NCBI GenBank assembly: GCA_044229975.1
Contig: JBGARZ010000004.1
Span: 505,453 to 569,452, forward strand
Source: Polyangiales bacterium
Lineage (GTDB): Bacteria > Myxococcota_A > Polyangia > Polyangiales > Ga0077539
Direction of reading: 5' to 3'
DNA: 64,000 bases
Shown: positions 1-64,000 of the stretch, piece after piece
Layout of the letters: every line of letters starts with the position of its first letter
Numbering within the stretch: the first letter of the stretch is position 1
Program-made: the position numbers and the translations under genes
Notes under the pieces: model-generated
Told to the model about the DNA's origin: nothing
What the model saw: only the letters and a program-made list of their open reading frames with translations
The model's database searches: none

Positions 1-2139
1 GCGTGGGTCTCCGGCGACGTGCTGCACCTGAGCTGCGAGGAGGGCCCGTCGGTGGGCTTCGGCGGCCTCGGATCGGGCTCGGGTTCGGGCGCGGGCTACG
101 GCGGCCTCGGAGGGCGGGGAGCGGGGCGCGAGCAGCGGCTGGAGGGCGATCTGTTCTTCCTGGGGGCGCGTCGTCTCGGGGCGAGCGGTCGGCTGGAGCT
201 GGACATCCCGTTGCCCGCGCATCCGGGTCGTTGGCGCTTGCAGGCGCTGGCCATCGACGATCGCGGACGGGGCGATCGGGCCTTCGCGGTGGTGGCGACG
301 TCGCGCGCGCTGACGGCCTCGGTCGACGCGCCGACGGTGCTGCGACCGGGCGATCGCGCGGGCGGCGCGCTGACGGTGCACGCGCCCTCGCTGGCGGGGC
401 AGCGGGTGGAGGTCGCGCTGGAGGGCGACGGGGTGACGGTGGCGTCGGCGCCGGGCGTGGTGACGCTCGACGCGCGGGGTGATGCGCGGGCGGCGTTTAC
501 GGTGACGGCGACGCGGTCGGGCGCGGCGACGGTGGTGGGTCGCGCGCGGGTGGGCAGCGCGCAGGACGCGGTGCGCGCTGGGATCACGGTGCGCGAGGAC
601 GACGCGGTGCAGCCGATGGCGCTGCGCTACACGGTGGCGGGTGAGGCGACGGACGTGGACGTCGCGGTTCCGGCGCTGTCGCGGGCGGGCGAGCTGCGGG
701 TGTCGGTGGACACCGGGGTGGCCGAGCAGGTCGACGAGGCGCTGACGTCGCTCTCGACGCCGCGGTGGGCCGTGCCCTTCGTGCTGGTGCAGCGGCTCCG
801 GTCGCTGAGCACGCTGGCGGGGGTCATCAACGGGCTGCCCGATGCCCAGCGCAACGAGTGGTCGGGCCGCGTGGACGATGCGTTGGCCTCGACCGAGGAG
901 CAGCTCCGAACGATGCGGGGGATGGACGGCGCGGTGGGCTGGTGGCGCACGAGCCCGTCGAGCGGATGGCTGACGGCGACGCTGCTGGTGGGCCTCGGGC
1001 CCGCCGCGCACGGCCGACACTGGAACGACGCGTGGGCGTACGTTCGCGAGCGCGCGGCGGTGGCGCGCGGCGACGAGGCCGGGCGCATCGTGCAGGCGCT
1101 CGCGATGAGCCGGACGGAGAGCGATCGGGTGCTCGGGCGGGCGGTGCTCGGGGCGTTGGCGGCGGACACGACGCTCTCGCTCGACGCGACGCGCGGCGCG
1201 TACGTGGCGGCGCGGCAGCTCGATCGGGCGGCGGCGCCGCGGTGGTCGGCGCGGTTGACGACGGCGGTGGAGGCGGTGCTCGGCGCGAGGCCGCGGGTGA
1301 CCTGCGGCGGGGTGCCGTGGTTCGCGTGTTACGGGCAGGAGCAGCAGTGGGCGTCGGAGGCGCGGGCGATGGCCACGCTGGCGGCGGGCGACGCGGCGAG
1401 CAGTGAGCTGCGGGCGCGGATGGCGACGTGGCTCGCGGCGCGACCGGCGTCGACGGCGACGTGGTGGTGGGGGAGCGCGGACGCGGACGTGGCGTGGCTG
1501 CGGTCGCGGCTGACTTCGGGGGCGGGCGCGTCGACGCGCTTCACGGTGCGCGTGGGCGGCCGCGAGGTGGCGCAGGGCGACAGCGCGCACCCGGTGACGG
1601 TGATGGTGCGCGAAGCGAGCACGGTGCTGGTCTCACTGGGGGCGTCACCGGGGAGGCTGGTGCGGGTGCGGGTGGATGGCGCGTTGGCGCTCGCGCCGGT
1701 GACGGCACCGACCGGGACGGTGGGGTTGGAGCGGCGCATCGACGTGACGGCGGAGGGTCCGTCGCTGGCGCTGCGGTGGACGCTGGCGCGCGAGGCGACG
1801 GGGGTGGAGCTGGTGGTTCCGCTGCCGGCGGGCGTGGAGGTGGCGCGGATGGCGGGCGGTCGCGCGAGGGTGCGAGCGACGGAGCAGGAGCTGGTGTGGT
1901 GGGGGCCGCTCGACCGGGGCCCCAGCGCGCTGCGGCCGATGATCGAGCGGCGCGACGGGGCGCTGGTGCTGCGGATGGAGCGACTGAACGCGGGGGCGCA
2001 CACGCTGACGCTGCCGCTGGTGGCGAGCGCGACGGGTCACTTCACGGCGGGCGGCGCGTGGCTGCGCAGCGACGACCCGACGGTGTGGTCGGTGACGCCG
2101 TCGGTGGTGCTGGAGGTGCCAACCGAACGATCGCCGTGA
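1..2139 (+). CDS. Alpha-2-macroglobulin-family protein, C-terminal part (5' truncated by window)
   Basis: Frame is open from the window edge. 'IPLPAHPGRWRLQALA...LTASVDAPTVLRPGDR' resembles the A2M MG domain, followed by a helical TED-like region ('DGAVGWW...SGWLTA') and a C-terminal 'VPLPAGVE...ASATGHF' receptor-binding-like domain. Confidence 0.7.
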   Translation, partial: AWVSGDVLHLSCEEGPSVGFGGLGSGSGSGAGYGGLGGRGAGREQRLEGDLFFLGARRLGASGRLELDIPLPAHPGRWRLQALAIDDRGRGDRAFAVVATSRALTASVDAPTVLRPGDRAGGALTVHAPSLAGQRVEVALEGDGVTVASAPGVVTLDARGDARAAFTVTATRSGAATVVGRARVGSAQDAVRAGITVREDDAVQPMALRYTVAGEATDVDVAVPALSRAGELRVSVDTGVAEQVDEALTSLSTPRWAVPFVLVQRLRSLSTLAGVINGLPDAQRNEWSGRVDDALASTEEQLRTMRGMDGAVGWWRTSPSSGWLTATLLVGLGPAAHGRHWNDAWAYVRERAAVARGDEAGRIVQALAMSRTESDRVLGRAVLGALAADTTLSLDATRGAYVAARQLDRAAAPRWSARLTTAVEAVLGARPRVTCGGVPWFACYGQEQQWASEARAMATLAAGDAASSELRARMATWLAARPASTATWWWGSADADVAWLRSRLTSGAGASTRFTVRVGGREVAQGDSAHPVTVMVREASTVLVSLGASPGRLVRVRVDGALALAPVTAPTGTVGLERRIDVTAEGPSLALRWTLAREATGVELVVPLPAGVEVARMAGGRARVRATEQELVWWGPLDRGPSALRPMIERRDGALVLRMERLNAGAHTLTLPLVASATGHFTAGGAWLRSDDPTVWSVTPSVVLEVPTERSP

Positions 2140-2178
2140 TCGTTGGAAGTGTCCGTCGGAACGGCTACCGTCGGCGCT

Positions 2179-2715
2179 GTGAGTGACCTCATCGAACTGG
2201 ATCTGGACCGCATCGGAGAGTGCAGCGTGATGGGTCCTGCCGTCCTGAACAGTCGGCGCGATGCCGCGTCGGTGAATCTCCAGCAGGCGCACGCCGAGAC
2301 ATCGCCGGTCGCGACGACATCGATCGAGGACCCCACTAACCAGAGAGCCGGGCTTCTCCGCTGGACGCCGCCCCAACAGCGAGAACGCGACGATCACGCC
2401 AATCAGCTCAAGGCGTCGGAGGATGGCGCAGAGGCCGTCGCGATCGTCACCGCCTATCGCGCTCTCGGCTATCAGACCGTCGGCCGAGCGCATCACGGAA
2501 GCGGGTCTGACCTGCTGATGCGGCGCCCCGGCGCCCCCGCGGATGACATCGTCAGGTTGGAGGTGAGCGGCATCGTTGGAAAGGCGAGTTCGACGACCCG
2601 ATTGAAGGAGAAGGTCGCTGAGCTCCGCAAAGGAAACCTCAAGCGTCCGGGCGTGGCGATGGTCGTCGCGTTCAGCGAGAGCCCCGTACGAATCCGGCTG
2701 GAAGAAGTCCGATGA
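2179..2715 (+). CDS. Hypothetical protein, PD-(D/E)XK nuclease-like
   Basis: GTG start at 2179 (ORF track starts at 2143). Motifs 'SEDGAE...GSGSDLL...RLEVSG' fit a restriction-endonuclease-like E...D...ExS arrangement. ATGA overlap with the next gene. Confidence 0.55.
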   Translation: MSDLIELDLDRIGECSVMGPAVLNSRRDAASVNLQQAHAETSPVATTSIEDPTNQRAGLLRWTPPQQRERDDHANQLKASEDGAEAVAIVTAYRALGYQTVGRAHHGSGSDLLMRRPGAPADDIVRLEVSGIVGKASSTTRLKEKVAELRKGNLKRPGVAMVVAFSESPVRIRLEEVR

Positions 2716-3161
2716 GCGAGGTCTTCGATGATCCGCGGTGGCGTCAGAGTGAGGAGCAGGCCGTCGAGGCGGAGCATGCTTCCGATCGAGGTGACCTCGC
2801 GGGCGCCCGGTCACTCTACCGACGCGCGGCGGAACAGGCTGGAGCGTTCGCGCTCTCCATCGACGGGAGCATGCCGCGCACGCGCGCCATCGCGGCCGTA
2901 ACGGCGGTCGTCCTGGCGGCCCGCGGCGGGGACTTCCATCAAGCGGTGATGCTGGCCGAGATGTTCCTCGCGTCGCCCGGAAGTCTTCCCGTCGAAGGAG
3001 TGGCTGAACTGGAGACGCTCCGTGCGAGCTACCTGCACACTCTCGCGACAAGCACATCGCCGAAGTCCAACGGCCCGCGAACGGGAAACGCGATGAAGGC
3101 CTGGCGGCAGGGGATTCGGAACCAGTTTCACGCGGACGCTGCGCACCGAGAGGCCGCGTGA
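2712..3161 (+). CDS. Hypothetical all-helical (TPR-like) protein
   Basis: 149 aa with helical hairpins 'GDLAGARSLYRRAAE' and 'GDFHQAVMLAE'. Translationally coupled at both ends (ATGA, GTGA). Confidence 0.6.
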   Translation: MSEVFDDPRWRQSEEQAVEAEHASDRGDLAGARSLYRRAAEQAGAFALSIDGSMPRTRAIAAVTAVVLAARGGDFHQAVMLAEMFLASPGSLPVEGVAELETLRASYLHTLATSTSPKSNGPRTGNAMKAWRQGIRNQFHADAAHREAA

Positions 3162-4600
3162 CCCCGAAGGTGCTCCCACTCGGCGATCGGGGCCTCGACC
3201 TGGTCCTGAGCGGCGGACTGCGGTGGGTCGAACGCGTCGCAGGCGTGGCTGGGGCGTCCATCCTGGTTCGCGGGCCTGCGGGGTCAGGCAAGACGTTGAT
3301 GGGGGTCACGCTTGCGCGAGCGCTGGCCAGACAGCTCGGTGGCCCCGTTGCCTACGGCTGCGTTGAGCTGCTCCCGACCGAGCTCGAAGCGCAGGTGCGT
3401 TCGTTGTTTCCGGCGGACGGTGACCTCGTCGTTCGGCATTCGCCCTTCGACGCTGAGGTCTCATCCGGGGCGGTCTCGATCCTCGCGAGCCTGCTGGAAC
3501 TCGGCGGCGATCCCGACCAGCTCGGGGAGGCGCTCGATCGCATGTGGGCCGACGTCGGGGCGCTCGGCGTCACGCCGAAGGTCGTCGTCATCGACTCGTT
3601 GATCGAGGGTTACGGCATCGGCAGCAACGTCTCGCGGGAGTTCGCCGACGCGATCTGCAAGCTCACGGCGCGTTGGGGCGTCGCGCTGATCCTGCTGGAG
3701 GAGTGCGGCTCGACGAAGGCGTCGCCGTGGGCCTACGCGGTCGACACGGTCATCGAGCTAGAGACCGAAGGGGACGAGGGCGCTGCGAAGACCCCAGAGC
3801 GTTGGCTGCGGGTGCCGAAGCATCGGTTTGGTCCATCGGACATCGGGCCGCATCGGTTCGTGATTCAGAGCGGGATTGGCATAGCGGCCTATCCGCGAGC
3901 GAGTACATGGCTCGAACCATGGGCGACACCTCTTGTCGATCTTCCGAACCATGGTCCCGCGCCGCAACTCTCTCGGAAGGTAAGGAACGGGAGAGATCTG
4001 ACTTTCAAAGGCCCCAACATCGCCGTTTTTGGCTCTGAAAGTTCGTCAGTGTTGAGGCTTGCACGCTCATTGAAGCCTACCGTTCCAGCCAAAGAATCGC
4101 AGTTGATTTGGTACGACTTCCAGAGTCCTCTCTCGGCCACCCCTACGCGATCGGGCAGCGTTCTTCGGGTGGGGCTCGGTCACCCCTACCTCACTGCCGA
4201 ACATCTCCTCTCCCGGATGCTCGATCGCGAACTCTTCGGTGAGGCCGTTTCTCATATTATCATCAGTGACGTCCGCACAATCCGTTCTGCAAACAACACC
4301 AACTCACTCCGGAATGCCCTGGCCACATTCTGCTCACTGACAAGATCCTGGCGAATTCCTTCGCTGCTAGTTGAGACGGCCCCAATGCGGTTCGGAGCTT
4401 GGCACCACCTCTCTGGTGACCCAAGATCTCGGGTAGTTGAAGCGGGCATCACGGAGCCCGATGTCGTCCATTTTTCTGACGACGTTGTTGAAGTTATTAC
4501 CGATGATTGGAATGGTGGCGGCCTATTGCAGGTCCGAGTGACCAACCCAACGGCAGGCACCCTGACAGTCATTCAAGCCTCCGAGTTCGGCCCTCTGTAG
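3158..4600 (+). CDS. KaiC/RAD55-like RecA-fold ATPase
   Basis: Walker A GPAGSGKT, Walker B VVVIDS, and the KaiC-type C-terminal 'RWLRVPKHRF...HRFVIQSGIGIAAYPR'. Second half is divergent. Confidence 0.75.
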   Translation: MTPKVLPLGDRGLDLVLSGGLRWVERVAGVAGASILVRGPAGSGKTLMGVTLARALARQLGGPVAYGCVELLPTELEAQVRSLFPADGDLVVRHSPFDAEVSSGAVSILASLLELGGDPDQLGEALDRMWADVGALGVTPKVVVIDSLIEGYGIGSNVSREFADAICKLTARWGVALILLEECGSTKASPWAYAVDTVIELETEGDEGAAKTPERWLRVPKHRFGPSDIGPHRFVIQSGIGIAAYPRASTWLEPWATPLVDLPNHGPAPQLSRKVRNGRDLTFKGPNIAVFGSESSSVLRLARSLKPTVPAKESQLIWYDFQSPLSATPTRSGSVLRVGLGHPYLTAEHLLSRMLDRELFGEAVSHIIISDVRTIRSANNTNSLRNALATFCSLTRSWRIPSLLVETAPMRFGAWHHLSGDPRSRVVEAGITEPDVVHFSDDVVEVITDDWNGGGLLQVRVTNPTAGTLTVIQASEFGPL

Positions 4601-4649
4601 CCCCCTCGTTGACACCCCCGCCCCGCGGGCGTACCCGCCATTCATCCCC

Positions 4650-6242
4650 ATGCGCTCCCTCCGTCCCTTCCTCGCCGCGGCCGCCGTGCTCGCCGGTTGC
4701 GCCTCCGACGACGACCTCGACGGCCTCCTCCCCGGTGAGGACGATTGGGCCTCCGACCAGATCGTCGGCGCCAACTCGGTCGGTCGTCGCATGGCCGTCG
4801 AGGGCTTCGTCTACGTCCCCGTCGGCTCCTCCCAGAGCACCATCGTCAGCGCCGTCACCGCGCAGATGCGCGTCCTCTTCGGCGCCGCCCGCTCCAACGA
4901 CATCGGCCTCTCCGAGCGCCAGCCCATCGTCAACCCGACCTCGTTCCGCCAGGACACCGTCGCCGTCGTCGACCCCGCGCGGCCCACCGTCACCACCCGC
5001 TCCGTGCTCCGCGTCCGCTACACCTACCGCTCGCGCGCGGTCGTTCCGCGCACGCTCGCCAACGCCAGCACCGTGCCCACCGCCACGCTCTTCCCGGTCT
5101 CCGCCGGGAGCCGCGCCGCCGCCGTCATCCAGCGCTGCCAGGACGCCGACGCCCACGACCTCTCCGCCTCCACCATCTGGTACCACTTCCACCCCTCGCT
5201 CACCGACTGCGCGTCCGACATCCAGGCCGAGACCACGCGCATCGCCGCCGATCGCCGTCAGCTCGTCACCCCCGATCGGCAGGTCACCGAGAGCGAGGTC
5301 GGCCGCCTCTTCCTCCCCGTCACCATGGCCTTCACGCCCCTCGAATCCAACGAGACGGCGTCGCCCGAATACCATCGCCTGTATGAAGACGACCGCCTCG
5401 TGGCGTACTCGTTCTTCGGCCTCGACAAGGAAGACGACCCCAACGACTACGGCGCCCGCAACTACTTCACCTGGCTCCGCACCGTGACCCGCGCGCAGCC
5501 CACGCTCCGCTACACGGTCCCCGACGGCACCAACCTCCTCGCCGTCACCTGGAACGGCCGCCCCATCGCCAACGTCACCTACGAGCGCGTCCTCGGCTGG
5601 ATCCTCGACAACGCCAACTACCCGACCGAGGTCACCACCGCCAACCGCAACGCGTTCCGCTTGCAGGTGCTCCGTCAGTGGCGCGGCCACTACGTCCACC
5701 TCGGCATGAACGTCACCGTCAGCACCGCCGGCCGCTCCCGCCCCGCCGCCGTCGAGCTACGCACCTACTACGGCGACGAGGAGGTCGACCAGCGCAGCGC
5801 GGCGCAGCGCTACGCCGTGGCCTTCCGCGAGGGCGACGTCTTCCAGTACACGGGCCACTCGCACCTCGGGTACGGGCCGCTCGACCCCACCAACTACTCG
5901 GCCTCCACCTTCCCCGACCGCTACCAGCTGATGATGGTCAACTCGTGCGTGTCGTTCAACTACTACAACCAGTTCTTCCGGCTGCACCCGGGCGGGACGG
6001 CCAACCTCGACACCATCACCAACGGCATCGAGGTCTACCTCGAAGGCGCCGGGCTCTCCTCCGCGCGCTTCGTCCTCTCCCTCCTCGACGGTCGCTTCCG
6101 CAACTACCGCGAGATCCTCACGGACATGCGCGTCGACCTCCCCTGGGAGCGCGCCCACGACCCCGACCGCGTCGCCGACGGTGAGCTCGACAACCAGTTC
6201 ACCCGCGCCCGCTTCCCGATGACCCTCACCCCCGTGCGATGA
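4650..6242 (+). CDS. Lipoprotein, possible clan CD (caspase/gingipain-fold) cysteine protease
   Basis: Lipobox LAGC. C-terminal 'VFQYTGHS' and 'LMMVNSC' could form a His/Cys dyad. Strong GC3 codon bias. Confidence 0.6.
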   Translation: MRSLRPFLAAAAVLAGCASDDDLDGLLPGEDDWASDQIVGANSVGRRMAVEGFVYVPVGSSQSTIVSAVTAQMRVLFGAARSNDIGLSERQPIVNPTSFRQDTVAVVDPARPTVTTRSVLRVRYTYRSRAVVPRTLANASTVPTATLFPVSAGSRAAAVIQRCQDADAHDLSASTIWYHFHPSLTDCASDIQAETTRIAADRRQLVTPDRQVTESEVGRLFLPVTMAFTPLESNETASPEYHRLYEDDRLVAYSFFGLDKEDDPNDYGARNYFTWLRTVTRAQPTLRYTVPDGTNLLAVTWNGRPIANVTYERVLGWILDNANYPTEVTTANRNAFRLQVLRQWRGHYVHLGMNVTVSTAGRSRPAAVELRTYYGDEEVDQRSAAQRYAVAFREGDVFQYTGHSHLGYGPLDPTNYSASTFPDRYQLMMVNSCVSFNYYNQFFRLHPGGTANLDTITNGIEVYLEGAGLSSARFVLSLLDGRFRNYREILTDMRVDLPWERAHDPDRVADGELDNQFTRARFPMTLTPVR

Positions 6243-6336
6243 CCCCCGCGATGCGCCGCGCCGCGCGGCGTAGGGCTCTGCCATCGTTCTGCCATCGGCC
6301 TGCGAGTGACGGCGCGCCATACGTCCCTCACCTCCA

Positions 6337-7314
6337 ATGATCACCAAACGCTTCTGGCTCGACGCACCGGACGGACGGGTGACCATCGGCGCGTGGGCCG
6401 TTCTCATCGGCCGCAGCGCCGACTGCAACATCGTGCTGGAGCGTCCCGAGATCAGCCGCCACCACCTGCTGGTGCGCCTGAGCGGTGAAGGGGTGGAGAT
6501 GCTCCCGCTCGGCCGCGAGCCGGTGCACCTCAACGGGGTCGAGCGGTCCGTGCTCACGACGCTGCACGGCGGCGACGTCATCGACGTCGGCGGATGGACC
6601 TTCCGCGTGGGCGAGGAGGAGATCGCATACGCGGCGCGCGCCCCGGAGGCGGCGTGGTGCCTGGAGCGCCAGAGCGGGCTGCTGCACCTCGTGACGGGGC
6701 CGGTGTTTCGCGTCGGCGGCGGCGACGACGACGACCTCATCGTGGAGGGGTGGGACCCGCAGGCGTTCTCGCTCACCCTGGACGCGGGCCCGCCGGTGCT
6801 CACGGCGCTGCTGCCTGGGGTGTCGTACGAGCGCGACCTGGAGGCGGGCGAGCAGGTCACCCTCGCTCACAACGCGCGCATCACGTACCGCACGGAGACC
6901 TTCATCGTGCGGCAGAAGCGGGCGCAGGCGGCCACGGCGACGCAGGCGTGGTCGCGGCCGAAGCACGCGGTGGTGGTGATGCTGGAGTTTCTCCCGCGCG
7001 GCGGACAGATGACCGTGGAGGTGGGCGGTCGCCTGCACGAGACGCTGCTCTCCGACCGCCGCTGCGACCTGGTGGCGTGCCTGCTGCAACCGCCGGCTCC
7101 GCTGGTGGCGGGCGACTTCGTCCCCGACGAGACGCTCTGCGAGCGCGTCTGGCCCGGCGAGAAGAACAACGGCCGCCAGGAGCTCAACTCGCTGCTCTAC
7201 CGCTTGCGCCAGTACCTCTCGGAGGGCGGCATCGACCCGTCGCTGCTCTTCGAGCGCCGCAACGGCGGCCTGCGCTTCAGCCTCGCGCCCCGCGCCCGCG
7301 TCATCGTCCGCTGA
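6337..7314 (+). CDS. FHA-domain protein with C-terminal winged HTH
   Basis: FHA motif 'IGRSADC...ISRHH', a second degenerate FHA-like region, and an OmpR-like wHTH 'LCERVWPG...LNSLLYRLRQYL'. Confidence 0.75.
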   Translation: MITKRFWLDAPDGRVTIGAWAVLIGRSADCNIVLERPEISRHHLLVRLSGEGVEMLPLGREPVHLNGVERSVLTTLHGGDVIDVGGWTFRVGEEEIAYAARAPEAAWCLERQSGLLHLVTGPVFRVGGGDDDDLIVEGWDPQAFSLTLDAGPPVLTALLPGVSYERDLEAGEQVTLAHNARITYRTETFIVRQKRAQAATATQAWSRPKHAVVVMLEFLPRGGQMTVEVGGRLHETLLSDRRCDLVACLLQPPAPLVAGDFVPDETLCERVWPGEKNNGRQELNSLLYRLRQYLSEGGIDPSLLFERRNGGLRFSLAPRARVIVR

Positions 7315-7384
7315 CGCACTACCTTCCGGTCCCACTCAAGCGCTACCGCCGCCGAGCGAGGCTGCGCTATCACCTCGGGCGCAC

Positions 7385-9850
7385 ATGACAACCGCCCACT
7401 GGGTCATCCACAAGTTTGGCGGCACCAGCGTCGCCAGCGCCGATCGCTACCGCGAGGTGGCCGCCATCGTCGACCGCGAGCCCGGCGCCCGCAAAGCCAT
7501 CGTCGTGTCGGCGATGGCCAGGGTCACCGACGCCCTCCTCGCGCTCACCACGCTCGCCCGCTCGCGCGACGACTCGTACACCGCGCGCCTCGCCGAGCTG
7601 CTCGCGCGCCACGTCGACACCGCGCGCGCGCTGCTCCCCGCGGCCGCCGCCGATGCCCTCGCGGAGACCTTCGCGTCCGACGGTCGCGACCTCGCCGACG
7701 TGCTACGCGCGGCGTGGCTGGCGCGCTCGTGCTCCGAGGAGCTCACCGAGCTCGTGGCGGGCTACGGCGAGCTGTGGTCGGCGCAGTTGCTGGGAGCGTT
7801 TCGTGCGTCGCAGGGCAGGGCGACGCGGTGGCTCGACGCGCGCAAGGTGCTGGTGGTGCGGCCCGGCGAGACGGGCCCCATCATCGACTGGGAGGTGTCG
7901 CGGGCCAACGTCGCGCGCTGGCTGGCGACGGAGCCCGCCGAGGAGCTGGTCATCACGGGGTACGTGGCGCAGACGCCGGAGGGCGTTCCGACGACGCTCA
8001 AGCGCAACGGGAGCGACTACTCGGCGTCCATCTTCGGCTCCCTCCTCGACGCCTCCGCCGTCACCATCTGGACCGACGTCGACGGCGTGCTCAGCGCCGA
8101 TCCCCGGCGCGTCCCGGAGGCCGTGGTGCTGGACGAGATGTCCTACACCGAGGCGATGGAGCTCGCGTATTTCGGCGCCAAGGTGCTGCACCCGCGCACC
8201 ATGGCCCCGTGCGTGGCGCAGGGCATTCCCATCTGGATCCGCAACACCTTCAACGCCTCGCACCCCGGCACGCGCATCCACGGCGCGAAGAACGTCAAGC
8301 CCGGCGGCGCCGCGGTGAAGGGCTTCTCCACCATCGACGGCATCGCCCTCGTCAACGTCGAGGGCACCGGGATGGTGGGCGTCCCCGGCGTGGCGCAGCG
8401 CATCTTCGGCGCGCTGCGGGCGGTGGGCGTCTCGGTGGTGATGATCTCGCAGGCGAGCTCGGAGCACTCGGTGTGCTTCGCGGTTCCTGAGGCGCAGGGC
8501 GAGCTCGCGCGCACCACGGTGGACTCGGCCTTCGCGGCGGAGGTTCATCGCGGACAGATCCAGCGCGTGGAGGTCATCGCCGGGTGCAGCGTGCTGGCCG
8601 CGGTGGGCGAGCGCATGGCCGATACGCCGGGTGTTTCCGCGCGGCTCTTCGGCGCGCTCGGCAAGGCGGGCATCAACGTGCGCGCCATCGCTCAAGGGTC
8701 ATCCGAGCGCAACATCTCCCTCGTCATCGACCGCGCGGACTCCACGCGAGCGCTGCGGGCCGTTCACGCGGGCTTCTACCTCTCCGACCAGGTGATCTCG
8801 GTTGGTGTGGTGGGGCCTGGGCTCGTGGGCAAGGCGTTGCTCGCGCAGCTCGCCGCGCAGGCGCCGCACCTGCGATCGCGCTTCAAGGTCGACCTGCGGG
8901 TGCGGGCCGTCGCGAGCTCGTCGCGCATGGTGCTGGGCGACCCTTCGCTCACGCCGGAGCAGTGGGACGACCCGACGAGGTCGGCGCCGACGGATCTCGA
9001 CGCGCTGGCCGATCACATCCGCCCGTCGCACCTGCCGCACGCGGTCATCATCGACTGCTCGGCGAGCGACGCGGTGGCCGATCGGTACGCGGGGTGGCTG
9101 GGTCGCGGCATCCACGTCATCACGCCCAACAAGCGGGCGGGCGCGGGTCCGCTGGAGCGATACCGGTTGATCCGTGAGCGCGCGGAGGCGAAGCGAACGC
9201 GCTTCTTCTACGAGGCGACGGTGGGCGCGGGGCTGCCGGTCATCACGACGCTGCGTGACCTCATCCAGACGGGCGACCGCGTCACGCGCATCGAGGGCGT
9301 GCTGTCGGGGACGCTGTCGTACGTGTTCAATTCGTACACGCGGGGCAAGAGCTTCTCGGAGGTGGTGCGCGAGGCGAAGGCGCTCGGGTACACGGAGCCT
9401 GATCCGCGCGACGACCTCGCGGGGACGGACGTGGCGCGCAAGCTGGTGATCCTCGGCCGCGAGATGGACCTCGCGATGGAGCTCGACACCGTCGCGGTGC
9501 AGAGCCTGGTGCCGGAGGCGTTGCGGGGTGCCGACGTGGCGGCCTTCATGACGGGTCTGGCGGACTTCGACGCGCCGATGGCGGCGGCGTTGGAGGAGGC
9601 GCACGCGGCGGGCGAGGTGCTGCGCTACGTGGGCGTGATCGAGGCCGACGGTCGGGCGAGCGCGTCGCTGCGGCGGTACCCGGTGACGCACCCCTTCGCG
9701 CGCATCGGAGCGAGCGACAACATCCTGGCGTTCACGACGGCGCGGTATCACACGCAGCCGCTCATCGTGCAGGGCCCGGGCGCGGGGCCCGAGGTCACGG
9801 CGGGCGGGGTGTTCGCCGACCTGCTGCGACTGGCTTCGTCGGTGGGGTGA
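7385..9850 (+). CDS. thrA: Bifunctional aspartate kinase / homoserine dehydrogenase I
   Basis: KFGGTS, RNGSDYSA, WTDVDG, two ACT domains, GPGLVG, TPNK, YEATVGAGLP, YTEPDPRDDL, GPGAG. Confidence 0.95.
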   Translation: MTTAHWVIHKFGGTSVASADRYREVAAIVDREPGARKAIVVSAMARVTDALLALTTLARSRDDSYTARLAELLARHVDTARALLPAAAADALAETFASDGRDLADVLRAAWLARSCSEELTELVAGYGELWSAQLLGAFRASQGRATRWLDARKVLVVRPGETGPIIDWEVSRANVARWLATEPAEELVITGYVAQTPEGVPTTLKRNGSDYSASIFGSLLDASAVTIWTDVDGVLSADPRRVPEAVVLDEMSYTEAMELAYFGAKVLHPRTMAPCVAQGIPIWIRNTFNASHPGTRIHGAKNVKPGGAAVKGFSTIDGIALVNVEGTGMVGVPGVAQRIFGALRAVGVSVVMISQASSEHSVCFAVPEAQGELARTTVDSAFAAEVHRGQIQRVEVIAGCSVLAAVGERMADTPGVSARLFGALGKAGINVRAIAQGSSERNISLVIDRADSTRALRAVHAGFYLSDQVISVGVVGPGLVGKALLAQLAAQAPHLRSRFKVDLRVRAVASSSRMVLGDPSLTPEQWDDPTRSAPTDLDALADHIRPSHLPHAVIIDCSASDAVADRYAGWLGRGIHVITPNKRAGAGPLERYRLIRERAEAKRTRFFYEATVGAGLPVITTLRDLIQTGDRVTRIEGVLSGTLSYVFNSYTRGKSFSEVVREAKALGYTEPDPRDDLAGTDVARKLVILGREMDLAMELDTVAVQSLVPEALRGADVAAFMTGLADFDAPMAAALEEAHAAGEVLRYVGVIEADGRASASLRRYPVTHPFARIGASDNILAFTTARYHTQPLIVQGPGAGPEVTAGGVFADLLRLASSVG

Positions 9851-9852
9851 AG

Positions 9853-10083
9853 GGGCCGGAGTTCGCGTGACCCCGTTGCAGGGGCGTGCAGTCGCTCACT
9901 CCGGGCTATTTCAGGTGGTCACCTCGCGGCGCAAGGTTGCAGGGACTCACGACCGATCATGGATGGGCGATGGGCTGTTCGTTGAAACCAGTGCTGCAAC
10001 CTCGCGCCGCGAGGTGACCACCTGAAATAGCCCGGAGTGAGCGACTGCACGCCTCTGCAACGGGGTCACGCGAACTCCGGCCC
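9853..10083. repeat. Long palindromic REP/REPIN/MITE-like element, copy 1
   Basis: 90-bp arms at 9853-9942 and 9994-10083 are reverse complements (2 mismatches) around a 51-bp spacer. Lies between convergent thrA and lysR. Confidence 0.9.
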
Positions 10084-10089
10084 ACCGAC

Positions 10090-11019
10090 TCACCCCTTCA
10101 ACTCATCCGGTGACGACCGCGCCGCGGAGAGCACCCGCGCCCGCAGCCACGCGTGCGCCGGGTCGCGGTGCCGTCGCTCGTGCCAGCTCTGCCACACCGT
10201 GAACCCCTCCAGCGCGATGGGCACCGGCCGCGTCACCAGCGGGAGCAGTCCGACGTACGCCCGCGCCATTCGCTCGGGCGCCGTCCAGATGAGGTCCGAC
10301 CCCGTCACCACGTGCGGCGCCACCAGAAACTGCGGAACCGTCAGCCCCACCCGCCGCGTTCGTCCGACGCTCGCGAGCGCGGTGTCCACCGGGCTGCCGG
10401 GCAGTCCGCGCGGCGCGATGAGCAGGTGCGGGTACGACAGCCACGCGTCGAGGTCGAAGGCCCGCTTCTTCTTCAGCACCGGGTGCCCTTCGCGCAGCAC
10501 GCACACGAAGCGTTCGTGCATGAGCCGCTGGCGGTAGTAGTGGGCGCGCTCGTCCTGGTAGGGGCCGATGAGCAGGTCGAGCTCGCCGTCGCCGAGCATC
10601 CGTCGGCCGTCGTCGTTGGACGTCGTGCACACGCGCACGTCGACGCCCGGCGCCTCGACGGCGAGCGTCGCCCACAGCTCCGGCAGCAGCACGAACGACC
10701 CGTGATCGGCCGTCGCCACGGTGAAGGTGCGCGTCGCAGTCGCAGGGTCGAACTTCGCCGGGCCTTCGAGCGTGAGGCGCACGGCGTCGAGGCAGCGGGC
10801 GAGCGGCGGGCCCAGGGCGAGGGCGCGGTCGGTGGGCTCGACGCCTCCCGGTCGGCGCACGAAGAGGGGGTCGCCGAAGAGGTCGCGCAGGCGCTGGAGG
10901 GCGTGCGACATGGCGGGCTGGCTGAGCCCGAGGCGGCGCGCGGCGCGGGTGACCGAGCGCTCGGCGAGCAGCGCTTCGAGGGTGACCAGGAGGTTGAGGT
11001 CGACGGCGGCGAGATTCAT
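10090..11019 (-). CDS. LysR-family transcriptional regulator
   Basis: 'MNLAAVDLNLL...SVTRAARRLGLSQPAMSHALQRLR...DPLFVR' HTH plus substrate-binding domain. ATG at 11019. Confidence 0.95.
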   Translation of the reverse strand: MNLAAVDLNLLVTLEALLAERSVTRAARRLGLSQPAMSHALQRLRDLFGDPLFVRRPGGVEPTDRALALGPPLARCLDAVRLTLEGPAKFDPATATRTFTVATADHGSFVLLPELWATLAVEAPGVDVRVCTTSNDDGRRMLGDGELDLLIGPYQDERAHYYRQRLMHERFVCVLREGHPVLKKKRAFDLDAWLSYPHLLIAPRGLPGSPVDTALASVGRTRRVGLTVPQFLVAPHVVTGSDLIWTAPERMARAYVGLLPLVTRPVPIALEGFTVWQSWHERRHRDPAHAWLRARVLSAARSSPDELKG

Positions 11020-11138
11020 GGCGCGAATGACGAGTATGCCATCGTTCGATTGGACGAATGATGGGGGAGGGCCCATCTTCGTCGGCGTCGCGGTGGTCAA
11101 CAGCAACAGACCACATGGCCGCGGCGGAGGGTTTCATC

Positions 11139-12011
11139 ATGTTCGTCGTCGCTGGAGTCTCTGGGAACACTGGTTCGGTCGTCGCGGAGACGCTGCTCGC
11201 GCAGGGCAGGCCGGTGCGGGTGGTGGTTCGTGATGCGAGCAAGGGCGCGGCGTGGAAGGCCCGCGGCGCCGAGGTGGCCGTGGCCGACGTGGCCGACGCG
11301 AAGGCGCTCGGTGAGGCGCTGAAGGGCGCGACGGGGGCGTACCTGCTGGTGCCTCCCTTCGGCTGGGGGTCGGCCGACCCGGTGGGCGAGCAGAACGCCA
11401 AGGTCGCAGGCATCGCCGAGGCGGTGAAGACGGCGAAGCCGGCGCACGTGGTGCTGCTGTCGTCCGTCGGCGCGCAGCACGCGAAGGGAACGGGGCCCAT
11501 CGCGGTGCTCCACACGCTCGAAGAGAAGCTGCGGGAGACCGGGGTTCCCGCGACGTTTCTGCGCGCGGCGTACTTCATGGAGAACTGGGGCGGCAGCCTC
11601 GCGGGCGCGCTGGAGAGCGGCGCGGCCTACAACGGGCTGAGCGCGGCGAAGAAGTTCCCGCAGATCGCGACGCACGACATCGGGACGACGGCGGCGCGGC
11701 TGCTGGTCGAGCCGGTGAAGTCGGGTGTGCGGGTGGTCGAGCTGTCGGGCCCGGAGGAGTACTCCTTCGACGACGCGGCCGCGACCATCGGCAAGATCGC
11801 GGGCAAGGAGGTCAAGGCGGTGCAGGTCCCCATCGCGGGGATGGAGGGCGCGCTCCAGGGCATGGGGGCGTCGGCGGCGGTGGCGGGCCTCTACGGCGAG
11901 ATGACCGACGGCGTGAACCGCGACCACGTGACGTGGGAGGGCGGCAGCGCCATCGCGGTGCGCGGGCCGACGACGCTGGAGGCGGTGCTGCGCGGGTTGT
12001 TGAAGAAGTAG
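11139..12011 (+). CDS. NmrA-family NAD(P)-binding protein
   Basis: 'MFVVAGVSGNTG' Rossmann motif and 'LRAAYFMEN'. Divergent from LysR. Confidence 0.9.
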   Translation: MFVVAGVSGNTGSVVAETLLAQGRPVRVVVRDASKGAAWKARGAEVAVADVADAKALGEALKGATGAYLLVPPFGWGSADPVGEQNAKVAGIAEAVKTAKPAHVVLLSSVGAQHAKGTGPIAVLHTLEEKLRETGVPATFLRAAYFMENWGGSLAGALESGAAYNGLSAAKKFPQIATHDIGTTAARLLVEPVKSGVRVVELSGPEEYSFDDAAATIGKIAGKEVKAVQVPIAGMEGALQGMGASAAVAGLYGEMTDGVNRDHVTWEGGSAIAVRGPTTLEAVLRGLLKK

Positions 12012-12023
12012 GCGGGTCGTTGC

Positions 12024-12246
12024 CGGAGTTCGCGTGACCCCGTTGCAGGGGCGTGCAGTCGCTCACTCCGGGCTATTTCAGGTGGTCACCTCGCGATGCG
12101 AGGTTGCAAGAACTCTCGACTGACGATGAGCGAGTCGATGGGTTGTTCGTTGAAACCAGTGCTGCAACCTCGCATCGCGAGGTGACCACCTGAAATAGCC
12201 CGGAGTGAGCGACTGCACACCCCTGCAACGGGTCCCGCGAACTCCG
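12024..12246. repeat. Long palindromic REP/REPIN/MITE-like element, copy 2
   Basis: Arms nearly identical to copy 1, same orientation, with a diverged spacer. Lies between convergent nmrA and the 12268-13365 gene. Confidence 0.9.
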
Positions 12247-12267
12247 ACGCGCAGCGGGCTCAGGACA

Positions 12268-13365
12268 TCAGTGGATGCCCTGGGCCTTGGCGTCTTCGAT
12301 GAGGGTGTACTCGCGCTCGAAGAGCACGCGCTGGTCGGTGACGATCTGGAGGTTCTTGCTGTTCTGCTCGGTGGGCTCGAAGGCGCCGAGGCTGGCCATC
12401 TGCTTGCCGATCTCCGCGAGCTGGTCGCAGATGTTGGTGAGCAGGTCGAGGCTGCGGGTGCGACGGTCTTGCCCCGCGAAGCCCTTGCGGTACTCCTCGA
12501 ACACCTCGTTGGCCGCGCCGCCGAGGTTGCCCTGGAGGTCGGTGATCTTCGTCGACTGCCGCGCCTTCCGGATCTCCTCCAGCTCGCTGCGGTAGGTGCC
12601 GAGGCTCTGCTCGACGATGGTGATGTTCTGCTCGTTGTACTCGGCGCGCAGGCCCTTGCCCTTGAGGGTCTTCATGCGGTCGACCACCTGCGTGAGGTTG
12701 TCGATCATGCGCTGGAGCAGCTCGGGGCGGCGCGTCGCGCGCGACTTGCCCGCGAAGTGCGCCTCGTAGAGGTTGAACTGCGCGTTGGCCAGCTCGGCGA
12801 GGGCGCTCGCCTGCTCGTCGTCGGTGCCCACGGCGCGCGCCTCGATGATCTCACCGCGCTCGGCCTTGTACATGGCGATGTTGTCGGCCACGAGCTTGAG
12901 GTCGTCCTCGACGCCGGGCTGTCCCTTGAGCTCGGGGGCGAGCTCGTTCATCGACTCCTGGATGGTCTCCAGGTCGTCGATCATCTCGGCGAGCAGGCCC
13001 AGGTCGCGGGTGTTGCGCGACTTGCCCGCGAAGTGCCGGTGGTACTTCGCGAACACGAAGTTGGCCTCGCCCCGCAGCGTCGAGAAGTCCTCGAAGCCCG
13101 GTCCGAGGCTGCGGGCCTTCATGATCTCCTTGCGCTCGGCGTCGTACAGGTTGACCGCGTCGCGCGCGGTGCCTTCGAGCTCCGTGCGGTCCTTGGACTT
13201 CGGGAGCTTCTCGAGGTCTTGCAGGAGCTGCTGCGCGCGGCGCGTCAGCGAGTTGAGGTCGTTGAGGTCGCGGGTCACGCGCGACTGACCCGCGAAGCGG
13301 GCGTCGTACTCCGCGGAGATCTGATCGAGCTGAACACGGATCTGGGCCAGGGTGAGGTTCGCCAT
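12268..13365 (-). CDS. Hypothetical protein with four ~90-aa helical repeats
   Basis: Y-x3-FAG(Q/K)(S/D)RxTR occurs four times at 88/92/92-codon spacing. Strong codon bias. Confidence 0.85.
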   Translation of the reverse strand: MANLTLAQIRVQLDQISAEYDARFAGQSRVTRDLNDLNSLTRRAQQLLQDLEKLPKSKDRTELEGTARDAVNLYDAERKEIMKARSLGPGFEDFSTLRGEANFVFAKYHRHFAGKSRNTRDLGLLAEMIDDLETIQESMNELAPELKGQPGVEDDLKLVADNIAMYKAERGEIIEARAVGTDDEQASALAELANAQFNLYEAHFAGKSRATRRPELLQRMIDNLTQVVDRMKTLKGKGLRAEYNEQNITIVEQSLGTYRSELEEIRKARQSTKITDLQGNLGGAANEVFEEYRKGFAGQDRRTRSLDLLTNICDQLAEIGKQMASLGAFEPTEQNSKNLQIVTDQRVLFEREYTLIEDAKAQGIH

Positions 13366-13579
13366 AGGGGCGCGGACACTACCGGAGAGAATGCCCGTGC
13401 GCGAGGCCCCGTGGGCCCCAACGAGCGATCAAAATGCACGACGATTCTACGGGAATACAACCGGCGCGGCGTGGAGCCGCGGGGCGGTCGTGCCGTCGGC
13501 GAGCTCACCGGCAGGGTTGTCGCCCCAGCACGCGACGGTGCCGCGACGACTTCACGAACGCCCATCGAGCGGACCGGTA

Positions 13580-14455
13580 TCACTGAGGGAGCTCATCGCG
13601 GTCCACGGCTTGTGGGACCAGAGACACGTAACAAATTCCCACGGGCCGTCGCGCGCGCACCGACACCCGGTAGCTGCCCGCCGGGTGAGCGCGGCCCACC
13701 ACCGCCGTGCCCTCCCGTGGGTACTCGACGACGGTCGCGTCGGGCGCCGCGACCTGCAACGCCGCGAGTTCGGTGCCGGTACACCACGCGTCGACCTGCA
13801 GTGACTGACCGGCGTCGAGCAGGACGTCGAGCGCGGGGAAATGTCCGTTCGCGTCGATGGGGAGAAGGCGCCTGACGTCGGTGCGCCCGACCCCGAAGTA
13901 CACGCTCGTGGGCAGTGCGGTAGGCCGCGCGCAGTTCGAGTGTTGCGGCGCGCAGGCGACGGTCGCGGCGGTGAGCTCGACGAGCCGTCCGTCGCGCAGC
14001 CCGCGACGGTGAGTGATCGAATATCGTGCTGGCGTCGCGCCCAGATCGTTCGCGAGGCGCCGCTCGATCACGACTCCACGCTCGATGCGGAGGCTCAGGA
14101 CGAGGCCGTCGTTGCGCTCGCTCTCGTCGAGCCGGGCGACCTCTCGGAGCCGCCCGTCGCGCAGCGCGAAGACCCGCGTGTCGCGGACGGGCTCGACGCC
14201 CAGGCCGCCGCACCCGGTCGCCACGACGGCCTCGTCGCCGCCGTCGCCGTCGAGGTCCCCGAAGGCCACGCCGTACACCATGAACCACTGTCGGAAGGGA
14301 GTGTCGGTCGGCTCGGAGTAGGAGCCGTGCCGTGTCCGCACCGAGCCCAGGGAAGTGTCCGTCCAGACGCGGTTGCGGAAGTCGATCGCGCGAATGTCCT
14401 GCGCCTGCCCGACGGACGCGAAGAAGAACAGCGCGCAGAAGATCGTCGATCGCAT
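13580..14455 (-). CDS. Secreted hypothetical protein
   Basis: ATG at 14455, signal peptide MRSTIFCALFFFASVGQA, and a 'GDLDGDGGDEA' Ca-binding-like loop. Confidence 0.65.
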   Translation of the reverse strand: MRSTIFCALFFFASVGQAQDIRAIDFRNRVWTDTSLGSVRTRHGSYSEPTDTPFRQWFMVYGVAFGDLDGDGGDEAVVATGCGGLGVEPVRDTRVFALRDGRLREVARLDESERNDGLVLSLRIERGVVIERRLANDLGATPARYSITHRRGLRDGRLVELTAATVACAPQHSNCARPTALPTSVYFGVGRTDVRRLLPIDANGHFPALDVLLDAGQSLQVDAWCTGTELAALQVAAPDATVVEYPREGTAVVGRAHPAGSYRVSVRARRPVGICYVSLVPQAVDRDELPQ

Positions 14456-14559
14456 GCGTCGACGCCGCAGTGCAGCGCGTGTGCCTGCGACGACCTTGAA
14501 ACGCATCGTGCTCACGGGCGGTACTGCTGCGAGTCCATGAACGTCGGTCGCGCCGTCCG

Positions 14560-15312
14560 TCACTGCGCGGGCAGCGCGAGCAGCGCGCGGTCGATGTCGT
14601 CGCCCGTGAGGCGCGTCGCGAAGAGCTGCGCCACGGTGAGGCCGCGGCGGTCGAGCAGGTAGGCGACGCGCAGGTGGTAGCGCAGGTAGAGGCCGCTGCG
14701 CCTCGGGGACATGGACTCGTCGCCCGCGCGGAGGGACGCGAGCGCTCGATCGACGTGGAGGCCGTCGCCGCGGCCGACGCGGTCGGCGTAGCCTTCGCGC
14801 AGCCACGCGGGGAGGGCGCGCTCGCGGCGGTAGCCGAGGAAGCGGTAGATCAGCGAGTGGGCGACCTCGTGCGCGATGAAGTAGTGCATCGAGCGGCCCG
14901 CGGAGGTCGCGGGCCTTCCAGAGAGGCCGTAGACGACGTCGCGCGAGGGGTCGGCGCGGCGCAGGAACACCGCGTCGGTGAAGGGCTCGCGGTTGATGCC
15001 GCCGCCGCGTTGCCAGAGGAAGAAGAGGCGCTCGCGCCACGGGCGGTTGCAGACGAAGACGCGCGCCCGGTCGCCGGGGCGGTTGATGGGAGAGGCGCGG
15101 AGCTGGTCGTGGGCGAGGGTGAGGACGCGGCGACCGGCGGCCGCGTCGAAGGGCTCGTCGGACCAGAGGGAGAGGTTGTCGACGGAGACGGAGTGGGCGA
15201 AGAGGGGCTCCGGGTGCCGCAGCACCGCGAGGTACACGAGCGGGACGACGACGAGGACGGCGAGCGCGGCGCCGACGGCGCGACGGAGGGCTCGGCGTCG
15301 GTGTGGGCTCAT
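14560..15312 (-). CDS. Membrane-anchored gluzincin-like metallopeptidase
   Basis: N-terminal TM helix and 'IAHEVAH...PAWLREGYAD' (HExxH...E). Confidence 0.7.
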   Translation of the reverse strand: MSPHRRRALRRAVGAALAVLVVVPLVYLAVLRHPEPLFAHSVSVDNLSLWSDEPFDAAAGRRVLTLAHDQLRASPINRPGDRARVFVCNRPWRERLFFLWQRGGGINREPFTDAVFLRRADPSRDVVYGLSGRPATSAGRSMHYFIAHEVAHSLIYRFLGYRRERALPAWLREGYADRVGRGDGLHVDRALASLRAGDESMSPRRSGLYLRYHLRVAYLLDRRGLTVAQLFATRLTGDDIDRALLALPAQ

Positions 15313-15360
15313 CGCGGCGTGAACCCGCGGATGCGCGACGGGCTTCCCGGCGGGGGGCTC

Positions 15361-15822
15361 CTACGGGCGGTAATGCTGCCAGTACATGAACACCGGACGC
15401 GCCGCGGCGGTCTCGACGAGGACGACGTACCGGCCGTCCTCCGTCAGGTCGAGATAGACCTCGTCGTAACAGGTGTCGGCTCGCAGGGGCCGCGTCGTCG
15501 GGACGACGAGGGAGTCCGGGTACCGCGTCACGATCTCGTCGACGGTGGCCTGCATCACCGCGCCGGTCTCTCGTCGGTCGGTGTTGCGGAACCGGAACGT
15601 GCGGCGCTCCCTGTTCAACTCGGGGCCGAGGGCGTGGCGGCTCCCCGGCGCGGTGTGCGCCAGGAAGTAGCGGAGCGCGGCGGCGTAGACCCGCCTCGGC
15701 GACACGCGCTCCCCGTTGCTGGGATCGATCGGCAGCGCTTCGCACGGCGTCGCGTCGGCGGGCGTCGCGGTCAACAGCGACAGCACGATGCACGCGGCGA
15801 TGGCGGAGCGGGTACGGGTCAT
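15361..15822 (-). CDS. Secreted hypothetical protein
   Basis: ATG at 15822 and signal peptide MTRTRSAIAACIVLSLLTATPADA. Confidence 0.55.
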   Translation of the reverse strand: MTRTRSAIAACIVLSLLTATPADATPCEALPIDPSNGERVSPRRVYAAALRYFLAHTAPGSRHALGPELNRERRTFRFRNTDRRETGAVMQATVDEIVTRYPDSLVVPTTRPLRADTCYDEVYLDLTEDGRYVVLVETAAARPVFMYWQHYRP

Positions 15823-15844
15823 GGTCTGGATGTCTCTCGCGTCG

Positions 15845-16786
15845 TCAGGGGCAGTTGTTGATGCCCGACGTGATGGTGGACAGCTCGCGCGCGAGGTCGT
15901 CGGCGGTGTTGGCGGGATAGAACCGCGGCGTCGACGCGCGGGCCCGTCCGCCCGCGATGGCCATCGCATCGAGCACGCTGGAGAAGGCCTCGGCGCCGTT
16001 GAGGCCGACCACATACGTGAACACCTCCCGCCGACGGAGCATCTCGATGGACTGCACCGTGCGGTCGTCGTCCAGGCAGTTGATGGGGTCGAACACACCG
16101 TGGCCCGAGGTGCAGCTCGACGCCGCGCCCGTGCAGCGGCAGGTCGACGGGGAGAGCGAGGGGTTGCAGTTGGGCGCGCCGTCCGTCGCGAGGATGAGGT
16201 AGCGGTCGCCGTCCGCGTCGGGGTGGTCGACGAACCACCGGCCCGCGACCTCCACTGCCCCCGCGGTGGGCGTCGGCCCGTCTGGCGGGGTCGCGCGGAG
16301 TCGCGCGAGGATGGCGCTGGCCGCGTTGAGCTGGGGTTCGAGGTCGAGCGTCGTGCGGAGCGCGCAGACCTGTTCGTCCGCGGGCGTCCTTCCCCCCGCG
16401 ACGGGCTGTGGGAAGGTCACCAGTCCGAGCGCGACGTTGCGCTCGATGCGCGGCAGGACGGCCTCCAGCGCGGCCAGCAGGGCGGCCCACTTCTGGGCGC
16501 CGCCGAGGGTGTTCTCTCGCATGCTGCCCGAGCGGTCGACGACGAGGATCGCGCTGGTGCGGCACGCGAGAGACGTCGAGGCGTCGCCAGAGGGGGTGGT
16601 GCCGCCGGGGAGCGTTCCGCCGACGACCGCGCCGCCGCCTCCACCGCGCACACCGACCACCGTGGCCTCGTCGAAGGACGCGTCGATCGGGCCGTTGGTG
16701 AACCCCGCCGGCCGCGCGTCGCCCGAGCATCCCAGCGCCGTCGCGAGGGCGAGGACACCGACCCGCGAGAGGACGCTCGGCCACAT
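15845..16786 (-). CDS. VWA-domain lipoprotein
   Basis: Lipobox ALGC, MIDAS 'VVDRSGSM', 'TPT', 'ILATDGAPNC'. Confidence 0.85.
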   Translation of the reverse strand: MWPSVLSRVGVLALATALGCSGDARPAGFTNGPIDASFDEATVVGVRGGGGGAVVGGTLPGGTTPSGDASTSLACRTSAILVVDRSGSMRENTLGGAQKWAALLAALEAVLPRIERNVALGLVTFPQPVAGGRTPADEQVCALRTTLDLEPQLNAASAILARLRATPPDGPTPTAGAVEVAGRWFVDHPDADGDRYLILATDGAPNCNPSLSPSTCRCTGAASSCTSGHGVFDPINCLDDDRTVQSIEMLRRREVFTYVVGLNGAEAFSSVLDAMAIAGGRARASTPRFYPANTADDLARELSTITSGINNCP

Positions 16787-16797
16787 GGGGAGTGAGG

Positions 16798-17478
16798 CTA
16801 CGTCCAGCCCATGCCGTGGAGCAGGCCCGCGATGCGCCCGCGCAGCCCCTGCTTCGGGCGCCGCGGCCGCTCGGCGCTCTCCCCCGCCGGGCGAAACTCG
16901 ATGTTGGTGAACTCCTCCGGAAACTTCGCCTCGATGCGCTCGTAGAACTCGTGGATGCGCGCCACGTCGGCCGCGACGTCGCCGGTGGTGTCGATCATCG
17001 GCCCGATGCCCCCGCGCTTGCGCCGGAAGTCGATGTACCCGAGCGCGATCGGAACCTTCGCGGTGTGGGCGATCCAGTAGAAGCCCGACTTCCAGTAGCG
17101 GCTCTTGGAGCGCGTGCCTTCGGGGGCGATGAGCACCACGCGCTTGCCCGGGACGTTGAAGAGGTCGGCCATCTTCTGCACCTGGTCCTGCGCCGCCGAG
17201 CGGTCGACGGGGATGCCCCCGAGCCACCGGTAGAACGGCCCGCGGATGGGCCCTTCGAAGAGGGTGTGCTTGCCGATCCAGACGATGTCGACGCCCATCA
17301 CGTAGCCGAGCCCGAGGGTCACCGGGAGGTCCCAGTTGGACGAGTGCGGCGCGGCGATGAGCACGTACTTCTCGACGTCGGGCACGACGCCCTCTTCGCG
17401 CCAGCCGAGGGCCGTGAGCACGGCCCGCCCCACCCAGTAACGCACCGGCTTCCGCTCAGAGTCTTTCGTGGCTTCCAT
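16798..17478 (-). CDS. PlsC-family lysophospholipid acyltransferase
   Basis: 'APHSSNWD' (HxxxxD), 'PVDR', 'APEGTRS'. Confidence 0.9.
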   Translation of the reverse strand: MEATKDSERKPVRYWVGRAVLTALGWREEGVVPDVEKYVLIAAPHSSNWDLPVTLGLGYVMGVDIVWIGKHTLFEGPIRGPFYRWLGGIPVDRSAAQDQVQKMADLFNVPGKRVVLIAPEGTRSKSRYWKSGFYWIAHTAKVPIALGYIDFRRKRGGIGPMIDTTGDVAADVARIHEFYERIEAKFPEEFTNIEFRPAGESAERPRRPKQGLRGRIAGLLHGMGWT

Positions 17479-17648
17479 GACGTCGGTGCCCGACCGTTCT
17501 CACGGACCCACCGGACCCCGCAAGGGGCGCCGCGTCAGAGCGGCGACGAGAAGTCCGTCGGGTCGGCGGGGAGAAGCCGACCCGCGGCCGATAGACCTCG
17601 CGTGGAGATTGGGATAGCCCGACAGGTATCCAGCTCGCGAGGGATCCG

Positions 17649-18173
17649 ATGTCGATGTCGATGTTGCCGTTGCTGGCGTTGCAGAGAGGCGCCGCGGTGG
17701 GCGCCCTGACCGGCGTGTTGTTCGCGGTGATCGGCGTGCTCGTCGCGCTGTGGGGTCGGTCGTTCCTCGCGCGCGACCGGGCCATCGGGCGGTGGCCGAA
17801 GGCGCCGGGCACCATCACGTCGTCGCGCTACGAGAGCGAGACCGGAACGACGAGAGACGCCGATGGCTACGACATCACGTCGACGACCTTCATGCCCGTC
17901 GTCGCGTATCGGTACACCGTGCAGGGCCAGGAGTATCCGGGCACCAGGGTCGCTCGCGTGGTGGAGTGGACGGGCGACGCGCAGCGGGTGAAGGCGTGCA
18001 TCGACCGCTATCCCCCGGGGGCGCGCGTGGAGGTCTTCTACGACCCGGCCGACCCGGCGACCGCGTACCTGGAGACTCGAACGTCGGGCGGTGGGGTGTT
18101 CTTGATGGTGTTCGGGGGGTTCTTCGCGTTGATGGGCTTCGGGGTGCTGGCGCTCGTGGTCGCGACCTCCTGA
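17649..18173 (+). CDS. DUF3592-like membrane protein
   Basis: TM, then 'WPKAPGTI...VAYRYTVQGQEY...VEVFYDPADP', then TM. Confidence 0.8.
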   Translation: MSMSMLPLLALQRGAAVGALTGVLFAVIGVLVALWGRSFLARDRAIGRWPKAPGTITSSRYESETGTTRDADGYDITSTTFMPVVAYRYTVQGQEYPGTRVARVVEWTGDAQRVKACIDRYPPGARVEVFYDPADPATAYLETRTSGGGVFLMVFGGFFALMGFGVLALVVATS

Positions 18174-18206
18174 GAAGGCGCGCACGCCCGATGTACCATC
18201 ACCTGC

Positions 18207-19583
18207 ATGAGGTTCGTCGCCTTCGCGGCCGCGCTTGTTCTCGGCTGTTCCAGCGCGGCGACACCGGTGAGCACACCGCCTGTCGACGCAGCCACCGACG
18301 CGGCCACTGACGTCTCCCTCGACCGCCCCGACGGCTTCGACGACCGACGGTTCTTCAACGACGCCGCCACGCCGCGCTCGGTGTGGGTCGCCGCGCTCGC
18401 CGGGCTCACGGTGCTGCCCGACTTCTCCCCGGCACCGAACCTCCAGTGCAACGACGCGACGCCCGTGGTGCCCGGCGTCGTGGTCGACGACAACCCCTTC
18501 CCGGCCAACGCCGTGGCGCCAGCCTGCGATCGCGCGCTTCCCGTCGTCGCGCCGGCGCGCTGGTATCGCGTGACCGTTCCGGGCACCGCGTCGGGCGGAT
18601 CGACGCTGGTGCTCACGGCGCCCAACCTGGAATTTCAACTCTTCACGGCGTGCGATCCGGCCGTCTGCCGCGCTGCTTCGTATGTCGACCCCTACGGCGC
18701 CACCGCCGCGCGCTACATCCTGCGATGGACCAACCGGACCGGCGCCGACGCCACCGTGTACGTCGCGGCCAGCGCGAGCGGTGGTGTGCCCATCGAACGC
18801 TTCACGTTCCGCGTCGAGATCGTCGGGCCCGAGGAGGGCGACATCTGCGGCGCCGCCATCGAAGCGCCGACCACCTACGACCGTCGCCACTTCGTGACCC
18901 GTTGGGCGAGCGAGCTCCGCCCCGTCTGCGGCGACAGCTTCGGGCGCTCCGTCCCGGTCCGGTGGTTCAGTGTGTATCTCCAGCCGGGGCAATCGGTGCT
19001 CGCGAGCGCCAACGAGCTCTCCAGCATCGCGCGGCCGGTCTGGCAGTTGTACGACTCGTGCGAGTCGACGCGCTGCCTCGCGACCTCGGGCAGCAACGTG
19101 TTCGCCAACGCCCTGGAGCACACCAACACCACGACGGAGATCGAGTCGCTCCGCCTCTCGCTCGGCAACCTCGCGCCGCAGTACGTCGACGACCTCGACG
19201 TGCGCGTGCGCACCTTCCGCGCCGCGACCAACGACCGCTGCGAGACGGCCCGGCGCGTGGCCCCCAACACCGCGCTCACCGGCGAGGACCTCACCACCGG
19301 GCGCACCGGCCCGCCGCGCTGTTCGGCCTCGATGCGCGACCGGCGCGCGCTCTGGTACGTGACCCGCGTCGACCCCGGCCACCGCTTCGAGGTGCGCGTC
19401 GCCAACGCCACGACGGCGGGCGTGGGCGTCACCCTCCAGACGACCTGCGGCGACGGCTGCGGGATCTTCGACGTCAACCGCGGAGCCGCTCCCGTCGACG
19501 TCTACTACGCCGTCAGCCAGGACACCGTGCCCGGGCTCTACGCGACCTACGACGTGGTCGCGCTCTCACCGGTCGCTGACTGA
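18207..19583 (+). CDS. Lipoprotein, hypothetical (repeated beta/PPC-like modules)
   Basis: Lipobox VLGC, acidic linker, repeated 'WY/F.V' and Cys motifs. Confidence 0.65.
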   Translation: MRFVAFAAALVLGCSSAATPVSTPPVDAATDAATDVSLDRPDGFDDRRFFNDAATPRSVWVAALAGLTVLPDFSPAPNLQCNDATPVVPGVVVDDNPFPANAVAPACDRALPVVAPARWYRVTVPGTASGGSTLVLTAPNLEFQLFTACDPAVCRAASYVDPYGATAARYILRWTNRTGADATVYVAASASGGVPIERFTFRVEIVGPEEGDICGAAIEAPTTYDRRHFVTRWASELRPVCGDSFGRSVPVRWFSVYLQPGQSVLASANELSSIARPVWQLYDSCESTRCLATSGSNVFANALEHTNTTTEIESLRLSLGNLAPQYVDDLDVRVRTFRAATNDRCETARRVAPNTALTGEDLTTGRTGPPRCSASMRDRRALWYVTRVDPGHRFEVRVANATTAGVGVTLQTTCGDGCGIFDVNRGAAPVDVYYAVSQDTVPGLYATYDVVALSPVAD

Positions 19584-19621
19584 ACGGCGCTCCAGCCACT
19601 CGCGTCAGGCCCCGAAAGCCC

Positions 19622-21265
19622 TCAGCGCCCGTCGCACAACCCCAGCAGAACGAGCCCCATCGGCACCGTCCCCCGCGGGCCCGCGTGGCACACCGGCGCC
19701 ACCGTCGCGCGCGCCTCTTCGCGCTGCCCGCGCTGCGACTGGAGCTGCGCCAGCAACGCGCGCACGTTGATCTCCAGACTCCGGTCGCGGAAGCCCGTGC
19801 GCAGCATCCGCTCCTCGGCCAGCGCCGCGCGCAGGTCGTCCTCCGCCCCCGCCGCATCGTCGGCGTTGAGCCGCGACGCCGCCCGCACGAACCTCACCCG
19901 CGGATCGCGCGGCCACCGTCGCACCAGCGCGTCGAGCGCCGCGGGCGGAGCGTTGCCCGTCGCCACCCCATCGAACTCCGACTGCGGCGCCAGCGCCGCC
20001 GCCGCGCTCCGCGTCTGCACCACCCCGACGGCTCCCCAGCCGTAGCCCAGCAGCCCGACGAGCGCGATCGCCCACGCCACGCTTCGCCCACGCGGCGTCG
20101 GGCTCCCGACGTCCCACGTCTTCCAGAGCACCAGGCCCGCGAGCGCGCCCGCGAGCGCTCCACCGAAGTGCGCCGCGTAGTCCACCCGCGCGCCCATCGC
20201 CGACGCCAACGGCAGCAGCGACGGAACCAGCACCCGCGCCATCATCCCCTGCACGCTGCTGCGGGCCGCGCCCTCGGGCAGCCGCATCGCGCTCACCAAA
20301 GCCGCGGCGAGCAGCCCCATGATGGCACCCGACGCGCCCACGCTGACGCCGTCGGCGCCGTTGATCGCGAGGCCCATCAGCGACCCGCCGAGGGCGCCCA
20401 CCACGAAGAGCGCCGCCAGCCACGCGCGCCCGAGGAGGTGTTCGAGGACGACGCCTGCCATCCAGAGGCACAGGCCGTTCATGAGGAGGTGCATGGGCGA
20501 GGCGTGGAGCAGCGCCGCGGTGAGCAGCCGCCACCAATCGCCCTCCAGCGCGAGGCCGCGGGCGAGGGCGCCCAGCGAGACGAGGGTCAGGGTGTCGGGG
20601 GAGAAGCCCGTCGCACCCGCGGGGCGCGCGACGAGCTCGCCGAGGTAGATGAGCGTGAGCGCTCCCAGCATCGCGAGGGTGAGCGTGGGGCGCTGCACCG
20701 ACGGGTCGCCCGCCGCCACGCCGCGCGCCTGCTTGAGCTCCTCGGCGGAGAGGCGCGGCGACGAGAGCAGCGCGCGCAGCCAGCGCTCGCCGGGGTGGCT
20801 GGACTGGTGCCAGGCGAGGGTGCTCCAGACGCGCGCCGCGGGGTCGGTGGCCGCGGGGTCGAGGACGAAGCCGGAGACGCCGACCTTCTCGACGCCGGGC
20901 TCACGGTGCAGCGCCTTGAGGCGATCGCAGCGCGCGGGCGAGGCCGGGGCGTCGACGTGCCAGAGCTGGATGCTCACCGGGAGCTGCGCCCCGTTGTAGA
21001 CCGGCGCGTGCACGAGGCACGCCTTGCCGATGCGGACGAGGTTCTCGGACGAGAGGGTGAAGTTGCGCGAGGCGGCGCCATCGCGATGGTCGTGGTCGAT
21101 GAGGGCGATCATCGTGAAGCGGGTTGCGTCTCGGAAGCTGAGCACCTCATCGACGGCGGCAGCGAGCTCGGCGGCCTCTGGAACGTGCCCGCGGACGTAG
21201 CCCTTCTCCGCGAGGCGTCGGGCGAGGTAGCTGGCGAGGGACTCGGTCGCGGGGGCTTCGCTCAT
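19622..21265 (-). CDS. Rhomboid-family intramembrane serine protease with N-terminal domain and C-terminal TPR
   Basis: 'WWRLLTAALLH...HLLMN', 'VGASG', 'AAHFGG'. ATG at 21265. Confidence 0.9.
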   Translation of the reverse strand: MSEAPATESLASYLARRLAEKGYVRGHVPEAAELAAAVDEVLSFRDATRFTMIALIDHDHRDGAASRNFTLSSENLVRIGKACLVHAPVYNGAQLPVSIQLWHVDAPASPARCDRLKALHREPGVEKVGVSGFVLDPAATDPAARVWSTLAWHQSSHPGERWLRALLSSPRLSAEELKQARGVAAGDPSVQRPTLTLAMLGALTLIYLGELVARPAGATGFSPDTLTLVSLGALARGLALEGDWWRLLTAALLHASPMHLLMNGLCLWMAGVVLEHLLGRAWLAALFVVGALGGSLMGLAINGADGVSVGASGAIMGLLAAALVSAMRLPEGAARSSVQGMMARVLVPSLLPLASAMGARVDYAAHFGGALAGALAGLVLWKTWDVGSPTPRGRSVAWAIALVGLLGYGWGAVGVVQTRSAAAALAPQSEFDGVATGNAPPAALDALVRRWPRDPRVRFVRAASRLNADDAAGAEDDLRAALAEERMLRTGFRDRSLEINVRALLAQLQSQRGQREEARATVAPVCHAGPRGTVPMGLVLLGLCDGR

Positions 21266-21324
21266 CGGTCGTGGCGGGCACTGTACCGTGAGCGACCGCG
21301 GATCAGGGACGACGGCGATCCACG

Positions 21325-21440
21325 GAAGAAGCCGCAAGGGCGCGAGGGTCGCAAGGGGAAGGCAACAACGCTGGGAAGCACACGTCTTCTCCCTTGCACA
21401 CGTCTCCCCCTTGCGACCCCTGCGCCCTTGCGGCTTCTTC
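21325..21440. repeat. Imperfect inverted repeat (REP-like hairpin)
   Basis: GAAGAAGCCGCAAGGGCGCGAGGGTCGCAAGGGG (from 21325) pairs with CCCCTTGCGACCCCTGCGCCCTTGCGGCTTCTTC (ending 21440). Confidence 0.75.
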
Positions 21441-21490
21441 GTCCGCTCTCGTCCGCTCTCGTCCGCTCTCGTCCGCTCTCGTCTGCTCTC
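21441..21490. repeat. 10-bp tandem repeat x5
   Basis: GTCCGCTCTC x4 plus GTCTGCTCTC. Confidence 0.95.
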
Positions 21491-21531
21491 CTTCACGCCG
21501 TCGTCGTCCATTCCGGGCATGATCCCCGGCG

Positions 21532-22563
21532 ATGGCGGTCCCCGAGACGCTGCGACGGTCGCTTCGGAGGGCGGTGGCGCTGCTGTGCGTTCCGCCCGCC
21601 GTGCTCGCGCTCGTCCGCCGTGAGCCGCGCGCGTGGGTGCTCATCGCCGCCGCCGCGCTCGTCGCCTGGTGGCTCGCCGGGCGCCTCGCGGATGCTGTTC
21701 GTGACGAGGCCGCGGCCGCCGCTGCTCGCCTGCGCGCGATGGCCGCGGGCGCACCCGACCCGTCGCCCTCCACCGACGGTGCGTTGCACCGGGCCGTCGA
21801 CGCGTGGGGCGAGCGCTTCACCGAGGAGCGCGAACGTCACCGCGACGCTCTCACCCGCCTGGAGGAGACCGAGCGTCGGCGCGAGGCGTGGCTGGCGACG
21901 CTGCGCCACGAGCTTCGCACACCGCTCAACGCCATCGTCGGCTTCACCGAGCTGCTCGCCGCGGAGGTCGAGGGCCCCCTCACCGAAGCCCAGCGCGAAG
22001 ACGTCGACACCATCGGTAACGCGGGCTCGCACCTCCGCCGGCTCGTCGAAGACGCCTTCGACCTGTCGGCCATGACCACCGGAACCTTCGCCGTCACCCG
22101 ACAACGCACCAACGTCGCGGGCGTCGTGCGCGACGTGATGCGCGAGGCCGAAGGGCAGGCGCGCACCCGCGGTGTGTCGCTGTGCTGGGACGCTCCGCCC
22201 GAGGCCGACGCGTGGGTCGACGCTATCGCCATCCGGCGGGCGCTCACCAACCTCGTGGTCAACGCCATCGAGCACGCGGGCGGCGAGGTGGAGGTCACCC
22301 TGGAGGTGCGCCCGACGACCATCACCGTGGCCGTGCGGGACAACGGTCCGGGCATCGCGCCGGGTGAGCTCAAGCGACTGTTTCGCCCCTTCGAACGCGG
22401 GCACAGCGCCGAGGCGCGCGGCGCAGGGCTCGGGCTCGCCATCACCCTCGGGCTCGTCGAGGTCCATGGCGGAACCCTCTCCGCCCACACCAACGAAGAC
22501 CGCGGGAGCACGTTCACGGTGACGCTGCCGGCGGGGATGATTCCGTTGGAGCCGGTGGCGTGA
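21532..22563 (+). CDS. Sensor histidine kinase
   Basis: H-box HELRTPLN, N-box NLVVNA, G1 DNGPGI, F-box LFRPF, G2 GAGLGL, N-terminal TM. Confidence 0.93.
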   Translation: MAVPETLRRSLRRAVALLCVPPAVLALVRREPRAWVLIAAAALVAWWLAGRLADAVRDEAAAAAARLRAMAAGAPDPSPSTDGALHRAVDAWGERFTEERERHRDALTRLEETERRREAWLATLRHELRTPLNAIVGFTELLAAEVEGPLTEAQREDVDTIGNAGSHLRRLVEDAFDLSAMTTGTFAVTRQRTNVAGVVRDVMREAEGQARTRGVSLCWDAPPEADAWVDAIAIRRALTNLVVNAIEHAGGEVEVTLEVRPTTITVAVRDNGPGIAPGELKRLFRPFERGHSAEARGAGLGLAITLGLVEVHGGTLSAHTNEDRGSTFTVTLPAGMIPLEPVA

Positions 22564-23624
22564 GCGGGCGCGCGAAGTCGGCGGTGGAGTCGCTCCCGGC
22601 GCGCGCGGCCTCGGCGCTGGGTGTTCCGCTTGCGATGGCGGGCGTCGGGGTCGGGCTGTGCGCGCCGCCGTCGTGGTGGTGGTGGGCCTGCACACTGGGT
22701 GCTCTGCTGCTGGGCGCGGCGGGCGCGCTGGCGGGGCTGACGTCTGGGCGGTGGGCGCGGGGCGAGCTGCGCGCGCGAGCGGCAACCATGGCCGACGCGG
22801 AAGGGGTCGCCGGGGTCGACGCGCTGGGCACGGCGCTGCTCACGGCGCAGCAGGCGATGGCGGCGATGAAGGCCGACCAGCGGCGGGCGATCACGACGCG
22901 GCTGGAGGGGGCGCGGCTGCGGTCGTTCGTGCTGGCGGGGGTGAGCCACGACCTGCGCGGGCCGCTCAACAGCCTCGTCGGGTTCACGGACATCCTGGCC
23001 GCGGAGGTCGACGGTCCCCTCACGGCGGGGCAGGAGGAGAGCGTGGAGGCGCTCGCGCGTGGCGGGCGTGAGCTGTTGCGACGGGTCGATGATCTGCTCG
23101 ACGCCGCGCGGCTCGACGCGGGGCGCATGACGCTCGACCGGTCGCGGGTGTCGCTGCATGTGCTGCTCGAAGCGGCGCGCACCATCGCGCTGGAGCGTCT
23201 CGGCGAGGCGGGCGCTTCGACCGACGGGCTGCGGGTGGACGGCGCCCTCGACGCGTCGGTGGTGGTCGACCGCGGGCGCATGGCGCAGGCGTTGGGCGCG
23301 CTGCTGGCGTTTGCGCGGGCGGCGTCGACGGAGGGATCGGCGCGGGCGGAGGTGCGGGTCGACGCGGAGGGTGCGTGCGCCATCACGCTGCCGGTGCCGG
23401 GGACGCAGGCGCTGCGGGCGTGGCTGGAGGACCCGTTGGAGGTTCCGCCCGCGGGGGTGCGCGCGCCGGTGGGCCTCGGGCTGGCGGTGAGCGTCGCGCG
23501 GCGGGTGATTGCGCTGCACGGCGGGGCGCTGGAGGCCGACGACGCGGTGGACGGGCGCATCACGCTGCGGGCGCGGCTGCCGGGCGACGAGACGGGGCGC
23601 AGCGGCCCTCCACCTGTGGGTTGA
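22560..23624 (+). CDS. Histidine kinase-like protein with degenerate ATPase domain
   Basis: H-box HDLRGPLN and GLGL retained. N-box and DxGxG are absent. GTGA overlap with the upstream kinase. Confidence 0.8.
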   Translation: MSGRAKSAVESLPARAASALGVPLAMAGVGVGLCAPPSWWWWACTLGALLLGAAGALAGLTSGRWARGELRARAATMADAEGVAGVDALGTALLTAQQAMAAMKADQRRAITTRLEGARLRSFVLAGVSHDLRGPLNSLVGFTDILAAEVDGPLTAGQEESVEALARGGRELLRRVDDLLDAARLDAGRMTLDRSRVSLHVLLEAARTIALERLGEAGASTDGLRVDGALDASVVVDRGRMAQALGALLAFARAASTEGSARAEVRVDAEGACAITLPVPGTQALRAWLEDPLEVPPAGVRAPVGLGLAVSVARRVIALHGGALEADDAVDGRITLRARLPGDETGRSGPPPVG

Positions 23625-23701
23625 TGGGCTGGTTTGACGGGAGGCTCCCGTGGTAGACGGATCGTTCCGGGGGCGCAGAGTGCTCACCCCACAAAAAACC
23701 G

Positions 23702-24694
23702 ATGGCTGAGCCCGCCCGAACCAAGTCCAACGGACCCATCTCCGCAGTTGCCCACGAGGTCGCCCAGAAGCTCTTCGGGGCCGTGTCGGTGGCGCTCACG
23801 GGCAAGCCCGACGTGGTCGAGCGCTCGGTCATCACGCTGCTGGCGCGCGGTCACCTGCTCATCGAGGACGTTCCGGGTGTGGGCAAGACCACCCTGGCGC
23901 GGGCCCTCGCGCGAGCGCTCGGCACCGAGTACCGCCGGGTGCAGTGCACCAGCGACCTGATGCCGTCCGAGCTCCTCGGGGTCAACGTCTACAACGCGAG
24001 CGAGCGGCGCTTCGAGTTTCGTCCGGGGCCGGTGTTCACGCACTTCCTGGTGGCCGACGAGATCAACCGCGCGACGCCGAAGACGCAGAGCGCGCTGCTC
24101 GAAGTGATGAGCGAGCGGCAGGTGTCCATCGACGGCGTGACGCACCTGCTGGAAGAGCCCTTCGCGGTCATCGCGACGCAAAACCCCGACGACGCGGCGG
24201 GGACGTACCCGCTGCCCGAGTCGCAGCTCGACCGCTTTCTTTTGCGCACGGCGGTGGGCTATCCGGCGGCGGCGGTGGAGAAGCAGATCCTCTCGACGCG
24301 CGGCGGCGTCGAGCCGGTGGACTCCATCGAGCCGGTGCTCACGCTGGCGCAGCTCGTGGCGGCGCAGCGCGAGGTCGACGGCGTGTCGCTGGAGTCGTCG
24401 GTGGTCGACTACGCGTACTCGCTGGTGAGCGCGACGCGAACGCACGAGCAGGTGGCGGTGGGCGTGTCGACGCGCGGGGCGCTGGCGTTCATCCGCGCGG
24501 CGAAGGCGCGGGCCATCGTGAAGGGTCGGTCGTACGTGATCCCCGACGACCTGAGCGAGCTGGCGGTTCCGGTGCTGGCGCACCGGGTGCGGGTGCACGG
24601 GTCTGATCCGGGGCTCCTGCCGGGCGACGCGCGGCGCAACGACGCCGAGCGCATCGTGCACGAGATCGTGCAGCGGGTGGACGTCCCGCTCTGA
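23702..24694 (+). CDS. moxR: MoxR-family AAA+ ATPase
   Basis: EDVPGVGKT, ADEINRA, ATQNP, YPLPESQLDRF. Confidence 0.95.
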   Translation: MAEPARTKSNGPISAVAHEVAQKLFGAVSVALTGKPDVVERSVITLLARGHLLIEDVPGVGKTTLARALARALGTEYRRVQCTSDLMPSELLGVNVYNASERRFEFRPGPVFTHFLVADEINRATPKTQSALLEVMSERQVSIDGVTHLLEEPFAVIATQNPDDAAGTYPLPESQLDRFLLRTAVGYPAAAVEKQILSTRGGVEPVDSIEPVLTLAQLVAAQREVDGVSLESSVVDYAYSLVSATRTHEQVAVGVSTRGALAFIRAAKARAIVKGRSYVIPDDLSELAVPVLAHRVRVHGSDPGLLPGDARRNDAERIVHEIVQRVDVPL

Positions 24695-24695
24695 T

Positions 24696-25538
24696 TCAGC
24701 CGTCCCACGAGGGGTAGCGCGCGATCAGGAAGATCGCCTCGGCCGTCACCCGTTGCACGGCGTAGCCCGTTCGCCACAGCTCGATGAGCGCATCGAAGGG
24801 CGACGCCACGTCGCGGAAGCGTCGGCCCGCGACGGGCTTCGGCACCGCCCCGTGGGTCCCGAACACGAGCCCTTCGGCGACGGCCGCGCGCCAGAGAATG
24901 TCGTCGATGACGGGTCGGGCGATGATTTCGTGGATGTGGTTGAGGTCGCCGGGGCGCGCGAGGTTCTTGTACCGCCCGAGGTCGAAGCGGCCGGCGCCGG
25001 TGGCGCGCGAGACGAGGGCGCTGGCGACGGGGAGTCGGCCGAGGCCGGTGCGATCGGTGAGCGGCAGCGACGATGGCGTGGACATCACGATCGACCACGC
25101 GACGCGATCGGGTTGCGGCGCACCGGCGGACGCGAAGGGAGCGAGCCGGGCGACGAGCTCGCGGGCGAGGTCTTCGGCGGTGCCGACCCCGACGGCGTCC
25201 CGGCCGAGGACGAAGGCCACCATCGGATCAGGTGGCGAGGCGAGCAGCACCGCGGGCCCCTGACCGTGGATGCGCACCGTGGGCGTGGCGTCGGTCGCGA
25301 GCCCGGCGGCGACGGCGCGTCGGGCGTCGACGACGAAGGCGCGGCGAGGGTGGTCGATCCAGTCGGCGGGGATGAGTCCGCGCGCGGCGAGGGTCTCCCA
25401 GGCTTCGCGTGGGTCACCGTCTTTGGGGACGGCGGCGCGCGCTTCGACCGTCGACCCGGTGGGCGGGTTGAGGAAGGCAGACTGCACCTCGCCGTAGCGT
25501 CGGAGGGCGTCGATGTGAAGGGAGGCGTGGGAGATCAT
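24696..25538 (-). CDS. Hypothetical protein
   Basis: ATG at 25538. Coding-like composition with no recognised motif. Confidence 0.55.
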   Translation of the reverse strand: MISHASLHIDALRRYGEVQSAFLNPPTGSTVEARAAVPKDGDPREAWETLAARGLIPADWIDHPRRAFVVDARRAVAAGLATDATPTVRIHGQGPAVLLASPPDPMVAFVLGRDAVGVGTAEDLARELVARLAPFASAGAPQPDRVAWSIVMSTPSSLPLTDRTGLGRLPVASALVSRATGAGRFDLGRYKNLARPGDLNHIHEIIARPVIDDILWRAAVAEGLVFGTHGAVPKPVAGRRFRDVASPFDALIELWRTGYAVQRVTAEAIFLIARYPSWDG

Positions 25539-25560
25539 CGCGAGGTGCGCGGCGAAGGCA

Positions 25561-26028
25561 TCAGCCGTCGGCGAAGACCTCGTCGAGCGTGGCCGCGGTG
25601 GCTGCGCGGGTGATCCACCGGTCGAGCAGTGCGTTGTCCGTACAGTCGTCGACGCGGGTGCGAGCTGGGGTATCGAGCCGAAGACCGCGAGCGGACAGCA
25701 CCGCGAACAGCGCCGTGGCCTTGCCGCGGGCTTCTCCACGGGCTTCCCCTCGGGCCTCGATCTCTTGTTCGAGGTCGTTGAACCAATTGGGCATCGGGAT
25801 CTCGTCGACCTTCCGGACTCTCATCACCACCTCCCGCACCTGATCCGCCAACGCGTCGCTGATGACCGAGAGAATGCTGCGGGTCAGCTGCGCCTGCAAC
25901 GCACGGTCCTTCCCGTGCGCGACACACTCCAGGGCTCGCGCGACCACCGCCCGCGCCTTCTTGCCCGAGCGTCGTCGCACCGCCCACGCCGCGAAGAACG
26001 CCAGCTCCGGTCGCCCCGTCGCCAGCAA
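25561..26028 (-). pseudogene. C-terminal fragment of an Rpn/YadD (RpnC)-like protein
   Basis: Typical tail 'EARGEARGEARG...VLSARGL...LDRWITRAATAATLDEVF'. In-frame TAG just upstream and no nuclease domain. Confidence 0.6.
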
Positions 26029-26136
26029 CGTCTCGGCCTCGCGTCCCTACGTGGCCCACGCCGCAGCGTAAGCGCGGCGCGCAGCGGTCAGCCCAGCAGC
26101 CCGCGTCACCTACGCAAGATCTGTTAGCGTCCGCCG

Positions 26137-27909
26137 ATGCGGCGGTCGATGGCGCTGGGCGGGGTAGCGCTGATGCTCGCGGTGAGCTGTGAGCGACCAC
26201 GCACCGAGCTCGTGGTGCGCGTCGACTCGGAGGTTCCGTGGGGCGCCGGGCAGACGGTGCAGTCGGTGGTTCTCTCCGTGCGTCGTGGCGGAGCGACGGG
26301 CCCGCTGCGCAGCGCGCGCACGACGCCGCTGGGCGACGGCGGCGAGCGACGGTTGCTGCCGCTGCTGGTGGGCGTGGTCGCGGCCAACGACGACACCGAC
26401 ACGCCGGTGTGGATCGAAGCGCTGGGCTGCGGCTCACCCAACGGCTGCGACGTGGCGGGCGCGGCGGTGGTGCAGCGCGCGGTGGTGCGCTTCGTGCGCG
26501 GGCAGACGCAGGAGCTGACGTTGCTGCTGGCGTCGGCGTGTGCGGGCATCGCATGCCCGAGCGACCAGCGTTGCGCCGTGGCGACCGGCATGTGCGAGCC
26601 GGCCACGCGCGCCCAGGAGATGGTGCGGCCCTTCGACGGAGACGCGACCGTCGCAGACGCTGGAACCAATGTGAGCGTCGACCGGCCTGCGATGGAGGTC
26701 GCGACGTCGCCCGATGCGACGACCGTGTTCGACGTGACGCCGGATCTCGCCACGGCGGACCTGCTTGCCGTGGAAGCGGCCGTCGACGTTCGGTTGGCGC
26801 GGGATGTTCCGGTGGTGAACGACATGCCCGTGACGCCGCCCGATGGGGACGTGCCTTTCACCGACAGGGGCTCTCCGCCCGTCGACCTCGGAACACCACC
26901 CGTCGACGTCCCGGCGGCAACGGACTCCGCACCCACGACGGGTCGCTACCTCGATCCCTGCGCCGCCAACACCGACTGCCTCTCGGGCGAGTGCCTCGAA
27001 CTCACCAACGGCGCGCGGTTCTGCACCCGGCGATGCGCGGCGTCTTCGGACTGCGCTGACGGTTTCATCTGCAACAGCCCACCGGCGGGCACTGCGGCGC
27101 GGTGCGTTCCCGACGACATCGGCACGCCCTGCACCGTCGCAACGGCGATGTCTTGCGCGCGCTTGTGCGTGGGCAACCCGGTGAGCGGCACGCAGGCGCA
27201 CTGCACCCACGAGTGCAGCTCAGCAGCCGACTGTCCCGCGGGCTACGGCTGCCAGGACGCGGGCGGCGGAACCCGCGTCTGCATCTCCGCCGAACAGCCG
27301 TGCGCCCGTGCCAGCGAGTGCACCACCAACCTCTGCATCGGGATGACCAGCGGCTTCCAGGGCTGCACCTCGCGCTGCACCAGCGACAACGACTGCCCTC
27401 GACGCATGACACGCAACGACGCGGACGCCGGCGTCGTCGCGCTGCGGCCGTACCGCTGCCAGGTGGTGAGCGGCGAGCGCCTCTGCGTGCCGCCGTTGCA
27501 GTCCAACGGTGGCGACCTGATGGGGAGCGTCGCGCTCGGTGGCTCTTGCGGGTCGAGTGCATCGCCGCAATGCCGCAGCGGCGTGTGCGACGGAGAGACC
27601 AACGTCTGTGTGCAGGGGTGTACGCCGACGGGCGGGTGCCCGGCGGGCTTCGCGTGTCGACCGTGGGTCGATGGGACGGACGTCCATCTGGTGTGTCGGC
27701 GCTCGGTCTCGGGGGCGACGCTCATCGGGCGGTCGTGCTCGATCGGCGCCGATTGCGTCACCGGGCTCTGCCAGGGGACGAGCGCGACTCCGGGCTCACC
27801 GGCGTACTGCACGCGCCTCTGCAACGACCGGCTGTGCCCGACCGGGATGACGTGCCGACCGCTCGGCTCGACCCTCGACGGGACGATGATCTCGCTCTGT
27901 CAGCCGTAG
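26137..27909 (+). CDS. Cysteine-rich lipoprotein
   Basis: Lipobox AVSC, Asp/Pro linker, repeated 'C..DC.SG.C...CTR.C...DCP.G..C' modules. Confidence 0.8.
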   Translation: MRRSMALGGVALMLAVSCERPRTELVVRVDSEVPWGAGQTVQSVVLSVRRGGATGPLRSARTTPLGDGGERRLLPLLVGVVAANDDTDTPVWIEALGCGSPNGCDVAGAAVVQRAVVRFVRGQTQELTLLLASACAGIACPSDQRCAVATGMCEPATRAQEMVRPFDGDATVADAGTNVSVDRPAMEVATSPDATTVFDVTPDLATADLLAVEAAVDVRLARDVPVVNDMPVTPPDGDVPFTDRGSPPVDLGTPPVDVPAATDSAPTTGRYLDPCAANTDCLSGECLELTNGARFCTRRCAASSDCADGFICNSPPAGTAARCVPDDIGTPCTVATAMSCARLCVGNPVSGTQAHCTHECSSAADCPAGYGCQDAGGGTRVCISAEQPCARASECTTNLCIGMTSGFQGCTSRCTSDNDCPRRMTRNDADAGVVALRPYRCQVVSGERLCVPPLQSNGGDLMGSVALGGSCGSSASPQCRSGVCDGETNVCVQGCTPTGGCPAGFACRPWVDGTDVHLVCRRSVSGATLIGRSCSIGADCVTGLCQGTSATPGSPAYCTRLCNDRLCPTGMTCRPLGSTLDGTMISLCQP

Positions 27910-27978
27910 CCTCACTCCGACCGTGCTCCCGTCACGGAGGTTGACGCCGACCGTGCCCGTCGGCTTCGATGCGAGCCG

Positions 27979-30105
27979 ATGACCTCACGACGACCGCGCG
28001 GTTGGTGGATGTTCGGTTTGCTCGTCGCGACGGGCTGTTCGTCGCCACCCGCGGCCACCGAGGACGCTGCCGTCGTCGACGCGGGCTCCACCGACGTCGG
28101 CTCCACCGACGCGGGCGCGCCCGATGCTGGCGCGCTCGACGCAGCACCCTCTGACGCCCCGAAGCCCATGGACGTCCCGGTCGTCGCCAAGGACGTCCCG
28201 TCGACCCCCATCGACACGCCGCCTCCCTCCGACGTCACGCCCGCGATGGACACGCCGCCCGCCGTCGATGTCCCGCCCGTCATCGACACGCCGCCCGTCC
28301 CCGAAGACCGCGGCCCTCCGCCGCTCGCGTGCGAGTCCGCCGCGCTCGTCGACCTCAACGCGCGCACCGCCCCCGATGGCGGCGTCTCCCGCTACCTCGG
28401 AACCACCGCCGCCGCCCCCCGCGCCCCCTCGCTCCGCGCCACCTGCGTCGGCGCCGATGGAACCGGCGAGGCCGTCCACCAGGTCGTTCATCGGTACGTC
28501 CCGCGCGTCACCGGTCGGCTGCGCGTCAGCCTCGACGACACCGGCACCGACGCCACCTTCGACACGCTCCTCTTCGCCCAACGCGACTGCTTCCCCCTCC
28601 GCACCGGCGAAGACCCGCTCGGCTGCAACGACGACGTCGAAGAGTCCGTCGCCGCGCGCCCACGCTCCTCGGCGCTGCTCACCGGCCGCGTGCTCATGGG
28701 CGTCCCCATCTACATCGTCGTCGCCGGCTATCCCCGTGGTGCCGGTGATCCGCTCCTCCCCCAAGGCGCCTACGCGCTGACGGTCACCGAGCTCCCCGAG
28801 GTGGCGCTCGGCGCAACATGTGACCTCACCGGCAACACCAACACCTGCGCCCCGGCCACCACCTGCGTCGACGGCGCAGCGGGCGCCGCTCCCCGCTGCA
28901 CCGCCGACGGCGTCGCCGACACCCATTGCCGCGACGACGGCCGCGCCGAGTGCGAAGCGGGCCTGCGCTGCGCCGATGGGTTCTGTCGACGAGCGCTCGC
29001 GGCGGGCGCGGCGTGCGGGCCCGACATCGCCGGCGTGTGCCCCGAAGAGTCGAGCTGCCAATGGGTCGATGGCGCCAACCGCTGCGTGCGCACCGGCACC
29101 CGCGACGCCGACTGCCGCGACGATGGCGCGCGCTGTGACACCGGGCTGTCGTGCGTTCACACCCGCTCGGGCGACCACTGCCGCACCACCGTCGCGGCGG
29201 GCGCCGCGTGTGATCCGTGGGGCTTCCGCAACGCCTGCGCGACGGGCTCGGTGTGTGGCCTCGCGCCGCTCGGTGCGACCGGGACCTGCGTCGCCCCCGG
29301 CAGCGTCGCCGGTGCGCCGTGTCGCCCCTCGGGGACGCGCTGCGACACCGGCCTGGAGTGTCGCCCCAGCCCCGACGGCGAGAACGAAGTCTGCGCCCGC
29401 TCCGTCGCCCCGGCCGGTCGCTGCGACCCGCTCAACGGCGTCTCCATCTGCACCATGGACACCGACTGCGTTCCCAACACTCCCCTCACGGACGGCGTGT
29501 GTGTTGCGCCCGGAACGGCGCCCGGCGCTCCGTGTCGCGGCGACGATCCGCGCTGCGACTCGGGCATCTCGTGCTCGGTCACCGAGGGTGATGGTCACTG
29601 CCAGCGCACGCTCGCGACCGGCACGGCGTGCGACCTGCGCTACGGCTCCACGCGATGCACTGGCGGGGCGTGCGTGGCGGACAGCGCGACGGCGGCGACG
29701 TGCCGCGCGGCCACGACGGAGACCGAGCCCAACGACACGGTCGCCTCGGCGACGCCCTTCACCGGCGCCTTCGCGGTGATGAGCGGCGCGCTCAACGGAA
29801 CCGACGCGCGCGACTGCCTGCGCGTGACGGTCGCCGCCAGCTCGCAGGTGGTGATCGAGACGTACACGTCCGACGACCAGACCTGCCAGCGCGTCGACGG
29901 TGATCCGTCGGTGACGGTGTACGGGCCGTCGGGCGCCGAGATCGTCCACGAGGACGACTCCCCCGGTCGCGGGCTGTGCACGACCATCGCGCCGTGGACC
30001 CACGCGCAGGCCATCGGTCTCGCCGCGGGCACCTACACCGTTTGCGTCGGCCGGGGCGGCGCCCCCGTGCCGCGATACCGCGTGTCCGTCGCGGTCTATC
30101 GCTGA
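27979..30105 (+). CDS. Cysteine-rich lipoprotein with PPC-like domains
   Basis: Lipobox ATGC, DVP linker, 'FDTLL...LGCNDD', four 'C...C(D/E)xG(L/I)xC' repeats, C-terminal 'ETEPNDT'. Confidence 0.8.
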   Translation: MTSRRPRGWWMFGLLVATGCSSPPAATEDAAVVDAGSTDVGSTDAGAPDAGALDAAPSDAPKPMDVPVVAKDVPSTPIDTPPPSDVTPAMDTPPAVDVPPVIDTPPVPEDRGPPPLACESAALVDLNARTAPDGGVSRYLGTTAAAPRAPSLRATCVGADGTGEAVHQVVHRYVPRVTGRLRVSLDDTGTDATFDTLLFAQRDCFPLRTGEDPLGCNDDVEESVAARPRSSALLTGRVLMGVPIYIVVAGYPRGAGDPLLPQGAYALTVTELPEVALGATCDLTGNTNTCAPATTCVDGAAGAAPRCTADGVADTHCRDDGRAECEAGLRCADGFCRRALAAGAACGPDIAGVCPEESSCQWVDGANRCVRTGTRDADCRDDGARCDTGLSCVHTRSGDHCRTTVAAGAACDPWGFRNACATGSVCGLAPLGATGTCVAPGSVAGAPCRPSGTRCDTGLECRPSPDGENEVCARSVAPAGRCDPLNGVSICTMDTDCVPNTPLTDGVCVAPGTAPGAPCRGDDPRCDSGISCSVTEGDGHCQRTLATGTACDLRYGSTRCTGGACVADSATAATCRAATTETEPNDTVASATPFTGAFAVMSGALNGTDARDCLRVTVAASSQVVIETYTSDDQTCQRVDGDPSVTVYGPSGAEIVHEDDSPGRGLCTTIAPWTHAQAIGLAAGTYTVCVGRGGAPVPRYRVSVAVYR

Positions 30106-30156
30106 CACTGGTCGATCGCTTGTGGCGGAGGGCGCCGCCGGACTAGGCTGGCGCCC

Positions 30157-31359
30157 ATGAAGCGCTTCTTCCTTTGCGCGGCGCTGGTGGGCGCATGCTC
30201 GTCGCGCGCGAGCGGCCTCCCCGACTTCGACTCCGGCGTGAGCACCGACCGCGGCACCGTCACCGACCTCGGAACACCCACCACGGACGTCCCGCCGAAG
30301 GGGAGTGACGTGCAGACGGCGGTCGACGCGGGCTTCCCGGTGGACATCCCGACGGCGGTCGACGTGGGCCTTCCGGTGGACGTCCCGCAGCCCGTCGACC
30401 TCGGCCCGTCGTGCGGATCAGACCGCGAGTGCAGCGCGCTCGACCTCGTCTGCGACCTGTCGCGCGGGGTCTGCGTGGAGTGCGTTCGCACGGAGGACTG
30501 CCTCGTCACGGGGCAGGTCTGCGCGAGCAACCGCTGCGTGGCGGGCTTCGACAGCGGAACGCCGCCGACCGACGTGGTGACGCCGCCGACCGACCGCGGC
30601 ACGGTGACGCCGACCGACCGCGGGGTGATCCCCGACGCGGGCCCTGGGGCGGCGCTGCTCGCGGGCCTCGGCGGGCCCAACGGCTACGGCCCGCTGGAGA
30701 ACTGCTCCGCCCCGTCGGACGACGGCTCGTACGTCGGGCCGCCGGTGGATGGTGGCACGGGGTCGAGCGCCATCGCGCTGGGGACGGGCTTCGGCGCGGG
30801 GTTGTTGCTCGGGTCGATGCGGTACCCGTCGATCTATCTCAACAACAACGGCAACCTCTCCTTCCGCGGAGCGCTCAGCGAGTACACGGCGGCGCGCTTC
30901 CCTCGCGGCACCGGCGTCCCGATGATCGCGCCGTGGTGGGGCGACGTGGACACCCGCGGCGGCGGTCAGCCCTCGCGCAACCACGTGTGCTTCGTGTCGG
31001 AGCCGTCGCGCTTCGTCGCGACCTGGTACCGCGTCGGTTACTTCACCAGCGCGGTCGACCGGCTCAACTCCTTCCAGGTCATCGTGACCCCCGCTGGGGC
31101 GGCGGGGTCGGGGGACTTCGACGCGGAGTTCCGTTACGGGCTCTGCCAATGGACGACGGGTGACGCCTCGGGCGGGACGGGCGGCCTCGGTGGCACCCCC
31201 GCGCAGGCCGGCATCGACGTCGGCGACTCGACCAACGCGGTGTCCTTCCCGGGGTCGGGCACCGCCGATGTGCTGTACCTCTGCACCACGTCCAACGTCG
31301 GCATCCCCGGCGTGTGGCGCGTCCAGGTTCGCTCGGGCATTCCGCGCAATCCCATTTGA
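30157..31359 (+). CDS. Lipoprotein with nidogen-like (NIDO) domain
   Basis: Lipobox VGAC and NIDO motifs 'YLNNNGNLSF', 'MIAPWWGDVDTR', 'ATWYRVG', 'NSFQV', 'SNVGIPGVW'. Confidence 0.85.
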   Translation: MKRFFLCAALVGACSSRASGLPDFDSGVSTDRGTVTDLGTPTTDVPPKGSDVQTAVDAGFPVDIPTAVDVGLPVDVPQPVDLGPSCGSDRECSALDLVCDLSRGVCVECVRTEDCLVTGQVCASNRCVAGFDSGTPPTDVVTPPTDRGTVTPTDRGVIPDAGPGAALLAGLGGPNGYGPLENCSAPSDDGSYVGPPVDGGTGSSAIALGTGFGAGLLLGSMRYPSIYLNNNGNLSFRGALSEYTAARFPRGTGVPMIAPWWGDVDTRGGGQPSRNHVCFVSEPSRFVATWYRVGYFTSAVDRLNSFQVIVTPAGAAGSGDFDAEFRYGLCQWTTGDASGGTGGLGGTPAQAGIDVGDSTNAVSFPGSGTADVLYLCTTSNVGIPGVWRVQVRSGIPRNPI

Positions 31360-31401
31360 TGATCGTTGAACTCTCTCTCTTCCAACAAAGCGGTGGCGAC
31401 A

Positions 31402-32394
31402 ATGGCAGGTAATCCAGGTGGTGGTTGGGGTGGTGGCGGTCCGTTCGGTCCTCCGGGCGGGGCACCTCCGGGCGGTGGTGGGTTCGGTCCTCCGGGTGGC
31501 GGTGGTCCGTTCGGTCCTCCCGGTGGAGCACCTCCGGGCGGTGGTGGGTTCGGTCCTCCAGGTGGTGGCGGTCCGTTCGGTCCTCCCGGTGGCGCGCCTC
31601 CGGGTGGCTTCGGTCCTCCGGGCGGAGCGCCTCCCGGTGGGTTCGGTCCTCCCGGCGGGTTCAACCCGGGCGGCGGGGCGCCTCCGGGCTTCGGTCCTCC
31701 GGGCGGCGGGGCGCCTCCGGGCTTCGGTCCTCCGGGCGGCGGGTTTCCGTCGCAGCCGGGCGGCTTCCAGCAGCCGGGCTACGGCGCGCCGGGCGGCTTC
31801 AACCAGATGCCTCCGCAGTCGTCGTCCAAGAAGGGCATCCTCATCGGCATCGCGGCGGTGGTGCTCGGTGGGGCGTGCGTCGCCGCCATGGTCGCGGCCA
31901 AGGCCGCCAACGACAAGGAGCAGGCGACCTACGGCGCGCTGAAGACCGTGTGCAGCGGTCAGGGCGTCGCGGCCGCGCGGATGTACGCCCCGACGGCTCT
32001 GCCCCACCGCGTCGTGGGCATCGCCCGCACCACCGCGGGCGGCGAGTGGAGCGTGCAGAACTCCCTCATCCCCACCGGCCGTCGCTCCCCCGACGTGGCC
32101 GGCACCGACATCGTCGCGTGCTTCGAGCCCATCATCGAGCAGAACGTCGGCACCTGCGAAGTCTGGCGCACCCGCAACGGCCTCCGCGTGCCGGGCACCA
32201 CGCGCAACGTTCCGCAGTTCCAGATCTTCCGCCCGGTGCGGCTCGTGTCGGCGCAGACCGGCGTGCTGCTCAACCAGACCACCCTCGTCGGCGGCGCTCC
32301 CCCGAGCTGCTCCGGCGGCGGCAGCAGCTTCCGCGGCAGCTCGCCCGACGACGACGAGGTCAACACGTACCTCGCGCCGCTCCTCGACCGCTGA
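31402..32394 (+). CDS. Membrane protein with N-terminal Gly/Pro/Phe low-complexity repeats
   Basis: ATG at 31402, ~135 aa of GGxFGPPGG repeats, one TM, and a Cys-containing C-terminal domain. Confidence 0.8.
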   Translation: MAGNPGGGWGGGGPFGPPGGAPPGGGGFGPPGGGGPFGPPGGAPPGGGGFGPPGGGGPFGPPGGAPPGGFGPPGGAPPGGFGPPGGFNPGGGAPPGFGPPGGGAPPGFGPPGGGFPSQPGGFQQPGYGAPGGFNQMPPQSSSKKGILIGIAAVVLGGACVAAMVAAKAANDKEQATYGALKTVCSGQGVAAARMYAPTALPHRVVGIARTTAGGEWSVQNSLIPTGRRSPDVAGTDIVACFEPIIEQNVGTCEVWRTRNGLRVPGTTRNVPQFQIFRPVRLVSAQTGVLLNQTTLVGGAPPSCSGGGSSFRGSSPDDDEVNTYLAPLLDR

Positions 32395-32435
32395 CCTCTC
32401 CTCTCCCGCTCTGCCACCTCTGCTAGCGTGCGGAG

Positions 32436-33152
32436 GTGGTGCTCTTCCTCATCGCCTTCATCGCGATCCTCGTCCTGACGGTCCCTGTCGCGATGTGGTT
32501 CACCACCTGGCGGTCGGCCTGGGAGCGCTGGCTTCCGCGCGTCGTCAGCACCGAGAACGTGGGGCATGGCGAGTACCGCGACGCGACGGTCTCGCGGCTC
32601 CGCGCGGATGGTCCACCGATGGTCGTGCGCCTCGCCGCGCTGGGCTCGTGGGTGCTCGGGACGATGTTCGTCCCGGGCCTCCTGGGGTGCCTCTGCGGGC
32701 TGTTGTTCGTGGGCCTCGGGCTCCTCCTGGTCCCCGGGCTCATCCTCGCGGCGCGGCTCTTCCTGCTCGGCGCCCCGCTGCTCCACGCCGAGCCCGCGTC
32801 CGCCGTGAAGGCACGCTCGCTCGCCCGCTTCGCCCGCGTCCTCAACTACGTCGTGCTGGCCCTGTGCAGCGGCGCGCTGGTCATCAATCTCCCCGAGGTC
32901 GTGCGCCACGGCGGCCATGGCAGCGCCGGCAACGGCATCGCCATCGCGCTCGGGGTGGCCCTGTACGCGGGCCTCTCGCTCGCGCACGCCGCGCTGCTCA
33001 TCCGCTCCGCCGAGGCCATCGAGGCGCAGCAGCCGCCCGCCGCGGTCGGCCTCTCCGGCCTCCGCATCGACGCCCTCGCGGGCTACGTCCCGCCGCAGGA
33101 GGACGAGGCCGCGGCGCGCGCCCGCGAAGAGCGCGACGCGCTCACCCGGTAG
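32436..33152 (+). CDS. Multi-pass membrane protein, hypothetical
   Basis: About 5 hydrophobic segments. GGAGG overlaps the GTG start region. Confidence 0.65.
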   Translation: MVLFLIAFIAILVLTVPVAMWFTTWRSAWERWLPRVVSTENVGHGEYRDATVSRLRADGPPMVVRLAALGSWVLGTMFVPGLLGCLCGLLFVGLGLLLVPGLILAARLFLLGAPLLHAEPASAVKARSLARFARVLNYVVLALCSGALVINLPEVVRHGGHGSAGNGIAIALGVALYAGLSLAHAALLIRSAEAIEAQQPPAAVGLSGLRIDALAGYVPPQEDEAAARAREERDALTR

Positions 33153-33155
33153 CGG

Positions 33156-33734
33156 TCAGTTCGCCAGCGCGCCGCCGAGGATCCAGTTGCGGATGAGCGT
33201 GCGCTCGGCCTGCGAGAGCGGCGCCGCGAGCTGTGGCATCTGCGCGCCGCAGGGGTTGCGACCGGGCGAGGTCATGCACTCCGTCGGGAGCACCCGGCGC
33301 ATGGAGCCATCGAGCTTGATCACGAGGTAGCTGTTGTCCGGGTCACCCGGCGCCACGAGTCGCACGCTCGGCACTTGATCAGCCGGCTGATCGACGAGCG
33401 ACGCGTGGGACAGCGCCGCGCTGGTGAGGCGCAACCCACCAGAGCCCGAGCGCCCATGACACGCGTCGGTGATGCACGACCGCACGAACAACGCCTGCAC
33501 GTCCCCAAACGGAACCACCGGGGTCTGCACGTCCTCCTCGCCCGCGTCGACGTCCGCATCGGGGGCCTTCCCCACGTCGTCGGCGCCCGCGTCGACCACG
33601 TCGACGCCGAGGTCGCTCACCACGTCGGAGCCCGCATCCTGAGGGGCCACGGTCGGTTCGTCGGAGCATCCCGCGAGGGTCGCCACGAGCGCGACGGTCG
33701 TCCATCGAAGCAAGGTCATGATGGGCGCTCTCAT
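33156..33734 (-). CDS. Lipoprotein with putative c-type heme domain
   Basis: Lipobox LAGC, 'SCITDACH', 'PGDPDNSYL', 'QMP', 'IRNWI..GA'. Confidence 0.75.
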   Translation of the reverse strand: MRAPIMTLLRWTTVALVATLAGCSDEPTVAPQDAGSDVVSDLGVDVVDAGADDVGKAPDADVDAGEEDVQTPVVPFGDVQALFVRSCITDACHGRSGSGGLRLTSAALSHASLVDQPADQVPSVRLVAPGDPDNSYLVIKLDGSMRRVLPTECMTSPGRNPCGAQMPQLAAPLSQAERTLIRNWILGGALAN

Positions 33735-33802
33735 AGCCTCATGGGCGGGCGCGCAGCAACGTGGTCTGTACGCCCGTCATGCGCGGCAGTGGAGCCTTCT
33801 CC

Positions 33803-35371
33803 TCAGGGCGTTGCAGCGCGTGGCGCGAGGTGGATGTTGGCCTGCAACGCACGGCCGAGCCCGACCGATCCGCTGCCCGCCTGACCGCCATCGCCGAGCG
33901 TCCACGTGACCCGCGTCGTGTCGACCACGGTGCCCATCTGCGCGACCACGCCGAGGCTCGGTCCACCCGCGCCCGGCGCGCCGCTGCCGCCTCGCCCGCC
34001 GATGCCTCCGGCCCCACCGCCCGCGACGGCGCCCGAGCCCGTGCCGCCCGCGCCGCCCGCGCCGCCCGCGCCGCCCGCGCCGCCCGCCTGCCCGTTGCCG
34101 CCGCCGCGCGTCTCGATGGTCATGTCCGTGAGCGACACCCGAACGCCGTCTCCCCACGCGTACACGCCGATGGACGCGCCGCCGAACTGCCCGCCGTCGC
34201 CGCCGCGCCCGCCGCAACCGCCGCCACCGCCGCCGCCGCCCTGGGAGCTCGCGTCCGCCGTGTAGCCGCCGCCGCCACCGCCGCCCGTGCCGCCGGTCTC
34301 GCCCGCCTCGCCGCGGCTCACGTCGTAGCCGCGATCGCCGAAGCCTCCGAGCGCGGTGAAGCGCCCCGTCCCGCCCACCGGGCCGGCGCCGCCGGTCGTC
34401 GCGAGAACGCCGTTCATCCCGCCCGCGCCGCCCATCGGAGCGGCGCCTTCGCGCGTCATGCTCCCGGTCGCGCCCGCCTCGCCGTTGCGCGTTCCGACCG
34501 GGCCGCCGTTGCCGCCGCGCCCCGTGTCTCCGCCGCAGCCCAGACCCCCGCGACCCATCGACGTGCCCGGTCCGCCCGGGGTGCCCTCGGTGCCCACGGC
34601 GCCCGTGTCGGCCGCGCTCGTCAGCGCGTCGGAGCCCCGACACGCCTGCACGCGCCCGCGGTCGAGGGTGACCTGGCCGGAGCCCGACACGAGCAGGCCG
34701 TAGCAGCTCAGACCCGGAAACGAGTTGGCCAGCTCGGACACCAGGTCGACGTCGTGGAAGACCACCGCCGTCGTCAGCCCGAAGGAGAACGCCGCCGCGA
34801 CCTGGCCACGCAACACCGAGCGCTGCGACGCATCGGTGACGTGCGACACCCATCCCCCGGCGCCGCCCGGGTAGCGACCCGAGATGGTGACGCCGTCCAC
34901 CAGGCGATGCGAGGCGATCATCTCCGCGCCGCCGTCGCCGAGGGACACCGGGGTCGCGTCGTAGGTGCCCACCGCCACGAGGATCGAGCGCCGCGTGGTG
35001 CCCTGCGCGATGGCGAGCGCCGCGGAGACCGTTCGCACCGACTGCGCGGGCTCCAATCCCGAGTTGGTGTCGGCCCCGTCGGGCGAGACGAAGATCGTGT
35101 TGGCGCGCGTACCGTCGACGCCGTCGCAGTCGCTGTCCGTTCCGTCGCCCGGCGCGTCGACGGCGCCCGGGGTGCACACGTCCATCGAGGGCCCGGTGTC
35201 GGTGACGCCGCCGCCGTCGAAGGTGTTGACGTCCGTCGTCACGCCCGCGTCCGGGAGCACACACCGTGTCCCGTCGAAGCTGTAGCCCATCTCGCAGTTC
35301 ACCTTCGTCTCAGTGCACCCGCCCAGCAGCGCCATGAGCCCGAGGCCCGCCGTCATCCGTCGTTGAAGCAT
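33803..35371 (-). CDS. Gly-rich (PE-PGRS-like) lipoprotein
   Basis: Lipobox LGGC, 'DSDCDG' repeat-type motif, 'FVSPDGAD', long Gly-rich tracts. Confidence 0.75.
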   Translation of the reverse strand: MLQRRMTAGLGLMALLGGCTETKVNCEMGYSFDGTRCVLPDAGVTTDVNTFDGGGVTDTGPSMDVCTPGAVDAPGDGTDSDCDGVDGTRANTIFVSPDGADTNSGLEPAQSVRTVSAALAIAQGTTRRSILVAVGTYDATPVSLGDGGAEMIASHRLVDGVTISGRYPGGAGGWVSHVTDASQRSVLRGQVAAAFSFGLTTAVVFHDVDLVSELANSFPGLSCYGLLVSGSGQVTLDRGRVQACRGSDALTSAADTGAVGTEGTPGGPGTSMGRGGLGCGGDTGRGGNGGPVGTRNGEAGATGSMTREGAAPMGGAGGMNGVLATTGGAGPVGGTGRFTALGGFGDRGYDVSRGEAGETGGTGGGGGGGYTADASSQGGGGGGGGCGGRGGDGGQFGGASIGVYAWGDGVRVSLTDMTIETRGGGNGQAGGAGGAGGAGGAGGTGSGAVAGGGAGGIGGRGGSGAPGAGGPSLGVVAQMGTVVDTTRVTWTLGDGGQAGSGSVGLGRALQANIHLAPRAATP

Positions 35372-35449
35372 CGCGACGAGAATACCCACACCGGCTTCCC
35401 AATCCCACGTTTCCGGGAACCTCTGCCCCGCGCGGTGCCTCTCACTCGC

Positions 35450-35465
35450 TGGCACGTCCATCGCA
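35450..35465 (+). promoter_or_regulatory. Putative sigma54 (-24/-12) promoter
   Basis: TGGCACGTCCATCGCA versus consensus TGGCAC-N5-TTGCA, about 115 bp upstream of the 35580 gene. Confidence 0.55.
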
Positions 35466-35579
35466 GAAAGTCCCAACGAGTGACGCGCTCATGCGTCCCA
35501 TGGATGAACCGCCCGTAAGCCGTCTGCACCTCCACACGTTGATGTCGTCGACGCCCGCGACGAGAGGAGAACGAGAGCC

Positions 35580-36071
35580 ATGAGAGACCTGATGGAGCTG
35601 CTGTGTGACTACCTCATGCTGGAGGACAAGCTCGCCCGTGGCACCCGTCTCACGACGGCGCAGCACGCGCGCTGGCTCACGCTCCAGAAGGCCCTTCCCG
35701 GCACCGGGAGCGCGCCCGGTCCGGGCCCCGGCAACGAGCGCTCGGACGACGGCGCGCTGGTCGAGCTCACTGCGAGCGGTCGCTTCGAGGCGGCGCGCCT
35801 GATGGGCGTCTCGCGCGACGGTCTCCGCATGCGGATGCACCAGCCGTTGCCGGTGGGCGCGCAGACGCTTGTGCGGGTCATCGCCGAGAAGCCGCGCACC
35901 GAGTACGTGTATCCGTGCGTTGTGGCCTGGTGTGACGGCCATGTCATGGGTCTGCGCTTCGACGGTCGTCCGGTGCGCGGTCTGCTGGTGCGCGCCGACG
36001 CCATCGACTGGCAGTGCCCGCTCGACCTCCGCACCGGCTGGGGCGCCCGCGCGACGAGCGCTCAGGCGTAG
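35580..36071 (+). CDS. PilZ-like domain protein
   Basis: GAGGA RBS, 'GVSRDGLRM...VVAW...MGLRF' PilZ-like barrel pattern. Confidence 0.6.
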   Translation: MRDLMELLCDYLMLEDKLARGTRLTTAQHARWLTLQKALPGTGSAPGPGPGNERSDDGALVELTASGRFEAARLMGVSRDGLRMRMHQPLPVGAQTLVRVIAEKPRTEYVYPCVVAWCDGHVMGLRFDGRPVRGLLVRADAIDWQCPLDLRTGWGARATSAQA

Positions 36072-36078
36072 TCGTTCG

Positions 36079-37176
36079 TCACCGAATGATCGGCAGCCGC
36101 TTCGGGCCTTCCACCGGCGCGCTGCCGCCGTGGGACTCGAACACCGCCCTCGTCACACAATCCGCCAGCTTCTCGGCGATGTCCTTGAAGGCCTTCGCCG
36201 GGATGCTGTTGGGCTGCGCCTGCACGATGGGCGTCCCGTTGTCGCCCCACTCGCGCACCAGCGAGTCGATGGGAACCTGTCCCAGCAACGGCGCCTTCGC
36301 GAACTCGGCGATGCGCGCCCCGCCACCGCGTCCGAAGATCTCGTGCTTCACGCCGGCCGAGTCGATGAAGTGGCTCATGTTCTCGACGACCCCGAGGATG
36401 GGAACGTTGAGCTTCTGGCACATGCTGACTGACTTGTAGACGTCCATGAGGGCGACGTCCTGCGGCGTGGTGACCATCACGCCACCGGTCACCTTGAGCT
36501 TCTGGAAGAGCGTGAGCGCGACGTCGCCGGTGCCCGGCGGCAGGTCGAGGATGAGGTAGTCGAGCTTGCCCCACGACACGTCCTTCAAGAACTGCTGGAG
36601 CGCCCCCTGGATCATCGGCCCGCGCCAGATGACCGACTGCCGCGCGTCTTCGAGCAGAAACCCGATGGACATGATCTTGAGCCCGAAGCGCTCCAGCGGC
36701 TCGATGAGCTTGCCGTCGCGCGAGATGGGCCGCCCCATGATCCCGAGCATCGTCGGGACGCTCGGCCCGTAGATGTCCGCGTCGAGCAACCCGACGCGCG
36801 CACCCGATCGCAGCAGCGCGAGCGCGAGGTTGGCCGCGACGGTGCTCTTCCCCACGCCGCCCTTGCCCGACATGACGGGGATGACGTTCTTCACCTCGGG
36901 GCAGGGGTCGTCGCCGGCGATCTGACGGGTGCGAACGGCCGACGCCACGGTCAGCTCCAGGCGCTTCGCTCCGGCCTTGGCGGCCGCGTCTTCGAGGGCC
37001 TTCACGATGGCGTCGCGCGAGCCCGTCGCGGGGGAGAGCAGGTCGACGGTGGCGCGCACCACGTCGCCCTCGACGGTCACCTCGCGCAGCGCCTTGAGGT
37101 CACCGAGGCGCTTGTTCACCACGGGGTCGACCACATCGGACAACGCGGCCATCACGGCTTCCTGCGACACGGACAT
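36079..37176 (-). CDS. mrp: Mrp/ApbC (NBP35) Fe-S cluster carrier ATPase
   Basis: SGKGGVGKST, DADIYGPS, WRGPM, DLPPGTGD, VENMS. ATG at 37176. Confidence 0.95.
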   Translation of the reverse strand: MSVSQEAVMAALSDVVDPVVNKRLGDLKALREVTVEGDVVRATVDLLSPATGSRDAIVKALEDAAAKAGAKRLELTVASAVRTRQIAGDDPCPEVKNVIPVMSGKGGVGKSTVAANLALALLRSGARVGLLDADIYGPSVPTMLGIMGRPISRDGKLIEPLERFGLKIMSIGFLLEDARQSVIWRGPMIQGALQQFLKDVSWGKLDYLILDLPPGTGDVALTLFQKLKVTGGVMVTTPQDVALMDVYKSVSMCQKLNVPILGVVENMSHFIDSAGVKHEIFGRGGGARIAEFAKAPLLGQVPIDSLVREWGDNGTPIVQAQPNSIPAKAFKDIAEKLADCVTRAVFESHGGSAPVEGPKRLPIIR

Positions 37177-37321
37177 CGGGGGGGACTCCATCTCTCTGCG
37201 TGGGTGTGACCGTCGTGCACGGCCGCCACTCGCGGCGCGGGGCATATGGCGACCGTCCGCACCCGTCAAGCAGCACCGCCCGTTGCCAGCGCCATCACCC
37301 GATTGGTACAGACCGCGGGCC

Positions 37322-38707
37322 ATGTCTGAACCCGACGCCTACCGCAGCCCCGCCGAACCGCCGACCGCTGCGCCGACGGAGCCCTCCGCGCCGCGCGCCT
37401 CGCGGGTCGCGCTCGCGGTCTACCTCGTGGCCGTCGTCGTGTACGCCATCCTCGCGGGCGACCGGATGCGCTCGCACTCGCCCGACAACCACTTCGCCTA
37501 CCTCGCCGACGCCTTCAACCACGGCCAGCTCTCGGTGCGCTGTCCGCCTGGCGAGGCATGTCCGCCGGGTGGCGGTGGCAACGACTGGGCGCGCTACGGC
37601 GGGCGGTGGTTCGTGGCGTTTCCGGCGTTTCCGGCCGTGGTCTACATGCTGCCGGTGGCGCTGCTGAAGCGCGACTTCGCCAACCGCGCGTTCGATGTCT
37701 TCCTCGCGGGCATCGCCCCGGCGCTGCTCTACCTCTTCCTCGATCGCCTCCGTCAGCGCGGGTACTCGCGCCGATCATGGAAGGAAAACCTCGGGCTCAC
37801 GTTCCTGTTCGCCTTCGGGTCGGTCTACTTCTTCAGCGCGGTGCAGGGGTCGGTCTGGTTCACCGCGCACGTCGTCGGCGCTGCGCTGGGCGCGGGATTC
37901 TTGCTGGCGTCGCTCGACGCGAAGCGGCCCTTCGCGGCGGGCGCGCTGCTCGGGCTGATGTTCCACACGCGAACGTCGACGCTGCTGAGCGCGCTGTTCT
38001 TCGGCTTCGAGGCGATGCGCGTGCATCGGGTCGCCGCGGAGACGCCCGCGTCGCCCGACGACGACCTCCTCACGCGGCTGGTGCGCTACCTGCGCGAGAC
38101 CGACTGGCGCGTGGTGCTGGGCAAGGTCGTGCGCTTCTCGCTCCCGGTCATCGCCGCGCTGGTGGTGTACGCGGTGCTCAACAAGCTGCGCTTCGGCGAC
38201 TGGCGCGAGACCGGCTATCGGCACCTCCAGATCCGCTGGCAGGCGCGCATCCTCCGGTGGGGGTTGTTCAACTTCCACTACCTGTCGCGCAACCTCGCCG
38301 TCGCGCTCGCGCTGCTCCCGTGGATCTCCCGCGTCGCCCCCTACGTCCAGGTGTCGCGCCACGGGCTCGCGCTGTGGGTGACCACGCCGCAGTACCTGGA
38401 GCTGCTGCGCCCCGCGCGCGTCACGCGGCTCGCGACGGGCCTGGTGGTGACCGCGATGGTCATCGCGTCGCTCGACCTGCTCTACCAGAACAGCGGGTGG
38501 GTTCAGTTCGGGTACCGCTTCAGCAACGACTTCGCGCTGCTGCTCATCGCGGCCATCGCGATCAACGGCCGCCCGTGGAAGCGCCTCGGCTGGGCGCTGC
38601 TGCTGGTCGCCATCGGGGTGAACCTCTTCGGCGCGGCGACCTTCGAGCGCGCGGGCAACGTGTACCAGGGCGACAATACCGCCGAGGGTATGTTCCAGCC
38701 GGACTGA
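37322..38707 (+). CDS. Polytopic membrane protein, GT-C glycosyltransferase-like
   Basis: ATG at 37322, many TM helices, periplasmic 'DNHFAYLAD', C-terminal 'QFGYRF'. Confidence 0.6.
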   Translation: MSEPDAYRSPAEPPTAAPTEPSAPRASRVALAVYLVAVVVYAILAGDRMRSHSPDNHFAYLADAFNHGQLSVRCPPGEACPPGGGGNDWARYGGRWFVAFPAFPAVVYMLPVALLKRDFANRAFDVFLAGIAPALLYLFLDRLRQRGYSRRSWKENLGLTFLFAFGSVYFFSAVQGSVWFTAHVVGAALGAGFLLASLDAKRPFAAGALLGLMFHTRTSTLLSALFFGFEAMRVHRVAAETPASPDDDLLTRLVRYLRETDWRVVLGKVVRFSLPVIAALVVYAVLNKLRFGDWRETGYRHLQIRWQARILRWGLFNFHYLSRNLAVALALLPWISRVAPYVQVSRHGLALWVTTPQYLELLRPARVTRLATGLVVTAMVIASLDLLYQNSGWVQFGYRFSNDFALLLIAAIAINGRPWKRLGWALLLVAIGVNLFGAATFERAGNVYQGDNTAEGMFQPD

Positions 38708-38749
38708 GGGCGCTTGCGTGGCGGCTCCCATCGGCGCGACGCTGCGACG

Positions 38750-39139
38750 ATGAGGCTCAACCAGGTCACGGTCTCGGCGCGCGACCTCGACGCGGCGGTG
38801 GCGTTCTACCGGGCGCTCGGGCTCAAGCTCATCGTGCGCTCGGAGCACTACGCGCGCTTCGTCTGCCCCGACGCGGCGGGCGGTGCGCCGTCGACCTTCT
38901 CGCTGCACCGCGACGATGAAGCCACCGGGGTCTCGCAGACGGTCGTGTACTTCGAGGAGGACGACCTCGACGCCGTCGTGACGCGCCTCACCGCGGCGGG
39001 ACTGGTGTTCGAGAGCGGGCCCGTCGACCAGCCGTGGCTCTGGCGCGAGGCGTACCTGCGCGACCCGACGGGCAACCTGGTGTGCCTCTACCGCGCGGGC
39101 GCGATGCGGCTCGACCCGCCGTGGCGCCTGCCGGACTAG
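38750..39139 (+). CDS. VOC/glyoxalase-family protein
   Basis: 'LNQVTV...AVAFY..LG...DQPWLWREAYLRDPTGN'. Confidence 0.9.
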   Translation: MRLNQVTVSARDLDAAVAFYRALGLKLIVRSEHYARFVCPDAAGGAPSTFSLHRDDEATGVSQTVVYFEEDDLDAVVTRLTAAGLVFESGPVDQPWLWREAYLRDPTGNLVCLYRAGAMRLDPPWRLPD

Positions 39140-39220
39140 ACCCTCCGCTCGCGACGACCTCGACGGCTGCGCGCGGGTGGCTCTATCGTCGCTGCTCTCC
39201 ACGGAGGTTCAACGTCGCGT

Positions 39221-40009
39221 ATGGGAAGCGCCTCGACACTCTGGTTGCTCGTCTTGGCGGGTGCGCTCGGCTGCGCGACGGCGCCTGCTCCGCTCGTCGC
39301 GTCGACGCCGCTCACGCCGATGGCTCCGCAGGCGCCGGCGGCTCCGTGCGCGGGGCCGGGGCAGCCTTCGTGCGCCTCGTTGGCGGCGCAGTTTCGTCGT
39401 GAGGGCGCGGGCGACGACCCCGAGAGCGCCATCCGGGTGCTGGAGTACGGGTGCAGCCAGCGCGAGGTGCGCGCCTGCTACAACGCCGCGCTCCAGTGGG
39501 TAAACGGCGACGGCGTGAGGCACGACACCGACCGCGCCGCGCGCCTCTTCGGGCTCGCCTGTGAGGGTGGCATGGCGCCGGGGTGCACCGACCTCGGGAT
39601 GATGTTCGTCAACGGCGAGGGGTTTGCCCGCGACGACGTCCGGGCGCGTGCGCTGTACACCCGCGCGTGCCAGGGCGGCCACATGCGCGGGTGCTCCGAG
39701 CTGGGGGTGATGTTCCTCAACGGGGAGGGCGGGACGCGCGACACGGCGCAGGGAGCGCGGCTGCTCTGGCAGGCGTGCCAGGGGGCTCACGCGCGGGCGT
39801 GCTCGCAGATCGGCGTGCTGGTCGCGCAGGGAGCGCCGTCGCCCATCGAAGGGCGCTCGGCGGGGTTCTGGTTCTCCGAAGGGTGTCAGCGCGGTGATGC
39901 GCTCGGGTGCAGCATGATCGCCGAGATGGGCGGTCAGGCGCCGCGAGCGCCCGCCGCGCAGCCCGCGCCGATGCCGCCCCCCGGCCGCGGCGCCGTCAGC
40001 ATTCCCTGA
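39221..40009 (+). CDS. Sel1-like repeat lipoprotein
   Basis: Lipobox ALGC and repeats 'GC..LG.MF.NGEG..RD...A..L...AC.G'. Confidence 0.9.
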   Translation: MGSASTLWLLVLAGALGCATAPAPLVASTPLTPMAPQAPAAPCAGPGQPSCASLAAQFRREGAGDDPESAIRVLEYGCSQREVRACYNAALQWVNGDGVRHDTDRAARLFGLACEGGMAPGCTDLGMMFVNGEGFARDDVRARALYTRACQGGHMRGCSELGVMFLNGEGGTRDTAQGARLLWQACQGAHARACSQIGVLVAQGAPSPIEGRSAGFWFSEGCQRGDALGCSMIAEMGGQAPRAPAAQPAPMPPPGRGAVSIP

Positions 40010-40017
40010 GACGGCCG

Positions 40018-40812
40018 ATGGCCTCCGCCCTCCACATCGTCCGCCTGGACGACCACCCCGTGCGCGAGCTCCGCTACCTCAACGCGGCCCGCGGCGGCGG
40101 AACCGAAGTCACCCGCCTCGGCCTCCAGCTCGGCACCGCGCGCGGCCTCCCCGACGGCGTCGACGCGCTCGTCGCCACCAGTGACCTCCAGGGCATCGTC
40201 CCCGACCCCCACACGCGCGAGTCCACGTTGCTCGGCGTGGCCGTCGCCGCGTGGCTGGAGGAGCTCGGCGACGAAGGGGTCATCCCGCGCACCGTGCGCT
40301 GCGGGGCGCTGCTCGCGGGCGATTTGTACAGCGTTCCGGCGGCCAACAAGCGCGGCGGCTACGGCGACGTGAGTGACGTGTGGGCGGCCTTCGCCGATCG
40401 CTTCGCGTGGGTGGTCGGCGTCGCGGGCAACCACGACGACGTGAGCGCCGTGGCCTCATCGGACGAAGTGCGCGTGCTCGATGGTGAGCGCATCACCCGG
40501 AGCGGGCTCCGCGTGGGCGGCGTGAGCCTGGTGTGCGGCAACCCCGCGAAGACCGGTCGGCGCGACGAGGGCGAGCAGCTCGCACAGGTCGACCTCGTGA
40601 CGGAAGACGGCCTCGACCTGCTCGTGCTCCACGAAGGTCCGAACGGCGCCGACGACCAGCCGGGTCACGCCGCGGTGCGCGCGCTGGTCGAGCGCCGGGT
40701 CGGGCTCACGGTGTGCGGCCACGTGCACTGGCCGAGGGCGCTCGCGACCACGGAGCGCGGGCAGATCCTCAACGTCGATGCGCGGGTGGTCGTGCTCTCA
40801 CGCGCCCGGTAG
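40018..40812 (+). CDS. Metallophosphoesterase
   Basis: SDLQG, AGDL, GNHD, LHE, GHVH. Confidence 0.85.
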   Translation: MASALHIVRLDDHPVRELRYLNAARGGGTEVTRLGLQLGTARGLPDGVDALVATSDLQGIVPDPHTRESTLLGVAVAAWLEELGDEGVIPRTVRCGALLAGDLYSVPAANKRGGYGDVSDVWAAFADRFAWVVGVAGNHDDVSAVASSDEVRVLDGERITRSGLRVGGVSLVCGNPAKTGRRDEGEQLAQVDLVTEDGLDLLVLHEGPNGADDQPGHAAVRALVERRVGLTVCGHVHWPRALATTERGQILNVDARVVVLSRAR

Positions 40813-40881
40813 ACGGGCGCACTGGCGAGGTCCTCTCAAGGCATTCGCGTCGTGCTCGACGGTTGCGGTAGCCTCGCGGCG

Positions 40882-41511
40882 ATGGCGACGAAGAAGACTC
40901 CCAACACCACCCCTGGGGTCGCCTCGGTCGGCGATGTGCCAGTCACGCGCGCGATGCTGCATGGCGTGCGCGACGAGCTGCGTGCTCGTCTTGACCAGAC
41001 CAACACTCGCATCGACGAGACCAACGCTCGTCTCGACCAGACCAACGTCCGCCTCGATGCCCTACGCAGCGAGACCAACGCCCGCTTCGATCAGGTCGAC
41101 GCCCGCTTCGATCAGGTCGACGCCCGCTTCGATCAGGTCGACGCCCGCTTCAGTCAGATCGACGCCCGCTTCAGTCAGATCGACGCCCGCTTCAGTCAGG
41201 TCGACGCCCGCTTCAGTCAGGTCGACGCCCGCTTCGATCAGATCGATGCTCGCTTCGACGAGTTGCGCGCCGAGACCAATGCTCGCTTCGACGAGCTCAA
41301 CGCCCGCTTCGACGGTCTGCGTGCGGAGGTGTCCGCGCAGGTGCATCGCATCGGTGTGATCGTAGAAGAGCAGGAAGCGCGCAATCGCGTAGTTCTGGAA
41401 GTGGTCGCAGGGCACAACGCCCGCTTCGAGCGCATCGAAGCCAGGCTCGACAGCCTTACCGAGATGATGGGCGAGATCATCCACCTCCTGAAGCAGCGAC
41501 CAGGCGCCTGA
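40882..41511 (+). CDS. Coiled-coil protein with heptad tandem repeat
   Basis: ATG at 40882, (D/N)ARF(D/S)Q(V/I) repeats. Confidence 0.8.
   Translation: MATKKTPNTTPGVASVGDVPVTRAMLHGVRDELRARLDQTNTRIDETNARLDQTNVRLDALRSETNARFDQVDARFDQVDARFDQVDARFSQIDARFSQIDARFSQVDARFSQVDARFDQIDARFDELRAETNARFDELNARFDGLRAEVSAQVHRIGVIVEEQEARNRVVLEVVAGHNARFERIEARLDSLTEMMGEIIHLLKQRPGA
41077..41265 (+). repeat. 21-bp in-frame tandem repeat, ~9 copies
   Basis: GACGCCCGCTTC(GAT/AGT)CAG(G/A)TC units. Confidence 0.95.
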
Positions 41512-41528
41512 CGTGACTGCCGCCGCAC

Positions 41529-42920
41529 TCACGGCGGAGCAAACGTCGTCGCGCGCAGCCGGTCGTAGTCCAGCGTCATCACGGCGACGGCCGTCGCGTC
41601 GCGCGTGCTCGCCGCCACCGCCGACCAGAACGTCCCCAGCCGCGGCGCCGCCGGCGTCAACTGCGTCGCCGATGGAAACCGCGTCGCCCCCGGCGCGAGC
41701 ACCATCGCGTACCCGAGGTTGCTGTCCTGCGCGAGCTGCGTCAGCACCACCTGCCCCGTCGCCGCGACCGACGCGAGCCGCGCCGCGCGCGCCCCATCGC
41801 TCTGCACGCTCGGCTCGAAGAGCGTCCGCAGGCTGCCGTTGCTCGCGAGCCGCGCCACGCGGAGCTGGCGGGTGCTGGGTGTTCCGCCGACGCCCCAGGC
41901 GATCCACCAGCCGTCGCGGTCGGGGGCGCACTGGGCGGCGACGAGGTCTTGTGGTGTTCCGGCGGACTCGCCCCACAACCAGATGGGGCCGAGGCCCGTG
42001 CCGTTGCGCGCGTCGACCAATCGCCCGCGCGCCTGGCTGATGAGCACCCCGGCCTCGCGGCGGTAGTCCGTCCACGCCACGAGGAAGCGCCCGTCCCCAC
42101 ACGACGCCACGCTCGGGTTGGTCTGGAAATACATCGCGTCGCCGATGCGCTGCTCGGGCCCGATCTGCAGCGTCGGCGAGACGTAGCGCGCGTAGACCAC
42201 CCGCGCGTCCTCGTCGCGAACGCCGCGCTCACGGTCGTCCGCCCAGGCCACGAGAAACGCGCCCACCGACGCGTCCCACGCCGCCGCCGGGAGCGCCTCG
42301 TCGCTGTCGGCGCGCTGCGAGATGTCGAACACCACGCCCGCTCCCGCCACCGTCGGCGACGCCCCGCCCGTCGGTCGCACGAAGCGGCCGTACACGTCGA
42401 TGGCGCCGCGCCGACCGGGCCCCGCGCGATCGTCCACCCACACCACGAGCGCCGGGCCACCGGGCTCTCCCGACGCCGCGATGGTGACGTCGCCCGCGTC
42501 GTGGGCGGGCTCGTCGCCGTCGACCTGAAACGGCGTGCTCACCGCGAGCGATCCGCCGGCGCCCACGACCAGCGCGCGCGCCTCGACGCGGAAGCGAGGC
42601 GTCGTCGCGCCGGGGATCACCCAGGTGTAGGCCGTGACGAACGCGTCGCTCGCGGGGTGGAAGCACACCGACGGCTGCCGCACGCTGCCGACGGGCGTCA
42701 CCTCGATGTCCCGCTGCGCGACCTGCAACGGCCCGGTGATCGCGGCGTGGTCGGCGGGCGCCTGGTCGATGGTCGTCAGGTCGGTGGTTGGTTTGCTCGC
42801 GTCGAGGTCGACGTCAAAGGACGTCGCCGCGTCGAGGGGATCGGGGCCCACCAGCACCGAGCCCGACGAACACCCGAGGAGTGTGATGACCGCCACGAGC
42901 GAGTTCGGGAACACCCGCAT
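41529..42920 (-). CDS. Lipoprotein, beta-propeller-like
   Basis: Lipobox LLGC and repeated 'P.VA....(F/L)V.W.D.R' blades. Confidence 0.7.
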   Translation of the reverse strand: MRVFPNSLVAVITLLGCSSGSVLVGPDPLDAATSFDVDLDASKPTTDLTTIDQAPADHAAITGPLQVAQRDIEVTPVGSVRQPSVCFHPASDAFVTAYTWVIPGATTPRFRVEARALVVGAGGSLAVSTPFQVDGDEPAHDAGDVTIAASGEPGGPALVVWVDDRAGPGRRGAIDVYGRFVRPTGGASPTVAGAGVVFDISQRADSDEALPAAAWDASVGAFLVAWADDRERGVRDEDARVVYARYVSPTLQIGPEQRIGDAMYFQTNPSVASCGDGRFLVAWTDYRREAGVLISQARGRLVDARNGTGLGPIWLWGESAGTPQDLVAAQCAPDRDGWWIAWGVGGTPSTRQLRVARLASNGSLRTLFEPSVQSDGARAARLASVAATGQVVLTQLAQDSNLGYAMVLAPGATRFPSATQLTPAAPRLGTFWSAVAASTRDATAVAVMTLDYDRLRATTFAPP

Positions 42921-43091
42921 GGCCGCGGAGTCTCTCAGATCATCCGCGCGGACGCTCGCCCCGCCTCACCGGTCTTGGGCGCGTTCGGGCGCGGGGGGCA
43001 GCGTCACGCCGCGGTCATCGGTCGATGATGTCACGGCTCTCGTGACGGGGAGAAGCCACGTCGGGCCCCGATGGGCCCAACGCTCCATCCC

Positions 43092-44849
43092 CTACGCCGA
43101 CAGCTCCGCCTGGAGTCCGCGCCGCCGCGGGTGCGTCTCGCGCGCCCACGCGACCCACGCCTTCGACTCCACGCCGCCCAGTGCCTGCATCCGCCGGATG
43201 AACCCCGCCGCGTCGCGATACCGCGCCCGGTCGCCCGTCGCGATGAGCGCCTCCACGTGCGCCGACCAGATCGCCATCGCCACCGCGGGCTGCGCCTCCG
43301 CCGCCGCCTCGGCCACCTCCAGCCGCACGCCCGACACCACCGGGTGCGCCGCGCTCGCCACCGTGGGCTCCGTCCGCGTCGCCGTCTCGGCCTCCACCAG
43401 CGCGCCCATCACCAGCAGCACCCGCACCGCCTCGGGCCGCTTTCCCCCGCCGTCCGTCAGCAGCACCCGCGTCACGCTCTTCGTCAGCGCCTCGCGCTCG
43501 CCCACCGGCGTCACGTCGCGCAGCGCCTCCCACCGCGCCACGCTCGGAAACCTCCCCAGCGCCTCGACCATCGTCTCGCGCGCCGCCGCCGCATCACCGC
43601 GCGACCGGCATCGCAGGCACCACCACGCGTACAGCGCCTCGCTCGGCTCGCGCTCCATGCGCGCACGCACGGCCGCGTCGAGGTCGGCCCCGACGCCCCA
43701 GCGCGCCAGCAGCCCTGCCACTGAAGGCAGCGACGCCGACGGGCACTCCCACGCCACCGCCGCGGCCTCGTCCCTCCGGCCATGCAGCAGCAGCGCGTCG
43801 ACCAGCTCGGTCCACCGGCCCAGCACCCGCAATGCCCGCAACACCTCGTCGAGGTCGAGTCGCTCGCGCGTCAGCTCGAAGAGCAGCTCACCAAAGGGCA
43901 TCGCCCCCCACGCCAGCGGGTCGTTGACCGCGTGGCCTTCGCGCGACGCCCGATCGAGGATCCACCCCGCCACCATGGTCCGCTCGTCGCTGTCGGCGTA
44001 GCGCACCATCGCCTCCGGAACCTCCTCCGCCGCCCCCACGTCACTGCACGCCAGGTCGCCCTGCGCCACCGACCACAGCGCCGTCAGCACGCTCGCCCGC
44101 AGGTCGCGCCCCGTCGCCTTCGCGAGCACCGCCACGAGCCCGCGCGCCGCGGCCACCACGAGCGCCCGCAGCGCACCATCGCCGTCCTGCCCTGCGACCG
44201 CCGCGTAGCCCTCCAGCACGCCCTCCGCGAGCCCGCGAAACACCTCCGTCGCGCCCGCGAGATCACCCGCCGCCAGCAGCCGCTCGCCCCGCGTCCGCAG
44301 CACCGACAGCTCCCACGTGATGGCCCCCGCGGCGCCCCACTGCGCGCCGTGCCTCCGCATCGTCGACGACGCCCACGGGCCCGCGTGCGCCGGCGCGAGC
44401 GCTACCCGCTCCAGCCACGGCGCGAGCGCCACCATCTCCTCGACCAGCGACGCGAGCGACTCCGTCGACCGACGACGCAGCGCCGACCCCGCCCCGCTCA
44501 TGTCATGGAAGGACCACGGCCGAACCCCGTAGGTCATCAGCACCGCCGCGATGTGCTTGCACCGACCGGTCGCCCCTGCTGCACAGCCGCAGCGCGCCGT
44601 CGTCACCACCGCGCCGTCGTGCGAGAGGGTCACCTCGACCGGGTACGACGGCCGCTCGCCGCCCTCGACGCACGCCCGCAGCGAGCGCCCGTCACGCCGC
44701 GCGTCGAACACCCCGTCGCGCGCGAAGATCCCCCGCGCCTTCACGCGCACCGCCTCGCTGAAACCCCCGAACCAACCGGTCGAAGTCGTGATGTCCATGC
44801 CGTCCAACTTCGTCCTCCGCGCGGTCGCGCACAAGGGATGGTCGGACAT
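43092..44849 (-). CDS. SWIM zinc-finger protein
   Basis: 'RCGC...CKHIAAVL' CxC-CxH motif with 'RG' and 'Y.V.V' upstream. Start may be 44798. Confidence 0.85.
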   Translation of the reverse strand: MSDHPLCATARRTKLDGMDITTSTGWFGGFSEAVRVKARGIFARDGVFDARRDGRSLRACVEGGERPSYPVEVTLSHDGAVVTTARCGCAAGATGRCKHIAAVLMTYGVRPWSFHDMSGAGSALRRRSTESLASLVEEMVALAPWLERVALAPAHAGPWASSTMRRHGAQWGAAGAITWELSVLRTRGERLLAAGDLAGATEVFRGLAEGVLEGYAAVAGQDGDGALRALVVAAARGLVAVLAKATGRDLRASVLTALWSVAQGDLACSDVGAAEEVPEAMVRYADSDERTMVAGWILDRASREGHAVNDPLAWGAMPFGELLFELTRERLDLDEVLRALRVLGRWTELVDALLLHGRRDEAAAVAWECPSASLPSVAGLLARWGVGADLDAAVRARMEREPSEALYAWWCLRCRSRGDAAAARETMVEALGRFPSVARWEALRDVTPVGEREALTKSVTRVLLTDGGGKRPEAVRVLLVMGALVEAETATRTEPTVASAAHPVVSGVRLEVAEAAAEAQPAVAMAIWSAHVEALIATGDRARYRDAAGFIRRMQALGGVESKAWVAWARETHPRRRGLQAELSA

Positions 44850-44855
44850 AGCCTG

Positions 44856-45752
44856 TCACCATCGCGCGCGCTGTCGGAGGAAGCGTTCGGTGGCGGGGAC
44901 GACCACCTCGGGGCGCTCCAGCAGGACGAAGTGCGAGGCCCGTCGGAGGTGGATCGCCTCCGCATCGGGGAGTCGGCTCGCGATGACGTGGGACTGGTAC
45001 GCGGGGGTGAGCCAGTCCCAGGCGCCGCTCACCACGAGGGCCGGAACATGGATGTCCCGCAGGTGGTGGAGCACCGAGTGGGCGTCGAGCTCCTGGAAGA
45101 GCTGGAGGTAGTTGGGGAAGGTCCGCGGGTCGAAGACCTCGCGCATGTAGCGCTCCATCACGGCGCTCATGCGGGAGGTGTCGGCGCGCGAGATGAGCCA
45201 GAAGAGTGCTGCCGTGGGGGACACCGCGCGGGGCGCCGCGAACTCGATGGCGCGCGCGAGGTTGGGGCGGTCGGCGACGTTCTCGACGACGCGGTGCATG
45301 AGCTGCCCCGCGAAGGGAAATCTTACGAAGGGCTGTAAGCCCGACGAGAAGACGTGGCCGTAGGTTCCGTTGAGGAGCACCATGCCGGCGACGCGCTCGG
45401 GGGACATGGAGGCGGCTTCGAGGGAGACCTGCACGCCCATGCTCCAGCCGCAGAACACCGCGCGATCGACGCCCTCGGCATCGAGCACGGCGAGGGCGTC
45501 TTCGGCGTGGTCGGTGATGCTGAGGTGCGCGCGGCGGGTGGGGGCGGTGGAGTCGAAGAGCCCGCGGTAGTCCCAGGAGAGGATGCGGTACTCGTCGCGG
45601 AGGGCGTCGATGAGGGGCTGCCAGGTGTAGAGGCGGCCGCCGAGGCCGTTGGCGAGGAGGAGGGTCTTCTCGCCGCGACCCATGACGGTGTACGCGACGC
45701 GGGCGCCGTGGCGGGTCTCGATGTAGCGGGTGGGGAGCTCGTCGTCCATCAC
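44856..45752 (-). CDS. Alpha/beta hydrolase
   Basis: GWSMG nucleophile elbow, 'G.WD', 'SHF'. Confidence 0.9.
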   Translation of the reverse strand: MMDDELPTRYIETRHGARVAYTVMGRGEKTLLLANGLGGRLYTWQPLIDALRDEYRILSWDYRGLFDSTAPTRRAHLSITDHAEDALAVLDAEGVDRAVFCGWSMGVQVSLEAASMSPERVAGMVLLNGTYGHVFSSGLQPFVRFPFAGQLMHRVVENVADRPNLARAIEFAAPRAVSPTAALFWLISRADTSRMSAVMERYMREVFDPRTFPNYLQLFQELDAHSVLHHLRDIHVPALVVSGAWDWLTPAYQSHVIASRLPDAEAIHLRRASHFVLLERPEVVVPATERFLRQRARW

Positions 45753-45791
45753 CCGCGAAGGTAACGGACGACGCTTGGGAGGACGAAGGAA

Positions 45792-47612
45792 CTAACGGCC
45801 GGCATCACCAGCGGTAGCGCTGGTGTTGTCCGACTGCACGCACTCGATGAAGGCCTGGGCGCCGTTGGGCACCGAGTCGTTGCCGGTGAACGAGATGCGC
45901 TGGCGGCAGCTCAGGTTCGCCGGGTCTTCGGTGGTGTCGTAGAAGAAGCCGTGGGCGTCCGCCGGGGCGGTCATGCCGGGCTGTACCGCGACCTGGTTGA
46001 CGAAGCAGACGGCGCGGCCGTTGGAGGTGGCGGCGGCGCCCGTGGCGCGACGGCGGCCGTGCGCGGCGGTGCACCACTCGGCGGCGTTGATGGTGGCCGG
46101 GAGCTCCTCACGCACGTCGCAGCGCACGCTGACCGAGCCCGGCCGACCGCAGAGCGGGCCGGTGGTGCAGCCCGGCGTCGGGGTGGCGCCGCAGCAGGTG
46201 GTGTTGGCGTCGGTGGCGAGCACGCGCGGCAGGCAGCGGCCCGAGAGGCGCTGCTGGATGCGCTGCACGATCTGCTCGAGCGCCTGGGTGTAGTCGTTGC
46301 GGCAGATCGAGCTGACCGAGCCGTTCTGGTACGAGGTCTGGAAGCGGCGCGCGATCTCGACGATGCGGCGCGACGGCAGCGCGAAGTACTGCTGATCGGT
46401 GCTGCACGGCGGGCGCATCGGGTCGTACGAGCTGCCCTCGCGGCGGCAGGCGGGCACCACGCGCGTCGAGCACGCCGGGTCCATGTTGCGCTGCTGCATG
46501 GAGACGGGGCCCTCGGTCGACATCGCGGTGTAGCCCTGCGAACCGTCGGCCGCGGCGCCGAGGAGGGCGGCGAAGTCGACGTCACCCGACGCGGTGGTCG
46601 GCGGCTGGATGGGCACGCCGGCGATGGCGGCGAAGATCACGTTCTCGGGGCGGTTGGGCTTGAGCGAGGTGAAGCCGCGGTTGGGGCGCGTCGGGTCCAT
46701 GTACCGATCGAGCGGCCACGTCGGGTCTTGCGCCGAGCCGGGCGTGTACATGTAGAAGCGGAGGTTGAGGTCGGTGCTCGCCCACGCGGCGCTGGTGCTA
46801 TCGAAGACACCAATGCCATCAGTGCACGGGACGCCGTTTTCGGCGTAGCGGCAGTCGCGCACCGAGCCGTCTTCCTCGTCCGACACCATCACGATGGCGA
46901 GCACCGCGTTGGGGCGAACGAAGCCCGCGTTGGGGTCGGTGTTGCCGGCCTGCTCGCGCGGGTTGTGGACGACGAGCGCGCGGTACGCCGACTCGAGCTG
47001 CTGCTCCAGACCGCAGCCGCCGATGGAGAGGTACGCGTTGCAGACGAAGTCGTCGCGAAACTCCGCGGCGTTGGTGGTCGCGGCGTCGAAGGTGAGGAAG
47101 CTCGGGTACTGCGTCGGAACCATCATGCAGCGGTCGGGGCGGGTGCCCGCGGGCGCCGTGGTCCACGGCTGGTGCGAGCGGATCGCCTGGCCGTTGCGGA
47201 TGGGATTGAGCAGGCCGTCGTCGCCCACGTCGCTGTTGGCGCACGAGGGGACGGTGCTGCCCGGAGTGCCCAGGTCGGACGAGATGACGCCCACGTGGAG
47301 GCTCTTCACCGGGGGGTAGTCCGCGGTGCCGTCCATGTTGCGATCGGGCGGGGCGACGAGCTGGTTGATGAGGATCGAGAAGTTACGCGCCAGGTTGGCC
47401 TGGTTGGCCGCCATGGAGTTGGAGTTGTCGATCTCGAACAGGATGTCGACCGAGTCGACCGCGTTGTTCTGGATCTCGAGGTTGACGCCCGACTGGAGGC
47501 GCGTGTCGGGCGCGGCCACCGGGCGATCGAGACAACCCTGGGCAACGAGACCCAGCACCGCGAGGCCCACGCCTCGCCGCATCGCACCGCGAACACGATT
47601 GGATTGGGACAT
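45792..47612 (-). CDS. Myxobacterial Cys-rich VWA (MIDAS) lipoprotein
   Basis: Lipobox AQGC, 'VDILFEIDNSNSM', 'GCGLEQQLE', 'VSDEED'. ATG at 47612. Confidence 0.8.
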   Translation of the reverse strand: MSQSNRVRGAMRRGVGLAVLGLVAQGCLDRPVAAPDTRLQSGVNLEIQNNAVDSVDILFEIDNSNSMAANQANLARNFSILINQLVAPPDRNMDGTADYPPVKSLHVGVISSDLGTPGSTVPSCANSDVGDDGLLNPIRNGQAIRSHQPWTTAPAGTRPDRCMMVPTQYPSFLTFDAATTNAAEFRDDFVCNAYLSIGGCGLEQQLESAYRALVVHNPREQAGNTDPNAGFVRPNAVLAIVMVSDEEDGSVRDCRYAENGVPCTDGIGVFDSTSAAWASTDLNLRFYMYTPGSAQDPTWPLDRYMDPTRPNRGFTSLKPNRPENVIFAAIAGVPIQPPTTASGDVDFAALLGAAADGSQGYTAMSTEGPVSMQQRNMDPACSTRVVPACRREGSSYDPMRPPCSTDQQYFALPSRRIVEIARRFQTSYQNGSVSSICRNDYTQALEQIVQRIQQRLSGRCLPRVLATDANTTCCGATPTPGCTTGPLCGRPGSVSVRCDVREELPATINAAEWCTAAHGRRRATGAAATSNGRAVCFVNQVAVQPGMTAPADAHGFFYDTTEDPANLSCRQRISFTGNDSVPNGAQAFIECVQSDNTSATAGDAGR

Positions 47613-47902
47613 GGAACGCACTGCTCCTTGAGCGAGAAACGAGAGACTCCCTGCGCAGCGCCGGACCATACAGACAGCCGCGCGTGACAGCAATCCCGGA
47701 GAGTTCATCGTCTCGGAGATTGAGCAACACCGGGGCCATGACCGCGACAGCGGGGCCCCACGCGGACTATGCTGGCCGGAGTGGCAACCACGGTTGGCGT
47801 CGTGTGTCTGAATTGTCGCCCAGGGCGACGGCGGCAGCGAACTTGCGGGGTCGCCCCCATATGCTGAACCCTACGCGCGATGGCGATCGAAGCGGGCGAG
47901 CG

Positions 47903-49264
47903 ATGACGAGGGTTTTGCTGGTCGATGACGAGGAGAGCCTGCGGCTCGCGTTGAAGACGCACCTCCGCAAGCAGGGCCACGAGGTCAACGCGGTGGGCGG
48001 CGCCGACGAGGCCGTCGCGGCGATGGAGAAGGACCCCGCGGAGTACGTCGTCACGGACGTGCGCATGCCGGGCGGCCGCTCGGGGCTCGAGCTGTTGATG
48101 GAGCTGCGCCGCCGCTGGCCCGCGACTGCTGTGCTGGTGATGAGCGCGTACGGCTCCAACGAAGACGCGCTGGCGGCCATCAAGGCGGGCGCGCAGGACT
48201 ACCTGACCAAGCCCTTCGCGCCGAGCGACCTGGCGTTCATGTTGCGGAAGGCGCAGGAGCGCGAGGCCCTGCGGCGGGAGAACCGCGAGCTGCGGGCCGC
48301 CGTCGCGCGCGACCACAAGTTTGACCAGCTCGTGGCGCGCAGCGAGCCGATGAAGGCGATGTTCGCGACCATCGCGCGCGTGGCGACCTTCAAGACCACG
48401 GTGCTCATCAACGGCGAGACGGGCGTCGGCAAGGAGCTCGTCGCGCGCTCGCTGCACTCACGCTCGCCGCGGGCGGCCAAGCCCTTCATCGCGGTGAACT
48501 GCGGCAACTTCCACGAAAACCTCATCGAGAGCGAGCTCTTCGGGCACAAGAAGGGGTCGTTCACCGACGCCAACTCCGACAAGCGCGGGCTCTTCGAAGA
48601 GGCCGACGGCGGAACCCTCTTCCTCGACGAGATCGGTGACCTCCCGCTCGGCCTCCAGGTGAAGCTGCTCCGCACGTTGCAGGAGGGCACCATCCGCCGC
48701 GTCGGCGAAAACAGCGACCGCAAGATCGACGTGCGCGTCGTGGCCGCCTCGCTGCGCGACCTCACGAAAGAGGCGAAGGCCAACCGCTTCCGCGAAGACC
48801 TTCTGTTCCGTCTCAACGTGCTGACGCTGGTCATCCCGCCGCTGCGGGCGCGCAAGGAGGACATCCCCCTGCTCGTCGACCACTTCGTCGGCCGCTTCAA
48901 CGAGCGCCTCGGCACCGAGATCACGGGTGTCGACCCGCAGGCGATGCGCTTGCTGTGCGACTACCCGTGGCCCGGCAACGTGCGCGAGCTGGAGCACGCG
49001 ATGGAGCGCGCGATGGTTCTCTGCGAAGGCACGGCGCTACAGCCGCACGACTTCGAGGGGAAGATCCGCGAGCCCTCGGACCCCATCGCCGCCGAGCTGG
49101 AGAAGGGCAACTACTCCATCAAGAAGACGACGCGCACCATCGAGGAGATCTTGATCCGGCGCGCGCTGGAGAAGACCAAGGGCAACCGCACCCGCGCGGC
49201 CGAGCTCCTCGAAATCTCGCACCGCGCGCTGCTCTACAAGATCAAGGAATTCGGCATCACGTGA
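47903..49264 (+). CDS. Sigma54-dependent response regulator (NtrC/AtoC family)
   Basis: REC (LVDDE, DVRMP, KPF), AAA GETGVGKE, GSFTDA, LDEIG, WPGNVREL, Fis HTH. Confidence 0.95.
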   Translation: MTRVLLVDDEESLRLALKTHLRKQGHEVNAVGGADEAVAAMEKDPAEYVVTDVRMPGGRSGLELLMELRRRWPATAVLVMSAYGSNEDALAAIKAGAQDYLTKPFAPSDLAFMLRKAQEREALRRENRELRAAVARDHKFDQLVARSEPMKAMFATIARVATFKTTVLINGETGVGKELVARSLHSRSPRAAKPFIAVNCGNFHENLIESELFGHKKGSFTDANSDKRGLFEEADGGTLFLDEIGDLPLGLQVKLLRTLQEGTIRRVGENSDRKIDVRVVAASLRDLTKEAKANRFREDLLFRLNVLTLVIPPLRARKEDIPLLVDHFVGRFNERLGTEITGVDPQAMRLLCDYPWPGNVRELEHAMERAMVLCEGTALQPHDFEGKIREPSDPIAAELEKGNYSIKKTTRTIEEILIRRALEKTKGNRTRAAELLEISHRALLYKIKEFGIT

Positions 49265-49757
49265 AGGTGATCATGGTCGCGTTGGCCTCCACGGTGGCCC
49301 CGACCTGAACCATCACCTTCGCGACGACGCCCGCGCCCTTGGCCTTGACCTCGTTTTCCATCTTCATGGCCTCGACGATGACCACGGGCTGACCCGCCTC
49401 GACGGAGTCCCCCTCGGCCACGAAGACCTTGATGACCCGCCCCGGCATCGGCGCCTTCACGTCGCGGCTCTTGGCCGTCGCCCCACCCCCCGCGCGCCCG
49501 GCGACGCGGTTGCGCTCGCTCTCGACGTTGACGTAGGTGCGCGTTCCTGAGGCCACCACGCCGAGCTGCGGCGGTGAGCCCTCGATGGTCAGGTCGAGCA
49601 CCTTGGGGCCCACGCGCACCGAGAGTTCGCGATCCGCGAGTGCCACCACGTCGAGCTCGACGGGCCTACCCCCAACGCTCGCCTGCACCGACCCGTTGGG
49701 CAGCGTGGTGAGGTCCACCTCGTGCTCGCGGCCGCCTACCTGAACGAAATATCGCAT
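49257..49757 (-). CDS. Biotin carboxyl carrier protein
   Basis: 'KAPMPG...VEAMKMENE'. Confidence 0.92.
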   Translation of the reverse strand: MRYFVQVGGREHEVDLTTLPNGSVQASVGGRPVELDVVALADRELSVRVGPKVLDLTIEGSPPQLGVVASGTRTYVNVESERNRVAGRAGGGATAKSRDVKAPMPGRVIKVFVAEGDSVEAGQPVVIVEAMKMENEVKAKGAGVVAKVMVQVGATVEANATMITFT

Positions 49758-49855
49758 CGCTTCGCCGCGGACCCTACGCCATCCCGCGCGCGGCCATCAA
49801 CGCCCCTCGGCGACGCCTCGCGTGCTCGCTACGGCCGTGGCACGATCGCTCCCCG

Positions 49856-50617
49856 ATGCCCAAGCCGCCCCGAGTTCGCGAGACGCCCCCTGCGCTGCGT
49901 CCGCTCGTCGGGTACTTCGAGCGGCGGGTCGACCCGCTCACCAACGTCTTCCTGGTGCTGCCGCTCTTCGCCATCTACCACCTCGGCGTGCTCACCCAGA
50001 TGCGCCGCAGCGCGCACGGGTTTACCTGGGTGGGTAACGGGATGGACTTCCTCACCAGCACGGTGCTCGCGCTGGTGCACAACGACGTCACCGCGTACGC
50101 GGCCATCGCCACCGGCGTCACCATCCTCCTCGCGCTGCTCATCCTGCGGGCGCGCCGGCAGTCGAGCCTGCACCCGAAGCTCTTCATCCCGGTGGTGCTG
50201 GAGAGCGCCCTCTACGCGATGGTCGTCGCGTCGGTCATCGGATCCGTCGTCCGCACCTTCGGCCTCGGCGTGCTCGACCAGGAGGGGTTGCCCTCGCAGA
50301 TCATCGCGTCGTGCGGCGCGGGCCTGCACGAAGAGCTCGCCTTCCGCATGGGCATCTTCGGCGGCCTCGGCTACCTGCTCACGCGGCGCATGACGCCGTG
50401 GAAGGGCTGGGCCATCGCCCTCGTGGTGTCGTCGGTGCTCTTCTCCGCAGTGCACTACCTGCCGCCGCTGGGAGACGCGTTCAGCCTGTCGAGCTTCGTG
50501 TTTCGGCTGCTGTGCGGGGTGGCCTTCGCGCTCATCTACCGCCTGCGCGGCTTTGCCATCGCGGCGTGGACGCACGCCCTCTACGACGTCTTCTACTTCC
50601 TGCTACGCCACGCCTGA
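49856..50617 (+). CDS. CPBP (Abi/CAAX) intramembrane glutamic protease
   Basis: 'EELAFR', 'FSAVH', 'H..Y' motifs and TMs. Confidence 0.88.
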   Translation: MPKPPRVRETPPALRPLVGYFERRVDPLTNVFLVLPLFAIYHLGVLTQMRRSAHGFTWVGNGMDFLTSTVLALVHNDVTAYAAIATGVTILLALLILRARRQSSLHPKLFIPVVLESALYAMVVASVIGSVVRTFGLGVLDQEGLPSQIIASCGAGLHEELAFRMGIFGGLGYLLTRRMTPWKGWAIALVVSSVLFSAVHYLPPLGDAFSLSSFVFRLLCGVAFALIYRLRGFAIAAWTHALYDVFYFLLRHA

Positions 50618-51205
50618 GAAGTCGTCGTCCTCCGCGATCGGCGCGGTGAACGCCGCGAGGTAGCAGGCGCGGCAGCGTGCCTCGTAGCTGTCGGCGGCCC
50701 CGACCTGAACGCGATCACCACCACCCTGGAGCCGATACGAGCGGCTCGCGAGGGCGCCGCACTGCGAGCACACGGCGAGGCACTTGGTGATCTGCTCGGC
50801 GATGGCAAGGAGCTGCGGGATCGGCTCAAACGGCCGTCCGAGGTAGTCCTGATCGAGGCCCGCGATGACGACGCGAATGCCGCGATCGGCCATGGCCTGC
50901 ACCGCCGCGACGAGCGACGGCCCGAAGAACTGCGCCTCGTCGATGCCGACGACCTGGGTGTCGGCCGAGAGCGCCGCGACGAGGGCTTCCACATCGGGGA
51001 GCGCCTGCGCGTCGAGCGACTGCGCGCTGTGACTGGTGATGCGGGTGTCGTGGTAGCGCGTGTCGATGGCGGGCTTGAACACCTGCACACGCTGCTTGGC
51101 GATGGCGGCGCGGCGTAGCCGACGGATGAGCTCCTCGCTCTTGCCGCTGAACATCGGACCACAGATGACTTCGATCCAGCCGGCGTCGCGCCGCGGGTGA
51201 TCCAT
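50603..51205 (-). CDS. tdk: Thymidine kinase
   Basis: GPMFSGKS, IDEAQF, GLDQD, zinc CxxC...CxxC, YEARCR. Confidence 0.95.
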   Translation of the reverse strand: MDHPRRDAGWIEVICGPMFSGKSEELIRRLRRAAIAKQRVQVFKPAIDTRYHDTRITSHSAQSLDAQALPDVEALVAALSADTQVVGIDEAQFFGPSLVAAVQAMADRGIRVVIAGLDQDYLGRPFEPIPQLLAIAEQITKCLAVCSQCGALASRSYRLQGGGDRVQVGAADSYEARCRACYLAAFTAPIAEDDDFSGVA

Positions 51206-51325
51206 AGGCGAGCATCGTCGCCGGTCGTGTCGACGCATCGCCAGAAACCGGCGGCTGCCAGGACGCCGCGCCCCACCCCGCCTGCCCCTTCACCCCGCCC
51301 GTGAAAAGGTACTAGCGTCACGGCG

Positions 51326-52351
51326 ATGTTCTGTTCTTCGTGTGGTGGGTCCAACCCAGATGCCTCGCGGTTCTGCAACCAGTGCGGCGGCGCGCTGACC
51401 CCTGCTGGTGGTGCCAGCACGGGCCAGGGTGACGCTCCTCCGCGACGCCTCCCGACCGACCAGGGCACCGGTGATCGCATCGAGCTGCCCCTGCACGGCC
51501 CGTCGCGCCGGACGGTGATGACCATGCTCATCGGCGTGGGCCTCGGCGGCCTCGGTCTCGGCGCACTCGTCGCGTGGAAGACCCTTGGTCAGAGCTCCAC
51601 CGCGCCTCCGCTCACCCCCGTCGGTCTCTTCGGCGAGCCCACCACCGTGGCCAACGCCGAGCCCGATGGTGGCGTCGCACCGCCCGAGACGACACCCACC
51701 ACCGCGCGTCCGACCACCGCGCGTCCGACCACGCCCAGCACCGCGCGTCCGACCACGCCCAGCACCGCGCATCCGGCCACGCCCAGCACCGCGCCCACCA
51801 CCGTCGCGAGCAACGACCCTGCGCCCACCACCCCGACGACGCCCGCGGCCGACCCTCCGACGCCAACAACGCCCGCGGCTGACCCGACGCCGACGACACC
51901 CGCCGCCGACCCGACGCCCACCGCTCCGTCGACCACCGGCGACGCGTCCGTCGCGACGGCTCCGCCCACCCCCGACCCTGGCGGCGTCCGCGAGCGCGTA
52001 CCCGGAACCTCCACCGGCGGCGTCCACCTCGGCGACGAGACCGACGCCACGGGCCACATGGAGGATCCCGGGGCCTTCCGCTTCGTCTACAACCACTACC
52101 GTTCGCAGATCGCGAGCTGCCACTCCAACGCTTCGCGCAACGAAACCCTCTCGGGCGTCATCGTGCTGCGCGTCCGCATCGGCGACGACGGCCACGTCCG
52201 CAGCAGCCGGGTGATCTCCGACTCCGTCCGCAACGCGCAGCTCACCCAGTGCGTGCAGACCAGCGTCCGGAGCTGGCGCTACCCGCGGCCCGTCGGCGGC
52301 GACGTCGAGGTCGACTACCCGATGCGCTTCGGCAGCGGCTCGTCAGGCTGA
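51326..52351 (+). CDS. Zinc-ribbon / TM / Pro-Thr linker / AgmX-TonB-C-like domain protein
   Basis: 'CSSCG...FCNQCG', TM, PT-rich linker, 'IASC...G.I.LR..IG.DG.V...CV...W.YP.P'. Confidence 0.85.
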   Translation: MFCSSCGGSNPDASRFCNQCGGALTPAGGASTGQGDAPPRRLPTDQGTGDRIELPLHGPSRRTVMTMLIGVGLGGLGLGALVAWKTLGQSSTAPPLTPVGLFGEPTTVANAEPDGGVAPPETTPTTARPTTARPTTPSTARPTTPSTAHPATPSTAPTTVASNDPAPTTPTTPAADPPTPTTPAADPTPTTPAADPTPTAPSTTGDASVATAPPTPDPGGVRERVPGTSTGGVHLGDETDATGHMEDPGAFRFVYNHYRSQIASCHSNASRNETLSGVIVLRVRIGDDGHVRSSRVISDSVRNAQLTQCVQTSVRSWRYPRPVGGDVEVDYPMRFGSGSSG

Positions 52352-53773
52352 CTGCCGCATCGCCTCCGTCAGCCAGGCCCTCATCGCCGCCCGCTCGGCC
52401 GCCGGGTCGCGCGTCGGACCCAACGCCCGCAGCTCATCCCACGCCCCACGCAGCACCGCGCCCGCCCGCGGGTTGCGAAACCAGTCCTCGTCGCAGCGCT
52501 CCCGCAGCCGCTCGCGCGTCGTGACCGCGCACCACAGCCCCGCCACCCGCGCGCCCGATCGCCCCGGCCACGCACCGCCCGGCTCCATCGCTCGCGCCAC
52601 CAGATGAACCGCCCACGCCGACCCCGGCGCGGCCCCCAGCGCCCGCCGCATCTCCGACAGAAACCGCTCCGCCAGCCCCGGCTCGCGCCGCATCGCCGCC
52701 GCCGTGAAGCGCGCCACCGCCGCGTCCCATCGCATCCGCGTGAGCTCCGCGTGCAGCGCCGCCCGCAGCGCCCGCTCCCTCGCCGCGCCCGTCAGCTCCG
52801 CGTCGCGCTGCAAGAACCCCGGCTCCACCAGCAGCCACCGCCCCAGCGCGTGCGCCATCCCATCGAGCGCGCGGTGCTTCCCCCGCTGCTGCCCCGGCGA
52901 CACACCCGCCGCCGTCACGCCCGCCGCGCACACGGTCAGCGCGCCCAGCACCTCGCCTGCGTCCACTCCGACGAGCCGCGGCCGACCCAGCACCATCGCG
53001 CGCCGCCCGGGGTCGGTCACCCACGCCTCGACGCCCTCACCCTGCGTCGCCGCGCGCTGCCGACGGTCCACCATTCCGCGCTGCGCCGACTCCAGGTCCA
53101 CCCGCGCGAGCCAGTCCGTCCCGAGCGCTGCCCAGCGCGCCGGGGCGAGCTCCCGCAGCAGCCCCGGGCTTACCCCCAGGTGTAATCGATCGCTCCACGT
53201 CAGCCGCGCCCGATCGACCTCCGCCTGCTTCGCGGCCCACCCGTCGAGCTCCTCGAACGCGTCGTCGGTCTCCGCCAGCACCGCCGCCGCGTCCTCGTCG
53301 ACCTCGCCCATCCCGAGCGCCCTGGTGAGCCCGTCACCGAGCGCGCCCGTCACCTCGCGCAGCGCGGCCACCACGTCGCGCGCCTCGTCCTTCAGGTCGC
53401 CCGCGGTCTTCTCGCCCGCCTCCCACAGCAGCTCCCGCCGCGCCCGGCTGGTCTCCGCCGCCACCGCGCCCGGCAGCGCCGACCACGTCACCGCGCCGTC
53501 GTCCGCGCGCAGCCTCACCGGCGCCTTCGCCATCGCCGCCCGGTAGCGCGCCCACGGTTGCCGCAGTGCCATCCACACCGCCGCCTCGGCCACCAGCGTC
53601 GCTCTGCCCCCGTCGAGGCCCTCCAGCGCCACCGCCGTCTTCACGAAGGCGTCCGCACCCGGCCAGCGTCGCGGTGGTTGCGCGAGGTTCTCCTGCACGC
53701 TCCAGCGCGCGTCTGCCACCGCCTCGATCGCGCCCGCGGCGTCGAGCTCGACCGACTCCCACGACCCGCCCAC
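52343..53773 (-). CDS. Peptidase M3-like fold protein, probably inactive
   Basis: Probable GTG at 53773, just after the radical SAM stop. C-terminal 'LRERCDEDWFRNPRAG' recalled from myxobacterial M3-like proteins. No HExxH seen. Confidence 0.5.
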   Translation of the reverse strand: MGGSWESVELDAAGAIEAVADARWSVQENLAQPPRRWPGADAFVKTAVALEGLDGGRATLVAEAAVWMALRQPWARYRAAMAKAPVRLRADDGAVTWSALPGAVAAETSRARRELLWEAGEKTAGDLKDEARDVVAALREVTGALGDGLTRALGMGEVDEDAAAVLAETDDAFEELDGWAAKQAEVDRARLTWSDRLHLGVSPGLLRELAPARWAALGTDWLARVDLESAQRGMVDRRQRAATQGEGVEAWVTDPGRRAMVLGRPRLVGVDAGEVLGALTVCAAGVTAAGVSPGQQRGKHRALDGMAHALGRWLLVEPGFLQRDAELTGAARERALRAALHAELTRMRWDAAVARFTAAAMRREPGLAERFLSEMRRALGAAPGSAWAVHLVARAMEPGGAWPGRSGARVAGLWCAVTTRERLRERCDEDWFRNPRAGAVLRGAWDELRALGPTRDPAAERAAMRAWLTEAMRQSA

Positions 53774-53775
53774 TG

Positions 53776-55281
53776 CTATCTCCCCGCGCCCGCCTCGGCC
53801 CGCAGCACCGACAGCCGCTTGCGCTTCGGAACCACCTCCGCCGCCTCGAAGGCCTTCTGGTAGTCCGCGAAGCGACCGCCCGCCTTCACCGCGTCGTACA
53901 CCGCGCGCCCGGCCTTCTCGCCGCCCTGCGCGAGAACCCACTCGATCCACGCCCAGCGCGCGCTCGTCGGCCGCACCTCGGCGCGGCCCTTCAGTCCCCG
54001 TCGCAGCCGATCGAGCCGGTGCTCGACCACGTCGATGCCCGCGAAGGGCAGGCCATCGAGCGGCGTGTTGCGCTTCGACACGAAGGGCGCAATGCCCAGC
54101 GCGATGGGGATCACCTTGCTCAACCCCGTAATGAACCCGACGCACTCGTCGATGTCCTCGTCGGTCTCCGTCGGCAGGCCCACCATCAGGTAGAGCTTCA
54201 TGGTCATCATGCCGTGGGTGCGGGCGTTTTCCGCGGCCTTCTCCAGGTGGCGGATCTTCGCGTGGCGCTCGAGCATCCCGCGCAGCCGCTCGCTCGGCCC
54301 ATCCATCGCCGTGGTGAGCGTGCGATAGCCGCCGCGCTTGAGCGCCCCTACGAAGCGGTCGCTCAGCCGGTCGGGCCGCAGCGACGACAGACCGACGCCC
54401 ATGCCCCGGTCGACGAGCGCGTCGATGATCTCGACGATGCGCGGGTGGTCGCTCACCGCGGCGCCCACGAGCCCGACCTTCTTCGCGTCGGGCGGAACCC
54501 TCGACAGGATGCGCTCCATCGGCGCGAGCCGCATGCCGCCGTTGGTGCTCTTGCGCATCACGCAGTACTGGCAGCCGCGCGAGCACCCGCGCTCGGTCTC
54601 CACCAGGAACATGTCCGACAGCTCCGTGTCGGGCGTCATGATCTGCGCGTAGGCGGGCAGCTTCGAGTCGTTGTCGGCCGCCGCGATCTTCGCGAGCGCC
54701 TCTCCATGCACCGACGGAACCCACACGTTGGGGTGCTCCGCGAGCCGCTTCAGCCGCAGGGCCGGGTCGCGCTCGGTGGTGAGCACGTCCATGACGTCGT
54801 GGATGACCTCCTCGGCTTCGCCCATGACGACGGCGTCTGCGTAGGCCGCGAGAGGCGTCGGGTTGGAGAAGGTGAGGGGCCCTCCCATCAGCACGAAGGG
54901 GTGTCGCCCTGCTGTGCGGTCGTCGCGCAGCGCGGGGATGCCGCCGTGTTCGAGGGTCTCGATGACCCCGCCGAGCTCGTTTTCATAGGCGACGGAGAGC
55001 GCCACGACGGCGTGGTCGCCGAGCGGTCGCATGGACTCGTAGGTGACGACGGGTTCGCGGTGGCGTCGGGCCTGCTCGAAGTCGTCGGGTGCAAACGCCC
55101 GCTCGGCCACGAGGTCGTCGCGGCCGTTGAGCTCGCGATACATGACCTGGTAACCCAGGGAGGACATCCCGACGCGGTAGGGCGACGGATAGGTCAGGGC
55201 CACCCGGAACGGGGCGTCGCGGTAGAGGGTTCCGCGCTCCTGGGAGAGCCGGTGCTGGATGGTGTCGCGCTGGGAGGGCAA
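53776..55281 (-). CDS. Radical SAM protein with N-terminal B12-binding-like domain
   Basis: 'YPSPYRVGMSSLG', 'GGP...NP', 'GEAE', CSRGCQYC, 'MVGLP.E'. Start uncertain (TTG 55281; ORF extends to 55338). Confidence 0.9.
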   Translation of the reverse strand: MPSQRDTIQHRLSQERGTLYRDAPFRVALTYPSPYRVGMSSLGYQVMYRELNGRDDLVAERAFAPDDFEQARRHREPVVTYESMRPLGDHAVVALSVAYENELGGVIETLEHGGIPALRDDRTAGRHPFVLMGGPLTFSNPTPLAAYADAVVMGEAEEVIHDVMDVLTTERDPALRLKRLAEHPNVWVPSVHGEALAKIAAADNDSKLPAYAQIMTPDTELSDMFLVETERGCSRGCQYCVMRKSTNGGMRLAPMERILSRVPPDAKKVGLVGAAVSDHPRIVEIIDALVDRGMGVGLSSLRPDRLSDRFVGALKRGGYRTLTTAMDGPSERLRGMLERHAKIRHLEKAAENARTHGMMTMKLYLMVGLPTETDEDIDECVGFITGLSKVIPIALGIAPFVSKRNTPLDGLPFAGIDVVEHRLDRLRRGLKGRAEVRPTSARWAWIEWVLAQGGEKAGRAVYDAVKAGGRFADYQKAFEAAEVVPKRKRLSVLRAEAGAGR

Positions 55282-55322
55282 TGCGGTCGGCAGTATCCGG
55301 GCGCAGTCTCCTACCGGCAAGG

Positions 55323-55385
55323 CCGGGGACGGTTTCAACTTTTCAAGTTGTCACACGCGGCCCCGGGGACGGTTTCAGCTTTTCA
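55323..55385. repeat. 23-bp direct repeat x2 (40-bp period)
   Basis: CCGGGGACGGTTTCA(A/G)CTTTTCA at 55323 and 55363. Confidence 0.85.
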
Positions 55386-55421
55386 CCTTCCGCCCGCTCC
55401 CACGCCATCAGTGGCCCGGTC

Positions 55422-55577
55422 TCAGTCCTCTTCGTAGTCCTCGTCCTCGTCGTCGAGGTCGAGGTCTTCGACGGCGGTGGACTCGATCTCGAGCTCGTCC
55501 ATCGACCATCCCACCCGGTTTCCCGGGGCGATCTCGTCACGCGCAAACTCCTCAAACGAACGATAGAACCTCGACAT
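55422..55577 (-). CDS. Small hyper-acidic protein (51 aa; absent from ORF track)
   Basis: Hand translation MSRFYRSFEEFARDEIAPGNRVGWSMDELEIESTAVEDLDLDDEDEDYEED*. GAGGGT RBS 5 nt before the ATG. Confidence 0.7.
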   Translation of the reverse strand: MSRFYRSFEEFARDEIAPGNRVGWSMDELEIESTAVEDLDLDDEDEDYEED

Positions 55578-55900
55578 TGATCACCCTCATCGCTGGACGT
55601 GACGGTCCGACCATCCCTCCCTCAGCCGATCGCTGATCCCCGGGGAGGTCGTTCCGTGGTGTGAAGGTGCAGGTGCTACTCACACCTACATCTGCCCCCA
55701 ATGTATCCCCCGGCCTCCGGGAATCAATTTTGTGGCGCGACTCCGGCGCACGCCGAGGAATCGCGATGGTTTCTTGGAGATGCCCCCGAGTGGGCGCCGT
55801 GCGGGGCGACGACGCTGGACAGGGTCCGTCGGAGGGCGGTAGTGCTCGCGGCCCGTCCGGACGGACATAGCGTCGGCGGCACATTGAGGAGTACGCGGTG

Positions 55901-56674
55901 ATGGGCAGGGTCTACGCGATCGCCAACCAGAAGGGCGGAGTCGGAAAGACCACGACCAGCGTGAACCTGGCCGCGTCTCTTGCCGCCGCCGAGAAGCGGG
56001 TCCTGCTCATCGACATGGACCCGCAGGGCAACGCTGGCAGCGGCGTCGGCGTGAGCGCGGCCGCAGGCACCGTGCGCGGCACCTACGACGTGCTCCTCGG
56101 TCAGGCCCGGTTGGAGGACGTCATCGTCCCGACCCCGCTGCCCACGCTCAAGCTGTGCCCCGCGTCGCCCGCCCTCGTCGGCGCCGAGATCGAGCTCATC
56201 GACCGCGAGCGCCGCGACCTCCTCCTGCGCGATGCGCTCGAGCGCGTCCGCAAGCGCTACGACTACGTCATCCTCGACACGCCGCCGTCGCTCGGGCTGC
56301 TGACCCTCAACGCCCTCATCGCGGCCGACGCGGTGCTCGTCCCGATGCAGTGCGAGTTCTACGCGCTGGAGGGCATCGCGCAGCTCGTCGGAACCATCGA
56401 GCGCGTGAAGGCCACCCGCAACCCGAAGCTCTCCATCGAAGGCGTGCTGCTCACGATGTACGACCCGCGCAGCAACCTTGCGCGCCAGGTCGCGGACGAG
56501 CTTCGCAAGCACTTCCGGGTGTTCGACAACGTGGTGCCGCGCAACGTGCGGCTGAGCGAGGCACCCTCCTTCGGCAAGCCGGTGCTCCTCTACGACGTGG
56601 CCTCCAAGGGATGCCAGGCCTACCTGGCCTTCGCGAAGGAGCTCATGGGCCAGAAGGCCGAGGCGCGGTCATGA
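55901..56674 (+). CDS. parA: Chromosome partitioning ATPase ParA/Soj
   Basis: NQKGGVGKTT, DMDPQGN, DTPPSLG, PRNVRLSEAPSFG. GAGGA RBS. Confidence 0.97.
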   Translation: MGRVYAIANQKGGVGKTTTSVNLAASLAAAEKRVLLIDMDPQGNAGSGVGVSAAAGTVRGTYDVLLGQARLEDVIVPTPLPTLKLCPASPALVGAEIELIDRERRDLLLRDALERVRKRYDYVILDTPPSLGLLTLNALIAADAVLVPMQCEFYALEGIAQLVGTIERVKATRNPKLSIEGVLLTMYDPRSNLARQVADELRKHFRVFDNVVPRNVRLSEAPSFGKPVLLYDVASKGCQAYLAFAKELMGQKAEARS

Positions 56675-57612
56675 GCAACGACAAGGACAAGAACAAGAAG
56701 CCCGCCGAGCCGGTGAAGGAGACCCGTCGTGCGCTGGGCCGCGGGCTCGACGCGCTGCTCCCGGTGACGCAGATCGCGGCGGCCGCGGCGGCTCGGGCGG
56801 AGAGCCCGTACCAGCTCGTGGGCATCGAGCGGGTCCACCCGCGGCGCGATCAGCCGCGCAAGCGCTTCGATACGACGGCTCTCGACGAGCTCGCGCGCAG
56901 CATCGAGGAGCAGGGGCTCATCCAGCCGCTGGTGGTTCGCCGCAACGAGGACGGCGAAGGCTACGAGATCATCGCGGGCGAGCGGCGCTGGCGAGCGGCG
57001 CAGCAGGCGGGGCTGCGCGAGGTTCCGGTCGTCATCAAGGACGTCGACTCGGAGGACGCCTTCGAGCTGGCCCTCGTCGAAAACGTCCAGCGGCAGGACC
57101 TCGACCCGGTGGAGACCGCGAGCGCCTACCGTCGCTTGATGGACGAGCACAAGTACACGCAGGACGAGCTCGCGCGCCGCATCGGGAAGGACCGCTCGAC
57201 CATCGCCAACACCCTGCGGTTGTTGCAGCTCCCTGACGAGGTGCAGAACCGGGTGGTCTCACGCGAGCTGAGCGAGGGCCACGCGCGGGCGATCCTGTCG
57301 CTGAAGGAGCCCGGCGAGATCACGAAGCTGGCGCGCGTCGCGGCCGAGAAGGGCTGGTCGGTACGTCAGACGGAGCAGTTCGCGCGGCGCAAGCTGGAGG
57401 GCCCGAAGCCCGCGCCGACCGGGGAGCCGAAGGACACCGCTCCGTCGGCGTCGTCGGCCAACGTGCGCGACCTGGAGAAGAAGCTGGAGACGGCGCTCGG
57501 GATGCCCGTCGCGATTCGCACCGACGGCGCGATGCGCTCGGGCACGGTGGAGATCGGCTTCGACGACCTCGACCAGCTCGATCGCTTCTTGAAGCGCGTC
57601 CTGGGCGAGTGA
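56671..57612 (+). CDS. parB: Chromosome partitioning protein ParB/Spo0J
   Basis: LGRGL, QPR, IIAGERRWRA, ENVQR, HTH 'GKDRSTIANTLRLL'. ATGA overlap with parA. Confidence 0.97.
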   Translation: MSNDKDKNKKPAEPVKETRRALGRGLDALLPVTQIAAAAAARAESPYQLVGIERVHPRRDQPRKRFDTTALDELARSIEEQGLIQPLVVRRNEDGEGYEIIAGERRWRAAQQAGLREVPVVIKDVDSEDAFELALVENVQRQDLDPVETASAYRRLMDEHKYTQDELARRIGKDRSTIANTLRLLQLPDEVQNRVVSRELSEGHARAILSLKEPGEITKLARVAAEKGWSVRQTEQFARRKLEGPKPAPTGEPKDTAPSASSANVRDLEKKLETALGMPVAIRTDGAMRSGTVEIGFDDLDQLDRFLKRVLGE

Positions 57613-57619
57613 CCCCGCG

Positions 57620-60600
57620 TCACCCCCCGCGCCGCCACCCCATCATCGCCACCGAGAATCCAAACCGCGACCCCGCCACCGGCCCGTCGATGACCACCGG
57701 CGCGCCGAGACCCACGGCGCTCCCGCGGTACACCAGCAGCCGCCCCTGGAAGCTCAAGAAGCGCTCCGCCGCGAAGCCCACGTCCGCGTAGCCGTCGCGG
57801 TCGACGTCCCGCGCACCCGCGAGTCCGCCGCCGAAATACGACCCCATGGCCATGCCGTCGAAGGACTGCGCCGCCATGTCCCCGACCCCCGTCGTCGACC
57901 CCAGGAACACGTACGCCGCGCCCGTGTACGACGTCCGCCGCGGCGCGCCCACGAGCAGCTCGTCGTCGCCGTCGCCGTCCACGTCGCCCGCCGCGCCGAG
58001 CACTCCGCCGAAGTCCGATTCCATGCCGCCCGCACCCGGCACCACCACCGCGGCCTCGGTCACGCGCAGCGAACGATCGCCCTGGTACACGTACACCCGG
58101 CCGCGAGCGCCTTCGTAGCCCGGTGATCCCACCGCGAAGTCTGGCAGTGCGTCGCCGTTGGTGTCGCCGATCCCCGCTACAGCCGCGCCGAACTGCCCGC
58201 CCTCCACGCGGGTGAGGCGCAGCGTCGCGCTCGACGACAACCCGAAGGTGGCGCCCGCGAAGAGGTACGCCGCGCCCGCGCCGTCGGCGCCGATGATGAG
58301 GTCGCTGTCGCCGTCGCCGTCGAGGTCGCCCGCGTTGGCGGCCGAGATGCCGAAGCGCACCATGGTCGCCTCGTTGGGGATGAGCACCGAGGTCGGCGAC
58401 GCGGCGATGCCTGTCGACGACCCGAGGTAGAACAACACCCTGCCTGTCGTGGTGGCCGCAGGCGCGCCGACAATGAGGTCCCCGAAGCCATCGGCGTTGA
58501 TGTCGCCGGCGCTCGAAACCACCGAGCCGAAGAGCGATCCCGCGTCGCCGATGCCCGTCAGCGTCGAGCTCGGCGTCGTCCGCAACCCACCCGGTCCGCC
58601 GAGGTACACGAACACCTGTCCGACCTCGCGCATCGCCGACGGCGCCCCGATGGCGAGGTCGCAGAACCCATCCCCGTTGACGTCCCCGATGGCCGCCACG
58701 GAGAACCCATAGAGCGCCGCGGTCGTCGGCGGAACCAGCGTCAACGCCCCCGCCGCCTGCAACCCCGTGGCGCTCCCTTGATAGACGGTGACGCCCGGCC
58801 CAGGCGACGAGCGGAAGGGCATCCCCACTGCGAGGTCGTCGTACCCATCGCCGTTGAAATCCGGAACCACCCCCCACATCGCCCCGGCCGGCGCGGTCAT
58901 GCCCGTCGGCGTGTCGGGACCGTTGCTCGCAAACGACCACACCGCGCTCGACGCGGCGCCCGCGCGCAGGCGCCAGAAGACCGTTCCGCGTGGGAGGTCG
59001 ATCGTTGGTGCGCCGCGTCCACCGCGGGGTCGCAGCGTGGTGATGACCGTGGCGCAGGCGCGGTCGCGGCAGACCTCCACCACCGAGTCCGTCGCGTCGG
59101 GGTCGGCGTCCATGGGAAACACCCAGCGCAGCAGCGGTCGCCGACTGGTGACGTGCACGTTGGACGGCGGCCACTCCAATCGCGGGAGCTCCCGGCACTG
59201 CCCGCCTGCCAACACGTATCCCTCGTCGCACTCGAACCCGCAACTCCCGGTCACGCAGGTCGCGCGGCTGTGGGCGGGCACCACGCACGGAGTACATCGC
59301 GCCCCGCACGAAGCCGGATCATCGTCGCGCGAGCAGTCGTCGCCGCAGCGGTGCGTGCCCGTGTTGCAGGTCACTCCACAGGTCGCCGACACGCAGGTCG
59401 CGACCCCGTTGGCCGGAACCCGACAGCGCGTACACGACGGCCCGCACCCGAGCGGCGAGGTTCCGTCCGAGCAGGCGTCGCCGCAGCGGCGATAGCCCGT
59501 GTTGCAGGTGAAATCGCAGCGGTTGGCGGCGCACACCGGCGCGCCGTTGGCGGGCGTCGCGCAGGGCTCGCAGCGGTCACCGCACGAGCCGAGCGCGTCG
59601 TTGGGCAGGCATCGTTCGCCGCACAGGTGGAAGCCCGTGTTGCAGGCGATGAGGCAGCTCCGGCTGACGCACGCGACCGTTCCGTTGGTGGGCGTGGGGC
59701 AGGGCTGGCAGCGGTCGCCACACGTCGCGAGGGCGTTGTTGGAGACGCAGCGATCGGCGCAGCGGTGGGTGTCAGCGGGGCAGGTGAAGTCGCAGACGCC
59801 GACGGTGCCCATGAGGTTGCAGCGCGCGGTGGCGCCCATCGGGGCGACGCAGGCGTCGCAGCGGGTTCCGCACGAGGCGGGGCTGTTGTCGGCGAGGCAT
59901 TGGGTGCCGCAGCGGTGGGTGCCCGCGGCGCACGGAGCGACACAACGGCCGTCGGTGCACTGGGTGCCGGTGGCGCAGGCCATGCCGCAGCCACCGCAGT
60001 GGGCGTTGTCGACGCGGCTGTTCACGCAGCCGACGCCGGGGCAGTACGACTGCGGCGACGAGCACCCGCAGACGCCGTCGCGACAGAACGACCCGGCCGC
60101 GCACGCGACGCCACAGCGCCCGCAGTTTTCGGAGTCGCTGCGGGGGTCGACGCAGCGGTCGGCACACAGGGTCGCGCGATCGGCGGGGCATTGGCAGGCG
60201 CCGCCGCGACAGCTCCGCCCGGAGCCGGTGGCGCCGCAGGGCGTCTCGGCCGGGAGCTCGTCATAGACGCACACCCGCAGCGTGGTGTTGCAGCGCTCGG
60301 CGACGGTGCAGGTGTCGTCGTCGCGGCAGGCCCCGTCGTCGGTACACGGTCGCACGGCGCGGCAGCCGCGGTTGACCTCGCAGGCCGAGCCGGTGGGACA
60401 GAGCGCGCTGGAGGGCGTGTGTTCGCAGCGGCCGGCGCGGCAGGCGTCGACGGTGCAGGACACCTCGTCGGTGCACTCGTTGTCGGTGCGACAGCCCGGC
60501 GGCGGGACGTCGACGACGTCGCGTGGGGCGACGCGATCGACGGTGACGTCTTCGGTGGAGGCATCGAGCTGTGGTGGGCCCACGACGGACTCACCCGGCG

Positions 60601-60649
60601 CGCAGCCGAGGGCGAGGAGCAAGGCGAGCGGCGTGAGGCGCGACGACAT
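57620..60649 (-). CDS. Lipoprotein with Cys-rich repeats and integrin-alpha-like FG-GAP propeller
   Basis: Lipobox ALGC, 'NCG.CG..C' and 'SCG.RC..C' repeats, multiple 'FG...GD.(N/D)GDG..D...GAP' blades. ATG at 60649. Confidence 0.88.
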
Positions 60650-60749
60650 GGCGATGAAGGGGGCCGACGATACCGCGAACCCCGCGCGGGCGGAGAACCG
60701 CAGGATGACCGTGGTAGCGTTTCGCGCCGAGCGAGAAGGAGAGCGCGAC

Positions 60750-62333
60750 ATGACGAGCGATGGGTTCTGGTGCGTGGAGGACGAGGCCCTGGGGTTGACC
60801 GTCGACCTGACGGCGATGGCGCTGGACGCCGCGGCGGTCGAGGCGTTGGGCCCGAAGCTGGCCGAGGCGCAGCGGGCGATGGCGGCGCTCGAAGCGGGCG
60901 CCATCGCCAACCCCGACGAGAACCGCCGGGTGGGTCACTACTGGCTGCGCGCGCCCGAGCTGGCGCCGGACGCCGAGCTGCGCGCCGTCATCGAGGAGGC
61001 GAGGCGCTCGGTGGTGGAGTTCGCGGCGAAGGTTCACTCGGGCGCGGTGTCGTCGCCTGGTGGAAACCGCTTCGAGCAGGTGCTGGTGGTAGGCATCGGC
61101 GGGTCGGCACTGGGGCCGCAGTTCGTGTCGCACGCGCTGGGTCACGCGAGCGACCGGGTGCGCGCGTACTTCGTGGACAACACCGACCCCGACGGCATCG
61201 ACCGGGCGGTGGCGCGGCTGCGGGCCGGTGCGGGCCTCGCATCGACGCTCACCGTGGTCATCTCCAAGTCGGGCGGAACCAAGGAGACCCGCAACGGTAT
61301 GCTGGAGGTAGCGCGCGCGTACGAGCGTGATGGTCTGGTGTTCGCGGGGCACGCGGTGGCGGTGACGGGGGAGGGGAGTGAGCTCGACAAGTACGCGCGC
61401 TCGCAAGGGTGGCGCGCGATCTTCCCGATGTGGGACTGGGTCGGCGGTCGCACGTCGGAGCTGTCGGCGGTGGGCTTGCTCCCGGCCGCGCTGCACGGCG
61501 TCGACGTCGAGTCGATGCTCGCGGGCGCGCGAGCGATGGACGAGGCGACGCGGCGCGACGGGTGGAAGGACAACCCTGCGGCGGCGCTGGCGCTCGCGTG
61601 GCACGTGACCGGCGGTGGCAAGGGCGACCGCGCGATGGTGGTGCTCCCCTACAAGGATCGGCTGGAGTTGTTCTCGCGCTACCTCCAGCAGCTCGTGATG
61701 GAGTCGCTGGGCAAGGCGACGGACCTCTCCGGGGCGCCGGTGAAGCAGGGCATCGCGGTGTTCGGCAACAAGGGCTCGACCGACCAGCACGCCTACGTGC
61801 AGCAGCTCCGGGATGGCCGCGACGACTTCTTCGTGACCTTCATCGAGGTGCTGAAGGCGCGGGCGGGCGAGTCGATGCGCGTCGATCCTGGGGTGACGTC
61901 CAACGACTACCTGTTCGGGTTCATGGAGGGCACGCGGCGGGCGCTCGCGGACAAGGGGCGTCCGTCGCTCACGGTGACGCTGCGCGAGGCCGACGCGCGC
62001 GGCGTGGGGATGCTCATCGCCCTCTATGAGCGGGCGGTCGGTCTCTACGCGTCGCTGGTGAACATCAACGCGTACCACCAGCCTGGTGTCGAGGCGGGCA
62101 AGCGCGCGGCGACGGAGGTGCTGGCGTTGCAGGCGCGCGTCGAGGCGGCGCTGCCCGTTGGCGATGCCGAGGCGCTCGATGCTGTGGGTGTGGCGAAGGC
62201 GCTGGCTGTCGAAGACGTGCTGTTGGTGGCGCGCGTGTTGAGGCACCTCGCGTCGAGTGGTGAGCACACGGTGTCGCGCGTGATGGGAACTGGACTCATG
62301 GCCTCCAGGTATTGCAGCCGCCGCGCGAGTTGA
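60750..62333 (+). CDS. pgi: Glucose-6-phosphate isomerase
   Basis: [50 protein letters not shown]. Confidence 0.95.
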
Positions 62334-62414
62334 CCGAAAACGGATGTGTGCAGGCTTCTTGGCGGCGGCCGATCAGCGCGGCCTAAATGGGCGCGAGGAA
62401 GAGGGACCACACCG

Positions 62415-63281
62415 ATGAGCTCTGAACTGACCGTGCGACAGAAGATCCTGATGGCCGCCGTTGCCATGGGCAGCGAGCCCGAGACCTTCTCCGTGGAAGA
62501 CCTGATCGTGCGGTCGTGGAAGATGTTCCCGGAGTCGTTCTCGCTCCGGGGCTTCGAGCGGCTGTACCCCGACTCCAACCGCGTGCTGGCGAAGCTCTCC
62601 GGCGCCGACGGCCTGTGCGGCCTCGGTTGGCTGGAGCACACCGACCAGCGCACCTACCGGCTGTCCCGCAAGGGCCGCACGGTGGCGCGCACGCTCGCGA
62701 CCATCCAGGACACCGCCGGGGTCGAGGCGACCACCGCAACTGCGGCTGAGATCGTCGAGGAGAAGCCCGCCGTCGTGGAGGCGCCGAGCATGCGCCCGGC
62801 CCCGCTGCGCGTGGCGAGCGAAGCCCCCGCGGCGCCCGCCGTCGCGAAGGTCGCTCCTGTGAAGGAGAGCCGTCCCGCGCCGGTGCGCGCGGCGAAGCCC
62901 GCGAAGGTCGTCGCGGCCGTGGTCGAGTCGCGGCCGATGACCAGCACGGCGACGCTCACGCCGGTGGACGTCAACGCGCTCCAGCAGGTGGCGAAGGCCG
63001 ACGCGCTGCGGAAGTTCCTTCGTGGTCAGCCGCTAACCTTCTCCGACGCGTGCACCTTCTGGGGCTTCTCGTCGTCGAGCCGCCCCGCGGTGGTGCAGCA
63101 GCGCCTCGACATGACCACCGACCTCCTGAAGCGGGCGGTGGAGAGCTTCTCCAACGGCGTCGACGCGCGCATCCCGCCGCTGTCGACCTGCTACGGCCTC
63201 TTCAACCTCAACCGGCTGATGGCGGAGAAGTTCGCGCGCGAGCTCGAAGGCCTTCGTCTGCCGGCGGTTTCGACGGGCTGA
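62415..63281 (+). CDS. Hypothetical protein: N-terminal winged-helix-like domain, Pro/Ala linker, C-terminal helical domain
   Basis: ATG at 62415 with GAGGG RBS. 'GWLEHTDQRTYRLSRKG' wing-like motif. Confidence 0.7.
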   Translation: MSSELTVRQKILMAAVAMGSEPETFSVEDLIVRSWKMFPESFSLRGFERLYPDSNRVLAKLSGADGLCGLGWLEHTDQRTYRLSRKGRTVARTLATIQDTAGVEATTATAAEIVEEKPAVVEAPSMRPAPLRVASEAPAAPAVAKVAPVKESRPAPVRAAKPAKVVAAVVESRPMTSTATLTPVDVNALQQVAKADALRKFLRGQPLTFSDACTFWGFSSSSRPAVVQQRLDMTTDLLKRAVESFSNGVDARIPPLSTCYGLFNLNRLMAEKFARELEGLRLPAVSTG

Positions 63282-63302
63282 TACGAATTGTTGGAGGAGT
63301 TG

Positions 63303-63650
63303 TTGACGGCGTTCTGAGACGCGCGTAGACACCGCCTCCCGCTGACGGACGGGCCCCGAAAGGAGCCCACCACAGAGGGAAAAAGGGATCCGGCAACGAA
63401 ATAAAGTTGACGCCCCGAGGGAAGCGAGTAGAAAGCGCCTCCCGCCGACGAAAGGCCCCGAAAGGGACCAAGCGACGGCGAAAGAAAAGGGATCCGGCAA
63501 CGAAATAAAGTTGACGCCCCGAGGGAAGCGAGTAGAAAGCGCCTCCCGCCGATGCAAAGGATCCGAAAGGAACCGAGCGACGGCAGAAAAAAGAAGCCGA
63601 CGACGAAATAAAGTTGACGGCGGACCGAGAGCGAGTAAAACCGCCCTCCC
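63303..63650 (+). promoter_or_regulatory. Four tandem sigma70-type rRNA promoters
   Basis: TTGACG at 63303, 63407, 63511, 63614, each with a TA(G/A)A-type -10 box 16-17 bp downstream and a GC-rich discriminator. Confidence 0.75.
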
Positions 63651-63728
63651 CGACGGCGAGACGGAGGTCGCGAAAGCGACACCAACGCCAGAGGGAACAA
63701 GCCCGAAAGAACCCCTGAGGTTCGACCC

Positions 63729-63741
63729 GGTCTTTGAAAAT
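63729..63741 (+). promoter_or_regulatory. rrn boxA antitermination element
   Basis: GGTCTTTGAAAAT in the rRNA leader. Confidence 0.7.
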
Positions 63742-63976
63742 CAGGTTGCAAGGAGACTTCAGACATCACCTGTCTGGAGTCCACGGACGGCGGCTCTCGG
63801 CAACGAGGGACCGACGTCGGTAGAAGAATCGTACACGCAAACGGGTACGGCGCTCTCGGAAGAGAAGCGTACGACTCGTGTTAATGAATCGAGCAATCAA
63901 CGATCGAACAGGTCGGAGAAAGCTCACCAGTCTGCCGCCAAGATGGAGCCTTCGGGTTCTCATCTAGCAACAGAAT

Positions 63977-64000
63977 CAACTGGAGAGTTTGATCCTGGCT
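63977..64000 (+). rRNA. rrs: 16S rRNA, 5' end (truncated by window)
   Basis: AGAGTTTGATCCTGGCT (27F primer site) at 63984-64000, preceded by promoters and boxA. Confidence 0.93.

Follow-up and report, generated by a model that had tools for sequence, protein, structure and literature searches.

A KaiC-like ATPase gene found behind unrelated toxin-like gene pairs, and the arginine tail motif that accompanies it

Introduction

Among the described systems, those closest to the locus presented here are the TAC systems (HigBAC, MqsRAC and CmdTAC), in which, according to their description (10.1101/2024.02.24.581848), the third gene protects the antitoxin from ClpXP and acts as a phage sensor. Our locus resembles them in its gene order of toxin, antitoxin and regulator (these being presumptive roles in our case), in the placing of unrelated toxins under a single third component, and in having a modular C-terminal antitoxin element, a link to ClpXP and a third gene that we propose to be the sensor. 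The third gene is SecB in TAC, however, and a KaiC-like P-loop ATPase here; the antitoxin element is the aromatic, aggregation-prone ChAD in TAC, but a short basic motif with two conserved arginines here; and whereas TAC is placed in prophages, the present cassette lies at scattered chromosomal sites, mostly in Myxococcota.

A second likeness is to the ternary systems with effector-associated domains which, in the main text of PMC7159879, combine a constant NTPase core, variable effectors and a portable element and occur in multicellular-type bacteria, as ours does. Their cores are nevertheless MoxR, GTPase or related proteins and their portable elements are folded homotypic domains; neither "KaiC" nor "RecA" appears in that main text. 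The parts available of PMC5499597, PMC13700489 and PMC7159879 were either irrelevant to the cassette or without KaiC. The PADLOC candidate system PDC-M02 consists of a DUF4365 nuclease and a partner of about 380 residues; one of our loci (L029) likewise has a PDC-M02A toxin, and its partner matches the N-terminal portion of a PDC-M02B-like protein, but a tail and a separate ATPase take the place of the C-terminal ~290 residues of that partner. In PARIS, an ATPase ring (AriA) holds an effector (AriB) until a phage protein is sensed, and then sets it free; unlike the cassette, PARIS consists of two genes, its ATPase is of the ABC type, and it is not known to have a separate antitoxin. As for KaiC-like ATPases that do not belong to the circadian clock, neither a partner nor an output is known for most of them, to our knowledge.

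No description of the cassette was found in the literature that we searched, which covered few subscription journals and no supplements and did not include the 2017 KaiC survey. We place the cassette near the tripartite toxin-antitoxin systems, with a fair chance that it forms a class of its own.

Results

Layout and genomic setting of the cassette

The cassette lies in a stretch of 64,000 nucleotides, referred to below as the window, from the genome of a Polyangiales bacterium. Its features are as follows.

2166-2171, + strand: possible -10-like hexamer, 7 nt upstream of the ORF1 start, no Shine-Dalgarno
2179-2715, + strand: ORF1, 178 aa, predicted toxin of PD-(D/E)XK fold, from the unnamed "LEVSG" family
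2712-3161, + strand: ORF2, 149 aa, TPR-like helical partner with a C-terminal tail, likely antitoxin
3105-3128, + strand: ORF2 tail motif R132-x-x-I-R136-x-x-F139, common to partners upstream of an ORF3-type ATPase
3153-3158, + strand: ORF2 terminal Ala-Ala, likely ClpXP degron, in partners with and without an ATPase
3158-4600, + strand: ORF3, 480 aa, KaiC-like ATPase
3158-3907, + strand: ORF3 N-terminal KaiC/RecA-type ATPase domain, kept across the family
3908-4600, + strand: ORF3 C-terminal degenerate second RecA-type domain, no Walker A lysine, candidate specificity or sensor domain

The original prediction had described three overlapping reading frames between an alpha-2-macroglobulin-like gene on one side and a lipoprotein-type gene on the other; we confirmed its coordinates, together with the ATGA overlap of ORF1 and ORF2 and the GTGA overlap of ORF2 and ORF3. 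The weaker codon bias that it had noted is also real, GC3 being 0.76, 0.77 and 0.71 in ORF1, ORF2 and ORF3, respectively, as against 0.93-0.96 in four neighbours. ORF1 begins with GTG at 2179, at the same place as its relatives, and a leaderless transcript from the hexamer just upstream is possible; a consensus scan found no promoter around the cassette (this hexamer was not among its output), nor were terminal repeats found there. None of the three genes has a paralog elsewhere in the source genome. An ORF3-type ATPase is present in only one of eight genomes of the same genus, at a different site, and in the three relatives where the sequence preceding the orthologous lipoprotein gene could be read, that position is taken by other genes, so that the cassette is a variable insertion. 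Among the sequencing runs listed as containing it, none is of RNA, and they cover small shares of it in short pieces. The complete trio was found again in other genomes, as had been anticipated, and the equally expected lack of a named system was borne out by PADLOC-DB 2.0.0 (2023), which gave no match to the genes of the window (best E 0.06).

A predicted nuclease and its helical partner

ORF1 had been proposed to have a restriction-endonuclease-like fold on the strength of an E...GxGxD...LEVSG signature, which reads E81..G109-S-D111..L-E128-V-S-G. In an alignment of 123 of the 150 relatives listed, D111 and E128 are invariant, as is K145, while E81 is conserved in less than 90% of the sequences. 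The family is large and unnamed, with 399 representatives found at an E of at most 0.001: ORF1 has no match in Pfam, NCBIfam or PADLOC, a Pfam scan of the 123 members gave no family in more than one of them, and a search of the sequences of solved structures with the ORF1 alignment found none.

The structure model of ORF1 (pLDDT 97.9) is best matched by a lambda-type exonuclease (Z 7.0, rmsd 2.8, 97 aligned residues); Hjc, tRNA splicing endonucleases and the toxin domain of a CdiA protein are also among the best matches. Nearly all of the top matches have the PD-(D/E)XK fold. Their scores are modest, and Foldseek returned no match at E 0.001 or better, so the predicted fold, a core of helix and mixed beta-sheet that agrees with the original proposal, is based on many concordant weak matches together with the acidic residues. 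The lysine expected in a D...(D/E)-x-K motif is replaced by Ser130, and the invariant K145, further on, may take its place. Both DNases and tRNA/RNA endonucleases are found among the fold matches. A relationship of ORF1 to the DUF4365 toxin of L029 was considered and rejected, a profile comparison giving no match.

The TPR match of ORF2 is below threshold (E 0.67), and the protein otherwise resembles unnamed clusters of ~135 aa from Cyanobacteriota, Chloroflexota and Planctomycetota. We infer that ORF1 is a toxin and that ORF2 neutralises it. A pairing of LEVSG proteins with a small partner elsewhere, which the original prediction had mentioned for other phyla, does occur, and it occurs without the ATPase too: 18 of the 28 LEVSG loci have no ATPase within the locus (16 of them with a partner that could be called for the counts below). 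The coupled two-gene unit of the ORF1-ORF2 type can thus stand on its own, as in type II toxin-antitoxin systems.

ORF3 is a KaiC-like protein with a degenerate second domain

The RecA/KaiC fold originally assigned to ORF3 is supported. Within its first 250 residues the protein matches Pfam KaiC (PF06745, KaiC/GvpD/RAD55-like; E 1.5e-13), and its model (pLDDT 92.8) has, like KaiC, tandem RecA-type domains, with the best Foldseek matches all being KaiC (E 8e-21, TM about 0.6, about 16% identity, over both domains). The first domain has retained the catalytic residues, namely Walker A (residues 39-46), E70, the Walker B D146, E181-E182 and K221-x-R223, and this set is kept in all 72 aligned sequences. 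In the second domain, by contrast with KaiC, alignment to the true KaiC from locus L020 reveals neither a Walker A lysine nor any Ser/Thr at the aligned positions that we take to be phosphorylated in KaiC. These absences, and that of an adjoining kaiB (the kaiB-like genes of the source genome are on another contig), rule out a clock protein.

The two halves of the protein also differ in their variability: on average, identity to ORF3 amounts to 45% over the first domain and to 19% over the second. GC3 drops from 0.83 in the first half of ORF3 to 0.58 in the second half, and it is lower in the second half of the ATPase gene in 28 of 37 loci. When ORF3 was modelled in complex with the C-terminal 32 residues of ORF2, the score was 0.00, without controls, and the result counts neither way.

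The same ATPase follows six unrelated toxin-like families

The ATPase family has a patchy distribution. It was found in at least 18 of 401 genomes of the order (with the three best candidates scored per genome) and in 4 of 401 genomes in a sample of the phylum; of 27 carriers, two are Acidobacteriota, two are Pseudomonadota and most of the others belong to Myxococcota, and sampling of genomes around the other carriers added few new loci. The 50 search matches were reduced to 43 informative, non-redundant loci by setting aside L020 (a true KaiC), L068 (a distant match), the latter half of the split gene at L099, the near-duplicates L037 and L047, and the loci L021 and L038, which are truncated at contig ends. 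A coupled gene lies directly upstream of the ATPase in 42 of these 43 loci and in all three loci that were found later, hence in 45 of 46, and the loci occupy many unrelated chromosomal sites.

What precedes the partner gene is far less uniform: a LEVSG gene in 18 loci, a member of an unassigned family in 12, a Tse2-like ADP-ribosyltransferase (PF18648) in seven, a GNAT-like protein in four, and a DUF4365/PDC-M02A protein and an HExxH protein in one each. Two of these assignments were made from the partner or the ATPase, since the toxin gene lies beyond the contig end in L043 and was not found in L046. Pfam supports the Tse2 label in two of the six members scanned (one of them above the cut-off) and the GNAT label in one of five, the remaining labels coming from our own profiles. 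The unassigned family of 12 loci, with no match in Pfam, PADLOC or PDB, may be ART-like, judging from its motifs. When the toxin labels are mapped onto a tree of 40 ATPases, at least 10 changes are required, as compared to a minimum of 5. Judged by these sequence comparisons, the constant part of the cassette is the ATPase and not the nuclease, with six unrelated toxin-like families before it; the fixed operon of nuclease and NTPase that had been proposed gives way to an ATPase that is linked to the tail of the partner.

A few loci are degraded. The sole orphan ATPase, that of L034, shares its site with the complete L019 and has lost the family-invariant P73 and E75 as well as part of a Gly-Tyr loop; these losses, although a single case, are a lead to the binding surface of the ATPase. 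The ATPase is broken in three loci, two of which (L046 and L080) are also missing an intact toxin, while in the third (L099) the split ATPase gene lies beside an apparently whole toxin and partner.

A tail motif that travels with the ATPase

The partners of the different toxin families are unrelated to each other, yet their ends are similar. Of 41 partners with an ATPase, 37 have the pattern R-x-x-[VILMA]-R within their final 28 residues (L080, left out of this count, lacks the motif, which makes 37 of 42). It is also present in each of the three later loci, in one of them at a displaced position, for a total of 40 of 45. Among partners without an ATPase it was seen in only 3 of 41 (LEVSG 3 of 16, Tse2-like 0 of 25), these controls coming from the two toxin families LEVSG and Tse2-like only, and the background is 578 of 5710 ORFs of the source genome (~10%), chosen by codon bias. 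Related loci are not independent in any of these motif counts.

Because the pattern was chosen post hoc, with the data already seen, we trained tail profiles across families. A profile made from the non-LEVSG tails placed 10 of 16 LEVSG tails with an ATPase above the 95th background percentile, along with none of the 12 short and two of the four long LEVSG partners without one. The reverse profile placed 13 of 25 tails with an ATPase, and none of 12 without, above the 95th background percentile. Furthermore, tail similarity is correlated with ATPase identity (rho 0.26 over 584 cross-family pairs), a value reached in only 1 of 2000 within-family permutations, whereas an equally long stretch further upstream gave a rho of -0.006. 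Independent contrasts were supported three times in LEVSG and twice in the Tse2-like family; about 4 agree and about 0.1 disagree, which is too few for a sign test. Taken at the level of sequence, the tail motif is shown to appear with the ATPase and to move with it.

The two arginines are kept in at least 90% of the aligned tails while their neighbours vary, and the Phe that follows the motif in ORF2 is present in only part of the set. The arginines are encoded by five different codons, and the signal is thus at the protein level. They lie 3 to 19 residues from the stop codon, and the tail is within 100 nt of the ATPase start.

Partners often end in Ala-Ala

A terminal Ala-Ala is found in 30 of 41 partners with an ATPase, in 32 of 41 without one and in 113 of the 5710 background ORFs; it is missing from the other 11 ATPase-linked partners and from all three later loci. 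With such similar frequencies in both sets, it is a general trait of these partners, and we discarded it as an ATPase-specific signal. It is not a by-product of the GTGA overlap either, since among 1358 background ORFs that end in this way only 2.4% have it. According to PMC10862746, a terminal Ala-Ala is critical but insufficient for degradation by E. coli ClpXP. The source genome has clpX, and its tmRNA tag ends in Ala-Ala. The Ala-Ala of ORF2 is thus likely to be a ClpXP degron, judging by sequence, and the partners would be labile antitoxins.

Many ATPase-free relatives have a short partner only (12 LEVSG and 17 Tse2-like pairs), and others often have a long one of 370-440 aa with an extra domain at the position of the tail and the ATPase; BLASTP of long LEVSG against long Tse2 partners found no C-terminal domain in common. 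The GNAT-linked partners are 60-80 aa long and look unstructured, and that of L029 corresponds to the first 90 residues of the PDC-M02B-like protein.

Discussion

How the ATPase may act

The same ATPase follows unrelated gene pairs that mostly share one tail, and for this reason it is likely to control the toxins via that tail. The reading that we favour, with a probability of about 0.4, is that the ATPase protects the antitoxin, taking the place that SecB has in TAC. The predicted nuclease toxin ORF1 would be kept inactive by a short-lived helical antitoxin, ORF2, whose Ala-Ala would be read by ClpXP. The conserved ATP-binding domain of an ORF3 ring would grip the arginine-rich tail adjacent to this degron and so shield the antitoxin from proteolysis. 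ORF3 would let go on a trigger, whether a shift in its nucleotide state or a foreign protein meeting its inactive and variable second domain; the antitoxin would then be degraded and the toxin would stop the cell.

The tail and the co-transfer data fit removal of the antitoxin just as well as its protection. The toxin-antitoxin pair could be stable by itself, with ORF3, once signalled, using ATP to strip off the antitoxin or to pass it on to ClpXP. The same toxin families do occur with no ATPase nearby (the 16 LEVSG pairs whose partner could be called, and all 30 of the Tse2-like loci examined, 25 of which have a complete called partner), presumably in a neutralised state, and the full catalytic set of the N-terminal domain of ORF3 exceeds the needs of a passive holder. 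Two observations hint weakly in the opposite direction, towards dependence on the ATPase and hence protection: the tail is rare where there is no ATPase (the 3 of 41 above), and two of the three loci with a broken ATPase are without an intact toxin. On balance we consider active removal rather unlikely. That ORF2 merely tethers an inactive effector to the ATPase ring, with activation inside a ternary complex and no proteolysis, seems improbable to us. TPR-like folds are common adaptors, and both the extra domain of the long ATPase-free partners and the truncated L029 partner would suit an adaptor; the many ATPase-free pairs with a short partner only argue against it, however, as do the strong enrichment of Ala-Ala, which points to turnover of the partner, and the small, apparently unstructured GNAT-linked partners.

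The tail might also be nothing but DNA that moves with the start of the ATPase gene, as a translational coupling element or a recombination scar, with the ATPase having no functional connection to the pair. Co-transfer alone would correlate tail and ATPase similarity, the tail is indeed less than 100 nt from the ATPase start, and in L034 the ATPase persists without the pair. Yet the two arginines are maintained through synonymous codons at varying distances from the stop, and 45 of 46 informative ATPase genes keep an upstream partner at many unrelated sites, so that we regard this explanation as quite improbable.

More broadly, the cassette might be a portable controller, "ATPase plus peptide tag", in which the ATPase gene would bring its arginine tag along, and grafting of the tag onto any antitoxin would put toxins as varied as a nuclease, an ADP-ribosyltransferase and an acetyltransferase under one ATP-driven sensor; the dead second domain would then vary to recognise different invaders. 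We advance this tentatively, as something a little short of an even bet. If it is true, tripartite toxin-antitoxin immunity would gain a new class, and KaiC-like proteins a function not previously known for them; and if the tail works as we suppose, the plug-in logic of TAC would have evolved twice, the second time with an unrelated, energy-using regulator. For a KaiC-like family, there would be both a candidate ligand, the five-residue tail motif, and a putative output, the release of a toxin. The ATPase would in addition provide a hook for the discovery of further toxin families; of the six that it follows here, two lack a database name.

What the cassette may be for

Phage defence, as opposed to a stress response or selfish maintenance, is the purpose that we would name, with odds only just below even. 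An anti-phage role is proposed by analogy only, given that most ATPase loci are flanked by housekeeping genes. From 33 loci, 134 flanking ORFs were chosen by a codon-bias heuristic (11 loci, being short, duplicate or the window's own, were excluded), and at 1e-15 seven of the 134 had a PADLOC match; DruE at L094 and HmaC at L099 are clearly defence genes, and the others look generic. None of the 134 matched KaiB at 1e-12. Searches of viral contigs, phages and plasmids did not find the ORF3-type ATPase; one LEVSG pair without an ATPase is on a viral contig. Apparently intact versions of the cassette are present in the cultured strains that carry L085, L095 and L097.

Variation of the cassette among genomes

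Within a single genome the ATPase family can be present in three to four copies, each of them downstream of a different toxin family (G019 and G022); consequently, the tails in these genomes, i.e. the short R-x-x-hydrophobic-R motifs near the C-termini of partners adjoining an ATPase, must either be copy-specific or cross-talk. One of the toxin-like families, of ~270 aa and still unnamed, is found at loci L081, L085, L095, L097-L099, L028, L030, L031 and L094; it has conserved FDSG and RAWTxExR motifs, a partner of ~250-295 aa and no match in Pfam, PADLOC or the PDB. The ATPase itself also varies: an extra C-terminal domain of ~170 aa is present on the ~640-aa ATPases at L021:8-1276 and L023:3344-5272 and on the further sequences P0171 and P0178. 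This domain has no match in Pfam, and by eye its sequence looks nucleotidyltransferase-like.

At the moeA-moaD / histidine kinase site, which L019 and L034 both occupy, there is a toxin-partner pair with its ATPase at L019 and only a diverged ATPase at L034. Six other cassettes (L026, L046, L080, L090, L099 and L100) are apparently decaying, with a toxin that is fragmented, shortened or absent, or an ATPase that is truncated or split, and some of these may be assembly errors.

Surroundings and start of the cassette in the window

1-2139, alpha-2-macroglobulin-like gene
2166-2171, TAnnnT hexamer upstream of the ORF1 start
6337-7314, FHA-domain regulator gene between the lipoprotein gene and thrA

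In four relatives, TetR and ABC-transporter genes, not the lipoprotein gene, come after the alpha-2-macroglobulin-like gene. In G000, the genome of the window, these TetR and ABC-transporter genes are placed on contig C20; positions 1-2139 have therefore been rearranged. In G002, G003 and G004 the interval from the lipoprotein gene to thrA lacks this FHA-domain regulator gene.

Of the 15 LEVSG loci for which the called start was usable, 9 have a TAnnnT hexamer 6-8 nt ahead of it (a raw count). Since these starts, in the window and at the related loci, also have no Shine-Dalgarno sequence, this arrangement suggests that the LEVSG genes may have leaderless transcripts.

Toxin-partner pairs without the ATPase

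Long partners (370-440 aa) with extra domains are frequent among ATPase-free pairs, both LEVSG (L102, L104, L106 and L113) and Tse2-like (L129, L130, L132, L137, L140 and L144-L146), and most of those in the Tse2-like pairs also end in Ala-Ala. On a viral contig, a LEVSG gene and its long partner (L159:4647-8144), again without the ATPase, adjoin an integrase-like gene.
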